64,000 bases of DNA, taken from assembly GCA_951406725.2 (NCBI GenBank), contig OX597823.1, positions 67,394,001 to 67,458,000 of the forward strand. The letters are read 5' to 3'. The notes beneath the pieces were generated by a model, which saw nothing but the letters and a program-made list of their open reading frames with translations, did not search any database and was not told the DNA's origin. The position numbers were made by a program, and so were the translations under genes. Shown here one piece after another: positions 1 to 64,000 of this stretch (its first letter is position 1; the number at the start of each line of letters is the position of its first letter). Source of the stretch: Octopus vulgaris. Its lineage: Eukaryota.

Positions 1-120
1 TAAAAATACCTATATTGCTAGAACTAAAAGCTAAAATGCTCTAACGCTGTAGTCAATCACATAATTGTATACATATATTCTGACAGGGACTGTTATCGTC
101 CGAAAACACCGTACGAGAAT

Positions 121-173
121 TCCTTGTACTGACCGGTCAGTTTCGGCAATTTCCGTTGTCTTATCAGTAAGGA
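121..173 (-). ncRNA. Minimal type-I hammerhead ribozyme motif (degenerate)
   Basis: Reverse strand reads TCCTTA-CTGATAA-GACAA cggaaa TTGCC-GAA-ACTGACCGGTCAGT-A-CAAGGA: stem I TCCTT/AAGGA, palindromic stem III, GUA triplet; core G8 is A. Confidence 0.65.
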
Positions 174-2454
174 GTGACTCGACTTCGGCAGATTCCGGAC
201 TTCTCTGTCAGTGTGTATGTTTTTATCATAGAAATCTGTGAATGATTTAGCTACTCACCAATGTATATACAGAAAATTAATATAGACATCAGTTTGCAAT
301 GTTTCATCACAAAGGAAAAGTATAATTGTCACTAAATGTGACTAGAGTGTTAGAAACGCCTACATTGCTAGAAATAAGAGCTAAAATGTTCTAATGCTGT
401 AATCAAAGCACATAACTGAATACAGTCGTAAAATATAGATAGAATGAATATATATTTGTATGTATGTATGTATGCCTACATATACATATAGTATTTTGGG
501 AAAAGGATAGATGGATAGATGGGAGAAGAAAAAAATGATATGCAACTCTGATCATAGACTAGAAATTCTGTGTTAAAAGAAAGCAAGTTATTTAACAAGA
601 TGGAAATGGAAAAAAAAGCTTGAAAAACCAGATTTTATTATGCTTGTGTTTCCTCAATATATATTGATTGCTTTGTTGAAATGTTTTAAGTGGTACCAAT
701 TGTGTATTGATTTCTCTTATACGAGTGCTAAAAACATCAGACTTTATTTGCGTTTAGTCATGAATGCATGGATAGATATATTTATAAAACTTGGGTGAAA
801 CACAGAATAAGCTAACAACATAATATATATTTTCTACGATTATTTGACGCGACCTTTGGGCTGTTGTTTTTATTCATTTATTTCTTCATTTATTACCTTT
901 GAATATCAGGTTTAACTAAGTCTCAACTCAGACAAATTATATGTCTGTGGCTCTAAATTTCGCAAATATATCTCTATATAGAAATGATGAAACTGTGAGT
1001 GTATAATTTTTTTTTTTTTAAATTTGCAGCTTCGAAGTTTCACGATTCTGTACTAAAGTTCAGCGTGTATCTATGCAGGTTGAATGATCACACAAAAAAG
1101 GTTATACTCAAATTACGACGACGGAATGAATCATCAGCTTTTCAGAATTAAATAAACTTTACTCCATTATTTGAGTAGTCTCGTTCGTATGCATTTCGGA
1201 ATTTATATCTCTGTGTGTTTGTGTATGTGTGTGTGTGTGCGTGTGTGTGTGTGTGTGTGCCGTCTTTAGAAGTTTGTTTCTAGTTACAGATCGTATTATA
1301 GTCATTTCCCATATGTGTACGAATCAGTGGTCTTTTTCTGTAAGTTGCATTGGGAGTTTTCTGAACTATGACGTTAATGTATGTCCTATGTAATCTAATA
1401 TCATCATACATAGAAAGAAATACTCCGAGGAAGAAACTACTAGAGGTTTGTTTGGAGATGGTGGAAGGGTTTTGATTAAAATGTAGCTTTCTCAACTTCC
1501 TCACCACTTAACATTTATTCCGCTGCTTGAATTTTCTATTATCATAAATTTTACTACTTTCATGATGGCAATTCAGATAAGATCGGGGACATACTTCAAG
1601 AATAGCTACATATAGCTAGACTGTTATTTTTTCTTATGTTTTGGTTCATACATAACTGCATAGATGCGTGTCTGGATAATACTTTTTAGTGTTTATGCAT
1701 GTACATATACATGTATGTGTATGCAAGTATACACACACACAAATATATATATATATGCGTACTAGTGTATGTATGTATGTACTTATGTATGTATATGGGG
1801 GCACATAAGTTCAGAATCTGCAGAAAACAATTCTCAAACAGCAAAGTTAGTATTAAACATTGCCTTTTATTGAAGTTGAATAAAACATTATGTGTGTGTG
1901 TGTCTGTATGTCTGCGTATGTGTTTTTTTTTTTTTTTTGTATCATTGCAATTCAGAAATCCTTTTAGCATTTGAATGATATATAAAACATATATTTTCAT
2001 GGAATTGTTTTGCATATTTTTTATATTTTTCTCATCTTAATCCTCATTACATCTTTGTTTATCATCGCAGTATGCAAAATCTGACATTGCAGCATACTTT
2101 ATAAAAAATATATTCCTGAACCACAAACCTCAGTACACTAAACTGACCTTATTACAACAAACATTGTTGATCAAGGATATTGATCAATATACGTTTGGTC
2201 TACAAGTCGGCCGTATTAAAGAATTCTTGTTATTTAGATCTTTTCAAAATCTCTCCCTCCCCTCAAATATCAAATTCTGTTGGATTTGATTTTTGCTCTT
2301 TATTCGCTTGATTATGTTCATCATAAACAGAGCTATATCACGCCACACACACACACACACCATAGGCGATTGCTGACCATAATAGAAATAGTAGCTAAAT
2401 CTCCCCCAATTCACGATCTCCTGTTTTATACGACAAGACTCATAAGATAATGTA

Positions 2455-2704
2455 AAAAAAAATAAATGCACCCTTTTAAAGCCTAGCCAGGCTCATTGGC
2501 CAGGTTTCTCGGTTTCTATGGCATATATGTTACCCAGCATATATGTTACCCAGCGTTACTCATTTTTGCAAGCTGAGTGAACTGGAGCAACGTGAAATGG
2601 AGTGTTTTACTCAAGAACACAACGCGTCGCCTGGTCTAGGAATCGAAACCACAATCTTACGATCATGATTTTGGCACCCAAACCACAAAGCCACGCGCCT
2701 CCAC
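2455..2704 (-). mobile_element. SINE with family D-type body
   Basis: 14-bp TSD cataagataatgta; the reverse-complement body ttgtgttcttgag..tttcacgttgctccagttcactcagc is shared with 18018. Confidence 0.85.
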
Positions 2705-2989
2705 CATAAGATAATGTACTGAAACATATATATTTCTAAAACAACGGGATGATCAATGCAAGAACACATTTAATCATTGGCCCTCTGATTAACATTTACG
2801 TGGGGCTAAACATCAAATGGCTTTATATTTGGTTAACACACAGCCATATAACATTAGCGCATTTACTTGATATTGATAATGTACAGCCGGTCCAAGTGTA
2901 TAACACTATTTAGTTTTGTCCTTCTGCATTCTACGTTGTGCGTTGAAACTTTATCCTGATATCGATTGTTTTTTCGAGATGATAACGAT

Positions 2990-3371
2990 GGAAGCGCAAT
3001 GGCCCAGTGGTTAGGGCAGCGGACTCGCGGTCGTAGGATCGCGGTTTCGATTCTCAGACCGGGCGTTGTGAGTGTTTATTGAGCGAAAACACCTAAAAGC
3101 ACCACGAGGCTCCGGCAGGGATGGTGGTGATCCCTGCTGTACTCTTTCACCACAACTTTCTCTCACTCTTACTTCCTGTTTCTGTTGTACCTGTATTTCA
3201 AAGGGCCGGCCTTGTCACTCTCTGTGTCACGCTGAATATCCCCGAGAACTGCGTTAAGGGTACACGTGTCTGTGGAGTGCTCAGCCACTTACACGTTAAT
3301 TTCACGAGCAGGCTGTTCCATTGATCGGATCAACCGGAACCCTTGTCGTCGTAACCGACGGAGTGCTTCCA
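2990..3371 (+). mobile_element. tRNA-derived SINE family B (resembles octopus OR-type SINEs)
   Basis: A box tggcccagtggttag and B box ggtttcgattc; near-identical to 55677-56048. Confidence 0.9.
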
Positions 3372-3637
3372 CAAATACTAACGATAAAGTATAAGATAAA
3401 TCCGGCAAATAGTTTTTAAATACAACAGTTTTAGTGAAGTTATAACTCATAACAATGTTGCAAATTGTCACTTTATCTAGAAGTCCATTGAGTCACATTT
3501 TTTCTGGACCGGAGTAAACAGTTTGTAATTTGGGGTAACTTACTTTTAATGGAAGTTTTCGTTTATGAATTGTTTAATCAATGTTTGATATATGTATATA
3601 TATATTTATATATAAAGTATTATGTTATATTTTTCAG

Positions 3638-3682
3638 AATTTTCGAAAAGAAACTCTATCTATGACAGGGCGAGTGAAAACA
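3638..3682 (+). CDS. nAChR-like / chemotactile-receptor-like subunit, 45-nt exon (beta2/loop D): NFRKETLSMTGRVKT
   Basis: ttttcag acceptor and gtaagt donor; exactly 45 nt, phase 0/0, the canonical size of the nAChR exon encoding DEKNQxLTTNxWLxx; joins in frame to KWND of the next exon. Not in the ORF track. Confidence 0.8.
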
Positions 3683-4654
3683 GTAAGTATTTTATATAAA
3701 CATATCTCACTCCAAAAATATAACAGCATGTTATTTTTGAGAATATAACGGCTTTAAAATAGTTAAACATTTATTAGTGTCCCTTTTCTTGAATTTATAT
3801 TTCAAAAGGTATATTGTTTTATTTTGAAATGAACATAAAATCAGTTTTCACAGAGAAGAGACACGTTCGGCACATTTGACAATAACATATTATAGTGATA
3901 GAGGTTTTGATTGTGTCGTAAAACCAACATTGTACTTCTGTACCATGTTTAGAGGAAACGTTTATGTGGTCCCTACTACTTTCTAAGCTAAATCGCATTA
4001 TTTTTTTATTACTCTGAGATGTTCCTACTCTGCGAGTCTCGTAGAAATATCACAGTTTAAATAAATATAGATAGCATTAAGAAAGAAAGATGATCTACGT
4101 TTCGGTTTACAGGCTCTTTAACGTGAAAGAGAAGAAAGAGTTCTGTGTGGTGTAGTTAAAATGTATCTATACAGGCTATTCGAAAAAAAAACTGTGTTGG
4201 TTGTACTGTTAACTCACAACGGAAACATCTCAACACCTGATCGTACAACACTTGACCTTATCTCTGATACGTTCTTAAGACTAAAGATCAATAAAGTAAA
4301 ATCCGCAACTACACAAAACCGATGAGGATTATTTCTCCAAAGTAATCCCGTTTTTAGCTATAGCATTTCCCTTATAGAATATGAACCTACTAATGAGGTA
4401 ATTGTCTAAATATATAACGAAATAGTTGTAATTACTATGGCAAAAAATATCTTGTAATTCGCAACCCAAATAAAAATTTCAGACAAGAAATTATTAAAAA
4501 AACGAAACAATTGAGTAACATTATACATTCGTACAGCCTCATAAATGGGCAATTAACATTAACATGTCTATATAATTTATGCATTTTAACAAGTTCGTAT
4601 GTGATTATAAAACGTATGGTAACATATTCTACGGTTTTACTTTCACTGCATGAA

Positions 4655-4892
4655 AGGGCGGCGAGCTGGCGGAATCGTTAGCACGCCGAGCGAAATGATT
4701 AGCGGTATTTCGTCTGCCGTTACGTTCTGAGTTCAAATTCCGCCGAGGTCGACTTTGCCTTTCATCCTTTCGGGGTCGATAAATTAAGTACCAGTTACGC
4801 ACTGGGGTCGATGTAATCGACTTAATCCGTTTGTCTGTCCTTATTTGTCCTCTCTGTGTTTAGCCCCTTGTGGGTAGTAAAGAAATAGGTAT
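4655..4892 (+). mobile_element. tRNA-derived SINE family A (Meta/Sauria-like central domain), full length
   Basis: ggcggcgagctggc..gagttcaaattcc..gcctttcatcctttcggggtcgataaattaagtaccag; 17-bp TSD tacttt(c/t)actgcatgaa. Confidence 0.9.
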
Positions 4893-6133
4893 TACTTTTA
4901 CTGCATGAATTTGTGAAGAAATGGTTGTTTTCTCTATTTGTGATCAAATAGATTTCTATGTTAATAACCGATGGTTCACTACTTAAGCAAGTCTAAATGT
5001 ACATACGTAACATCTAATACGCTCACGTATTTTATATAGCCTAGATTTTATCATATACATATACGATACGTGTCTCCGTGTTTTCGAAATGTATTTTGTT
5101 CAACCCACGGTTTTTGATAAAACACTGACATTCAGATTTAGCACGTTGCGCTCTTTATACTAATTAACCTAAGAAGCTCCTATGAACTGGTAGCGCTAGG
5201 ACGATATACACACATACCTCTTTGTGTGTGCGCGCGTGCGTGCATACATGTATGTATGTATGTTTGCATGTATGTATGTATGTATGTATGTATGTATGTA
5301 TCATAAACCGTGATTTGTAGATATCTAATTTGTATTAGAAAATTTCTATACAGAAACTGTTTAATACCTTAATTAAATTGGAAAAATATTTTTTTAAACT
5401 AAGAATCTATAAATTTCAAATTTTCTTAATTTGTTATTTGATGTTATTGGGGGATTTCTTTTCTTTATTTTTTCCTACTCTTTGATTGGGAAATATTTTT
5501 CCAATCGTTTTTATTTTTTTTTCGTCTTGTTTGTTTTCAATTAGAAGAAATTTTGCGTTTACCAAAGTTTTTGCTAACTTCGAGAAAAATCAATGGCGCA
5601 TATATAACTGACAGGTGATTCAATTATCAGAGAGAAGAAAATAAAAAAAAAATAATTACAATTTGTTTTTCTTTAAAAACCTTTCTTCTTTTATTTATTC
5701 ATTTATTTATTTATTCGTTTATTTATATTTATCTGGAAATGACTTCCAATATTTTTGCTTCAAACATGTACACAAAATAAATCAAAATTGGTTTTAACAT
5801 TAATCCAACCCATCAATTGTGAGTAACGAAAACCAAGAAAAGAATAAATCAAAAACTCCTTTGGTGCTCAACAACCAATAAATTGGTTAATGGTTAATAT
5901 ATGAGGTATGAATAGTGTAAATGGTAGCGAAGAGGGCTTATCTTTATGTGATTGTTCTCAGAGACTCAGCCGTTTTAACTATATAATGATACCGGTAATT
6001 ATTATCCACTTGGTGTTTGTCAAACTTTTATTTTCTGCTTTTCATACATTTATTTCAATATTCTCTTCAGATCAAAAATAATTAGGTTGTGAAGATAAAA
6101 ATCCGTACTTTTAATTGTAATAAAAAATATGAA

Positions 6134-6220
<87 letters not shown>

Positions 6221-6227
6221 ATTAATA

Positions 6228-6295
<68 letters not shown>

Positions 6296-6843
6296 TTCTT
6301 TTACTAAGTTGTCATATTATTATTTTTGTTGCTTTCTGTTTCGTTTTTGTTTAAATTAATCTTTCAGTATAGAATGATCTCCTAATTTCCTGCGTCTATA
6401 ATGCTGTGATCGTGGCTTGAATATTAATAGCAAATTACTTCATCAGAAAAAGTATTTTTTCAATAAATGATTAAAGGAATGAATGAGTGAGTGAGTGAGT
6501 GGGGGAGTGAATGAGTGAGTGAGTGGAAAGTAAGTGAAAGTGTCAGTGAGGGTATCATGAATAAGATTATTACATTTCAACACATAATTCCTAGACGGTA
6601 TAACTGTCAAAACTCAACAGTTTTCAGTTCAATATATGTTAAAAAGATATCTAGCGTAGCTAACATTTTAATGTAATTATTTGAGGAGATTGTAATGTTA
6701 AACATAGACAAAAACAGATATCTACACACAGTCACATACATATACACGTGAAAAATAATGTGTGAGTGTATTTACACGTGTGCCCGTACCCACGTACGTG
6801 CTACTGTGCAGCGTATGTGTGCATTTGCGTATGTATATGTATT

Positions 6844-6909
<66 letters not shown>

Positions 6910-9900
6910 TAGATGACAGATAGCGGGAAGGGCAGACAGACAGATATGAGGTCGTTAGTATTACAAAGGTGTGAATGCGAATAAGTGAAAGAAAGTGCTA
7001 TATAAATAGATACTGATATTTGTAGATCGAAAGATTGTGCTGTATTAGAATGCCGTATCTACGAAACCTACTGAAAACATCGTCTGTATAACTCGTATAG
7101 AAGACATCCTCCATCAGCATATTTTTTCTTAGTAATTTCCAGCATGTTCTTTCCTCCTTTATACAACCCCCATTTTCTATCATATGAGTGTTAATTTAGT
7201 AATGAATGCTAGTTTACTAAAAGCACTAAACAAACAGAGGGGTTGGGTTAACAGACTCTATGTGGTTCATATTTCCGTGATACGACGCTAAGACAGGTAA
7301 CTGAATCAGTTTGTATACAAGAATACAAACAGTTTCAAGGGTAAGCCTGAATGGTGTAACACAAACACTCCCTATTCAAGAAGTGCAAATGTGTATGTGC
7401 GCTCACGTATATGTGTGCGTGTGTATTTTTGCGAATGTATATCTATTTAAGCGTCCATTTACATGGGTGAGTTCCTACAGCAATGGCTGCTACGCTATCG
7501 ATGGTATTGTTTCTATATTAATATTTTCAATAGCAACCCCTTTTACACCACACAGTCCAAAGTTAAAATAACAGCCATGCAATTCGATCTAGATTCTTCC
7601 GTTTCTACCAGCTAATTTCTTTTTCGCTCCACATAGATTTAATAAAAACCTCGCCATGAATATAATTATCCCAATATTTTATATTATTTTAACTGATTCC
7701 AGTGATTACATTATGACATTGCGGGATTACTAGCTTCAAGTGTTTTAGCCGACCATATCAACTACATTACTTATCTCAGTTTGGCAACCAACCTACTGGT
7801 ACTTATTTTATCGATCTTGAAAAGATGAAAGGCAAACTCGACCACTGCGAAATTTGAACCCAGATCGTAAACACAGATGAAATGTCGCCAGGCAATTTCT
7901 CCGGCATGGTGACGATTTTGCCAGCTCGCTGCCATCTACCATATAATAATACAACGCAGCACACACAGCTCATACTCTCTATAACACCACCTCTCATTGC
8001 GAAAATCTGTAGCATGCTTGAAACAACGTGTACGAAACACAATAATTCCCCCAACAAAATAACACAAAGCACGATGCATTTTATTTCCCAAAATAATCGT
8101 ACGAAACAAAACAAACTTGTATTTCTTAAGGCATGAATGATAAAGTAATAATTGCTAACTTTGGACAAGGCTGCACCTTTTTTTTTCAGTGAAGAGAATA
8201 TATGATTTAACAGAACTAGTTCATGCCGGGTAATTTATTTTGTCCACTTCCCCCGGTAAACAATGGAAAATTAGGCCCTGTTAGCGTAACTGGACAAAGA
8301 TATTATTTTTACACACCATCTTACATTTTGTTTTCTGTAATAACTATATAATTATGTTGGACGGCAGATGACGGTCTTGATATAGTGCCAAACAAAATGC
8401 CTTGCAGTATTTAGTTATGTCTCTGTGTGTTGACTTCAAATCACGCTAGTGGCGACGAGAGATGATTCACAATTCCCAACATTGTTTGGTTTCATTCAAA
8501 TTTGTTGGTAATTACACAGCTTCTAGTTAAACTGTATTAGACATGCACATATCTACAGCAGTAAGAAGCATAGCTAGAAATATCTTGACATTATCATGCG
8601 GTTGTCAAAAGTTTGAAACAGCAAGTCGAATCAAATTACGAAAAGTATCATACAGTGAATTAATTCCAGATAAGGATATATTTTGACTTGTAAAATTATC
8701 ATTTCGAACGAAAGACCAAACGAGTATATATGGACCTGGCAACTGAAATATCACGATATTGACCTTCATGTACTTCATTTTCGTTTGTTGTTGTGAAAGC
8801 AAATACACCTTAATTAATACGTTCATTGTTTGGTGTATTACTGAACTTTTGAAACCCATTATCAGCGATATTTTTTTTATGTATAAATAACAAAACTTAC
8901 TTCGAGAAACATGTATCGAGCAAAAGATTCCAATTTCTCATGACTGTGTGTGTGTGTACAATTTCCTCTTTTCTGTTTCTATAAAATCATTATTCAATCT
9001 AATATTTCTTACTCAGTTGTGCGTGCTATTTGTTACGTTCAAAAATAGATAGGAATATATATTCCGATTTGATATCATTTTAATGTTTTCTGCTCACACA
9101 AACTGATAGAGAGCAAAGAAATAAGTCCATATTCGCAACAAATAATCTTCTAGTCTTAAAATGATATCCTGTTTCAAACAAAAACGCAAAAAAACAAACG
9201 ATGGATATGAAGAATATTGATATGTGTATTATGAATTCTTGCTATCTTTCATGTCAACTACATTATCTCTACGTTTTTCCATCAGTTAACCTTTTTAGCT
9301 TTTTAAGCATCGTGTCAGTCAAATGAAATGGTTATGCACCAAAGAAATAAACAAGACGAGAATAATTCCTATATAACTCTGCAGCATTTACTACGAAGAC
9401 AGAAATACCAAGAAGAAGGAATATAATACGATATCGAAGGGCCATAAATACTGCAGAATGTAAAAGTGCTGCATTTGGAAACGGCTTACTCAATATGAAC
9501 AGAAACAATGACAGTGAACAAAATATATATAAATAACAGCCTGAATTCCATTAATTCTGTAAAAAAGCAAACTAGGTTTCATTAACCGAAAGTCCCTAGA
9601 AAGTATTAATGAAGATGTAAAGTATTTTACACACCTGCTAAACGTATAGTAAAACACAACTACTGGACTAGACTAATGAGGATCAATGTAAATTCAACCA
9701 ATTTAATATTATCTGCATCTACTTCTCTGTACCCAACGATTTCAATAAATCATTGTATTTTGCCTTTATAATTTCTTACCGTAGCACCAGATGGTCTAAC
9801 CGTCATTATACATATGAGAAACACATTCCCTCCCTTTTAGTGTAGAGAAATGCTAGATGGAAAACAATGGAGATTGGAAGATGTATGTTATAATATACAG

Positions 9901-11849
9901 CTGTGAACTGATGGGCTTATACTTCATTGATGCATTGCAATGCGTAAGAAACAACACTGAAAGGGACTGAGTGACTTTTGAGTTCAAGGAACTCGTGTAT
10001 GTATGGAGGAGACCTCTTCGGAAAATATCATGCTGTAGCTCTTGTTTAGTCTCAGGTCGGCTCTGTTCAAGTGAAACTTGTGCTCTAATTAAAGGAATGT
10101 CAATCGTTACTAACCATCATTTTTTTTTAAATTTGTGGCTACATTTTCTAATGTGACTTTCTTTGTTTAAATTGTTTGGGTATTTGAGTGAGATGCTGCT
10201 GCTATGTCTAGCTAGTCGAGTGACTGTATAGAAGTCTTCTCATTGCCTCGATATACAATAAATAAAATTTGTAGGTACAACAGAAGTCATCTGTATTTTG
10301 CAAATTTATTTAATGTTGCATTTAGATTCACGTAGTTAATCAAATAATTATTAGAATACAACGTGTGTTTATAAATAAATATGTATATACAGAACTATAT
10401 CAACATATATCTAACCTGGCCGTGAAATTACACCCAAGAAGGCGTTTTCTGCAAAGTAGGATACGGATCTAGACGATCAACTTCTTTGTTTTTGCAAGTC
10501 ATCAGGTCTTTTGATAAGAGATAACCAAATTCTGACAAAACATAATGACGACCCGGTCGGTTCCGAATTATGAATCAAATGATTCTACATAAGCTTTATT
10601 CTAAAATGCTGTGGGGTTTTCGATCTAGTTGGGTCATATTTAACTCTAGGCCTGATTTTACTACCTACTCTCGGAAATTATATAATCATTTTAGTTTCTG
10701 GCAACGAATTTGTTTTATGAAAAAGAAATATTCAAATCTACTGATTGACTGGGAAAATATCAATTTCTCGGGTTTCCGTTGTATGATTTTAATTTTTTTC
10801 ATAAAATTTATATTTAACAGAATCTTTCTAATAAAAATTTAATAAGCATTTCGGCTACAAGCATTCATCACATCTAGGCCATAAACTAAAGTGACAGTGC
10901 TATGCGGTAACTCGACCTGCTAGAAATATTAATCAAATCTCTCTGAAGTCATACCGGGCTGTTTTAAAATATGGCACTTATGAGTACCTAGTATAGCGTA
11001 CTACTTGACCGTCAATACATTAAATTAAATCAAATGAATACTGTTTCAAAGCGTTTGATCGTGAGTCTGTTCAATAAGACATGAGCAGCAAAAGCAGGCT
11101 GAAAGCTATATGGAATCCTTCCGATTTATCTGTCTTTATCTTCAACAACCTGTTAATATGAATGTAAGGATATTTTTGAAGTATTTAACTCGTTTATTTT
11201 CTATGATGTTTCCTTGTCTTAACGTATGCATACCACTGCATTTCACTTATTTCCTCACTTGTTTCTTTCATCACCGTGCTATGTAACAGGTGTAATCAGA
11301 TTACCCAATGAAACATTTATGAACGGATAATGCCTTATTGATAACACATCATAATTCGGAGTTTCATATTCTACAATCTTCATCAAAAAATAAAACCTCC
11401 AAAGAGAACTGTTCAGGAAAATTACCTAAAATGGTGATAGTAAATAGCGGTTGCAATATCACAATCAGGTTATGGCAAGATGCACAATTCATCATTTGTA
11501 AGTTTAAAATATTCTGAGAAAATCATTTCTCTTGAGCTACAGATATGAAATGCTGATGAAAACATGCTCGCTTTTCTCAAAGTGGTGTGTTGTTTCAAAA
11601 GAAGCTTAAAAAGAAGGTGTCAATGGGAGTAAACAGAGACGAGTTGAATTTCCAAGACATAAGTTGGAAGTAAAATTTGAAAGTGAAATGGCGAAGATTT
11701 TGAAGTAAAGACATTTCCTTTTGGGGATATAGACCGAAGGATTATTCAATATTGATGCCTGTAAGAGAGGTGTTAAAGAAAGATAGAATTATATAAGGGC
11801 GTAAGTGCGCTTGATGAGTAGAGATGTACTAATCCATACAGCGTGGCGA

Positions 11850-13450
11850 TGACATATCTTTCTAATTACCAGTAGGGATTATCCTAAGTTACACCATTTT
11901 TAAGAGCTCCGATCTGACATTTAAATATTCGGCAGTTTTTTTGGGGTTTTTTAGGCTGCAATCTACAGGTATTTCTGCTATTTCTGTAAGGTTTACACTT
12001 TTGAAGGTTATTCTGAATGCAATAACGCGTTCTTACAACGTCCAAACATAATTTTATTACTTGGTTACTTTCCTCTTTCATATGTACCCGAAGGAATAAT
12101 ATGGTTGGAATATTATCGAATTTGCTTTCCAACATTCAGATGTAAGTTAATACCCGTTTTTTAGGCTTGATTAAGTGGAGGTGAATACTGCACTACTGAT
12201 TCAGGTGAAATTCATTTATATTTCTTCAGTGCAATTTTCCCCTACTGTTCTTCTTGAATTCCACTGATTATGGTGTAATATTGATGATATAACCGCAACT
12301 CAATTTTGAGTTATATCTGCTAAAATAATTTTCTCGAATTGGGATTAACAAGAAAATACAAATTTACTAAGTTTGGGAAAGGTTTGGTTATTTTAGAATT
12401 AACTATTAAGGAGAAAGGAACTGAGAACAAGAATATGATATGCTGCTTATGGTTTCTTATTCAGCATGTTCAGAATATACTTACATTTATCTTCAAACAT
12501 CTGTAAGCATTTAATTCTTTGATATACTTGGCCTACAGATTTCTTTAAGAATTCGTCATTGGGCCTAATCTATAATATCAGAACACTCTGTTCTAGAGAA
12601 TGTGCTACTGGTATTATAGTTTAACTTTTAGCAAACCAATGGACAGGCAGAAGAATTCTATATTAATGTGGGTAAGCATTTTGTTAGGTTCATTATATGG
12701 TTTATATTTATCAATGGTTATTTGAGAACACATACGAAAAATTCACAATATATAATTTCGCTGTGATTGTTATTTATTTTCAGACCAAAATTATTCCACA
12801 TTTATCTAATGTATGGTCATCAGCATGCTGCAACATAGCAAAGATGACATCTCTGTATAAGTGTGTGTGTCTTAATAAATTTACTTTTAAGTTTGAGATA
12901 TACAGACTGACATGGTCACATATTTCTGTACAGTCGAACAACCCTGTACTGACATCAAACTAATACATAATGTCTGCTTTAACCAGATAGAATTTGTATC
13001 AAAAAGCAATTCATTTGCCTAGTCGTGGACAGCGTTATATTTCATAAGCAAATCTTCGGTACTGGTGATTAAAGATTTTGAGTTACTGAGACAATGTTTA
13101 AGGATATCGCTTTAGATAAATTTAAATTATATTTTTGATCATTTTAAGCCAGCTAATGGCGGTACTTTATTTTTCCACTGTTGGAGGTAATGCTATTTAA
13201 ATTATTATCGATTCATAGAATTTCAGTATTACATGGTTCATTAATCTGCATTTAGAGTTAGAGACGAAGATCACATTAAGATCTTTGCGGGGAATACATG
13301 CTTCGATATTTATTAAAGATTCCAATCTTACACTTCTCTAGAAGTAGCTATCACCATTTCAAATAATTTTCATAAATAGTGACATGGCATCACTGTTTAT
13401 TCGTCCAATGAATGTTTCGGAAACTATTCCGTAAGGTGAAACTTCAAACT
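11850..13450 (-). mobile_element. Highly decayed CR1/L2-like LINE RT region
   Basis: Reverse-strand HADDHT at 12811-12827, with QG-like and AFD-like remnants upstream of it. Boundaries approximate. Confidence 0.45.
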
Positions 13451-14689
13451 ACGAAGTATTGTCAGTAAGGTAATATTTTAATAAATTTAAGTATATTTTG
13501 ATGAGCTGTCGCACACACACATACATAAACACACATACACGCACATACACACATACATAGTGATATATGTGTATATAGATGTGTGTATATGTATATATAG
13601 GTGTGTGTATATATATATGTGTGTGTGTGTATGTATGTATATATGTATGTGCACAAGAGAGAGAATGAGTGAGTGGGTGAGTGAGTAAGTGAGCCAGTGA
13701 GATGCAAATACAACTGCGTCACATTTACTTTTAACATATTTGAATTATTTAAGCTGAAGAACAAATGTAGAAAACAAAACTTTATTGATGAAATTCTGCG
13801 GAAACTTGCACCTGTTAGAATTTAAAAAGCTAAACTAGATTCATGTTGCAGGAAATTAAAATACAATAGCGAATTTTAAAAATATTAAAGAAGTTATTCC
13901 ATAACTGAAATTGCATCACTGCGTTCAAAAATTGTTATATTGTTTTTCACATCGATCTGCTGACAAATGAATATTTTACAAGCGAGACGCACAACTTTTT
14001 TAAAGTGTTCTGGTATCTATTTTGAAGCAAAAATTTATAATTCTACATAATATTGTTTCATCATACTAAAAATCACGATTTTGCTTTTGCTTTCGTTCCA
14101 TAAATAACAATGGAACATAAGCTGAAGATTAAAGCGTATCTTTCGCACTTGTTTTAATATCTTAAAGATTTTGGTTATGTTTCGGACTTCATTATGTAGG
14201 TAAGGTTGTTGAAGAGGTAACACAGAAAAGCAATTGGTCGGGTTTAAGATTCCGGTTATGTCTTCTCTATGTTTCCGTAGTTAAAGGTTGTTCGAAGTAT
14301 GAACCCCGACTTTCGTTCGTTGTGTTCAATTTTTCGATTGTCTTGCATGTCGTTGAACAGTTGAGGTTGCTGAGAACGTAATACATGAACACACTTGTAT
14401 GATGCAGGTAGACAAGCATTAGCAATTTATATATCTAATGGATATATGTGTATGTAATGCGGTGCTCCAGCATGGCCACAGTCAAATGATTGAAACAAGT
14501 AAAAGAATATATATATATTTGAAGTAAAACTCAAATAGCATTTAAAATTCACGACTGCTGTTTCAGTAGAATGTTATTTATTTATTCAAAGAAGATTAAA
14601 TCATAACATAGAACCCACCATCATCAGGCAAAATCTTAAACAGGTGCGATTTCTTACGTCGGTTTGGACGAATCCAACATCAGAAATCT

Positions 14690-15415
14690 GAATGTAATGC
14701 CGAAAGAAATGTCACTAAGCATTTTTCCCGACGGGCTAACGATTCTGCCAGCTTGCCTCCTTATTTCTATAATATTCCTTTCTATTATAGGCACAAGATC
14801 TGAAGTTTGGGAGAAGGGACTAGTTGATTACAGTGACCCCAGTGTTTCACTGGTACTTATTTCATCGAGCCCAAAAGGATAAAATGCAGGCTCGAACTCA
14901 GAGCATACAGACAGGCAAAATGCCGCAAAACACTTTGTCGGGCGTGCTAGAAATTCTTCCCGCTCGACGTCATCTCATTTCATAATTAATATGTTTCAAG
15001 TTTTGGCACAAGGCCAGCAATTTCGGAGGAGGGGTAAGTCGATTACATTGCTCCTAGTACGCAACTGGTGCTTATTCTATCGACCCCGAATGGGTAAAGA
15101 GCAAAGTCGTAATTTCAACTCAGAATGTAAAGATGGGCGAAATGCCGTTAAGCTTTTTGTCTGGCTCGTTAAATTTACAATTAATGTTAATTATAGGTAA
15201 GGCGGCGAGCTGGCAGAAACATTAGCACGACGGGAAAATGCTTTGCTACATTTCGTCCGTGTATACTTTCTGAATTCAAATTCTGCCGAGGTCGGCTTTG
15301 CCTTTCATGCGTTCGAGGTCGATAAATTAAATAGCAGTTGAGCACTTGGGTTCATGTAATCGACTTACCCCTCCCACCTCCGAAATTGCTGGCTTTGTGC
15401 CAAGAGTTGAAACCA
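14690..15415. mobile_element. Cluster of family A SINEs: - strand copies at 14690-15170, + strand copy at 15200-15415
   Basis: Homologous to 4655-4892; ends about 100 bp before the 110-nt exon. Confidence 0.8.
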
Positions 15416-15515
15416 ATATTAATTGGTAATTGATATTAACTGATACAAACTAATTATTTACGTCTTCATGGGTATGTTGTATTCATTTGTAACTTGTTTC
15501 TTTTTCTCTTTGTAG

Positions 15516-15625
15516 AAATGGAATGATCCGTCTTTAACATGGTATCCTATGCAACATAATAATGTCACCTTCATACTTCTGCCCAGAAAGCGAGTTTGGA
15601 GTCCAGAAATTATCATTGATAACAT
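15516..15625 (+). CDS. Same gene, 110-nt exon (WxD...WxPxI, loop A): KWNDPSLTWYPMQHNNVTFILLPRKRVWSPEIIIDN
   Basis: Polypyrimidine tract plus tgtag acceptor and gtaagt donor; canonical 110-nt nAChR exon; ends in phase 2 (AT), completed by the A of the next exon (Ile). N-glycosylation sequon NVT. Confidence 0.93.
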
Positions 15626-15700
15626 GTAAGTCTTTGTCTGTACTATGCACGCACGCGCACACTACCAAATATCTGTACACGTATATATGTCTGTATGTAT

Positions 15701-15851
<151 letters not shown>

Positions 15852-16074
15852 AATATTAATATTTTGAAGTCTCTCTAAAGGGAACTACGGCAGCAGTACT
15901 GTATATTAATAGTTATCGCAAAGCTAACATGGTAGTCCAGACAAATTGGACGAATGCTGCCTTTGATTAGCTCCAAGAGGCCATCGCCTCTAGCTGGCTA
16001 TGTGACACATGAACCTGAGTCCATTATAACCTTCGAACAGAGGAGGTCAGCCGCTTCCCCTTGCTGGTCTGGCA

Positions 16075-16116
16075 TCTACAGACTAGTTTCAGAGTATTTG
16101 CCCCTTATCAAGTAGA
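16075..16116 (-). ncRNA. Minimal hammerhead motif at the apex of a ~135-bp hairpin
   Basis: Reverse strand reads TCTAC-TTGATAA-GGGG caaata CTCT-GAA-ACTAGT-C-TGTAGA; enclosed by inverted arms ccttcgaacaga (16030-16041) and tctgttcgaagg (16150-16161). Confidence 0.55.
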
Positions 16117-16491
16117 ACAGCCGAACCCAGCAGGTGTCGCTACTGACCGTCTGTTCGAAGGATTATTTACCTAAAATTCAGTGGAATACATCCACTGGTA
16201 TATATATACGTTTCGCTCCCTTGCTCACTATATATCTGATACGGGTTGTGTGTCGTTAACCAGCTAGAAAAGATGTTTTCCTGGGGTTAAAATATAGTGA
16301 CATAGTTCTATATAGAACAACCACGTTAAAGTGGCAAAAAGTATTGGTTTAGTATTGCTACTACTTATATCTCGTTTAGAGATTTTAGAACTAGCTACTT
16401 CGCACGTTACGAAATCAGCGGTTGTCTGCCGTTTCTATGTTTATATACCGTGAGTAGGGACGACTGACTGCCATCTCTAACAGGCAGGTAT

Positions 16492-16537
16492 CCAGTATCG
16501 ATGAAAGGTAAAAGACCCAAAAACCATGGTCTACTGG
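16492..16537 (+). ncRNA. Degenerate minimal hammerhead motif between ~350-bp-spaced direct repeats
   Basis: CCAGTA-TCGATGA-aaGGT aaaag ACCc-AAAA-ACCATGGT-C-TACTGG: perfect stem I, palindromic stem III, GUC triplet; catalytic core mutated. Confidence 0.5.
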
Positions 16538-16876
16538 TCTTGCCAAGCTGGAAGGGAGTGGTTCGCTCCCTTACTCACAATATATCAGACACAGGCTATG
16601 TGTCATTAACCAGCTGGAATAGATGTTTTACTGCGATTCTGTATAGAACAGCCACGCCATAGTGGCAAAAAATATTACAATATATAAATATGTGTGCGTG
16701 TACACAGCTGTATATTTCGAAGACCTTTAAAAATAACTACATAAATATTAATTAATGTAGAACTCAATACTAAATTATAGTATCAAAATTAATATGAAAT
16801 TCATTTTGACTAGACTCCTACAAGTCTCGGCAGATGGCTTATTAAACAAGCGGTGACATTGCGTCCTTCTAGTGTT

Positions 16877-17295
16877 TCTTTTTTCTTTACTGCCCACAAG
16901 GGGCTACGCACAGAGAGGACAAACAAGAACAGACAAACGGATTAAGTCGATTACATCGACCCCAGTGCGTAACTGGTACCTATTTAATTGACCCCGAAAG
17001 GAAGAAAGGCAAAGTCGGCCTCGGCGGAATTTGAACTCACAACGTAGCGGCAGACGAAATACCTATTTCTTTACTTCCCACAAGGGGCTAAACACAGAGA
17101 GGACAAACAAGGACAGACAAAGGGATGAAGTCGATTATATCGACCTCAGTGCGTAACTAGTACTTATTTAAACGACCCCGAAAGGATGAAAGGCAAAGTC
17201 GATCTCGGCGAATTTGAACTCAGAACGTAACGGCAGACGAAATACTGCTAATCATTTCGCCCGGCGTGCTAACGATTCTGCTAGCTTGCCGCCTT
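16877..17295 (-). mobile_element. Family A SINE tandem dimer
   Basis: Two head-to-tail copies within one degenerate TSD, cg(t/c)cc(t/c)tc(t/c)agtgttt. Confidence 0.85.
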
Positions 17296-17927
17296 TCGCC
17301 CCTCCAGTGTTTATTTACATAGAAACTGGACAGCTTCATAAGAAAAAATTGTGTAGGTATTATGTAAGAGATACGAGAAATATTTTCTAAGTAAGCGGAG
17401 AAGACTGCTTTAATGCCGAAGAGTAAAATTCTCGTAATAGTAAATGTTTAAGTGCTCGTGAAGTGAATGTAAGTAGGTAACAAAAGAAATTAATTAAAAT
17501 TAGAGGAAAGGTCATGAAAAAGTCAAATTAAGTAGGGAAATAGCGAAGGTTTTATTTTTATTGAATTCATTGGAGACGAAAAGAATATTAGTAAAGCTGA
17601 TAATTTGCATTCGAATATTCTCCTTGTGTCTGAGCGTGTGTCAGTACAATTTCCTGTATGTAACTTTGTGTGTGTGTGTGTATGCGTGCACATTTGTCTA
17701 TTTGTGTACGCCTAGTCTTCTACAGTATGTGTGAGTATATGTGTTAATTTATTTGCGTAAACTTTTAGAAGCCATGAGGGTATATTGAATTGATACGGTA
17801 ATTTTACGCAGTACACACACACACACCCACATGTATATAAAATTAGCGACAGAATCAGTATTAATACTAAATGGTAATCTTTATAAGCAACTTATATTTG
17901 GAGATTTAATAAAATATCCGCGTTAAG

Positions 17928-17984
<57 letters not shown>

Positions 17985-18017
17985 CATGTACATATGCTTA
18001 TATATGTATATATATCA

Positions 18018-18342
18018 CATGGCTCAGTGGTTATAGCATCGAACTTATGACCGTGAGGTTGGGAGTTCGAATCCCGGATCGGGCTGCGTGTTGTGTTCTT
18101 GAGCAAGACATTTTATTTCACATTGCTCCAGTTCACTCAGCTGTAGAAATGAGTTGCGACGTCACTGGTGCCAAGCTGTATCGGCCTTTGCCTTTCCTTT
18201 GGATAACATCGGTGGTGCGGTGAAGGGATGATGGTATGCATGGGCGACTGCTGGTCTTCCGTAAACAACCTTGCCCGGACTTGTGCCTCGGAGGGTAATT
18301 TTCTAGGTGCAATCCCATGGTCATTCGTGACCGAAGGGTAGT
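18018..18342 (+). mobile_element. tRNA-derived SINE family D
   Basis: tggctcagtggtta A box and gagttcgaatccc B box; a second copy lies at 27740-28012. Confidence 0.85.
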
Positions 18343-19520
18343 CTCCGATTGTGTTCAGATCCCGCCGCGGTCATATTTAGTTTTCATTGTCTTTTTTTTT
18401 TTCTTCATGGATAACAAAACAGTAAATAAACAGTAAACTAAACAGTATAATTCCAGTAAAAAATTGGGTTTCATGTTGCCACTTTTGCATCTCTCCTTTC
18501 CTTTATTTCACTTCAGTACAGGATCTGCTTTTATGTATATTCATGCAATCGACACTTAGCTCCAGTCGTCGATGCGTTGGACCGTCTGATACTATTGTCT
18601 ATCACTGCTAGGACCCACAGGCCGATGATAACAGACAAAATCTGAACCCAGAATACGGAGATCTGCGACATAAATATGGCAAGATCTCATCAGACGCTTA
18701 AGAAATTCTATCAGTCAAAAAAAAATTCATCGACTTGATACTTTACTTATCAAATTCGACACAATGTAAGACAGACCTGAGTAAGAGTGAGATTTGAACA
18801 CTGCGAGTGCAGAGACCCGGAGCCAATTCAACAAACATTGTATTCTTCATTGCTACCGATTCCGCCACTTCGCCGCTTTGTCAAGTTAATTGCCTGCCTA
18901 CATCCTCTAAATGTCGAGGCCTTGTTCTTGTATTGAAAATTTTCATTAATATATTATTTTATTCGACCGTCTTTACATTCTGAACTCAATTCTCAACGGA
19001 GTTGACTTTCCTTCAACGCTGATAAAACAAATAGCCTCCAATCATTAGAGCAGATTTAATCAACGTAGCCCTACCACACCTAGCAAACTGATGTTCCCTT
19101 CTGACTAAATCAGAAATCATTATTTTTTTCTAGTTTAATATCTTATGACAAAATATGATTAAATATCATTATTTTTTTTTTAATTCATCATAAAACTGTC
19201 CCACCGGGGGGAGAGAATATATGCCTTGTTGTTCTTGTGGTTTTGTTTGTATCGTTCTTTTACTTTTCTGATTGTTAGATATTTACAGGGAACACTGAAC
19301 TGAACGCGTTTATTTCTTAAAATATTGTTTAGAGACAACAACTTTCTTATCACTTTGCTTGTATTTAAACAATATTCCATTTTCTGAGAAATTTCCAATA
19401 CACAACACACACACGCAGACACACACACAAGTATGCATATATATGTATGTGTGTATATATGTAAGCATATATAGATATATATATAAGTAGATATATGTAT
19501 ATACATATATATATATACAC

Positions 19521-19557
<37 letters not shown>

Positions 19558-20072
19558 AATATATAAGCATAATATATAAGCATAAACATATATACAGATA
19601 CATGTATACATATATATATATATGTATATACATATATATATATATATATATACATACATAAATATATACGCACACATATATATATATATGTACACACACA
19701 CATACATATATATATATATACATATATAATTTTTTTATTTGTTTGAGCCATTAGACTGCAGCCACACTGCCTTGAATATGTTTAGTCCAACGAATCGACA
19801 CTAGTATTATTTTCTTTTTAAGCCTGGTACTTATGGTATCGGTTTCTCTTGCCGAACCGCTAATTTACAGAGACGTAAACGCAACAACATCGGTTATCAA
19901 GCAGTTTGGTGGAGGGGGTAGCAAACACAGTTACAAAGACACACACACATATATACATATATAAATATATACGACGCGCTTCTTTCAGTTTCCATCTACC
20001 TTTGCCAAGGTGCCACGTATTGAGACTGAACCCGGAACCGCGTGATTGATAATCAAACTTCTTACCACTTAT

Positions 20073-20160
<88 letters not shown>

Positions 20161-20299
20161 TGAGTGTTAAATCACCAGATACGATGAATTGCAAGACTTA
20201 ATATTTCGGAAGAAAAGAAGATTCGGATTATCAGTTGAGGATCGGAAACGAGTAACTCAGAGTACCAGTGGGTTGAATCCTCTCATTTATAATGTATGC

Positions 20300-20773
<474 letters not shown>

Positions 20774-20984
20774 CGCATACCCGGATTGCAACTTCATATT
20801 TATACCCGTATTTATTGGGACGCGAGAATGTGTTACAAACTGTCTCAGCACCAATCTTGAGGAACTAGGGATTTTAGAACCAGAAAGAAGTTTAATTAGT
20901 GAATTACAGATTCGAGCCATGAATGGAACTGTCAAAATATATAAAACTTCCCAAAAGTTTAGCATATAAGTACATAGACAGCTA

Positions 20985-21372
20985 GGCTGTGTGGTAAGTA
21001 GCTTGCTAACCAACCACATGGTTCCGGGTTCAGTCCCACTGCGTGGCGTCTTGGGCAAGTGTCTTCTGCTATAGCCCCGGGCCGACCAATGCCTTGTGAG
21101 TGGATTTGGTAAACGGAAACTGAAAGAAGCCTATCGTATATATGTATATATATATATGTGTGTGTTTGTGTGTCTGTGTTTGTCCCCCTAGCATTGCTTG
21201 ACAACCGATGCTGGTGTGTTTACGTCCCCGTCACTTAGCGGTTCGGCAAAAAAGAGACCGATAAAATAAGTACTGGGCTTACAAAGAATAAGTCCCGGGG
21301 TCGAGTTGCTCGATTAAAGGCGGTGCTCCAGCATGGCCGCAGTCAAATGACTGAAACAAGTAAAAGAGAAAA
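20985..21372 (+). mobile_element. SINE family C (internal TA/TG microsatellite)
   Basis: ggctgtgtggtaag..gggttcagtccc..ttgggcaagtgtc..tgactgaaacaagtaaaag. Other copies: 19735-20070 (-), 25265-25440 (-), 25925-26250 (-), 50800-51245 (+), 55070-55470 (+), 59110-59258 (-). Confidence 0.88.
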
Positions 21373-21838
21373 GAGAAAGAGAATATGTACAAGCATATAT
21401 GCACAAAACGTACAGATTTGTACATGTAGTAACTCCAAATACATACGCATATACATACCAACATACACCGCTACTCTATTGCTATTCATGTTGTGTGGTT
21501 GTGTGAAAGAACCTTGGATCTAGGTTGAGAAAATATCTTTTTTCCATTGGCAAAATATCTAGAAATGCATATTCATGGGTTTGTGTGTATAATTCGACAC
21601 ATGCACACACATACACACACACACACACCACACACGCGCGCACTCCATATAACGATGTCTGCGGCAGTGATGTCGAAAACGAACTTATGCAGTAAAATGG
21701 TCACCAAAATGTTTTATGCGTACGACTAGGATATTTTATCTAAAAATTACACATGTAATATGAAAAAAAATTATCTCAATCGCTACATTCTGGTTAAGCA
21801 AAGCAGGTGGAGACAGCACTGGAATATAAATTCATAAA

Positions 21839-21874
<36 letters not shown>

Positions 21875-21890
21875 GGTGGTGGTGGTGGTG

Positions 21891-21926
<36 letters not shown>

Positions 21927-21944
21927 GCAGCAGCAGCAGCAGCT

Positions 21945-21977
<33 letters not shown>

Positions 21978-22649
21978 GTTGCAGCGGCAGCAGTAGCAGC
22001 GGAAGCAGTAGCAGCGGCAGTAGAAGTCGCCTTTCACTGAAAGCCTCGATTTTATTAAAGGTAGTTAATTGAAAAAGCTGGGTTGATTTGAAGGTACAAC
22101 AGATTGAAGATTAATTATAAGTTTTATCACACAACATTATTTCATTGACTCATCATTTTATCCAACCATATTGTCACACACAAAGAACTTAAGTATGTTT
22201 CTATACTAAAAATGCTATGGAAGGGTATAAAATAAAGAGGCTTCGAATTTTATTGATGCTTTTAATCAAAGGAAAAGAAATCACAGAAAATTGGTCTTTC
22301 GTGTGTCATTTGAATATATTACTTTCTAGATAAGTGGTCCTCAGCCGTTTTTACTCAAACGCTGTCTTTTGATGTAAAATGATCAGCGTCCTCTAGTATC
22401 ACATAATGCACGAGTTAGATATAATACATTTTCATTTTAAGAAGTAATATTTATCACCTATTTAATCATCACAGAGGACAGTGATAGCTAACATTTATAA
22501 TTGTTATGAATTTTAACAGGGTTTGGAGAAATCGCATTTCAGGATGGATTTCAAAGATACGATCTATGTATAGAAATACTATGGATGTAGAAGATATGAT
22601 TGTAGGAGTGTTAAAATTGTAAACAAGTGAGAAGTAAGAGTAATATCGT

Positions 22650-23168
22650 TTATTGGTTTCAAAAGTTGACATAAGGCCAGCAATTTCATGGAAGGAGTTA
22701 AGCCGATTACATCGACCCCAGTATTCAACTGGTACTTATTTTATCGACCCTGAAATTATGAAAGACAACAATCGACCTCGGCACAATTTGAACTCAGAAC
22801 GTAAAGACGGACGAAATGTCGCTAAGCATTTTGCTCGGCGTGCTAACGCTTCTGCCAGTTCTCCACCTTAGTAATACCGTATATTATGAAAAGTTAAGTT
22901 GCAACAAACTAAACCGCAACATGTCTAAAAGTGCTTGATGTAAACAGAAATATTGGTTTCAAATATTGGCACAAGACCAGCAATTTCAAGGAGGAGTAAG
23001 TTGATTACATCCATTCCAGGATTCAATTGGTACTCATTTTGTCAAAACCTGAGAGGATGAAAGGTAATGTCAGCTACGGCGGAATTTGAACTCAGAAAAT
23101 AAAGGCGGACAAAATGCCGCTAAGCATTTTACTCGGCGCGCAATCGAATCTACCAGCTTGCCGCCTTA
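22650..23168 (-). mobile_element. Two family A SINE copies
   Basis: Homologous to family A (22650-22870 and 22953-23168). Confidence 0.8.
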
Positions 23169-24290
23169 AAGTAAACAGAAATATTGAAGGATTTAATAGA
23201 ATTAGAGACAGAGTCTTCAGATCCAGAAATTAAATTTGCAAAGGTTGCGTTGTGTTAAATTCTAACAAATTTAATCAAACGTGATCTTATTTCAGCTAGG
23301 TCACTTAAAATTAAAAGAATATTAATAAAACAGAATATTGCTGTCACGAGGATTATATGCATTTACTACTTCATATATATCAGGCTCAATTCTAGACATA
23401 ATTAATCGCTGGTATTTTAGTCCTCTTTGAAGGTGACTTAATATCAGTAATGGTTCAAGTCTAGTTAATGTACAGTAATCTATTATTCTTTAATGTTAAT
23501 GAAATATATGGCGACACGAAATCATATGGACTTACAAAATATATAAACAAATTTTTCCAAGTACTGTCACACCTTTCCTTGACACCTTTCTTTTCTTGAA
23601 CATCTTTTTGACAAGGTTCATCACCTTTGAACTTTTATGTAATACTCCAACTGAAGTTTACTGTCTCCTTCCACCAAAAAATTTTTTTCAATAACGCGTC
23701 ATCCGCATTAAAGCCTTCTTTGTGAAACACTGCGCTAGAAACCTGTCTCGGGAGTGTCCTACTCCAAAAAGTAAACCACTCGTCTCATAACTCACTATTA
23801 TCCAGAGTTATTCTCTTCAACACATGAAATTACTTTTGCTAATACAGACCATGTTCCGCTTTAGCAACAGGAAATGTCACACGCAATACCAAATATACAA
23901 AATACTAGCTGAATTTCGAAAATTTTATTTTAACCAGTGTAATATGAATTCGGTCATAAACAGATTCCAAGCCAATGCTATAGAGAATTCTTTTGAAATC
24001 TTTTTCTTTTTTCTATTTTCATTTTATTTTACTTTTTTTTTTACCTAACTGAATTTTATTCAAATTCAGTTTTTGCAAACTCAATTTTTAAAAATCTAGT
24101 TTTGTTTCAATTCCCATTTGAAATTATATCAATAACTTCCTGAAACATTCACATGTGCTGATTCCTCCTCTTCAAAGCATTCAGCTTTCATGTTTTCTTC
24201 GTAATAAACAAAAAATTATTTTTAAAACATTAAATTGAAAATAAAAGAAATCATATGTGTATGAATATAATTTTTGTTCTCATGTTTCAG

Positions 24291-24820
24291 AGCCGGTGAA
24301 GTGAAGCCGATAGGAGACAGAGCAAAAGAAGATCTCATCCGGTTAGAATATACAGGGATGGTTCACTGGGATGTTTCTCTAACTTTCTCAACACATTGTG
24401 ATATAGATATCACATATTACCCATTCGACACCCAACGCTGTACACTTGAACTGGGAGAATGGACGTACACACGTAAAGAAATTAATTTCACTACACACTC
24501 CAAAGGGATCGTGTTAGATTCCTACAAAGACAACGGGGAGTGGAATATTATCGGAACTTTCGCTCAACCGAAACAATACGGGGCGGAGTATATGCAGCTT
24601 CACTTCGGCCTTGTGATGAAAAGAAAGTCTCTTTACTATATACTGAACGTTATAGTACCACTTGTTCTCATCTCAATTTTGTGTGTAATAAGCTTTCTCA
24701 TCCCATTGGATGCCGGAGAGAGGGTCTCTTACTCAATCGCGGTCTTGCTATCACTTGCCGTTTTCCTAACTGTAGTCAGTGCAAACATGCCATCTACGTC
24801 AAAATACGTCTCTGTTTTAG
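24291..24820 (+). CDS. Same gene, 530-nt exon: Cys-loop, loops B and C, M1 and M2
   Basis: tttcag acceptor and gtaagt donor; C-x13-C loop CDIDITYYPFDTQRC, GEWTY, NGEW, M1 YYILNVIVPLVLISILCVISFLIP, M2 GERVSYSIAVLLSLAVFLTVVSANMP; phases match both neighbours. Confidence 0.97.
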
Positions 24821-25164
24821 GTAAGTAAATCCTTAAATATCTATTCTTTTATTCTTTTACCTATTTCAGTCAATGAACAATGTGGGGACACCGTCTTGAA
24901 GTGTTTAGTCAAGTAAATGTCTCCAGTATTTATTTTAAGCGTCATACTTATTCTGACGGATTCTTTGTCCTGGGCAATATATTACAGGGACCTAAACCAA
25001 TCAGTGCTGGTTGTGAACCGGTGGCAGGCATACATTTTCATACGAAGACATGTGCACGCACATACATTATATGTGTTTGTTATGTATGTATGTATGTATG
25101 TATGTATGTATGTATGTATGTATGTATGTATGTATGTATGTATGTATGCATGTATATATCTGTT

Positions 25165-25265
<101 letters not shown>

Positions 25266-27063
25266 CTGTGCACACGCATGCATACGACAGACTTGCATTC
25301 AGCATCCGTGTACCAATTTCACTTTTACAAGGCACTGGTCAGTGCAGAGCTATAGAATAATACACTTGCACAAAGTTCGGTGCTGTGGCACTCAATCTGA
25401 AACTACATCGTTACGAAGCGAACTTATCCACACGCCGATGCATAGCCTATTCATAAGACATAGTTGGGAATAGGATCTGAACTCTCACGCATATTCGTAG
25501 ACTAGAATACTCTTTCTTGGTGATGTTCAATTTGCTGGGTTTGTTTCGTTTTGTTTTTAATTAGAAAATTACACACCATATAAGAAATAATTAGTTATTT
25601 AATTCTAAATTAGATTACCGCTGAAACCGCCTTCACTTAAACTCTGCCGAGTGCACTCACATCTGATTGGAAATATCTCTTTGAACGTCAGAGACTTACA
25701 ATTGGTAATTGCATGAATGTGAAAGTTGAATCTTGACCGTGAGTTTACTGCTACGGTTTGGAACTAATGTTTCTCTGATGACGTGACCATATAAGTGTGC
25801 GTGTAAACTCCTTATTCCATTTAGTAAAAAAACCCAGTTGGTGTAGATTAAGTGATTGAGAAGATATGACGGATTCAATCAATTACCAAGAAGGATACAA
25901 TCTGATCATTTCATTTACCTTCATTGTTTGCTTGCTTCGGTCATGAGAGTGCAGCCATGTTGGGCCACCCCAATACTTCATCCTTTTAAGCCTAGAACAT
26001 AGTCGATTAGATTTTCTTTCCTCAACTTCTGAGTTACGCAGACGTAAACAAACCAACACTGGTTGTCAGGCGATAATGGAGAACAAATGCAAAAATACAC
26101 GCGAGTTTCTTTCAGTTTCCGTCTACTAGATTCACTCACAAACTTTGCTCGGCCCAAGGCTATAGCAGAAGACATTTGCCCAGGGTGCAACGCTGTGGGA
26201 CTGAATCCGGAACCATTGTGTTAGGAAGCAAGCTTCTTACCACAGAGCTACATCTGAGCTTATTATCTATCTATCTATCGATCGATCAATCTCTCTCTCT
26301 CTTTCTCTCTCTCTCTTTATATATATATATATATTGCTAGTGTATTCATCTGATCGTCTGCGTGTACGTGTGTGTGTGTGAACGCATGTGCGAAAGTACG
26401 TGCAAGTATAGTTCGAGGAATCAGAAATATATATAAGGATAGAGAGAAACAAGGAATGTGGGGAAAGAGAAAAAGAAATAAAGGATCCCAAATAGCCATC
26501 TACATGATATGATTGATAGCATCTACATAATTTTGAAAAGTAAAAAGCGGTTATGTTTTAGCGTTTTAATTTCACAAACTATAATGTATTGATTTCTAAT
26601 TAACTAGTCAAACTAAATTTAGTGAAAATGTATTCTTTTAATGCTTCTGTTTTTTGTTTTTTGTTTTTTGTTTGTTTTTACCAAATTCATTTTTGCTTTT
26701 GTTGTTTATATATTTTTAATTAGAAAAACAATTACAGAGCCTACTTCATTATTTTGTTTATTAGTATAAGAGATGGGAAAACTTATTAAATCTACTCTCT
26801 AACAACTAGCCTGATATTATAGTTATGAAATTGCTATCTAGAACTGCTTACCTAACAGTAAATATACACAGTTTGTAGAAAAATACGTTTAAAAAAGATT
26901 GGTGTGTAATAACAAACATATAACAACCAGGAGCAGTTGTCCGTTCGACTATGTCCGATACACCTGTCAGTTGTGCCCGAAATATCTTACTTCAGCCATG
27001 TTATATTCACTGCATTGTCCAATATATTTTTGTACGCCCGTTGTTGTTGCTGCTGCTGCTGTT

Positions 27064-27395
27064 GAGCGGTCCGAAACGTGGTCCTTTGCTATTCGTAAGA
27101 CCCACAGAAGAGAAAGCAGGTGAACCCCCGCCACCGAGAGCATCGACGGAAGAATGAATGTGCATCCAGGCTCAGCGGTTGCGTAGGAAGTCGGGGATAA
27201 GAAACAGAAAGAAGGAGTGAGAGAAAGTTAGAGCAAAAGAGTACAAATGGGGTCGCCACCACACCCTGCCGGAGCCTCGTGGAGCTTTAGGTGTTTTCGC
27301 TCAATAAACACACACAACGCTCGGTCTGGGAATCGAAACCACGATCCTCCGACCGAGAGTCCGCTGCCCTAACCACTGGGCCATTGCGCTTCCAC
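27064..27395 (-). mobile_element. SINE with family B head and body but a different tail
   Basis: Head matches 2990; tail unrelated; TSD tgttgttgctgctgctg. Confidence 0.88.
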
Positions 27396-28027
27396 TGTTG
27401 TTGCTGCTGCTGTTAAACCTCACCCTAAGTGTTTCCTAATGAACCAGTCCTATGTTCAAGTAAAAGAAATCGCATAAAATTGGTCTTTTGTGTGTCATCT
27501 GAATATATTAGTCTCTAGATAAGTGACCCTCAACCGTTTTTACCCAAATGCTATCTTTTGATGTAGTAAAATCATCAGCGCCCTCAAGTTCAATGACATT
27601 CTGAACGTGACCACCTCGGCAATTTGGCAAGATATAAATAGAAGGCTTCATCTTACGGTTAAAAACGGTAATAACGTCGGTTCGTATGGAACAGCCATGT
27701 TGAAGTGACCACAAACATTATTCATATATATATATAAAAGCATGGCTCGGTGGTTAGAGCGTCAGGCCTACAATCATGAGGTAGTGAGCTCGATTCCCGC
27801 TCCGGGCTGTGTTGTGTTCTTGAACAAGCATTTCATTTCACGTTGTTCTAGTTCTTTCATCTATAGAACTAAGTTGTGACGTTACTGGTGGCAAGCTATA
27901 TCGGCCTTTGCCTTTTCCTGGAGGCTGGTATGCATAGGCAACTGCTCAGACTTATGCCTAGGAGGGTAACTTTCTAAGTGCAATCCCATGATCATTCGTA
28001 ACTGAAGGGAGTCTATACCAATATAGA

Positions 28028-28272
28028 CAACATCTGATAGCCTGGTCGGTCACGGTGATCACGGTGATATATATATATATATATATGTTTGCTGATGCGT
28101 GTGCGTATATATATATTCACGGTGATCACGGTGATATATATATATATATATGTTTGCTGATGCGTCTGCGTATATATATATATATATATATATATACGCA
28201 CACGCATCAGCAAACTATATATATATATATATATACCGTGATCACCGTGACCGACCAGGCTATCAGATGTTG
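28028..28272. repeat. Nested foldback at a SINE tail
   Basis: caacatctgatagcctggtcggtcacggtgatcacggt (28028-28065) is the exact reverse complement of 28235-28272; inner arms gtttgctgatgcgtgtgcgtata/tatacgcacacgcatcagcaaac are separated by (TA)n. Confidence 0.9.
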
Positions 28273-28635
28273 CTACACATCACTGGTCACAATGCGCTTC
28301 GCATTGTTTTAGCCTTCAAATGACGCCACCCCGCTGGCTAAGGGAGCAGGCCAACAGAAGAAAGAGTGAGAGAGTGGTGTGTAGAAAGAGTAGAGCAGTA
28401 ACTTTCTTCAGCTGAATACACGTCAATGATTGGTTAAAATTACCTAAATACGACACCTTTTACACGAAATACAAAATTTTTGTCAAAAACGTTAAGAGTA
28501 AACCGTGTTCTACGTGACACATTCATCCAGTATCCGAAGATTCAAACTGTTTAGTTAAAAAAAAATTAATTAAAAAATCTGACTGAGATTGAATAGATCC
28601 GGATATTTTTGTATGTATGTATGTATGTATGTATA

Positions 28636-28669
<34 letters not shown>

Positions 28670-30166
28670 CATGCTTATATGTGTGGGTGTATGTATTTAT
28701 GTATGTGCATCATTTATCTTTTACCTGTTTCAGTCATTAGACTGCGGTCGCACATACACACATACATAAATATATACATATTTGCGCGCACGCGCGCGCG
28801 TGTGGGTGTGTGTCTGTATGTGAGTGTGTGTGATTCAAAAGTTCCTTTGTCATTAACATGAACTAGTCAGCAGTCGATATCAGTCAAGATCTGTTGAGTT
28901 TCTTAATGTGTCTCCTACCTCTCTGTCTATACTTCCCTTCTACTGCCCAACCCCTTACCATACTACCCTACACTTAGCTTCCCACCGCATTCAAAAAGCA
29001 ACTGCGACCCCAATCCCTGCCGTCTGCGGACTTCCACAGCTGAGAGATTACAAGTGAACCTTTTTACTTCCCCTGACAACGTCGGTCAATTAAACAGCAT
29101 TAACATAATATTGTGCCATTAACATAATATTGTCCCATTAACATAATATTGTGCCACTTTTTGGACAATGAGTACTCACCCATCTTTTTATAACTTTTTC
29201 TAACAGACAGACAGACAGACAGACATATTGATAGGCAGGCAGGCAGGCAGACAGACAGATACATACATGCATACACACATACGTACATGCATGCATCCAT
29301 TTGTATATACACATACACATATATGTATGTATGTATGTTTTAAAATATATTTACAACACAAGACCAAAGGTAATATTAAAACTACATAAAAACAAGTGTA
29401 ACAATTTTTATGTTTGTATTATCGATAATATCGATTAAATTAGCATCTGAATCACCCTGTATAACATATATGTGGTTATGTCTTGAATATTTTTTATAAT
29501 GCCAAATAAATGCAAATAAAAAAAATGATAATACAGGTCGATGGATATTTCAATATTTCTTTGGTCATGTGCGGGGGCGGGGTTCGACAAAAGAAGCATT
29601 AGCATAGTGGTGTTCTTTAACATCCAATACAGAAATCATTGGATTTTATACACCATGTAGGACCGCAGAAATATGTTCACCTTTGATCGGGCGATTATGC
29701 AATGTGCATAACGTGTTGTTTTGTCTTGACCTGTTTTTAGTTTCGAGCCTCTTCAGGGAAGGTCAAAAACATTCAAGTTTCCATTGAAGCTACACAAGGA
29801 AACATTGGAAACCTGAGAATAAAAGAAACTATATTAATTAACAAGTATAGCCTGCGAATGAGTAACAAATCTGAATTGCACGCAGCTGGCTGGATAAGCA
29901 ACTGGGCATGCCCCTTTCACACATATACACACACACATACACACACACACACACAACCACACACACACACACACACTACAGAGCAGAGACATCAGCTACC
30001 AACACCTTTTCTCTCTAAATTTCCTTAAGAACTGAGCCTAACCCTGGGATATTGAAATACCAAGTACTAACCATTAACATGTATTACTAATTTGTTTATA
30101 ATTTGTATTCGTTTGACTTTATAAATATTATTTAAAACATTTATATTGTATGTATTTATGCTTGTA

Positions 30167-30497
30167 CCGTAAATCCTCGAGTATAATCCGCATTTCCCCC
30201 CAAAATTGAAAGGTCTAAATCCCTAGTGCGTACTATACACGAGGTTAAAAATGAAAATTATTTTCTAAGCAATGTCCGAGTCCCTATTTGCTGTTCGGCA
30301 ATGTTTATTCAGACGCATTTTGTGATTTCGGGCGCAAAAATCCCTTAAGCTAAGCCTGAAAGTAATGAAGTCGTAAAAGAATCATCCATAACTTGCAATA
30401 AGCAACGTTTATTGAACGTTATTACTGTTATTACTGTTATTTCTTTATTTTCTGCAAACAAAATGCACAAAAAAGCTACACGTTTGCATTATGTTAC

Positions 30498-30545
<48 letters not shown>

Positions 30546-30716
30546 GGACGTTACCGTATACATCTTTACAAACCAAGGACGTTATATAGACCTGCTTGAC
30601 TCAAGCTAGAGAAGGGGTGCGTATTATACACAAGGTTTAGGTTTTTCAGAGGTACAGCCCCCTAAAAATCCCCTGCGTATTGTACTCAAGGGCGGACTAT
30701 ACTCATGGATTTACGG
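30167..30716. mobile_element. Tc1/mariner-superfamily (Tc2/pogo-like) MITE
   Basis: TA-flanked TIRs CCGTAAATCCTCGAGTATAATCCGC / GCGGACTATACTCATGGATTTACGG; internal subterminal repeats tgcgtaYtRtacWcRagg. Ends 155 bp before the last exon. Confidence 0.8.
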
Positions 30717-30871
30717 TAGTTATTCTTATCAAAATTTAAGATTTTAAAGTTGTTGCGAAATGCTTAACATGTTCTCTCTCTTTCTCTCTCTCCCCCTGTC
30801 TTTCTCTCTCCCTCTTTCTCACTGTCTCTCTCTGTTTTTTTTTTTCTCACTTTCATTTCTATCTATTGCAG

Positions 30872-31389
30872 CGGTATACCTGGTTACGGTAATGATTATC
30901 AGTGCACTCACCTGTGTCATGACAATCCTTGTAATCAGAGTGTACCATCGGAACGATCACGAGTGTCCTATACCTTTGTGGTTGCAGAAATTTGTCGGCA
31001 GCTTTGCACCTCTTCTGTCCGGAAGTAGCAGTGGCATCATTGTGAGCCAACACAGTTCCCCTGAGCACGTAGCCGAAACTGGTTGGAGCCGAACTAACAC
31101 CGCTGACGATATACACGAACGACTGGAATGCTGGGGAGAAGAGCCGGGAGCTCGAGACTTTGCGAATCGACGCCGTGGCGAATCTCGTGTGTTCCAGACA
31201 ACGCGTATGAGCATGAGGCGTAAGAAGTCACTTAAACAGGATTGTATCCGCGATGGCGACCAAACTCGCCGTCCGAATTCATGGAAGAATGTGGCGCGTG
31301 CTATTGATAGATTTTGTTTCCGGTTAACACTTTTCATTGTTCTTCTCACTAACCTAATGATGATGATTGTTCTCGGTGCTTTCAGTTGA
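30872..31389 (+). CDS. Same gene, terminal coding exon: M3, MX, intracellular loop, M4 and stop
   Basis: Long CT tract plus ttgcag acceptor; G+CG gives Ala in frame; M3 VYLVTVMIISALTCVMTILVIRVYHR, MX PIPLWLQKFV, pre-M4 WKNVARAIDRFCF, TGA at 31387-31389. AATAAA near 31522 is a candidate poly(A) signal. Confidence 0.95.
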
Positions 31390-31799
31390 TTGGTACGGCC
31401 ATTTATCTCAGCGAAATCAAAACAATTAAAGTGGATGTATCTGGAACTAGAAGACAGGCTAGTTAATTTATTGTTTATTTTTCTGAGGATTCCTCCTCAA
31501 ATCTGGATTTAAAAGGAGAAAAATAAAAAAATATATTTATACGTACGTAGAGAAAAATAATGGTCAAGAACAGTGAGACAGAAAGAACTTACGAGTCGAA
31601 ACTTTGGTGTATCAAGTTTTGGTAATTCACGGATTTCAGTTCAGTACCTACTGGGGTCAATATTTTCTTTAAATACTACCACCCCCAAATAGGGCCAGTG
31701 AAAAAAAATGTTCAAGTAAGATAATTCGGTTGAATCATAATTTCTTTTAAAAGACAGGCTATGAGCTTAGTCAAAATTTATATTTGGATACCTATGTAA

Positions 31800-34552
<2,753 letters not shown>

Positions 34553-36328
34553 TGACAAATGTTCATGGTATTTATATACACATACCAAGTCTATCTTGAA
34601 GTTCAAAAGAGCTATGCTTTCAGATATACATGGGAAGAATGTATTTTTACACTCATATGTTTGTCTTCATTCATGTGTACATACACATGAGAGTTGGTGT
34701 ATATACACATAGATGCTAATTTATTCTAGTGTACATGAATTCACGCACATACATTTATATGTTTGGCAAAAGTAATTTCTGGTGAGAAAGACATTTTCAA
34801 CTCACATCCGATGTTATATTCCTATATATTTCCGTATACATGCTTGCTAAGACAAATATCACCAGATATACAGTATCTGAAGCAAACATTATTTATATAA
34901 GCAGTGTTTGTTTGTACTCATAGGCTCTAAGATTCTATCACTGATATCCTTCCACATTATTATACCAAACAACAGAATTTATAATAGTATCTTTATCACT
35001 GACTGATATCATTCTGCTTTAAGTGCAGTTTCATAAATTAAATCGTTATCGTTATTTACCCTACAAGTCAAATTTCTTACTCAGGTTTAATTCCTGATCA
35101 CATGGTTTACATTGCTAATGCCCATGATGAAGGCATTCATTTCCTATCATAAGTTCAATGAATTTGAGGTTGTATACCTATATATATTAAAAAGAAATCA
35201 ATATATAAATATAATATAAATAACATCAATAACGATACGTTGTTGTTTTTTTATTGGAATTGCTTTCAACTGACTTTTTTTATGGTGTCATACAGATGGA
35301 TTGAAATACTAATGAAGTTGCAAGTTTCAGCAACAATTTGGAAGAATACAGCATTCGTCGTTTCTCCTCTTCTTTCGTTTATTTTTTTCACTGTGGCCGT
35401 AGACATTCAATGTTGAATTATGCACTCAGTACGCATACGTATACGACAACGTGACTAAATTTACATCGATGAGACTTATATGTACATGTTAGTTCTTTAA
35501 ACTTAGATACTGGAGTTATTTGGCATTATTGTGGTGAAGTTAATCAAATACGCTGCACTTCAGCGAGCAGATCAATACACATTCGTTATATAAAAAAGAC
35601 GAGCAAAGAGATAGAAACTCAAGCGAGCCAACGAAATGAATTTAACTAATTTAAGTACGAGGTAGTATACAGAGTGTCATGTGCAAAACATGTAAAGGAA
35701 CTGAAATTTGCCTCTTAGAAAGAAAATTAAAATCTAGTGGCAATTATCGACTTCTAAGGGAAAGGGACGATAATTTCAAATAATAATTTATTCTACATAC
35801 TATTGGATTTTTATCATAAAAGAAAACATTTCACTTCTATTGGTAGCCAAAGTGATAGCTACGAACATGCTTAATTCTTTTAACATCTCATCAGAGAAGC
35901 ATAGTATTCACAAGCCAGCTAAATCAGCAGATATGTGTATTTATAAGCAATGAAAGAGCTCAACAAATAAGGAAATTATTATCGTCTCTCAGGAAATGTG
36001 AAGTTAATTTCAAATAATCATATCATAGCAAATTTAAATTTCATGCTTAAGAAAGAAATCTGATTTTTGTTAGCAGGCTGGGTAACAGATATGTCCACAT
36101 CCCGATTTTGTTAGAACTCATTCAGTATAAAAATTCATTTTTCAGTGGAATTAAACTGTAAATTTCTTTCATTTATCTCCCCCTTTTCGCTGAGAGTCGC
36201 GAACAATAGCTATTACATTTTCTTTCTTTGCTCTAAGCGGTAAATATCAATGAACTTTTCAATATTTGCCAATAATTTTATAAATGCTGCTATATAGAGC
36301 CAGATAAAATTACATACACATTCGTATG

Positions 36329-36367
<39 letters not shown>

Positions 36368-36806
36368 ATGTGTGTATGATATATATACATATATAAATTT
36401 ATATGTCAGTAATATATGTTATACACAGCTATAATTAATTATGCAGGTAAGGATAGTAAAATTAAAAGTATACAACAATTGCATCGAAAATTCAAAAGAC
36501 TTAAAAATTGCTAAGCTTTTGGATTATGTCCTAATAGACAACCTACAAATATATATGTATATATATATTCATACAATAATATAAGAAATGTATATATTAT
36601 TAATACGTAATATATAAATGTATGTGTGTATTTATTCATGCTTATATAGTTATAGGTATATTTCCACAAAATATATAAACATATTGTATATGCATGTATA
36701 CATAATACTTGCATGTATAAATATACGTTATACAGACACACTGACACATACATACACACACACACACTGATACATACGTATACACACATATATCCATAAT
36801 ATTTAC

Positions 36807-36861
<55 letters not shown>

Positions 36862-36928
36862 GGTGGGGTGTATGCGCGCGTGTGTGTAAGTGTATGCATA
36901 TATATATACATATAATATATATAAATTT

Positions 36929-37150
36929 GAGAAAAACCACTATTATGCAATTCAAACAATGGTAGACATAAACCAAATCATAAAGAAAAAATAAAATATA
37001 TTATAAAACATATAACTAGATCACAAAAAGTACAAAAATGAATAAACAATATATAATAAGTGATCTAGTTATATGTTTTATAATATATTTTATTTTTTCT
37101 TTACCATTTGGTTTATGTCTATCATTGTTTGAATTGCAGTGGTTTTTCTC
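36929..37150. repeat. Near-perfect ~95-bp AT-rich inverted repeat with a 35-nt loop
   Basis: 36929-37024 versus 37060-37150, including a long exact stretch aaagaaaaaataaaatatattataaaacatataactagatcac and its complement. Confidence 0.9.
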
Positions 37151-37396
37151 TAATTCATATATATTATATATTTATATTGTGAAATTTGATTTAATACTAA
37201 ATTGAATTTTTCCCTGTAAGTTTGGAGTTATACTCCCTAATATTATTATTATTATTATATATACATATATATATGTATCAGATGTTTCGAATCGTTTGTA
37301 GCTCAACGTTCGTATGGACATGGCAGCATATAAAACAGTGTCGGATCACAGTCAAGAAGATAATATTTAAGTTCAAAGCTGTACTTTAGTCCTTAG

Positions 37397-37507
<111 letters not shown>

Positions 37508-38413
37508 TGTGTGTGCGTGTGATGAAACATATATGATTCTATAACTTTTATTATGGAATTCTTCAACAGTTGAGTACTACGTTTTGGTTGTTTTGTAAAA
37601 TTGATATAGTACATTATTTTGTTTTGTAATAGATATTTCTCGTTTTTGGAACAGTTTTAAACGTGACAATACATATTTACGTTCTGCTGGCTCTAAATCA
37701 AATCGTACCTCTTCACCATTGACAAAATGCCATTTGAGTATTCGTAGGCAAGTCAAGCTGAGACAAAGTGTTGTACGATAATTTTTATTGCGCCTGTACA
37801 TGAGAAATACTTACGTTATTGCTACTGGTATGATTTTGAGAAAGATCGATAAGAGATCATCGTGTTGGAAGCAACATTTTCAACACAGCATATTGCATTT
37901 TTAAAGAGAAATGTTTGTCGTTTACAATTACTTGTTTTTGGTGATTTTTTTCTACAATTAATAATTCTCTGTTAAAAATATTCTTAATTATTACTCATTA
38001 ATAATTAAACCATTTCTTAACAATAATTTCATCACGACATAGTAAAATAAGATACAAAATTTATTTCGAACAATATTCTTAAATAATTGCTACAAGAGAG
38101 GAATAGTGGTTTCAATACAACATAACGTACTTTCGTTCATTTTTTACCAGCTTCCCATCAGCTCCCCCCAACAAAAGAAATTAGTAAATATTTGTAAATT
38201 TCTATATAACTATTTATCGAGAGAGATTTGGTGCATCTGGTTTATATCTCATTGTCATACGTATCAATAACTACTTTAAAAATTGTTCTCTTCACTTTGT
38301 AAATATATTGAGAAATCTAAAGAAAAAAATAACGTGCATAACCAATCTTTCAATATATATATATATACACACATATATATGTACGTATCTCTGAGCGTGT
38401 ATTTATGTATGTA

Positions 38414-38454
<41 letters not shown>

Positions 38455-38580
38455 GCATGTATGTGTGAATGAATTAGTAATATAATGTATATAAAAATCT
38501 ATACAGGTGTATTTGTATTTACATATATATCATATATAAACTTACGTATACATACACATGAGTATATAGATATATACATG

Positions 38581-38640
<60 letters not shown>

Positions 38641-38994
38641 CGTAAATTTCATATGTATATACATATATATATATATATAATTTTGATAATTTTGGTAGGT
38701 TTCGGCCAGTATAGGCCCAGGCCATATCTAACTTAATAGTACCAGAATGTATAAATACATACGTATATGTATATGTACGTACGTTTGTTCTTGCCTAACG
38801 AATAAGAGAGAGGTACTTAATTCATATCATGAGGGATATGTGCTATTTTCTTGAAACTGAAACCGAGTGTTTGGCTCATGACTCAAGTTTCACTCCTCTG
38901 CAATTTTCTGAAGAGAACTCGCCTGAAGATCGCAGTGTCCTGAAATTTGAGTCGGGTGCAAACTCAATTTCATTTTCAAGTATATATATGTATA

Positions 38995-39040
<46 letters not shown>

Positions 39041-39191
39041 CATACATACATACATACTTACACACATACATACATACATACATACACACATACATACATA
39101 CATATGTATATATATATATATATATACATACATACATACATACATACATACATACATACATACATACACACATACATACATATGTATATAA

Positions 39192-39223
<32 letters not shown>

Positions 39224-39534
39224 ATATATATAGAGAGAGATATATATTCGTTCTACATAGAGATATAATTTTAATATATATGTGTGAATAGGTATGCATA
39301 TCTATATGTATATATATATGTGTGTGTGTGTGTGTATTCAAATATATGCTTGTACATATATATACATATATATACTTATATATGTACGTACATATTTATA
39401 TTTACGTATGTATGCATGTATATATTTATAAATATACATATATATATATATATATACATATGTATAATTATATACATACGTGTGTATATATATGTATATG
39501 TATATATACACACATTATATATATATATACATAT

Positions 39535-39574
<40 letters not shown>

Positions 39575-40333
39575 TATTCGTTCCACATAGGAATATAATT
39601 TTAATATTTCAGGAATTTTTTTCCAGTTGTTGAAGTAGCATGGAGATATACATGAAATTATAAGCAAATTGTTTTCAGAGATTATTTTGAGGGGGGCAAA
39701 ATGAGCAAATGAATCTAAACGCAAAATGAGGGCTATTAAGACACACAGACATTCCAAAGATCATATGATGTCTTTGAAATCGGAGAATACATATCGAAGA
39801 TTGATTTCAAGCCAAATATATTTTGAGCCTACGAATAGAATACCAAAAAGCACCATCCTGCCAAACATTTACGGTTTTACGTCCTCCGTTGTGAGGATGA
39901 CAGTTTCTTTGTTGTATTTTTTGTTTGTCTTTGGGTTTATCTTTTTTTTTTATTTTTGTCTTTTGTCTTTCTGTTTGTACCTTGTTGTTGCTTCGTTCAT
40001 TAAATAAATCAATCCAATTTCATTCATATTTCTGATAATTTTTTTTAAAATTTACTCTATGAAAAGAATTTGAATTTCTAAATTTCCCCATACAGCTTCT
40101 TTTTTTTTTTTACTTCGGATTAAAAAAATTGCTCGAGCAGCGAATGAAATTCCTTCTGGTATTTAGATATGTTTCCATTTGGCTTCGAATCTCATATCTC
40201 TGAGGAAAGGATCCATAATGTACCAGCCAGACTCTAAAGATCACTTAAATGGATAACACACCTCCAAAGACAGACTGTGTGCCGAAGTCAGTGATAAAAG
40301 AATTTAATATTATCATTATTATTATTATTATTA

Positions 40334-40370
<37 letters not shown>

Positions 40371-40737
40371 CACCATCATTATTATTATTGTCATCATCAT
40401 TATCATCATTATTAACATCATCATCATCATCAAATTTGAGAAGTAGTGTACGACTGAATCACTAGAGCGCGAGTTTTTTCGGTTTTTTTTTTACGTTTGC
40501 ATTCTAAGTTTCATTCTTCCAAGGTCAACTTTGCCTCTCATCCCCTCTGCATCGACAAAATAAAGTACCTATATCGAGGCAATCGACTTACCCCTCCTCC
40601 CAAAATTGCTGGCCTTGTGCCACAATAAGAAAGTATTATTATTATTATTATTATTATCATTTGGCCTTCTTCTAAAATTTGAAATCATTATTATAATTAT
40701 CATTATTACTATAATTATCATTATTATTATTATTATT

Positions 40738-41292
40738 GAGTGAGAGAGCAGTTCATGCCATCAAAGTGACACTGGGGTAAAATATACGAAGCCCAATATA
40801 CCCATCATGACTACCCGTCTGATAAGGGTACACCAGGCACATGCATCACAACCATATGTGCGCGACATGGTGATCTCATATCAAGATAAACAGCACATGA
40901 CCTTGCAGGTGGGACCCAGTTAGAATTTCCTTCAGGTTGAGTAGCCCATCCCGCTCAAAAGGTCCCTGAATAAGGGTTGTTTAAGGATGTTGAAAGAACT
41001 ACCCATGTTTCCAGAGGTGAATTATTCAAACCCCAAAGAATCCCTCTCAACACATGGCTATGATGCTCCCCCACTACTTCTGCTCGTGATCAGAGATGCA
41101 CATATCGTCAGCCACTAAGGGACGTGCTCAACTGGTTAAGGTCAAACAACTGACCAAGCAAATCTGTGGTATTGAGCAGAATATTTGCTGTAGCCCATCT
41201 TTTATACCAAGACAAAACAATGTACATGATAACACTTCCAATCAGTTAAGATCAGAAGCCATGAGAACCACTGCCTGATACTGCATCAGGGC

Positions 41293-41294
<2 letters not shown>
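40738..41294. mobile_element. ~555-bp interspersed element inserted in an (ATT)n microsatellite
   Basis: Complex sequence with (ATT)n abutting both ends; no TIR and no meaningful ORF. Confidence 0.65.
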
Positions 41295-41342
<48 letters not shown>

Positions 41343-41346
41343 ATTA

Positions 41347-41385
<39 letters not shown>

Positions 41386-42099
41386 TCTGTCGGTGTTACA
41401 GGTGTTTTATTTCGCTCTGTTTAAATACCTTTTTTGATAGTTTGTCTTCGTTAGGGATTTGTTATTGTTGATTGTTCCCTTTTGTTACGGAACCGGCCTC
41501 AACAATAAAGAGCTAATCGGTTTCATTTGATTTTCGTCCTCATGGGGCTATATTCCCAAAAACGTAGTTACAAGCTAACTAACTAATCGATAAATTAAAA
41601 GTATTTTGTAAAATCTAAGTAACATCAAATAGCCGTCGACTCTGCTAATAAACCAGCGAGAGATGGCGCTGAGAGAAAAAACAAGTGAACAGGATGGCGT
41701 TGATATTGAAAGCTTTTTCTTCGCTTCTGTCATTAGATTTAACTCTCTCTTTCTCTCTCTCTTTCTCCCAGTCATCAACGCCACAACAGCTATCAGACTT
41801 CAATGAAGGGGGCGGAAATGAGTAGTTATAGAAACCACAACCTATCAAACAATAACAGAAACACTAATATTGAGCAAAAAGGTTAAGAACAGGACAGAGT
41901 AGATGCAACATAATACAGTAACACATTCAACAACTGTGACAATAGTAACAAGATGGAGCGTGTCAAAAGCGACAACAAGCATCACACTGAAAGTAAAGTG
42001 GGTTTAACAACAACAGTAATAATGACACCAACAGCTCAATTACTAATCGCCTGAACATCATCCATAAAACAAAGTAGCATTACCCACCACCATCACCAC

Positions 42100-44520
42100 C
42101 TCAGATCTATCCCACCCGAAATCAACAACAGTAGCATAAGTTATAACAAAGCGACGCCGCTGACTCGCTCTTTTGCATGTGTAGTGTGTCCACTAGAGGG
42201 ATTAGAGTTACCAGAAGAAAAACTGACACAAGCTACGAATCTAATACAAAGATTAAAGGAAAACAATTTGCCTTCATTGACAAATAAGGGGGTTGGGAAC
42301 GTCCAAAAAGATACAGCTTCACATATCGATAGAGTTAACTCTAGCCAGTAAAAGTCGAAGTATAGAAGTTTGATATATGAGCATATAGATGAAAGAAATG
42401 TGACGAGAAAGAATTCGTCACTTGTGGTGTTATGAAACTATAGGCAATAGGTTCTACTCCTGCGGGTGAAGCGAGGAAATGTTCGTTATCCAAAGCGGGC
42501 CGGGGAGAGGCGATGTAACACCAAACATTGGGTAGTACATGTGATACCAGAATAAAACATCTCGTAGCTAGTGTCAGCGGCTTTGGCTGAACAGTATGAA
42601 GACATGCTAGTCCTACGTTAGAACTTGTTGAAAATGCGAGTGGAGCTTTTATCAAAACGGATCGGGAAAATCTTGAAATCATTCCCAATATGAGCTTTCA
42701 AACAGCGCCTATCTGTTTGTGGCGATGAAAAGAGGAAAACCCAAATTGCACATTTGTTGTGTCACCGTCCCCTTAAAGATCTGCTCAAAGCAGTAAACAA
42801 ATACAGTACGAACCTTACCGCTGCTGTCTTCATAGCCATAAGAATAACACGGCAGTAGAGGCCAATATCATACATACCACAATCAGAAGAAGCTCTCCTT
42901 CATTTTACGTGTTCACCGAAAGACAAAAACAACACACATACACACGAGAACCATTCCTCGTGAACTTCACTGTACGGAAGCAACAAGAAGTTTATGAGAC
43001 TCATTGAAAAATGTACAAAACAACAAATGATTTTGACGCGCTTATTCTCAGGACACAACTGAACAGATTTCTGCTCAGAACACCTTAGACTTAAGGACAA
43101 AATCCCCTGGTAAAATGGGAATGTTCCAGAACAGGGTATCAGAGAATACAAGGATGGTTCATTGATTACCTTCCTATCGAGAAGACTGGACCATTAGCCG
43201 ACTCGGAAGTATCGCTTGCTCAACGTCTAGACATAAATGTAAGAGCTATTAGCGATACTAGAATTCGACGTACTAATGGTAAAAATAGTCATTGGCCATA
43301 TTTTCAACATGAAGCACGAATGTGACGTTGTCATAGCTATGGTCTAAGTGCTCTGAGATGTGACAGAACGAAAATTTGATAAATGGGCTCGTGTGGAAGA
43401 ATTACAGCGTGTGAATTACTGCCCAATTTTACGAACCTGCAAGAGGAATGCTTTTGGATTACAACTTGTGTGACACTTTCCAGTTCTTTTTGTTCAGCTA
43501 TTCAAAGCATCTAGTGGACCGGGTACAGCAGTGGTCTTTGATGCCTTCCTCGACGGACTGTCGCAACGCTCGGCGAAGAATTTAGAAAGTCAACAGCAAT
43601 TACAGCTAAATACGATTGACAGTATGTGTGGTTGTATAAGGTTGTATAAGGGGGAAAATGCTTTTTTAGATGGGCTGCTCTATAAGCTTTACAAATACAT
43701 TTTTCGTTTTCTTGTTATTGACTTTTACGTGAACACGTGCTACATTTTACAGCAAAAAGAAAGAATCACCAGTCCTGTGAGCCGGAAAATGTTAGTAATG
43801 ACAAGGAAGGATGCAAACGAGATAGTTGTTATTGATCATTTCCACCCAATAGCTCAGCTGAATGCATTGTTTAAAATGATGGAGGTGCTAGCAAAGAGGT
43901 TCGAGCTAGTCGTTGACAGTGTGATATGGAAAGTGAAGAGCTCTGCGATTCTGGTTAGATTTATCTCTATCCTATGACAGTCGCTATCCTAAGTAATACA
44001 TAATAGTGAGAGAGAGTAACAAACCTGGCTTTGATAAAGCTTTAATCAATTTAGATCAAACGAAACATTTCAATGGAGTTGAACATTTTCACAGCAGTTT
44101 GTTCCGATCTCCTTCTCAGTGGCTGGATTGTATCTATCTACAGCGCACCACTTATTGAAACAGTTTTGAATTACACATTCAATACATCAAGATTTTCCTC
44201 CCTCATAGATTTTATATGAAATAATTCTCAAGATATGACTAAGGATAACGGATGTATTGAAGGGCACCACGTTCCAAACGGGAAGCTAGGAAACTGTATA
44301 AACATATGCTAACGATATCACGGAAATTTTTTTCAGCACCTCAAAAATCGAGATAGTCCTCAATGTCCTAAAAGGTGGATGGTGGTGAAAGGAACTAAGC
44401 TTAATCCAAACGGGTTGGTGAGATTGCAGCTCGGTACCTAGAAGGAAAATATTATGCCTAAGACCAATGTGTGGAGCTTTGGCTGACAAATTTGTGTAGT
44501 TTCTTAGAATCTAGTTTAAG
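42100..44520 (+). mobile_element. Decayed L1/Tx1-like LINE
   Basis: RT motif remnants HFHPIAQLNA..MEVLAKRF (about 43835-43905), ALINLDQTKHFNGVEH (44039-44086) and YANDIT (44305; YADD equivalent); many stops. Boundaries approximate. Confidence 0.7.
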
Positions 44521-44689
44521 TTTTCTTGATTGGCCTAATGAGTATATCCTCCCTATTGGAGCCATTTCCTTGTTTTTATGATCTTTCCTTTTCCGTCATT
44601 TCATTACTCGATGTATACTTTCAATCTTGTATGCCGAGTGTTGTACTGTCTACAGTGTCTGAATTTCTTCTGGCTAATAAAGACATAAT

Positions 44690-44720
44690 AATAGTAACCA
44701 CAACTACAACAACAACAATG

Positions 44721-44806
<86 letters not shown>

Positions 44807-44810
44807 TATA

Positions 44811-44857
<47 letters not shown>

Positions 44858-45112
44858 GTCGACGAGCTGGCAGAATCGTTAGCACGTCGGGCAATATGCT
44901 TAGCGATATTTTGTCTGTCTTTACGCTTTGTGTTCAAATTCAGCCGAGGTCGACTTTGCGTTTCATCATTTCGGGGTCGATAAAATAAGTACCAGCTGAT
45001 CGCTAGGGTCGATGTAATTGACTCATCCCCTCCCATAAAATTGCTGCCCTTGTGGCAAAATTTGAAACCGTTATTATTATTATTGTTGTTGTTATTATTA
45101 TCATTATTGTTA

Positions 45113-45159
<47 letters not shown>

Positions 45160-45171
45160 GTATTGTTGTTG

Positions 45172-45226
<55 letters not shown>

Positions 45227-45243
45227 CATCATCATTATTATCA

Positions 45244-45279
<36 letters not shown>

Positions 45280-45524
45280 GAGCAGCGAGTTGGTTGTATC
45301 GTTAGCACGCCGAACAATAAGTTACACGGCATTTCTTCTGGTTTTACGTTCTGAGTTCAAATTCCACCGAGGTCCACTTTGCCTTTCATCCGTTCTAGGT
45401 CGATAAAATAAGTACCAGTGAGTACTGGAGGGGGGGTCGATGTAGTCGACTTACCTCCCACCCCTATCCCCGAAATCGCTGGCCTTGTGCCAAAATTTGA
45501 AATCATTATTATTATCATTGTTAC

Positions 45525-45569
<45 letters not shown>

Positions 45570-45736
45570 TTAATTCATCCGATTTCTTTGTTAACCCCAC
45601 ACACACTTTGTAACTTGTTCCTATTATGTCCTCTCATTCTTCGCCCTTGTGGTAATAATAAAGAATTCATCATAATTATTATTGTTATTATTTTTATTTT
45701 TATTTTGCTGGCAAATAAAAAAAATCATTTTCCTCG

Positions 45737-45832
<96 letters not shown>

Positions 45833-45890
45833 TTATTATTATTATTATTACTAACTCATCATCCTCATCCTCATCATTATTATCGTTATC
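44690..45890. repeat. (ATA)n, (ATT)n and (ACT)n trinucleotide fields
   Basis: Direct reading; source of the poly-I/L/Y/N ORFs. Confidence 0.95.
44856..45500 (+). mobile_element. Two family A SINE copies embedded in (ATT)n tracts
   Basis: Copies at 44856-45070 and 45280-45500; a further decayed copy lies at about 40440-40630. Confidence 0.8.
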
Positions 45891-46486
45891 ATGGTTTTTA
45901 TACAAATAGCAGAAATTGATTTGACGTAAACAATGCTTTTGTTTTTTGTTTTTGTGTGTGTGTATATTTGAACATGAGTCCCCTGGAAAAATAAATCAAG
46001 ACTTTTAGTTAACTGCAGTGCACCGTCCCCTAAAGGCGAATACAAAGAAGTTTCCTTTTTTTTTTTTTTTTTTTGCTGTTTGCATTTTGAAAGAGGAAGA
46101 GAAAGAAGGCGGAAAAATAAGAACATCTAATGAATGTGTACTGTCAATGGTTTCAATCCAGCAGCCTTAAACTAAATAAGCTCAAAAGAAAAATTATCAA
46201 AAAATCCGTTGTGTTTCATATATTCTCATCAAACGCTATTCATTTCTCTCTAAGTCATTTTCATTACGAAAACAACAAAAACAAACATTCGATTCCTCAA
46301 AGCCACTAGGAAATCATTTTCTTTTTACACTTTATATCCTAATGTTGAGTGCATTATACATTACGATTGCTATCGAACATCATTTCGTTTTGTTAATGTT
46401 GTATAACTAGATATAATACATAGAGTTTTATACGTGATATATACTTTCAAAACATATGAGTATGCATATATACATACATACATACA

Positions 46487-46538
<52 letters not shown>

Positions 46539-47928
46539 CGTACACACACATACACACATCTGTTCACATATATATCGGTATGCATCTTGTTATAATGGTG
46601 ATTATGCGGCGATACGTATATATGTAACCGAAAGAAACCTCTTTTTTATCACCTTCCATAAAGTACGTCAGGCTATGGCGATTTCGATTAATAATAATTT
46701 CAAGAACAAAACGGGAGACTTTAGATCTTACTCTAGTGCCGTCTCAATCGAGCTATCCGGCCTACATAACGACGTGTTGTATAATTTCCTTACATATATT
46801 TATCGTTATTAAGATGAGATGCAATGAACAAAAGTTGGTGCATTAAATAAACCACAAAATGAAATCTATCAGTGAATGGTCGAAACATTTGCAATCATAA
46901 ATATAGTGTTCTCTTTTTGATATAAGCAATACGCTACACATTGATTGCCCTCATACAATAGAGACTACATAATAAACAAAGATTGATAAAAAAATATCTT
47001 TTATTCGAAAGTCGGTGCCGCCTGTTCAAATTGCATTGTAGGTACTCTGCTAGCCTCCTGCATACCTACATACTAATACATACAGACATGTCTGTGTGTG
47101 TGTGTGTATAACACCCAGGGATCGAGATATAGGAAGAAAGTTATCTTGAAACAATCCGTAGTAAATATAAAAAAAAGCTATACCTCGTGCTAGCCGCAGT
47201 TTGTCATCTTTCGGGATTTTACGGGACGGTCCACGTCGCCGTATCGAGCGCCGGTATCTCGTGAACGCCTTCCGGCATCGGTGGCGGCTACGTCCACGCG
47301 TCCGTGGGCCATACCGCGGGCTTAGGTTCATTCTTAGTTGTTTATTGAGACGGAAGGTTGTGGATGATTTTTTTCGTATCGAAGTACGATAAGCTGGAAA
47401 AAAGTACTTTTATATTTCACGGTAGGCGACCAGGGTTGGCGAGTGTGCGAAAAAGAAACATAAGAGTTATGGAATGGAGTCGATAAGATCCGAGCTGCAT
47501 ATGTTTCATAGTGGTAAATATCCAAGCGAGGTGCATACCGCAGGCTACTCTTCAGGCCGATGATATTTTGATTAAATGAAACGTTTCATTGTCGCAAGGA
47601 GGTACATGATGACGCCTTGAAAGTTCAATCAGAATGTATAGAGAGCACAGTGGGGTGGGGGTGGGGGAGAATATAAATGTATGGAGAAATAAGTATTAAA
47701 AGAAGGGGAAAAGAAGAAAATATGAGGGAATGAGAGGAATGAGAAATTTAAGCGAGGTCATTAGACCGGTAGTAATGAATAGGGCTGTATTGGCTGAATC
47801 ACAGAAATTAGCAAGGGGAGTGGTATTTGGAAAAAAAGATTATTTGGAGGGTGATGAAACATCTTTGATCAAGGAGAAGAAAGGAAGTGTGTATGAAGAA
47901 AGCAAAGAACGTCGCTTGGATATATACC

Positions 47929-48158
47929 CATTTCTTTATTACCCACAAGGGGCTAAACATAGAAGGGACAAACAAGGACAAACATAGGTATTAAGTCGAT
48001 TACATCGACCCCAGTGCGTAACTGGTACTTAATTTATCGACCCCGAAAGGATGAAAGGCAAAGTCGACCTCGGCGGAATTTGAACTCAGAACGTAACGGC
48101 AGACGAAATACCGCTAAGCATTTCGCCCGACGTGCTAACGTTTCTGCCAGCTCGCCGC
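47929..48158 (-). mobile_element. Family A SINE, young copy
   Basis: 13-bp TSD ttggatatatacc. Confidence 0.9.
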
Positions 48159-48810
48159 TTGGATATATACCACTTCTGAGGTTCCTCTTGCTATGAAACA
48201 TACGTAGCCCGGATCTTATCACTTGCATTCTGTAACTCTTGTATGTGTGTGTGTATGTATACACATATACATATATATGCATATGTATATGTGTACGTAT
48301 ACACATATACATATATATACATATGTATACATACATACGTGTGTGTGTGTGTGTGTGTGTGTGTTTTCGTGCAAGATCATACTTAACACAATCTTCGCAA
48401 TCAGTAGAAGGTTCACTAAACTAGTAAATAGATTCTGTTACCCAGGTGACTTTATCAGTTAAAATGGTGATTGCTGTGAAGGCATATTAACAAGAGGAAG
48501 GACGTGGTGAAGAAAAAATGACGTTCAGAGAGGTATTGTCTCTGTTAGTGTCTAAGGGTTTTATTCTACGAAGTGAGGGGCATTTTGCATTATCTTTGTA
48601 TACATTGTATGCAACATTAACATCGACAATAGCAACAAGTCCGCTAATGACGGAGATGTACGTCATTTTAGATCCCCTGTCACTACTTTGGCGAGCTTTT
48701 AGCCTACTAATCTAATATAGCGTCCGGTCATCCATCGATAGGCTGTAGGACTTAATCCAGTGAGGAACAACAATTCGTATGAGTTTTCGAAGACTTTATG
48801 TACACGGTGT

Positions 48811-49015
48811 TCAGAAACGTTAGCACGCCGGGCGAAATGCGTAGCCGTATTTCGTCTGCCGTTACGTTCTGAGTTCAAATTTCGCCGAGGTCGACTTTGC
48901 CTTCGATCCTTTCGGGGTCGATAAATTAAGTACCAGTTACGCACTGGGGTCGATGTAATCGACTTAATCCATTTGACTGTCCCTGTTTGTCCCCTTGTGG
49001 GTAGTAAAGAAATAG
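48811..49015 (+). mobile_element. Family A SINE, slightly 5'-truncated
   Basis: TSD gactt(t/c)atgtacacggtgt. Confidence 0.9.
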
Positions 49016-49616
49016 ACTTCATGTACACGGTGTATGTATTCCCATCCGGGATGAGAGCATTTATACACAGCTTGTATATTAATATTTAATAGAACAGAAC
49101 GGAAGTTGAATAAGAAAATGTTTTCGTCTTGCCGCCTTCCATGACTGGTATAGTGGATTTAACAAAATTCAAATCAACGCGGAGTAATCCAGTAGCAAGA
49201 ACAGGGATGGAGACGATGTAGTTAGAGGCAGGCCGCGTGGGAGAGGAAAAAGAGGATGTTGCTTGGCTGTGCGCATCTTTTTTATCCCTGTCTATCGAGC
49301 GCCACCTAGTTGTTAACGATGTGACAGGGGAGATAACTCTAGATGACTCTCGTTAAAACATGACGGTACTGAATTCAAATAAGATTGCCTACATACGAAT
49401 CCAAATCAAACCACAACGTGTAATCTTTTAAAAATGGAGAGATTTTACTTCGTAGTATAAAGCAAAATTTTATCTGAGTAGATAAGCTGGTTGCAGCTGT
49501 GATACCTCTAATCATAGCTCTACTCAATCGGGACTGACTCGGGGCCAAACTGCAACAGTAACAGCAGTAACAAGAACAACAATGGCAACGACAACAACAG
49601 CAACAACAAGGAAGGT

Positions 49617-49896
49617 GACAACAATTCAAATATAAAGAAATCACAAAGAAACATATAACTTGTTATAATGACAATGAGATTACATTTATTGATTTGAAGT
49701 AATTCAACGAAGATAAAGGAATTGAGTAAAGAATTCTACGTTTCTCTTCAGTAAATCAGTGAAAGAAATACACTTGTGAAATAATTGAATTAATGCCTGA
49801 CCTCAGTCACCAATAGAAATGTTCTGAACAAAAGTTGAATAAAAATGAAAGGTTCATATTTATTCTTCCTTTTGTAAATGGTTAAAATCTAATTGC
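49617..49896 (+). repeat. Copy 1 of a ~280-bp inverted duplication (mate at 59532-59804)
   Basis: Shares, in reverse complement, aatgcctgacctcagtcaccaatagaaatgttct, cagtaaatcagtgaaagaaatacacttg and tgacaatgagattacatttattgatttgaagt with 59532-59804. Confidence 0.85.
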
Positions 49897-50269
49897 ACAC
49901 ATACATACGTATATATGTGCGTGTGAGTGGATGTATGTGCGTGCGTGTGTGTGTGCCTGTGTGTGTATGTGTGTGTACAGAGAGAGGGAGAAAGAGAGAA
50001 ATGTATAGATAGATAAATCTTGTAGATATATATGTGTGTGTGTGGATGTGGATGTATACGTAATACGCATGAATGTAAGAACGTATGTATGTATGTATGT
50101 ATGTATGTATGTATGTATGTATTCATGTATGTATGTGTGTATGTGTGAGCGTATGTAAGTATGTAGAAATAAAAATACAAAATACACGAAGTAGTATTAA
50201 TAAAATACACAAAATATACGAAGTAGTGTTAATAAGAATAACTAATTAAAACTGAAATTTTATAATATC

Positions 50270-50655
50270 GTTACTCCGTTAAGTGAGTCTCTTTCAATTT
50301 ATGTGGAACCCAAATATCGAGCTTCTTAACGAATCCAAGACATTTAAAGTAATTTTCAATTGTGTGTGATACATTTAACCTCTCTACAATCTCTTGCACA
50401 GTTCTATGACAATCAGATTCAATTATGGTTTTGATTCGATCATCATCAACTTCAGTAGGTCGACCAGAACGATGGCCACCAGTGAGTGAAAAATCTCCAG
50501 AACGGAATTTTTAAAACCCATTTCTGACATGTATGTTCAGCTAAGCAATCAACACCATAAACTTCACGTATCTCTTTGTGAGCCTCAGCAACCTTTTTGC
50601 CTTTATAGAAATAAAAGAGCAAAATATCGCGAAAATGTTCGTTTTGGGACTCCAT
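50270..50655 (-). mobile_element. mariner transposase N-terminal fragment (frameshifted)
   Basis: MESQNEHFRDILLFYFYKGKK..AHKEIREVYG..CQKW, then after a frameshift KFRSGDFSL..RSGRPTEVDDDRIKTIIE..LDIWVPHKL: bipartite HTH plus the WVPHEL-type motif. Confidence 0.9.
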
Positions 50656-50916
50656 GTTAAAATTTACGCTGAACTAACAGCTGTAAACAAAGTTACGCGC
50701 AATTTGCTTCTAAAGTAAGTAAAAAGTAACGGCTATCAAATGACAAAAGCAAAAAATCATAACACAGACAAAAGTCATTCAAAGAAATATGCGCAGGCAT
50801 AGGCATGGCTATGTGATAAGAAATTTGCTTCCCAAGCACATAGTTCTGGGTTCAGCCCCACAACGTGGCACACCTTGGTCAAGTATTTGGTAAGCAGACA
50901 AGAAAAGAAGCCCATC

Positions 50917-51014
<98 letters not shown>

Positions 51015-51020
51015 ATGTGC

Positions 51021-51051
<31 letters not shown>

Positions 51052-51242
51052 TGTGTGTTTTCGCCTGACAACCGGTGCTGGTTTGTTTACGTCTCCCGTA
51101 AACGGTTCGGCAAAGCAGACCGATAGAACAGTTACCAGGTTCGAAAAGAAAATCACTGCTGGGGTCGATTCATTTGACTATAAGTTCCTCAGAATGGTGC
51201 CCCAAAATGGCACAGCAGTCAAATGATTGAAACAAGTAAAAG

Positions 51243-51320
<78 letters not shown>

Positions 51321-51360
51321 AAAAAAGAAGTTTGAAAACGCCACTATATTAGATAAATTT

Positions 51361-51410
51361 TAATTTTACATGTTTCGGTTCTTGAAAAAACGAACCTTAT
51401 CAAAAAACTT
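51361..51410 (-). ncRNA. Minimal hammerhead-like motif
   Basis: Reverse strand reads TTGATAA-GGTTC gttttttcaa GAACC-GAA-ACATGT-A; stem I weak. Partly duplicated at about 51467-51495. Confidence 0.45.
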
Positions 51411-51676
51411 TATTATAAAAAGTATAATGGAACAGTTCATAATCGTTACATACATTCAAAAGAATCCATGTTCTTGAAAAGACGAACCTTATCAAATATA
51501 TTACAAAGAGTATAATAGAAAAAATCCATAGTCGTTCCTTACTGTTTTGTCGAGTGTAGTGGAGAAGTTCATTATAGATTACTTGCTGGTATCAAAAGGA
51601 ACCGCTTTTGTGTTACCTTGTGTTCCAATGGAAGCAACAGTAGTGATTCTTGGTCGTCATATATATATACATATAC

Positions 51677-51708
<32 letters not shown>

Positions 51709-51874
51709 ATACATACATATACATATATATATATATATAAATATATATATATACATACATATACATATATATATACATAAATATATATATATACATACAT
51801 ATATATATACATAAATATATATATATATATATACATACATACATACATATACATATATATAAATATATATATAT

Positions 51875-51933
<59 letters not shown>

Positions 51934-52029
51934 ATCCAAATTAATGCCAAATCTCCGAATTTCTGGACGCATTCATTCACTTGGGTTCCCTTAATAACAA
52001 AAATGCATTTCGCGAAACCGACCTTAATG

Positions 52030-52350
52030 GGCAAATGGTAATAGCGGCAGTACGATTTGCAGAGATGGAGCAACAAGAACATTAAATCTAGCAATAAACT
52101 AGCAGCGATTGTCTTATATAGATGTAAGATATAAACATACTCGAAAAAAAATTAAGATGAAACTGTTAGCGTTTCAAAAGAGATTTTTTTCGCAGAATAC
52201 TTAGAACTACCAGATAAAACTGTCAGTCATAAAACAATACATCGTGTTGGTTGGAAAGAGAGAATGATCCAAGGATACTGCCAGACGAAGAAAAATACAA
52301 CGTTTTGGTTATGTGATAAAAAGACTGTCACAAATTATATTTGGAAAAAT
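52030..52350 (+). mobile_element. Possible piggyBac transposase C-terminal relic
   Basis: Fragments [18 protein letters not shown] and QGYCQTKKNTTFWLCDKK occur in the order expected for a PGBD C-terminus; weak. Confidence 0.3.
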
Positions 52351-52876
52351 AGAAATCAAAAAAGAAAAGAGGGTGACGGAGCTGAAAGTAGTTCAATGAT
52401 ACTTCCAGGTGGACTCTGGTGAGAATATCTAGAGTAGATAGAGATCCAATGATCGAGTAGGTTCTAAATTATTGGTAGAATATCCCAGGTGCCCTGACGG
52501 CAAATATACTATGAAATCTAATTTCTTGTCTCCTAAAACACTGTTTGAAAAGAAATTTGGTGTGGTCACAACGCGATTGTTTTTGACTGGAGAGCTTTTC
52601 AATAAGGACTGGCCTGCAGTTCAACAAGAAATTTAATATTCAGTTCTCATTTTATTGATCTTTGGTCCAAATTTATTTAGAAAGTATTTGTTTGAATATT
52701 GCCAAGGTGTTATAATTATTCTCGTGATGCGTTTGTACGAACCTTCATTGAAAGTATTTGGTTCTGAGAGTTAAAGTATGATTTTCTACATTCGTATTGC
52801 TTGACTCCAGTCCTGATCCAAAAGGCTTATGAGCAAAGGCATTCCAGCAAGAACTATTCCACTTCTGTTTTAGATA

Positions 52877-53783
52877 TCTATATATATAAAACTGTAGTTG
52901 TGTGAGTGTCTGTCTCCTACGATTTAGATTCCTAACTCCTCCCACATTTTGCGGTGCAATTTAACCAAATTCGGGTATCTTATAGTCGTGATTCATATCG
53001 AGCCCGTCTGGCTATTAGCGCGCGTCTATGATGAGTCTACGATTTTAAAAATAATTTAACATCATTTTTTATTCCATTTTAATGCATAATTTTTCGTGTG
53101 TCGATGGCGGCGGAGTTGGCGTCCACGCTCAAACACCTGCACCTGTGTTTGCTTCTCCCCCTTCTTCCCTCCCTCGTGAAGCTGTGGGGAAGGGAGTTTA
53201 AGGAAATCAACGTCGTAATGCGTTGTCAAGGAGACCAGCGTTCTTTTAGAACAACGACTTCATGGCTTGAAGACACTAAAACAGAAATGGCTAAGAAAGC
53301 CCGAATTGGCATCTATAAAGGAAGTAACTCTCTAAAAATGCTTATATAGTTATTTCCCTTACAAACCCGAGCAACGCCGGGCGATACTGCTAGTCTTTAT
53401 ATATAAAAGTGAAGTTGTGTGTCTGTCTCCTACGATTTAGATTCCTAACTACTCCCACATTTTGCGGTGCAGTTTAACCAAAACCGTGTATCTTATAGTC
53501 GTGATTCATATCGAGCCCTTCTGGGTATTAGCGCGCGTCTACGATGAGTCTACGATTTAAAAAATAATTTAACATAATTTTTTTTCCCATTTTAATGCAT
53601 TTTTTCGCTATTATATAAGGGAAGTAACTCTCTAAAAATGTCTACGATGAGTCAACGATTTAAAAAAAAATTTACCACCATTTTTTTTTTCATTTTTAAT
53701 GCATTTTTTGGCTATAACTCTCTAAAAATGCTTATATAGTTATTTCCCTTACAAACCCGAGCAACGCCGGGCGATACTGCTAG
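52877..53783 (+). mobile_element. Non-autonomous Helitron, head-to-tail dimer (52877-53393 and 53394-53783)
   Basis: Each unit starts TC and ends with the CCCGagcaacgcCGGG hairpin plus CTAG; the whole dimer sits between host A and T, with no TSD. Confidence 0.85.
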
Positions 53784-54317
53784 TATAATATAATATATCC
53801 TTCGGCTGAAACGTAAATGGATCCGCATCGGCACAATTGATCTCTGTTTTTACCCATTAGCTGTTTAATGTTTGTTTGCTTTTGCTTTTTTCGCCTAGTT
53901 AATAGTGTTGTTTATTGTCTGAATGAGCAAAATGTAAAGATTACGAGAAGGAAATTATACATACGAATTTCTAACAACTTTTGTGCAAAGCTACACATTT
54001 TCTTAGAGGAACAGTACAATCAAGTGGACCTACTTCAGTTCTTGGCTGGTATTTAATCAAGCTAATGAGAGACAGCCGTTCAGCGGTCACTCGACCTGCT
54101 TGAAAGACCCACTAGATACCCAACTCAAAAATATAGATTCAAAAGGACACACTAGGACGTCTTCGACTACAAGTCTGCATCTGCTTACTATATCGATTCC
54201 AGGTGAACGAAAGATAATGGCTCACTCGACAAAGTTTGTAGTGACTAAATGCAGCAAGACAATTTGTTCGACGATCTATCGACTCTGTCATTCATGAAAA
54301 GTTCAAAGCAATGAATT

Positions 54318-54452
54318 TAACTGGTACTTAATTTATCGACCCCGAAAGGATGAAAGGCAAAGTCGACCTCGGCGGAATTTGAACTCAGAACGTAACGGCA
54401 GACGAAATACCGCTAAGCATTTCGCTCGGCGTGCTAACGATTCTGCCAGCGC
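54318..54452 (-). mobile_element. Family A SINE fragment
   Basis: Near-identical to the head and core of 47929-48158. Confidence 0.85.
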
Positions 54453-55213
54453 CTTCTTCATGCTAAGTATTAAAATCAAGAAACTTGATGATTGGTTCAA
54501 ATTACGTTTTACGACGGACAATAAAAACCAGGAAGCTATAACATTCAAGACATAAGCGAACTTAGTAAACCGAAGTGACTTCAAGCTGGAGATTAAAGCT
54601 ATAACATTCTCGGTTAAGAATTTTTTTAAAATCTCATATTCGAAATACGCGCATCTCATTTCAAGGAAACTACTAGAGTTTCAATTACAATTTTGCTTGA
54701 ACTTTTTTTAAGTACTATTAATTTTCGATGAACTAAGAGATGGCCGTACAGCATAAAATTATGGGAGATATAAATGTAGCTTAACTACCTGTGACCGAAG
54801 ATCAAGAAAATATCAAACTAATGTGTTTAATGTAATGGACGAAAGTGGAATGAAGTTACGTTATGAAAAACTGTAAAATTACAACATTTTAAGCTTTAGA
54901 ATTTCGGTGTTTTCCAAGCTTCGTTTGAACTAATTCTATATAATGTCTCTAAAAATCTTTAAAGTTAACAAATTTAGTCATATCGGATAGCGGTAACATA
55001 AACTTCGGAGGAAAGACAGCAGTAAATCTGTTTTGATTGGCGCTTATTATAAAAGCGTCTTCGTTTAGGTACGGACGTGGCTGAATGGTAAGAAGTTTGC
55101 TTCCTAACCACGTGGTTCCGGGTTCAATTTCATCATGTGTCACCTTGGGCAAGTGTCTTCTACTAAAGCCTTGTGAGTGGATTCGGTAGACGGAAACTGC
55201 CGGAAGCCCGTCG

Positions 55214-55244
<31 letters not shown>

Positions 55245-55676
55245 GTGTGTGTGTGTGTGTGTGTGTGTATCTGTCCCCCAGTACCGCTTGAAAACTGGTG
55301 TTGTTGTGTTTACGTCCCCGTTAATTAGGGGTTCGGCAAAAGGTCCCGATAGAATAAGTACCAGGTTTAACACAATGTAAGTACTGGGGCCGATTCATTC
55401 GACTAAAAAATTGTTCAACCCGATGCCCCAGCATGGCCGCAATCTGATGACTGAAGCAAGTAAAAGAAATAGGTATTGAACACTGTTTATTTGTTTCTTC
55501 ACATGCGCACTCACAGGCATGGAACACACGCGCGCACACACGCACGCAATACATATACAGAAAGACAGACGGACGGACAGGCAAACAGACAGAGAGAAAG
55601 AGAGAAGAAAGGTGTTCGTACCAAATGGTAAAAGTTAACCGCTTAAAACGTGGATGTTGAGTTAAAGCACACAATA

Positions 55677-56048
55677 GGAGCACTCCGTCGGTTGCGACGA
55701 TGAGGGTCCCAGCTGATACGATCAACGGAACAGCTTGCTCGTGGAGTGGCTGAGCACTCCACAGACACGTGTACCCTTAACGTAGTTCTCGAGGAGATTC
55801 AGCGTGACACACAGAATGTGACAAGGCTGGCCCTTTGAAATACAGGTACAAGAGAAACAGGAAGAAAGAGCGAGAGAAAGTTGTGGTGAAAGAGTACAGC
55901 AGGGTTCACCACCACCCCCTGCCGGAGCCTCGTGGAGCTTTAGGTGTTTTCGCTCAATAAACACTCACAATGCCCGGTCTGGGAATCGAAACCGCGATCC
56001 TCCGACCGCGAGTCCGCTGCCCTAACCACTGGGTCATTGCGCCTCCAC
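55677..56048 (-). mobile_element. SINE family B
   Basis: 14-bp TSD taaagcacacaata. Confidence 0.92.
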
Positions 56049-56310
56049 TAAAGCACACAATACTGCGATATTTGCCAAGACAGTAAAACTCTCAAATGAT
56101 TTTTCGGTGCATATAAGCACATCATAGTTATCGACAGCAGCAGATAATCATTGCCGCTTCCGTTTCAGTCATTGGCGTTTTTGTCGAACGAATTGACACC
56201 AGTACTTAATTTTTAAACCAGATATTTATTGTCGGAGACGGAGACAAAACCAACACCGACTGTCAAGCAGTGCTCAGGAACAAACACAAATACATATACG
56301 CACACACACA

Positions 56311-56349
<39 letters not shown>

Positions 56350-56532
56350 TTTTTTTACCGTTTTACTTGCTTCAGTCATTGGACTGTGGACATGCTGGGA
56401 CTTCAGGTTTTGCTTACAGCGCGTAGGTCTCCCAAGCCGTCACCCATCTAACCATATAAGCACTAACAAGGTTCGACACTGCTTAGACTTGGTATTGGGA
56501 CGAAAACCGATGTTTTCAACGATATATGTATG

Positions 56533-56594
<62 letters not shown>

Positions 56595-56668
56595 TGTGTG
56601 TTTGTAAGTATGTATTTATGTATGTATTTATGTATGTATTTATGTATATATATGTGTGTGTGTATATG

Positions 56669-56703
<35 letters not shown>

Positions 56704-56730
56704 ACTATAGGACAATCAGTAAGTTGTCAT

Positions 56731-56784
56731 AATAGGACTCAGAGTTTCAAATGCCGGAGCTACGATGCATTTTCATCGGCTATT
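56731..56784 (-). ncRNA. Type-I hammerhead motif in the left arm of a foldback element
   Basis: Reverse strand reads AATAG-CCGATGA-AAATGC atcgtagctccg GCATTT-GAA-ACTCTGAGT-C-CTATT: all three stems pair, with one core change (U4C). Confidence 0.7.
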
Positions 56785-56966
56785 TTTATAACAGACGCTA
56801 TAAAAAACGGTTGAATAAAGGGGAGGTTACTCTAATAGAGAGGAAAAAATTATAAAAGATAAAAAGTTAAAAATAAAAATTATAAAATATACATGTAACC
56901 ATATTGTCCCAATACATATACCTTCTGCGTTCGTTAAAATCTACATACGTATACACTCACACAAAC

Positions 56967-57000
<34 letters not shown>

Positions 57001-57071
57001 TCATACACACACAAAGCATATACGTGCATTTATGTGCTCATATACACATCTCTACACGCACATACGCATAT

Positions 57072-57116
<45 letters not shown>

Positions 57117-57286
57117 CACATACATGTATAAATATACACCCACACACCTATATATGTACGCAACTTCATCTTTATATACACATAGATGTATGCTTATGTG
57201 TATATGAAGATGAAGTTATGTGCATATATACGTATGTGTGTATATTTATACATGTTTGTGTATAAATATATAAATATATATATACA

Positions 57287-57318
<32 letters not shown>

Positions 57319-57623
57319 CATACACAAACATGTATAAATATATATATATATATATGGATATGCGTGTGTGCATGTAGCGATATATATATGAGCACGTAAA
57401 TGTACGTGTGTTTTGTTTGTGTATGGGCATAAATATATATATATGTTTGCGTGAGTGTGTACGTATGTAGATTTTACGAACGCAGAAGGTTTTATATGTG
57501 TTGTGAGAATATAGTTACAAGTATTTTTATAATTTTTGTTTTTTATTTTTTACCTTTTATAACTTTTCCTATTAGAGTAACTTCCTTTTTATTCAACAGT
57601 TTTATCATAGCGTCTGTTGTCAA

Positions 57624-57684
57624 AATAGCCAACGAAGATGCATCGTAGCTCTTAGCTCCGGAATTTGAAACTCTGAGTCGTATT
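57624..57684 (+). ncRNA. More decayed hammerhead motif in the right arm of the same foldback
   Basis: AATAG-CCAACGA-AGATGC...GAATTT-GAA-ACTCTGAGT-C-GTATT, the inverted homologue of 56731-56784. Confidence 0.5.
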
Positions 57685-57776
57685 ATGACAATTTACTGAT
57701 TGTCCTATACTATACATATATAAATTCCTCTATTTACCTAATATCTTTTATTGTCATTTTATTATTATTATTATTA

Positions 57777-57827
<51 letters not shown>

Positions 57828-57831
<4 letters not shown>

Positions 57832-58057
57832 TTCTTTACTGCCCACAAGGGGCTAAACATAGAGGGGACAAACAAGGACAGACAAAGGAATTAAGTCGAT
57901 TACATCGACTCCAGTGGGAAACTGGTACTTTATTTATCGACCCCGAAAGGATGAAAGGCAAAGTCGACCTCGGCGGAATTTGAACTCACAACGTAACGAC
58001 AGACGAAATACCGCTAAGCATTTCGCCCTGCGCGCTAACGTTTCTGCCAGCTCGCCT

Positions 58058-58058
<1 letters not shown>
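57828..58058 (-). mobile_element. Family A SINE inserted in (TA)n
   Basis: Full-length homology to family A. Confidence 0.9.
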
Positions 58059-58135
<77 letters not shown>

Positions 58136-58237
58136 AGAAATAATTGAGGTCCAGTAGAATTAGCTACTTAAATTGAGACACTAATGCTGTTCAGTAAAGT
58201 CCACACAGCTCGAAATTTGGTGAATAAAAAGCATATT

Positions 58238-58943
58238 AGTAAAAAGGATGTCCAGGTATCAGTGTATTACGGCCGTTTCAAGCGGCTCCATTTAATTGAT
58301 CAATCAAGATATTACATCAATTCTAAAATAAACCGCTCTCCTCGGACGCTGCCATACATTTCTCACATAAAGAATAAAGCATTTGTTTTTCGCGCAACTT
58401 GTATCAGTACTAGCAGCCAAAATAATTACATTGATTTTGCTTGTTATTTCTGTGGCAGAATGAATTTAGTAAATAATGCATCCCTACAGTCCACTATGAT
58501 TTGGAGTAGCATATTTGAATAGTGGGAGTGAAGAATGAGGAAAAGAGAGATAGTTAGATCTACATTTATCATTATTACATTTCTCAGATTATTTGCAGCA
58601 TATTGTCTCCAACTCTTAAGAACTAAGCCCACTGGGAGTTGACAGTTAAGTTCCTGCAAGTGGTGATAAATTAATTAAATGTCAGATACGCCCCCACCCC
58701 TGTCTAGGCTTATCTATATTCTGCCACAGAAATAGAAAGGAAACACAATGTAATTATTTCGGTTGCTAGTATTGATGAAAGTTGCGCTAAAAAATGGTTT
58801 ATTCTTTATTTTGGGAATCTATATGGTTGGTTGGGTGTGAGGAGAGCAGTTTAATTCAAATTGATGCAAAGTTCTAATTGATCGATTAAATGGAGCCGCT
58901 TGAAACGACCGTAATACATTGATACCTGGACATCCTTGTTACT
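58238..58943. mobile_element. Foldback element: ~220-bp inverted arms with a ~255-bp spacer
   Basis: 58238-58461 (aaggatgtccaggtatcagtgtattacggccgtttcaagcggctccatttaa...ttctgtggcagaat) is the imperfect reverse complement of 58718-58943. Confidence 0.85.
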
Positions 58944-59321
58944 TATTTACTATTATTTACTGAAACAATTAAAAGATATATATATATATATATATATTAT
59001 CTTTTAATTGTTTCAGTATGACCATCCCGAAATAAAACAAAATCTGTTTCAACACATGATTTTACATGAAGAATCTAGCAAAACAAATTCATAGTCGTAA
59101 TATATATATATGGGCTTTTTTCAGTTTCCGTCCACCAATTCCATTCATAAGGCTGTGGTAGGCCTGTAGTCATAGTAAAAGACACTTAACCGAGATGCCA
59201 CGCAGTGGGATTGAACCTGAAACAATGTGGTCGGAAAGCAAACTACTTAACCACACAGTTGTGTGTGTGCGTATATGCGTGGATGTATATCTATATGCAT
59301 ATAATGTGTGTATGTATACAA

Positions 59322-59405
<84 letters not shown>

Positions 59406-59531
59406 CACACATATGCACATACATATATACATACATATATATGTGAGTATATATGTATATATGTATATGTATATATATACATATATATGTGTGTGTGTGT
59501 ATTGTGGGGATAAGACTAAGAATGCAGGGGA

Positions 59532-59804
59532 TGTAATTAGATTTAAACAATTTACAAAAGAAAATGATAAGTAAATAAAAATCCTTTTGTTTAACATTTG
59601 ATGAGAACATTTCTATTGGTGACTGAGGTCAGGCATTGATTCAAGTATTTCGCAAGTGTATTTCTTTCACTGATTTACTGCAAAGAAACGTAGAAAACTT
59701 TACTCAATTCCTTGTATCTTCGTTGGAATCACTTCAAATCAATAAATGTAATCTCATTGTCAATATATGTTTCTTTGAGATTTCTTCCCATTTGAATTAC
59801 TGTC
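59532..59804 (-). repeat. Copy 2 of the inverted duplication
   Basis: Reverse-complement match to 49617-49896. Confidence 0.85.
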
Positions 59805-60013
59805 TTCGTCTTTAGTCATGTTGTTCATGCTGTTGTTGTCACTGCTACTGCCGCTAGTACTACTACTACTTTGTTATTTAGCCCTATATATTAGCTATGA
59901 TGGAGCAGAGCCGTGAATAAAGACATTTCAACTGTGAGCATCTCATCTTTTCAAACAAAGTTTGCTTCAAACTGTGGTATGAAATAAGCCCTCCTATTTA
60001 CGTGAATAGATAC

Positions 60014-60072
<59 letters not shown>

Positions 60073-60094
60073 TACACACATATATATATACATA

Positions 60095-60182
<88 letters not shown>

Positions 60183-60248
60183 CATATATATATTCACACA
60201 TACATACATACATTCATACATACATACATACATACATACATACATACA

Positions 60249-60310
<62 letters not shown>

Positions 60311-60399
60311 GGGTGAACCCCATCATTTCTGAATGATTTATTTCTCCTTTCTTCTTTGGATGAAAGAAGTGGGTTCCTTCTAGCTGCTCTGCTATACTA

Positions 60400-60850
60400 G
60401 CTAAGTTGATAGAGATATCTGAGAAAGGTATTCAAACTGATTTGGTTTTGCTTTGCGACATCAGCTGCCTTACAACGGAGATTATTTCTTTTTAACAATC
60501 CGCTTGACATTCCGAAAACACGTGCCAGTAGACCCAGCTGGACTGAGCGGCATACTGGTGATTCTTTTCTTTTGTTGGTGAATTGTACAATCACTATGTT
60601 GACTGTAGCAAGAAGATCCCAAGTCTACCATCAGATATGAAATGAAAAATAATACATGAACACGTCTGAACCACCAGGTAAAGTCCGCACAGATAAAATG
60701 ATATGAGAAGTCTCTAGTTGCATTAGAGATCCTTGCAAAACAAACTTCTGCCTTCCATAACACAACAATACAAATAATTACAATGATAAGGGAGTCAACA
60801 TTTGTATGAAACCAAACATTAAAGATGAGCTTTGTTGTTGATTGAACAGA
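60400..60850 (-). pseudogene. Possible frameshifted relic of a divergent pLGIC M1-M2-M3-MX region
   Basis: Stitching frames gives FIQMLTPL/IIVIICIVVLW..ARISNATRDFSY/HIILSVRTLPGGSDV/VLFFISYLMVDLG/LLATVNIVIVQFTNKRKESPVCRSVQLGLLARVFGM, with M1 Pro, M2-M3 LPxxSD and post-M3 basic+SP elements in the expected order. Needs several frameshifts; by-eye only. Confidence 0.4.
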
Positions 60851-62147
60851 CGGCAAAGTATGGCCTAATAGCTTAGATGCCGACTTCGTAATCATGAGGC
60901 ACAGCTGAAGTCCGTCCCATTGCACACCTCCAATGGCAAGTGTCCTCTCTCATTGGCTAGCTTCGACCAAAAGCTTCTGAGATAAATTAGGTAGATGAAA
61001 ACTTTATGAAAAACTCGTTGGATTGATTGTACGTGTAATACAAACATCCATAATGTCTCATGGAGTGTTACTCATATTCTGTCAGAGGATTATATTAAGA
61101 CTACAAGTTGTCTTTAGAAAATTTATGCGCTTGCCTTATAATGTAATTTAGACTTCATAAGAAAACGAAAGAGATGGTTAGGCAATATCCATAATTTCAG
61201 TTGATCACGCTTAAGAAACCAACCGGGCGTTGTAATGACGGTTACTTCTGATAGGACTCTATGGAGGAGGTAACTGAAGACTCTACCCACACAACCCTCC
61301 CACCCAGGAATAGTAAGCAGAAATGAGTGAATGTATGGAAGATATTCAAAGGCTCAGCGGTGTCGCATGCCGTCCTACATTGATTATTCTTGAGAATTAC
61401 GTTAAGGAAAGGGGTGTATGTGGAATACTCTGCCACTTATATTTTAGTAAAATGAACAGAGATTATTTCCACAACCAGCTGGTTGTTTGTGACAATTTTC
61501 TTACAGGCTTCGACTAATTTCCTGTAAAATAGTATTTTTAACACTAATCATTTGCTAAAACTACTTTTTGGTAACATTACCACGATTTATTAGTTATAAC
61601 GGTACTTGTCCAACCTCATTCAATTAATTCTCTAAAATTCTCAGCATTAGGCCTCCTTGCCTGAAACGAGGCATTTAGATTCCAGTAAGCAGGCCGTTCT
61701 TCGTGAGTCATACCTAAGTTGTTCATAGATATCATAAAATTTTTAGATACCTTGATAAGATAGTCGTAAACACCCTATACTATCCTTATCCAATCAAATT
61801 ATTAAAGATTATTTGATGTGACCTGAATGTCACGTTGCGATTTTTTGTTCAAGTCCTTAATGGCACACTGGACAAATCTGATCGAATTATTGGCTCTGTT
61901 TCAGTAGATTTAAGCTTTGAAACCTCTTCTTCTATTATTTTATTTAATAACCACTCATAAAAACATTATTTGAAATTTATAGCTTCAGAAATTTCTGACA
62001 TACCAGAGTGAACTACATAAATTATTCAACAGACAAACAAAAATTTTTTAAAAAAAAACTTTAGTTTATATTATTTTTAAATGTTTGACAAATTGAATGG
62101 GATGAATAATATTTCGGAGCTATATACATTAACACCCTATTGTATAG

Positions 62148-62402
62148 TTGTTTGTTCCTTCTCGAGCCACGCCTGGCTCATAAGGGCCGGTTTCCCGGTT
62201 TCCTTGGCGTATAGGTTCCCCACCTGGACGGGAAATAGTGAGAGAAAGTTGTGGCGAAAGAGTCAGCAGAAGTTCGTCATTACATTCTGCCGAAGCCGTG
62301 TGGATCTTAGGTGCTTCGCTCATAAACACACACATCGCCCGGTCTGAGATTCGAACCCGTGATCCCTCGACCGCTGCTCTAACCACTAGGCCATGTGCCT
62401 CC
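62148..62402 (-). mobile_element. SINE, family B-related head with a tail shared with 2455-2704
   Basis: 16-bp TSD acac(c/t)ctattgtatag. Confidence 0.85.
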
Positions 62403-64000
62403 ACACTCTATTGTATAGAATTACATTAAAGTATTCTGTTAGCTATATAACAACATTGACGTAATCTACATAGTATACATATTGAGCTGTATAGTACAAT
62501 TCTTCATGTGTCCCACGAGTCTGTCAGGTTTTCACATACAAATCCTGCTTAATTATTGGTCTGCTTATTTAACATCCAGTATATAGATACATCATATTTC
62601 AGTTATTAACTGAATCAATATGGCTGGCATAATCAGTAGAGCAGCGTACAAATAATTGCCTTCTGGTATTTACGTTATTTTATGTTCTTAGTTCAATTCC
62701 GCCTAAATCGACTTTGCCTTTCATCCACCCAAAATTGAATAAGTACCAGTACAATACTGCCGGTAATTTAATCAACTCTATTCTTCTCCAAAATGTGTAG
62801 CATCATACCTAACATAGCAAGCCCGATAGGTTGGTTAAATTGCTAGAACGTCAGATAATTTTCTTTTTATGTATTTAGTTCCGGATCATGACGTACTGAG
62901 CTCAAATCTCGTTGAGGTCAACTTTGTTTCCAACCTTTTGGAGTCGACAAAAATATAGCACTTAACACGTACTGGGATGATTTTAATTGATTAACGCATT
63001 CCTCTTAATTTCTGGACTTGTACCTATGTTAGAAACCTTTGTCATTATTAACGCTGAATAACGGGCCGTTGGGATTTCCTTTTATCACATTCCAGATGAT
63101 AAAACTCTCTTAAGTTGCTACCAAATATTCTCCACGTACAGATAGAATTTTCTTTCTCTCAAGATATGAAGGCATACTGAAAAGTGATGTAGCGTATATA
63201 TTCACCTCGGTACTGCTTCATATTCTTGTCATCACCATTTCAGCAGCATTTCTACGGCAGAGACAACTACACTTTCACTGGTTTAACTTATAGAAATCAA
63301 TTTAAATCCAAAGATGGGTACAAGCCACTGTAATAATTAGGAGGTAGATTAATGTAATTACTAGATGTTTTTTAAATCGATTTTAAAATAAAAATCAAGT
63401 AAATGTCCTTTAAGCTTTAATTGACCCCTTGAGAGTTTGTACTTAGTACCCATTTCATTAAGAGAAACGGATGCGTAAAAAATATCATTTACAATTAGAC
63501 GCTTTGTATGATTCAGCATATAGTGATGAGGGTTTTTTTTTAAATATAAGCTGAAAGATGATTACAGCTCGGGGTCAATGTGGTACCAGCTAGTTTTTCT
63601 GCTTTCTCCAACATGAAAATAAACATATTCTTGTCACATTGTTTTCTTAGAATTGATTATTCGGGTAAACTACGGTATTCTCCAACATACGAGTCAAATT
63701 TTTCGAATCCAAATTTACAGACAACATAGTTCGACTTATACACCGAGACAACTTTGAAGAACCAAAAATTCCATGTGAAATGCAGCAGGATTTTGAAAGA
63801 AAATGACAACGTTTGATTGTTTGCAGTACATGTGTGTACTATATATTATGTCGATTTGTACGCCAGAAAATTCGGAATAATATTGTGATAGAGATTGAGA
63901 CACTGATAGTTTTTGTTGCACTATTCATTTACTAAAACTAAAACAGTTATCTAAAATGTTACGCCCAAGAAAACTTACATTTTTTTTTTACCAAATGTAG

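Follow-up and report, generated by a model that had tools for sequence, protein, structure and literature searches.

The whole stretch of Octopus vulgaris DNA that was analysed, 64,000 nucleotides long and hereafter called the window, is AT-rich and rich in microsatellites, with a G+C content of 0.32 in positions 1-2000. Exons of a nicotinic acetylcholine receptor-like gene were found on the forward strand at 24271-24828 and 30748-31389, and the exon at 24298-24825 was 99% identical to an Octopus sinensis acetylcholine receptor subunit named alpha-3-like. Moreover, two head-to-tail copies of a 184-nt unit were located at 16882-17245, with similar pieces recurring elsewhere in the window, and we take this unit to resemble a dispersed octopus SINE. 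The repeat considered below occupies the left end of the window, some 24 kb before the first acetylcholine receptor-like exon, and its features are collected in Table 1.

Table 1. Features of the repeat at positions 1-424 of the window.
Feature	Positions	Strand	Remarks
Second box copy	1-73	-	82% match to 351-424; cut by the window edge
3' arm of the rod (in the hammerhead sense)	71-120	+	Holds the weak plus motif (80-115); core CUGACAG
Type I hammerhead	121-173	-	Helix I 168-173/121-126, CUGANGA box 167-161, helix II 160-156/149-145, GAAA 144-141, helix III 141-128
14-nt perfect palindrome (helix III)	128-141		Hairpin -2.8, self-duplex -25.9 kcal/mol
5' arm of the rod	174-220	-	Pairs with 71-120; holds the weak minus motif (176-211); covers part of the least covered region (181-240)
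AT-rich spacer of the unit	243-350	-	Depth steps down from 331-360 to 241-270
Upstream partial box copy and start of the arm	351-424	-	82% match to 1-73; depth peak at 361-390; single-copy beyond ~424

To begin with, the direct repeat put forward in the preliminary description, in which positions 1-72 return at 351-424, was confirmed. Positions 1-73 aligned with 351-424 at 82.4% over 74 columns (E 8e-15), the alignment score being 93 against a maximum of 36 for 2000 random pieces of the window, and the period of the repeat was 350. No third copy of this box was found elsewhere in the 64 kb window, which shows ~1.2 units and a single hammerhead; the criterion used for a retrozyme has been a pair of adjacent units with a hammerhead in each (bioRxiv 10.64898/2026.07.22.740005). 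No stop-free stretch above 58 codons was detected in 1-424. Furthermore, the RNA of the unit was strongly self-paired, with z-scores of the linear fold of -3.4 (minus strand) and -4.0 (plus strand), which none of 100 shuffles equalled, and z-scores of -3.0 and -3.7 for the circular fold. The unit is therefore non-coding, AT-rich and highly self-paired, as retrozymes are, and its 350 nt lie within the 150-450 bp of retrozyme repeat units, as do the distances between joined parts in other copies that are given below.

The centre of the unit is occupied by a hammerhead of type I topology on the minus strand, where its elements follow one another in the order helix I, CUGANGA box, helix II, GAAA, helix III, GUA and helix I, with the cut predicted between positions 127 and 126, after GUA. 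A motif of this class arose in 8 out of 5000 shuffles of 1-424. The hammerhead with a palindromic stem III had already been reported on this strand, and its layout and palindrome stood up to analysis. Three departures from the canonical form had gone unnoticed: the core G8 reads A (position 162), and pairing is lost at the second position of helix II (159) and at the first of helix I (126), so that the copy in the window does not carry the intact hammerhead of an active retrozyme copy. Moreover, the hammerhead fold was disfavoured in this copy (-5.3 vs. -17.3 kcal/mol), with probabilities of 0 for helix II and 0.1 for helix III, and the copy is predicted to be inactive or nearly so. A search of the whole window with Rfam gave no hit at the gathering score, hence no ribozyme, and none of the 15 weak hits in positions 1-500 belonged to a ribozyme family. 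A match to CUGANGA..CGAAA at 33052 showed no hammerhead fold and was rejected.

All or part of the stretch was found in 20 public sequencing runs, which came from 10 studies and carried five species labels. Four runs out of 24, under three species labels, were compared with positions 1-900 at 80% identity, namely X1, X10 and X9 (DNA-type) and X21 (guessed to be RNA). The contigs matching at an identity of at least 80% numbered 2376, 2512, 1168 and 160, respectively, and a high-copy family ending at ~424 was present in the three DNA-type runs, under three species labels. Beyond ~424 the depth was at the single-copy level in all the DNA runs, which sets the right boundary of the element, and over the flank it was flat (42.5 over 541-810 in X10). 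The locus itself was recovered in X1, where one contig matched 129-343 without any difference; another species label (X9) yielded a contig covering 129-345 that had 3 differences. In a second species label, a piece over 395-900 held the flank together with no more than the final 30 bases of the element, its first 318 letters being unmatched, so the locus may be rearranged in that species.

Within the unit, the depth was uneven. It peaked in the box at 361-390, where it was ~20-30 times that of the hammerhead region, and fell on both sides in the three DNA-type runs, with positions 181-240 as the least covered part. Compared with single-copy sequence, the rough depth ratios were ~1800-4800 for the box and ~70-210 for the hammerhead, summed depth not being copy number. 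Among the best 24 of 878 loose ends, the sequence to the left of 321 was (TA)n in 32 contigs (X10), and that to the left of 273 was a microsatellite in 3 contigs (X21). The best 15 of 190 joints included jumps back of 351, 343, 329 and 328, which place spacer, box and arm in the same head-to-tail order in other copies, and joints skipping either arm, which point to subfamilies with a common box and hammerhead and with different arms. No contig spanning the whole unit appeared among the best 32 of 6804 pieces, the contigs being of insufficient length to bridge two hammerheads. In run X21, canonical hammerhead letters were read at 159 and 162 in 6 contigs and 181-240 had no cover; its depth profile followed that of the DNA runs, and its joints also stood in DNA. 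Two single contigs of X10 joined parts of the unit on opposite strands (201-396 and 309-415), like inverted truncated copies of the Penelope type. Finally, relatives sought by a pattern scan numbered 0 and 0 in viral contigs, 0 in prokaryote genomes and 1 in metagenomes. This last match (L001, 435-482) consisted of CTGATGAG..GAAAC with the same palindrome, after a transposase-like frame on a GC-rich metagenome contig; no helix I or II was seen by eye, and it was taken as chance.

The three departures of the hammerhead in the window were largely absent from its sister copies. In X1, the canonical letter made up 6023 of 6305 of the depth at 162, 6028 of 6305 at 159 and 2035 of 2233 at 126; these shares amounted to ~91-96% in X1 and X10 and were similar in X9. 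With the majority letters, a full canonical core was obtained, with helices I, II and III at 6/6, 5/5 and 6/6, so that at the level of the family the unit does hold a canonical type I hammerhead. Thus, the hammerhead of the family looks intact, and it is the copy in the window that has decayed. The three changes are of the A-for-G or C-for-U type, and at two of these sites A-to-I editing could in principle restore a G reading. A rescue of the decayed hammerhead by RNA editing was nevertheless rejected, because the canonical letters stand in the DNA of the sister copies.

The palindrome that forms helix III is weak as a hairpin and strong between two molecules. When two unchanged copies of 121-173 were folded together, a double-hammerhead layout was obtained (-37.1 vs. 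-12.0 per monomer). A palindromic helix III and cleavage as a dimer are usual for animal type I hammerheads, in which this stem has 1-2 bp, and the octopus helix III, with 5-6 bp, is longer than that (PMC4209133). Some copies miss one base at 134, in the loop of the palindrome (depth of 471 out of 3126 in X1), so that their palindrome would no longer be perfectly self-complementary.

On either side of the hammerhead, positions 56-120 and 174-242 formed an imperfect inverted repeat, whose score was reached by 31 out of 5000 shuffles (4285 out of 5000 in the control). The preliminary description had placed a weaker hammerhead motif in each flank, one on the plus strand (~80-115) and the other on the minus strand (~176-212). 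Both of them turned out to be the arms of this single inverted repeat, pairing with each other with a probability of ~1.0. In particular, the probability of pairing across the rod was 0.998-1.0 for CUGACAG with its complement and, on the plus strand, ~0.9 for the GAA boxes, and the plus motif's own helix II had a probability of 0.001 vs. ~1.0 for the rod. Both motifs read CUGACAG instead of CUGANGA and therefore miss G8 and A9. In the plus motif, CTGA, a 4-bp hairpin and GAAA are indeed present at 80-105 as described, with 2 mismatches in the CUGANGA box and with best helices I and III of 1 bp each. The minus motif is not a valid hammerhead, as it has no helix II, GAAG in place of GAAA and 2 core mismatches. 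A further proposal, that the minus arm is a tandem duplicate of the central hammerhead, was rejected, since the score of 38 was reached in 158 out of 5000 shuffles and in 162 out of 5000 for the strand control.

The plus motif is uncommon by chance. It arose in 16 out of 5000 shuffles with Watson-Crick pairs and in 52 out of 5000 with G-U pairs allowed, and the other 63,570 bases of the window contained 0 and 2 motifs of this type, respectively; bare CTGA..GAA pairs have a chance mean of 1.6 per 424 bases. The shape of this motif, rarer than chance and unexplained by the rod alone, leaves room for a relic. Among the best 24 of 878 loose ends, CTGACAG was kept in the plus arm of sister contigs, with majorities of 41, 46 and 31 contigs in three runs for the loose ends at position 415, and no subfamily arm showed CUGANGA, with CTGACAG, CTGATAG or CTAACAA in its place. 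Position 99 was C in 45% (X1), 42% (X10) and 67% (X9) of the depth. This C is unpaired in the rod, breaks helix II of the plus motif in the register of the preliminary description and pairs only in a shifted register, which leaves the box one base short.

The variation among sister copies bears on the rod as well. Majority letters at 79, 94, 213 and 215 improved it, raising the outer helix (71-86/205-220) from 13/16 to 16/16 Watson-Crick pairs, with some cross-mapping between the arms being possible for these letters. Those at 57, 238 and 241 weakened its outermost 5-bp helix, and the rod supported by the family is thus ~71-220. A total of 15 variant positions fell in 56-242 among the best 40 of 133 variant rows, of which 7 restored a core letter or pair, 5 were neutral or undetermined and 3 weakened the outermost 5-bp helix; the change at 113 merely shifts a bulge. 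Positions 118-120, whose family letters bear on a loop 1-loop 2 contact, have no entry in these 40 rows. Overall, the best 40 of 133 variant rows and the best 24 of 878 loose ends revealed only one valid core in the family, which is the outcome that the preliminary description had named as counting against its proposal. Its hammerheads in both polarities were accordingly not borne out, the sole plus candidate having no G8, A9, helix I or helix III and being locked in the predicted rod. An ambisense viroid-like RNA would carry a valid ribozyme in both polarities and have no counterpart in genomic DNA; the repeat had one valid core and thousands of contigs in DNA-type runs, joined to unique flank. 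The ambisense, viroid-like reading of the repeat is therefore not supported.

The other part of the preliminary proposal, a retrozyme-like nature, fared better and gained support at the level of the family from the 350-nt period, the high copy number, the canonical type I core of the sister copies and the strong self-pairing. Our preferred reading, with a probability of about 0.72, is that the copy in the window, decayed and 5'-truncated, belongs to a high-copy octopus repeat whose 350-nt unit bears a single type I hammerhead on the minus strand and which would be a non-autonomous non-LTR retrozyme moved by Penelope-like elements. The described route of retrozymes comprises transcription of consecutive units, hammerhead cleavage, ligation to a circle by RtcB and reinsertion of the Penelope type (PMC7229834). 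In the octopus, minus-sense transcription of intact copies would run through successive units, and every hammerhead would cleave after GUA, either by itself or linked to another through the palindromic helix III as a double hammerhead. The rod, by extending helix I, may keep the freshly cut ends close to each other until they are ligated, with RtcB as the probable ligase, into a circle of ~350 nt. The RNA would then be copied from the box end into microsatellite-rich sites by a Penelope reverse transcriptase-endonuclease, and insertion would leave mostly 5'-truncated pieces together with some partial tandems like the copy in the window. The weak motifs would be arm sequence pairing with itself.

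Penelope-type insertions are characterized by 5' truncation, partial tandems, a tail of 30-40 bp and microsatellite targets (PMC8557442). Truncation at the 5' side, a short tail and insertion into microsatellites are compatible with the octopus depth profile and with two rows among the best 24 of 878 loose ends. The same data suggest a 3' end shortly past the box, insertion at microsatellites and 5' truncation of most copies, again with summed depth not read as copy number. Position 424 is likely the 5'-truncation point in the sense of the hammerhead, and many sister copies appear to end inside the spacer, beside microsatellites, which is likely the 3' tail. The box of 60-70 nt within 331-400 is a candidate 3' recognition site common to a Penelope partner or to further subfamilies. 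It should be reminded that cleavage occurred in only 1 out of 9 cloned dimers of other elements (bioRxiv 10.64898/2026.07.22.740005), so that an intact-looking core does not guarantee activity.

Regarding the alternatives, the repeat might instead stem from an autonomous Penelope-like element, as a 5'-truncated partial tandem of its terminal repeat (pLTR) region, the coding body lying in other copies or further left than the window reaches. We consider this unlikely. The depth of the box, in thousands of relative units, and the microsatellite ends agree with it, and the left side of the repeat lies outside the window. Moreover, pLTRs carry hammerheads and form partial tandems and inversions (PMC4209133; PMC8557442), and Penelope-like elements make up 6.83% of Octopus vulgaris, in 190 families (PMC13282606). 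Type I topology, a palindromic helix III suited to dimers, the apparent 5' truncation, the partial tandem and what appear to be microsatellite-adjacent ends are all likenesses between the octopus repeat and Penelope pLTR hammerheads and copies (PMC4209133; PMC8557442; bioRxiv 10.64898/2026.07.22.740005). However, the boxes recur at a period of 350 and enclose no reading frame, and single-copy sequence follows on the right. Neither a reverse transcriptase nor a GIY-YIG motif turned up in the window when motif patterns were applied, and short contigs from other copies also connect the box with the arm and the hammerhead with the spacer. In addition, animal Penelope hammerheads are mostly minimal, with 4-5 bp in helix I and 7-8 bp in helix II (PMC4209133), unlike the octopus hammerhead with its helices of canonical type (6 and 5 bp).

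A second alternative sees in the arm motifs the remains of two hammerheads that once faced each other on opposite strands of a rod-shaped ambisense RNA; the family would now depend on a third hammerhead at the tip of the hairpin. In ribozyme-bearing viroids the ribozymes face each other in this way, CUGA box opposite CUGA box and GAA opposite GAA. The octopus rod shows the same pairing of like with like for its CUGA and GAA boxes. In addition, GAAA in the plus motif is preceded by a clean hairpin of 4 bp, which is rare by chance, and the minus strand of a different subfamily arm also contains CCGAAA (6 contigs with a loose end at 173, among the best 24 of 878). We judge this origin improbable all the same. 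A CUGA..GAA on one arm of an inverted repeat generates the other, so the two motifs amount to one observation and not two. Furthermore, the best 24 of 878 loose ends lacked CUGANGA in any subfamily arm, the C at 99 in 42-67% of the depth of the three DNA-type runs breaks helix II in the register first described, and the arm resembles the central hammerhead no better than the strand control (158 vs. 162 of 5000). Opposite-strand hammerheads 100-700 bp apart are also known from Penelope-related copies, in Schistosoma (PMC4209133), and even a true relic need not be viroid-derived.

The bolder version of this history, in which the octopus family stems from a rod-shaped RNA whose facing hammerheads survive as the arms, with the third at the hairpin tip, and in which some subfamily other than those observed is still intact in both polarities, is very doubtful. 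If true, animals would have a retrozyme whose ribozymes are ambisense, and Penelope-borne retrozymes would be connected with viroid-like replicons. Least probable is that the plus motif works as a non-canonical ribozyme, which would let both polarities of the RNA cleave themselves and make replication by a symmetric rolling circle possible: the hairpin-plus-GAAA motif is rare, the plus arm at 61-90 is covered about as well as the hammerhead and negative-polarity retrozyme RNAs are mentioned in a review (PMC7761336), but G8 and A9 are both missing, the natural core variant in print is U3-A8 and not C3-A8 (PMC4209133), there is no helix I or III, helix II has a probability of 0.001 vs. ~1.0 for the rod, and the element exists as dispersed genomic DNA.

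Compared with known systems, the octopus repeat comes close to the metazoan non-LTR retrozymes of Cervera and de la Pena (2020), whose units have 220-240 nt in coral, 350-390 nt in mussel and 330/350 nt in axolotl (PMC7229834). It shares with them a unit of ~350 nt, one type I hammerhead, an AT-rich, non-coding and strongly self-paired sequence and many genomic copies. Unlike them, it has a cephalopod host, a 14-nt palindromic helix III and a hammerhead at the tip of a long inverted-repeat rod; most of its copies appear truncated. The size range, the rod-like pairing and the two facing hammerhead-like boxes recall viroid-like circular RNAs (Avsunviroidae and delta-like agents; PMC7761336). In contrast to these, the octopus repeat has only one valid core, is present as repeated genomic DNA in several octopus species labels and gives no sign of RNA-to-RNA replication.

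Full-text searches (hammerhead ribozyme with octopus, and wider) found no octopus retrozyme in print; the supplement of PMC7229834 lay outside these searches and may list one. The word 'ribozyme' did not occur in the available text or supplement of the O. vulgaris repeat annotation (PMC13282606), and one supplement file of PMC4209133 contained motifs from Lottia and Crassostrea and none from cephalopods.

The copy in the window is a fossil, and the claim of ribozymes in both polarities fails its defining test. The repeat is real and is likely a decayed copy of an octopus addition to the known non-LTR retrozymes. With this family, which is abundant and common to at least three species labels, ribozyme-made circular RNAs would extend to cephalopods. 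Its long palindromic helix III provides a simple system in which to compare monomer and dimer cleavage, and the very abundant box of 60-70 nt is an obvious place to seek the 3' end of the Penelope partner. Finally, vertebrate elements have been argued to derive from Penelope pLTRs, and a Penelope origin of retrozymes outside vertebrates was named as untested in the same source (bioRxiv 10.64898/2026.07.22.740005); the octopus family offers a test of that proposed origin.

Follow-up and report, generated by a model that had tools for sequence, protein, structure and literature searches.

The foldback at positions 56706-57709 of the stretch of Octopus vulgaris DNA analysed here (64 kb, referred to as the window) raises the question of whether it is a mobile unit in its own right, equipped with ribozymes at its tips and carrying a microsatellite, or rather what the insertion of another element has left behind. 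We consider it probable (about 0.72 for the explanation as a whole) that the locus consists of old, decayed head-to-head copies of the hammerhead-bearing 3' end of an octopus repeat, which were written into a TA microsatellite by a Penelope-like element (PLE).

The whole of 56706-57709 forms one head-to-head palindrome, or inverted duplication, around a loop of only 8 nt (57186-57193), which is closed by a 24-bp stem (z -8.85). The left arm (56706-57185, minus strand, 480 nt) corresponds to the 3' part of the repeat and stops at a short end without a tail, and the right arm (57194-57709, plus strand, 516 nt) is its inverted copy. The inverted arms are real: their outer parts are 83% identical with gaps (BLAST E 1e-66) and contain 29 substitutions in 261 aligned columns (p=0.111). 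The TA/TG-rich inner part (56968-57441) is likewise present in both arms, with changed array lengths, and contains 21 substitutions in 193 aligned columns (p=0.109) besides 78 gap columns. The microsatellite thus belongs to the duplicated unit and has diverged by 11%, like the outer arms. Because it is duplicated, and because the divergence is uniform at about 11% along the arms, the whole structure was most likely formed in a single step. The original prediction had described a microsatellite core enclosed by the arms; no such core exists, since the microsatellite is itself duplicated and the true loop is the 8-nt stretch at the junction. Capture of a microsatellite between two arms is ruled out by the same observation, the inner part having been duplicated with the same divergence of about 11%. 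Within the microsatellite of the right arm there is also a small nested inverted duplication (57246-57346), which is missing from the left arm and accounts for about 52 nt of extra length.

Each arm contains a type I hammerhead fold near its outer end, on the minus strand at the left and on the plus strand at the right, and in this respect both predicted folds were borne out. The left motif (56724-56791, minus strand) has the core CCGAUGA at 56779-56773, GAAA at 56748-56745, and C17, with the predicted cut after C17 at 56736. Its stem II is complete (6/6 bp), its stem III is palindromic (ACUCUGAGU), its stem I has five contiguous pairs (9/12 in the extended stem), and its loop II has a 7-nt deletion relative to the family. 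The right motif (57617-57691, plus strand), with the core CCAACGA at 57629-57635 (G5A), GAAA at 57667-57670 and H17 at 57679, is more decayed: the 1.1-2.1 pair is broken, and stem II and stem I retain 5/6 and 10/12 pairs, respectively. When the window was scanned with a descriptor relaxed to accept C or U at position 4, the left motif was the sole match in the 64 kb, and the same descriptor had no match in 40 block-shuffled windows or in 5000 arm shuffles. Rfam returned no hammerhead among 84 matches to 56000-58400 ranked by E-value, most of which are below-threshold microsatellite look-alikes of miRNAs, and no match at all to the 64-kb window at the gathering score. No second motif in direct repeat was found at the locus, which has one motif per strand. 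As to the core, the canonical box C3 U4 G5 A6 N7 G8 A9 is present in neither arm, since both have C4 and the right one also has G5A. G12 A13 A14 A15.1, U16.1 and a non-G H17 are found both at the locus and in the family, and three helices surround the core and are preserved by the variation, the two-sided changes in the family being unphased and the distal part of stem I falling close to the limits of the stretches compared. Since U4C is a known tolerated variant, it weakens the status of the motif as a canonical member of the type I class, and not the view that it works like one.

The evidence on the family comes from short Logan contigs of public runs that were aligned to each arm; these provide allele shares and some junctions, unphased, and their summed depth is not a copy number. 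Contigs aligned to the left arm number 257, 222, 302 and 403 in four runs with four organism labels. In run X1 the summed depth is 16,620 near the tip, as against 18.8 and 35.2 for the contigs that exactly match the left and the right arm, respectively, which suggests a high-copy repeat family of hundreds of copies. The depth falls to about 90 at 56916-56924, partly by real 5' truncation and partly by poor alignment across the 7-nt deletion of the left arm. Contigs of two other organisms are nearly identical to the arms (over 119, 165 and 121 nt they show 2, 4 and 3 differences, respectively, the second with a gap as well); because the arms differ from each other by 11%, we read these as probable orthologues, in which case the insertion would predate those species splits. 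Two presumed RNA runs, X20 and X7, yielded 21 contigs and one contig, none of them 99% alike to the right arm, in a comparison without a DNA control, and are not taken as a sign of expression. Pattern scans for the motif gave 0 and 1 matches in metagenomes and 2 in viral sequences, and all three lack the rest of the motif.

The arms are also paired in inverted orientation elsewhere, as the original prediction required of a family. Opposite-strand joints were found in 4 rows among 1184 contigs for the left arm and in 2 among 486 for the right arm, one contig each, and these counts are a lower bound, since few contigs are long enough to span a joint. The joints fall at about three positions, 30-165 nt from the 3' end, so that the position of the junction varies among them. 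One 192-nt contig of run X1 has the head-to-head geometry, with arms near 110 nt; judged from the coordinates, the other joints would also be head to head, with arms of roughly 30-165 nt. These much shorter arms of differing length speak against a foldback family that is copied as a unit. The idea that the element spreads microsatellites is not supported either, since the element sits in microsatellites and few copies reach the inner part.

The variation within the family is informative with respect to the core. With the right arm as the reference, position 4 is C in 91% (X1) and 94% (X3) of the depth. Among the left-arm loose-end consensus rows listed that reach this position, seven of nine have C, one has U and one has G, and the right-arm rows comprise two with C and one with U. 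It should be noted that position 4 is covered by only about 15% (X1) to about 35% (X3) of the depth present over the 3' half of the motif, so that a more divergent U4 subfamily may be undercounted. The family-majority core is CCGAYGA, and the canonical U4 (CUGA) form is in the minority. This result goes against the expectation in the original prediction that young copies would have CUGAUGA, and as far as the core is concerned it fulfils the condition that the prediction itself had named as refuting it. It also changes how the left copy is to be read: its stems are paired, as had been noted (stem II 6/6), but its supposed core substitution is the majority state of the family, C4, and not decay.

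Minority copies with the canonical U4 form are represented by an X3 loose end behind 56759 and by an X20 loose end before 57638. In X3, U4 is linked to a C-to-U change in stem II, and G-to-A at the partner of that site is also common, the two being a compensatory pair if they are in phase. Mere CpG decay as the source of the U4 copies is ruled out, since the X3 loose-end class ties U4 to the second change in stem II.

Over the 58 positions of the motif, the most variable are H17, N7 and 10.1. H17 is A, C or U at 19-53% each, with no G listed, and G12 A13 A14 A15.1 and U16.1 show no variant at or above 3%. The letters seen are G and A at 10.1 and U and C at 11.1, compatible, though unphased, with G-U, A-U and G-C pairs, and C and U at 1.1 opposite G; most variants at these three positions and in stem II are compatible with G-U or alternative pairing. 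In stem III, 7% variation at the centre compares with no more than 3% in the flanks, and according to the variants of the left-arm runs stem I would extend to 12 bp in about half of the depth. Nine of the ten fixed core positions are without a variant. The tenth, G5, reads A in 20-28% of the depth; it is a CpG site, and the reference (right arm) itself carries A, which biases the reading toward A. Variable positions make up 1 of 10 in the core and 20 of 47 elsewhere, a difference that is borderline (Fisher p=0.052). Taken together, the contigs indicate that the pattern of variation is that expected of a hammerhead, peaking at N7, H17 and the pair 10.1-11.1.

The two ends of the element are unequal. 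The right arm, and only the right arm, continues into a 3' tail of at least 26 nt (57710-57735, plus strand), the far end of which is not fixed. A 21-nt motif derived from the loose-end consensus of run X14 occurs exactly at 57710-57730 and nowhere else in the window, and the match extends by eye to 57735 with one difference. The limits first given, 56706 and 57709, hold for the span of the palindrome; the right one does not hold for the element, which continues to at least 57735. The left arm has no tail, and the loose ends before 56706 are (TA)n in the four runs. A TA/TG microsatellite flanks the structure on the left (56525-56705) and (TTA)n followed by (AT)n on the right (57757-57831), and both likely represent the target. 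Contigs that stop at 56706 and pass straight into (TA)n number 21, 14, 17 and 22 in the four runs, and those with further fixed letters before 56708 number 20, 10, 27 and 25. Short-end and tail-continuing contigs therefore stand at 74 to 82, near 1:1, a ratio that covers the two largest classes listed; the 24 contigs of four smaller classes at 56710-56711 and 293 rows beyond those listed do not enter into it. For X1 and X14, part of the 56708 consensus passes into (TA)n, and a longer non-microsatellite tail is seen in X2, in X3 and in the 56710 class of X14.

These features can be set beside what is known of PLE insertions. PLE insertions have an adjacent inverted, 5'-truncated copy, a tail of 30-40 bp that is often at one end only, and (TA)n targets, a target preference reported for the Neptune, Hydra and Naiad clades (PMC8557442). 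At the octopus locus we find a 3'-terminal hammerhead whose predicted cut lies about 30 nt inside the short end, an inverted 5'-truncated copy joined head to head, a tail at one end only, and (TA)n on both flanks, with (TA)n also in the loose ends of the family in the DNA runs. The one-sided tail, the flanks and the head-to-head copy support the PLE-type mobilisation that had been suggested for this locus. It has been shown that a PLE protein nicks and extends both strands and that two internal start sites bound the tail; cleavage by the ribozyme is not needed in vitro (PMC11167929).

We propose that the PLE endonuclease would have nicked both strands of the (TA)n target in one event, and that reverse transcription would have begun about 30 nt downstream of the cut site, at two fixed sites separated by about 30-40 nt, which would yield one short end and one tailed end. 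After about 500 nt, the far ends of the two cDNAs would have been joined within TA/TG-rich sequence. In that case the foldback would be a by-product of insertion and not the mobile unit, and the much shorter arms at the other opposite-strand junctions make it likely that it is re-made at insertion rather than copied whole. A single primer could also account for much of this, if one cDNA snapped back within the TA/TG-rich sequence and copying then proceeded outward to give the second arm. The symmetric centre with its 8-nt loop and the near-equal arm lengths fit such a snap-back as well as they fit two primers, palindromes at inverted junctions have been read as the result of self-priming (PMC3846280), and the two arms share rarer alleles of the family (A at 10.1, C at H17 and the window base at 56792). 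We nevertheless hold it to be unlikely, if worth serious attention, as it leaves unexplained why about half of the ends lie at one fixed internal point (56706), a point that matches the two start sites measured for PAc (PMC11167929), and as the arms differ greatly in length at one other junction at least (57620-57686).

The two-primer insertion by a PLE also has to be weighed against readings in which the foldback moves by itself or is no PLE product at all. If the 1-kb foldback were a mobile non-coding unit, the transcripts of which are cut by the 3' hammerhead and re-inserted together with the microsatellite, one would understand the motif at both tips, the lack of an ORF, the recurrence of inverted pairs and the presence of some depth at 56943-56966 beyond that of the locus's own two arms. 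This is improbable, however, as the other junctions lie 30-165 nt from the 3' end and not 500, the depth of the inner arms is about 100-fold lower, and the cut site is 30-60 nt inside both ends, which means that the template was not cut there; moreover, the right motif has G5A, and 53-59 of 65 motif bases would be paired with the opposite arm, at a cost of 78-82 kcal/mol to free them. A foldback or MITE-type DNA transposon, with terminal inverted repeats that resemble a hammerhead by chance, is very improbable. Although the inverted arms are long and MITE-like repeats are common in the window, the ends are unequal because of the tail, arm lengths vary, the gradient in depth runs to one side only, there is no visible target-site duplication, and the motif arose in none of 5000 shuffles and varies according to the rules of a hammerhead. 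That the palindrome is a chimeric fold-back read in the assembly, a known sequencing artefact, is hardly credible for arms that differ by 11% with indels and are separately matched by near-identical contigs in independent runs.

A further question is whether the locus can still cut. In neither arm does the hammerhead have the lowest energy: calculated with an open stem III, the hammerhead fold has +1.7 kcal/mol against a local minimum of -11.9 in the left motif and -7.3 against -14.4 in the right motif, a cost of 7-14 kcal/mol. The unconstrained folds of the motifs have z only between -1.0 and 0, so folding energy lends the hammerhead no support. Stem III has a positive energy by itself (+2.1) and becomes stable when formed between two molecules (-7.9). 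A read-through transcript of the foldback has a computed fold of about -550 kcal/mol, in which the opposite arm takes up most of each motif, as mentioned above. The original prediction was that a transcript from either strand would be cut near its 3' end. Given a single motif per strand, a stem III that requires a dimer partner, a motif buried by the opposite arm at about 80 kcal/mol and G5A in the right motif, cutting by either copy in a read-through transcript appears unlikely from these models, and the transcript would form a long dsRNA instead. For the family at large, the U4C core and the palindromic stem III point to a ribozyme that would be a slow, dimer-dependent cutter.

Stem I offers alternative pairings. 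A terminal 7-bp hairpin just inside the short end (57687-57704, plus strand; z -5.8 on a stretch chosen for it), with a left-arm counterpart at 56711-56728 on the minus strand, competes with the distal stem I of the hammerhead. In the stretches 57680-57704 and 57613-57628, the distal 3' strand of stem I can pair upstream, giving the long stem I, or downstream, giving the short-end hairpin. Loose ends of the family carry CUAUU further upstream, with which the 5' strand of stem I might pair instead. It is possible that these alternatives act as a folding switch between a cutting and a priming state.

With respect to coding capacity, none of the 136 ORFs of the window (at least 65 aa, low-complexity ones dropped) has an RT or a GIY-YIG domain in Pfam, and the six sense-frame translations of the arms are, by eye, stop-ridden or microsatellite, with no coding remnant. 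The window thus holds no ORF of an autonomous PLE with both RT and GIY-YIG, and for that reason the enzyme can be read only from the insertion footprint. The claim that the element is non-coding holds for the 480-516 nt present, which may be the truncated end of a longer element. The parent RNA is somewhat more probably a non-coding, retrozyme-like passenger of a PLE than the 3' UTR of a coding PLE.

A more far-reaching reading may be put forward as speculation, and as a whole we regard it as rather unlikely. The main job of the hammerhead would be to pair two RNAs, so that it would be a signal for template dimerisation first and a cutter second. A prolific PLE-mobilised RNA family of octopus would have become fixed for the slowed U4C hammerhead, with the self-complementary stem III kept almost free of change. 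The RNA dimer would be passed to a dimeric PLE enzyme, one RNA priming each strand of the break, and an insertion with two arms and one tail would be the normal outcome.

The neighbourhood of the foldback contains other repeats and part of a gene. On the plus strand, 24271-24825 and 30748-31386 are exons of a nicotinic acetylcholine receptor-like gene; the former is 99% identical to an alpha-3-like protein of Octopus sinensis, and the latter, which encodes the C-terminal membrane region, lies about 25 kb upstream of the foldback. A second palindrome with a perfect centre (36902-37177, 276 nt, 83%) is AT-rich and lies beside an (AT)n array; it has no hammerhead by the relaxed descriptor and is possibly another PLE-type stub. 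The foldback at 28028-28272 (79%) encloses (TA)n, one of its arms contains a 65-nt tandem duplication, and its right arm continues into what we take to be a common SINE. A MITE-like inverted repeat with 240-nt arms (58227-58461 / 58718-58954, 80%) lies 500 nt to the right of the hammerhead-bearing foldback, and an HTH fragment of a Mariner/Mos1 transposase (Pfam HTH_48) is found at 50455-50673 on the minus strand. One abundant short repeat has copies at 47965-48146 / 48812-48993, 57832-58060 and 16882-17245; two of these are inverted, 670 nt apart and 93% identical, which adds further potential for dsRNA formation.

The locus itself is an ordinary dead stub of the PLE type, and its value is that of a pointer to the family. 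With C4 as its majority core and U4 as its minority core, the multi-species family provides a natural pair with which to ask whether PLE-type mobilisation needs fast cutting, and the near 1:1 ratio of short and tailed ends is a genomic test of two-primer insertion. If transcribed, such foldbacks would also supply long dsRNA directly, in an animal for which an unusually large number of dsRNA-forming loci and heavy A-to-I editing have been reported (PMC5625713). Of the O. vulgaris genome, 6.83% consists of PLEs, which fall into 190 families (PMC13282606).

Compared with known systems, the locus has most in common with insertions of endonuclease-bearing PLEs (PMC8557442, PMC3846280, PMC11167929), with which it shares the head-to-head copies, a hammerhead near each 3' end, the tail at one end, the (TA)n target, the lack of a visible target-site duplication and a palindrome at the junction. 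It differs from them in having no ORF, near-equal arms, a degenerate microsatellite and a C4 core. The original prediction knew of no description of this layout in cephalopods; the layout is already in print. The PLEs of Schistosoma mansoni contain pairs of minimal hammerheads on opposite strands, 100-700 bp apart (PMC4209133), Penelope-13_HM has the motif on both strands by way of an attached inverted copy, and Hydra-1_oBim is a hammerhead-bearing PLE from an octopus (both PMC8557442, the only item in the literature covered that pairs a hammerhead with an octopus or cephalopod). The Schistosoma pairs resemble our locus in the opposite-strand layout, a long stem II, the requirement for a dimer and tolerated core variants; the spacing here is larger (about 850-940 bp), and the variant named in the Schistosoma text is U3-A8 and not C4.

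The hammerheads of Hydra-clade PLEs (Penelope-13_HM, Penelope-16_HM, Hydra-2_aMil and Hydra-1_oBim; PMC8557442) also have a 4-bp palindromic stem III with a one-base centre, and the stem III ACUC-N-GAGU is shared with several Hydra-clade rows of Files S1/S2 of that paper. H17 as A, C or U, the T-rich upstream sequence and the (TA)n targets are further common features. In contrast, the rows of File S2 all have U4 and include no core of the CCGAUGA type, whereas the locus and the family have C4; here, in addition, stem I reaches about 12 bp and loop II contains a further hairpin. The motif of the locus differs in sequence from that of Hydra-1_oBim. As the locus encodes no protein, its match to the Hydra clade is confined to the form of stem III and the target. 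The sequence motifs of the family had no match in the supplements of PMC8557442 and PMC13282606 as available to us, and the family seems to be undescribed in the literature covered.

The locus is likewise comparable to the metazoan non-LTR retrozymes (PMC7229834; bioRxiv 10.64898/2026.07.22.740005) in being non-coding over the part present, in its type I hammerhead, in its proposed mobilisation by PLEs and in its presence in molluscs. Retrozymes, however, are tandem units, each with a hammerhead, and give circular RNAs (same sources; review PMC6765202), whereas no tandem arrangement is found at the locus, which is inverted, has one motif per strand and does not return to its own start within 480-516 nt. 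As to the core, a viroid hammerhead with U4C is much slower in vitro and sufficient in vivo (cited in Perreault et al. 2011, PMC3088659). This was the only relevant item on U4C or CCGAUGA hammerheads in the literature covered; Lunse et al. 2017, on variants of PLE hammerheads, may also describe C4 cores. In the viroid U4C is a rare variant; here, it is the majority state of a genomic repeat family of several species. In summary, the locus works like a PLE insertion, the layout of which is known, and its unusual point is the C4-majority core.
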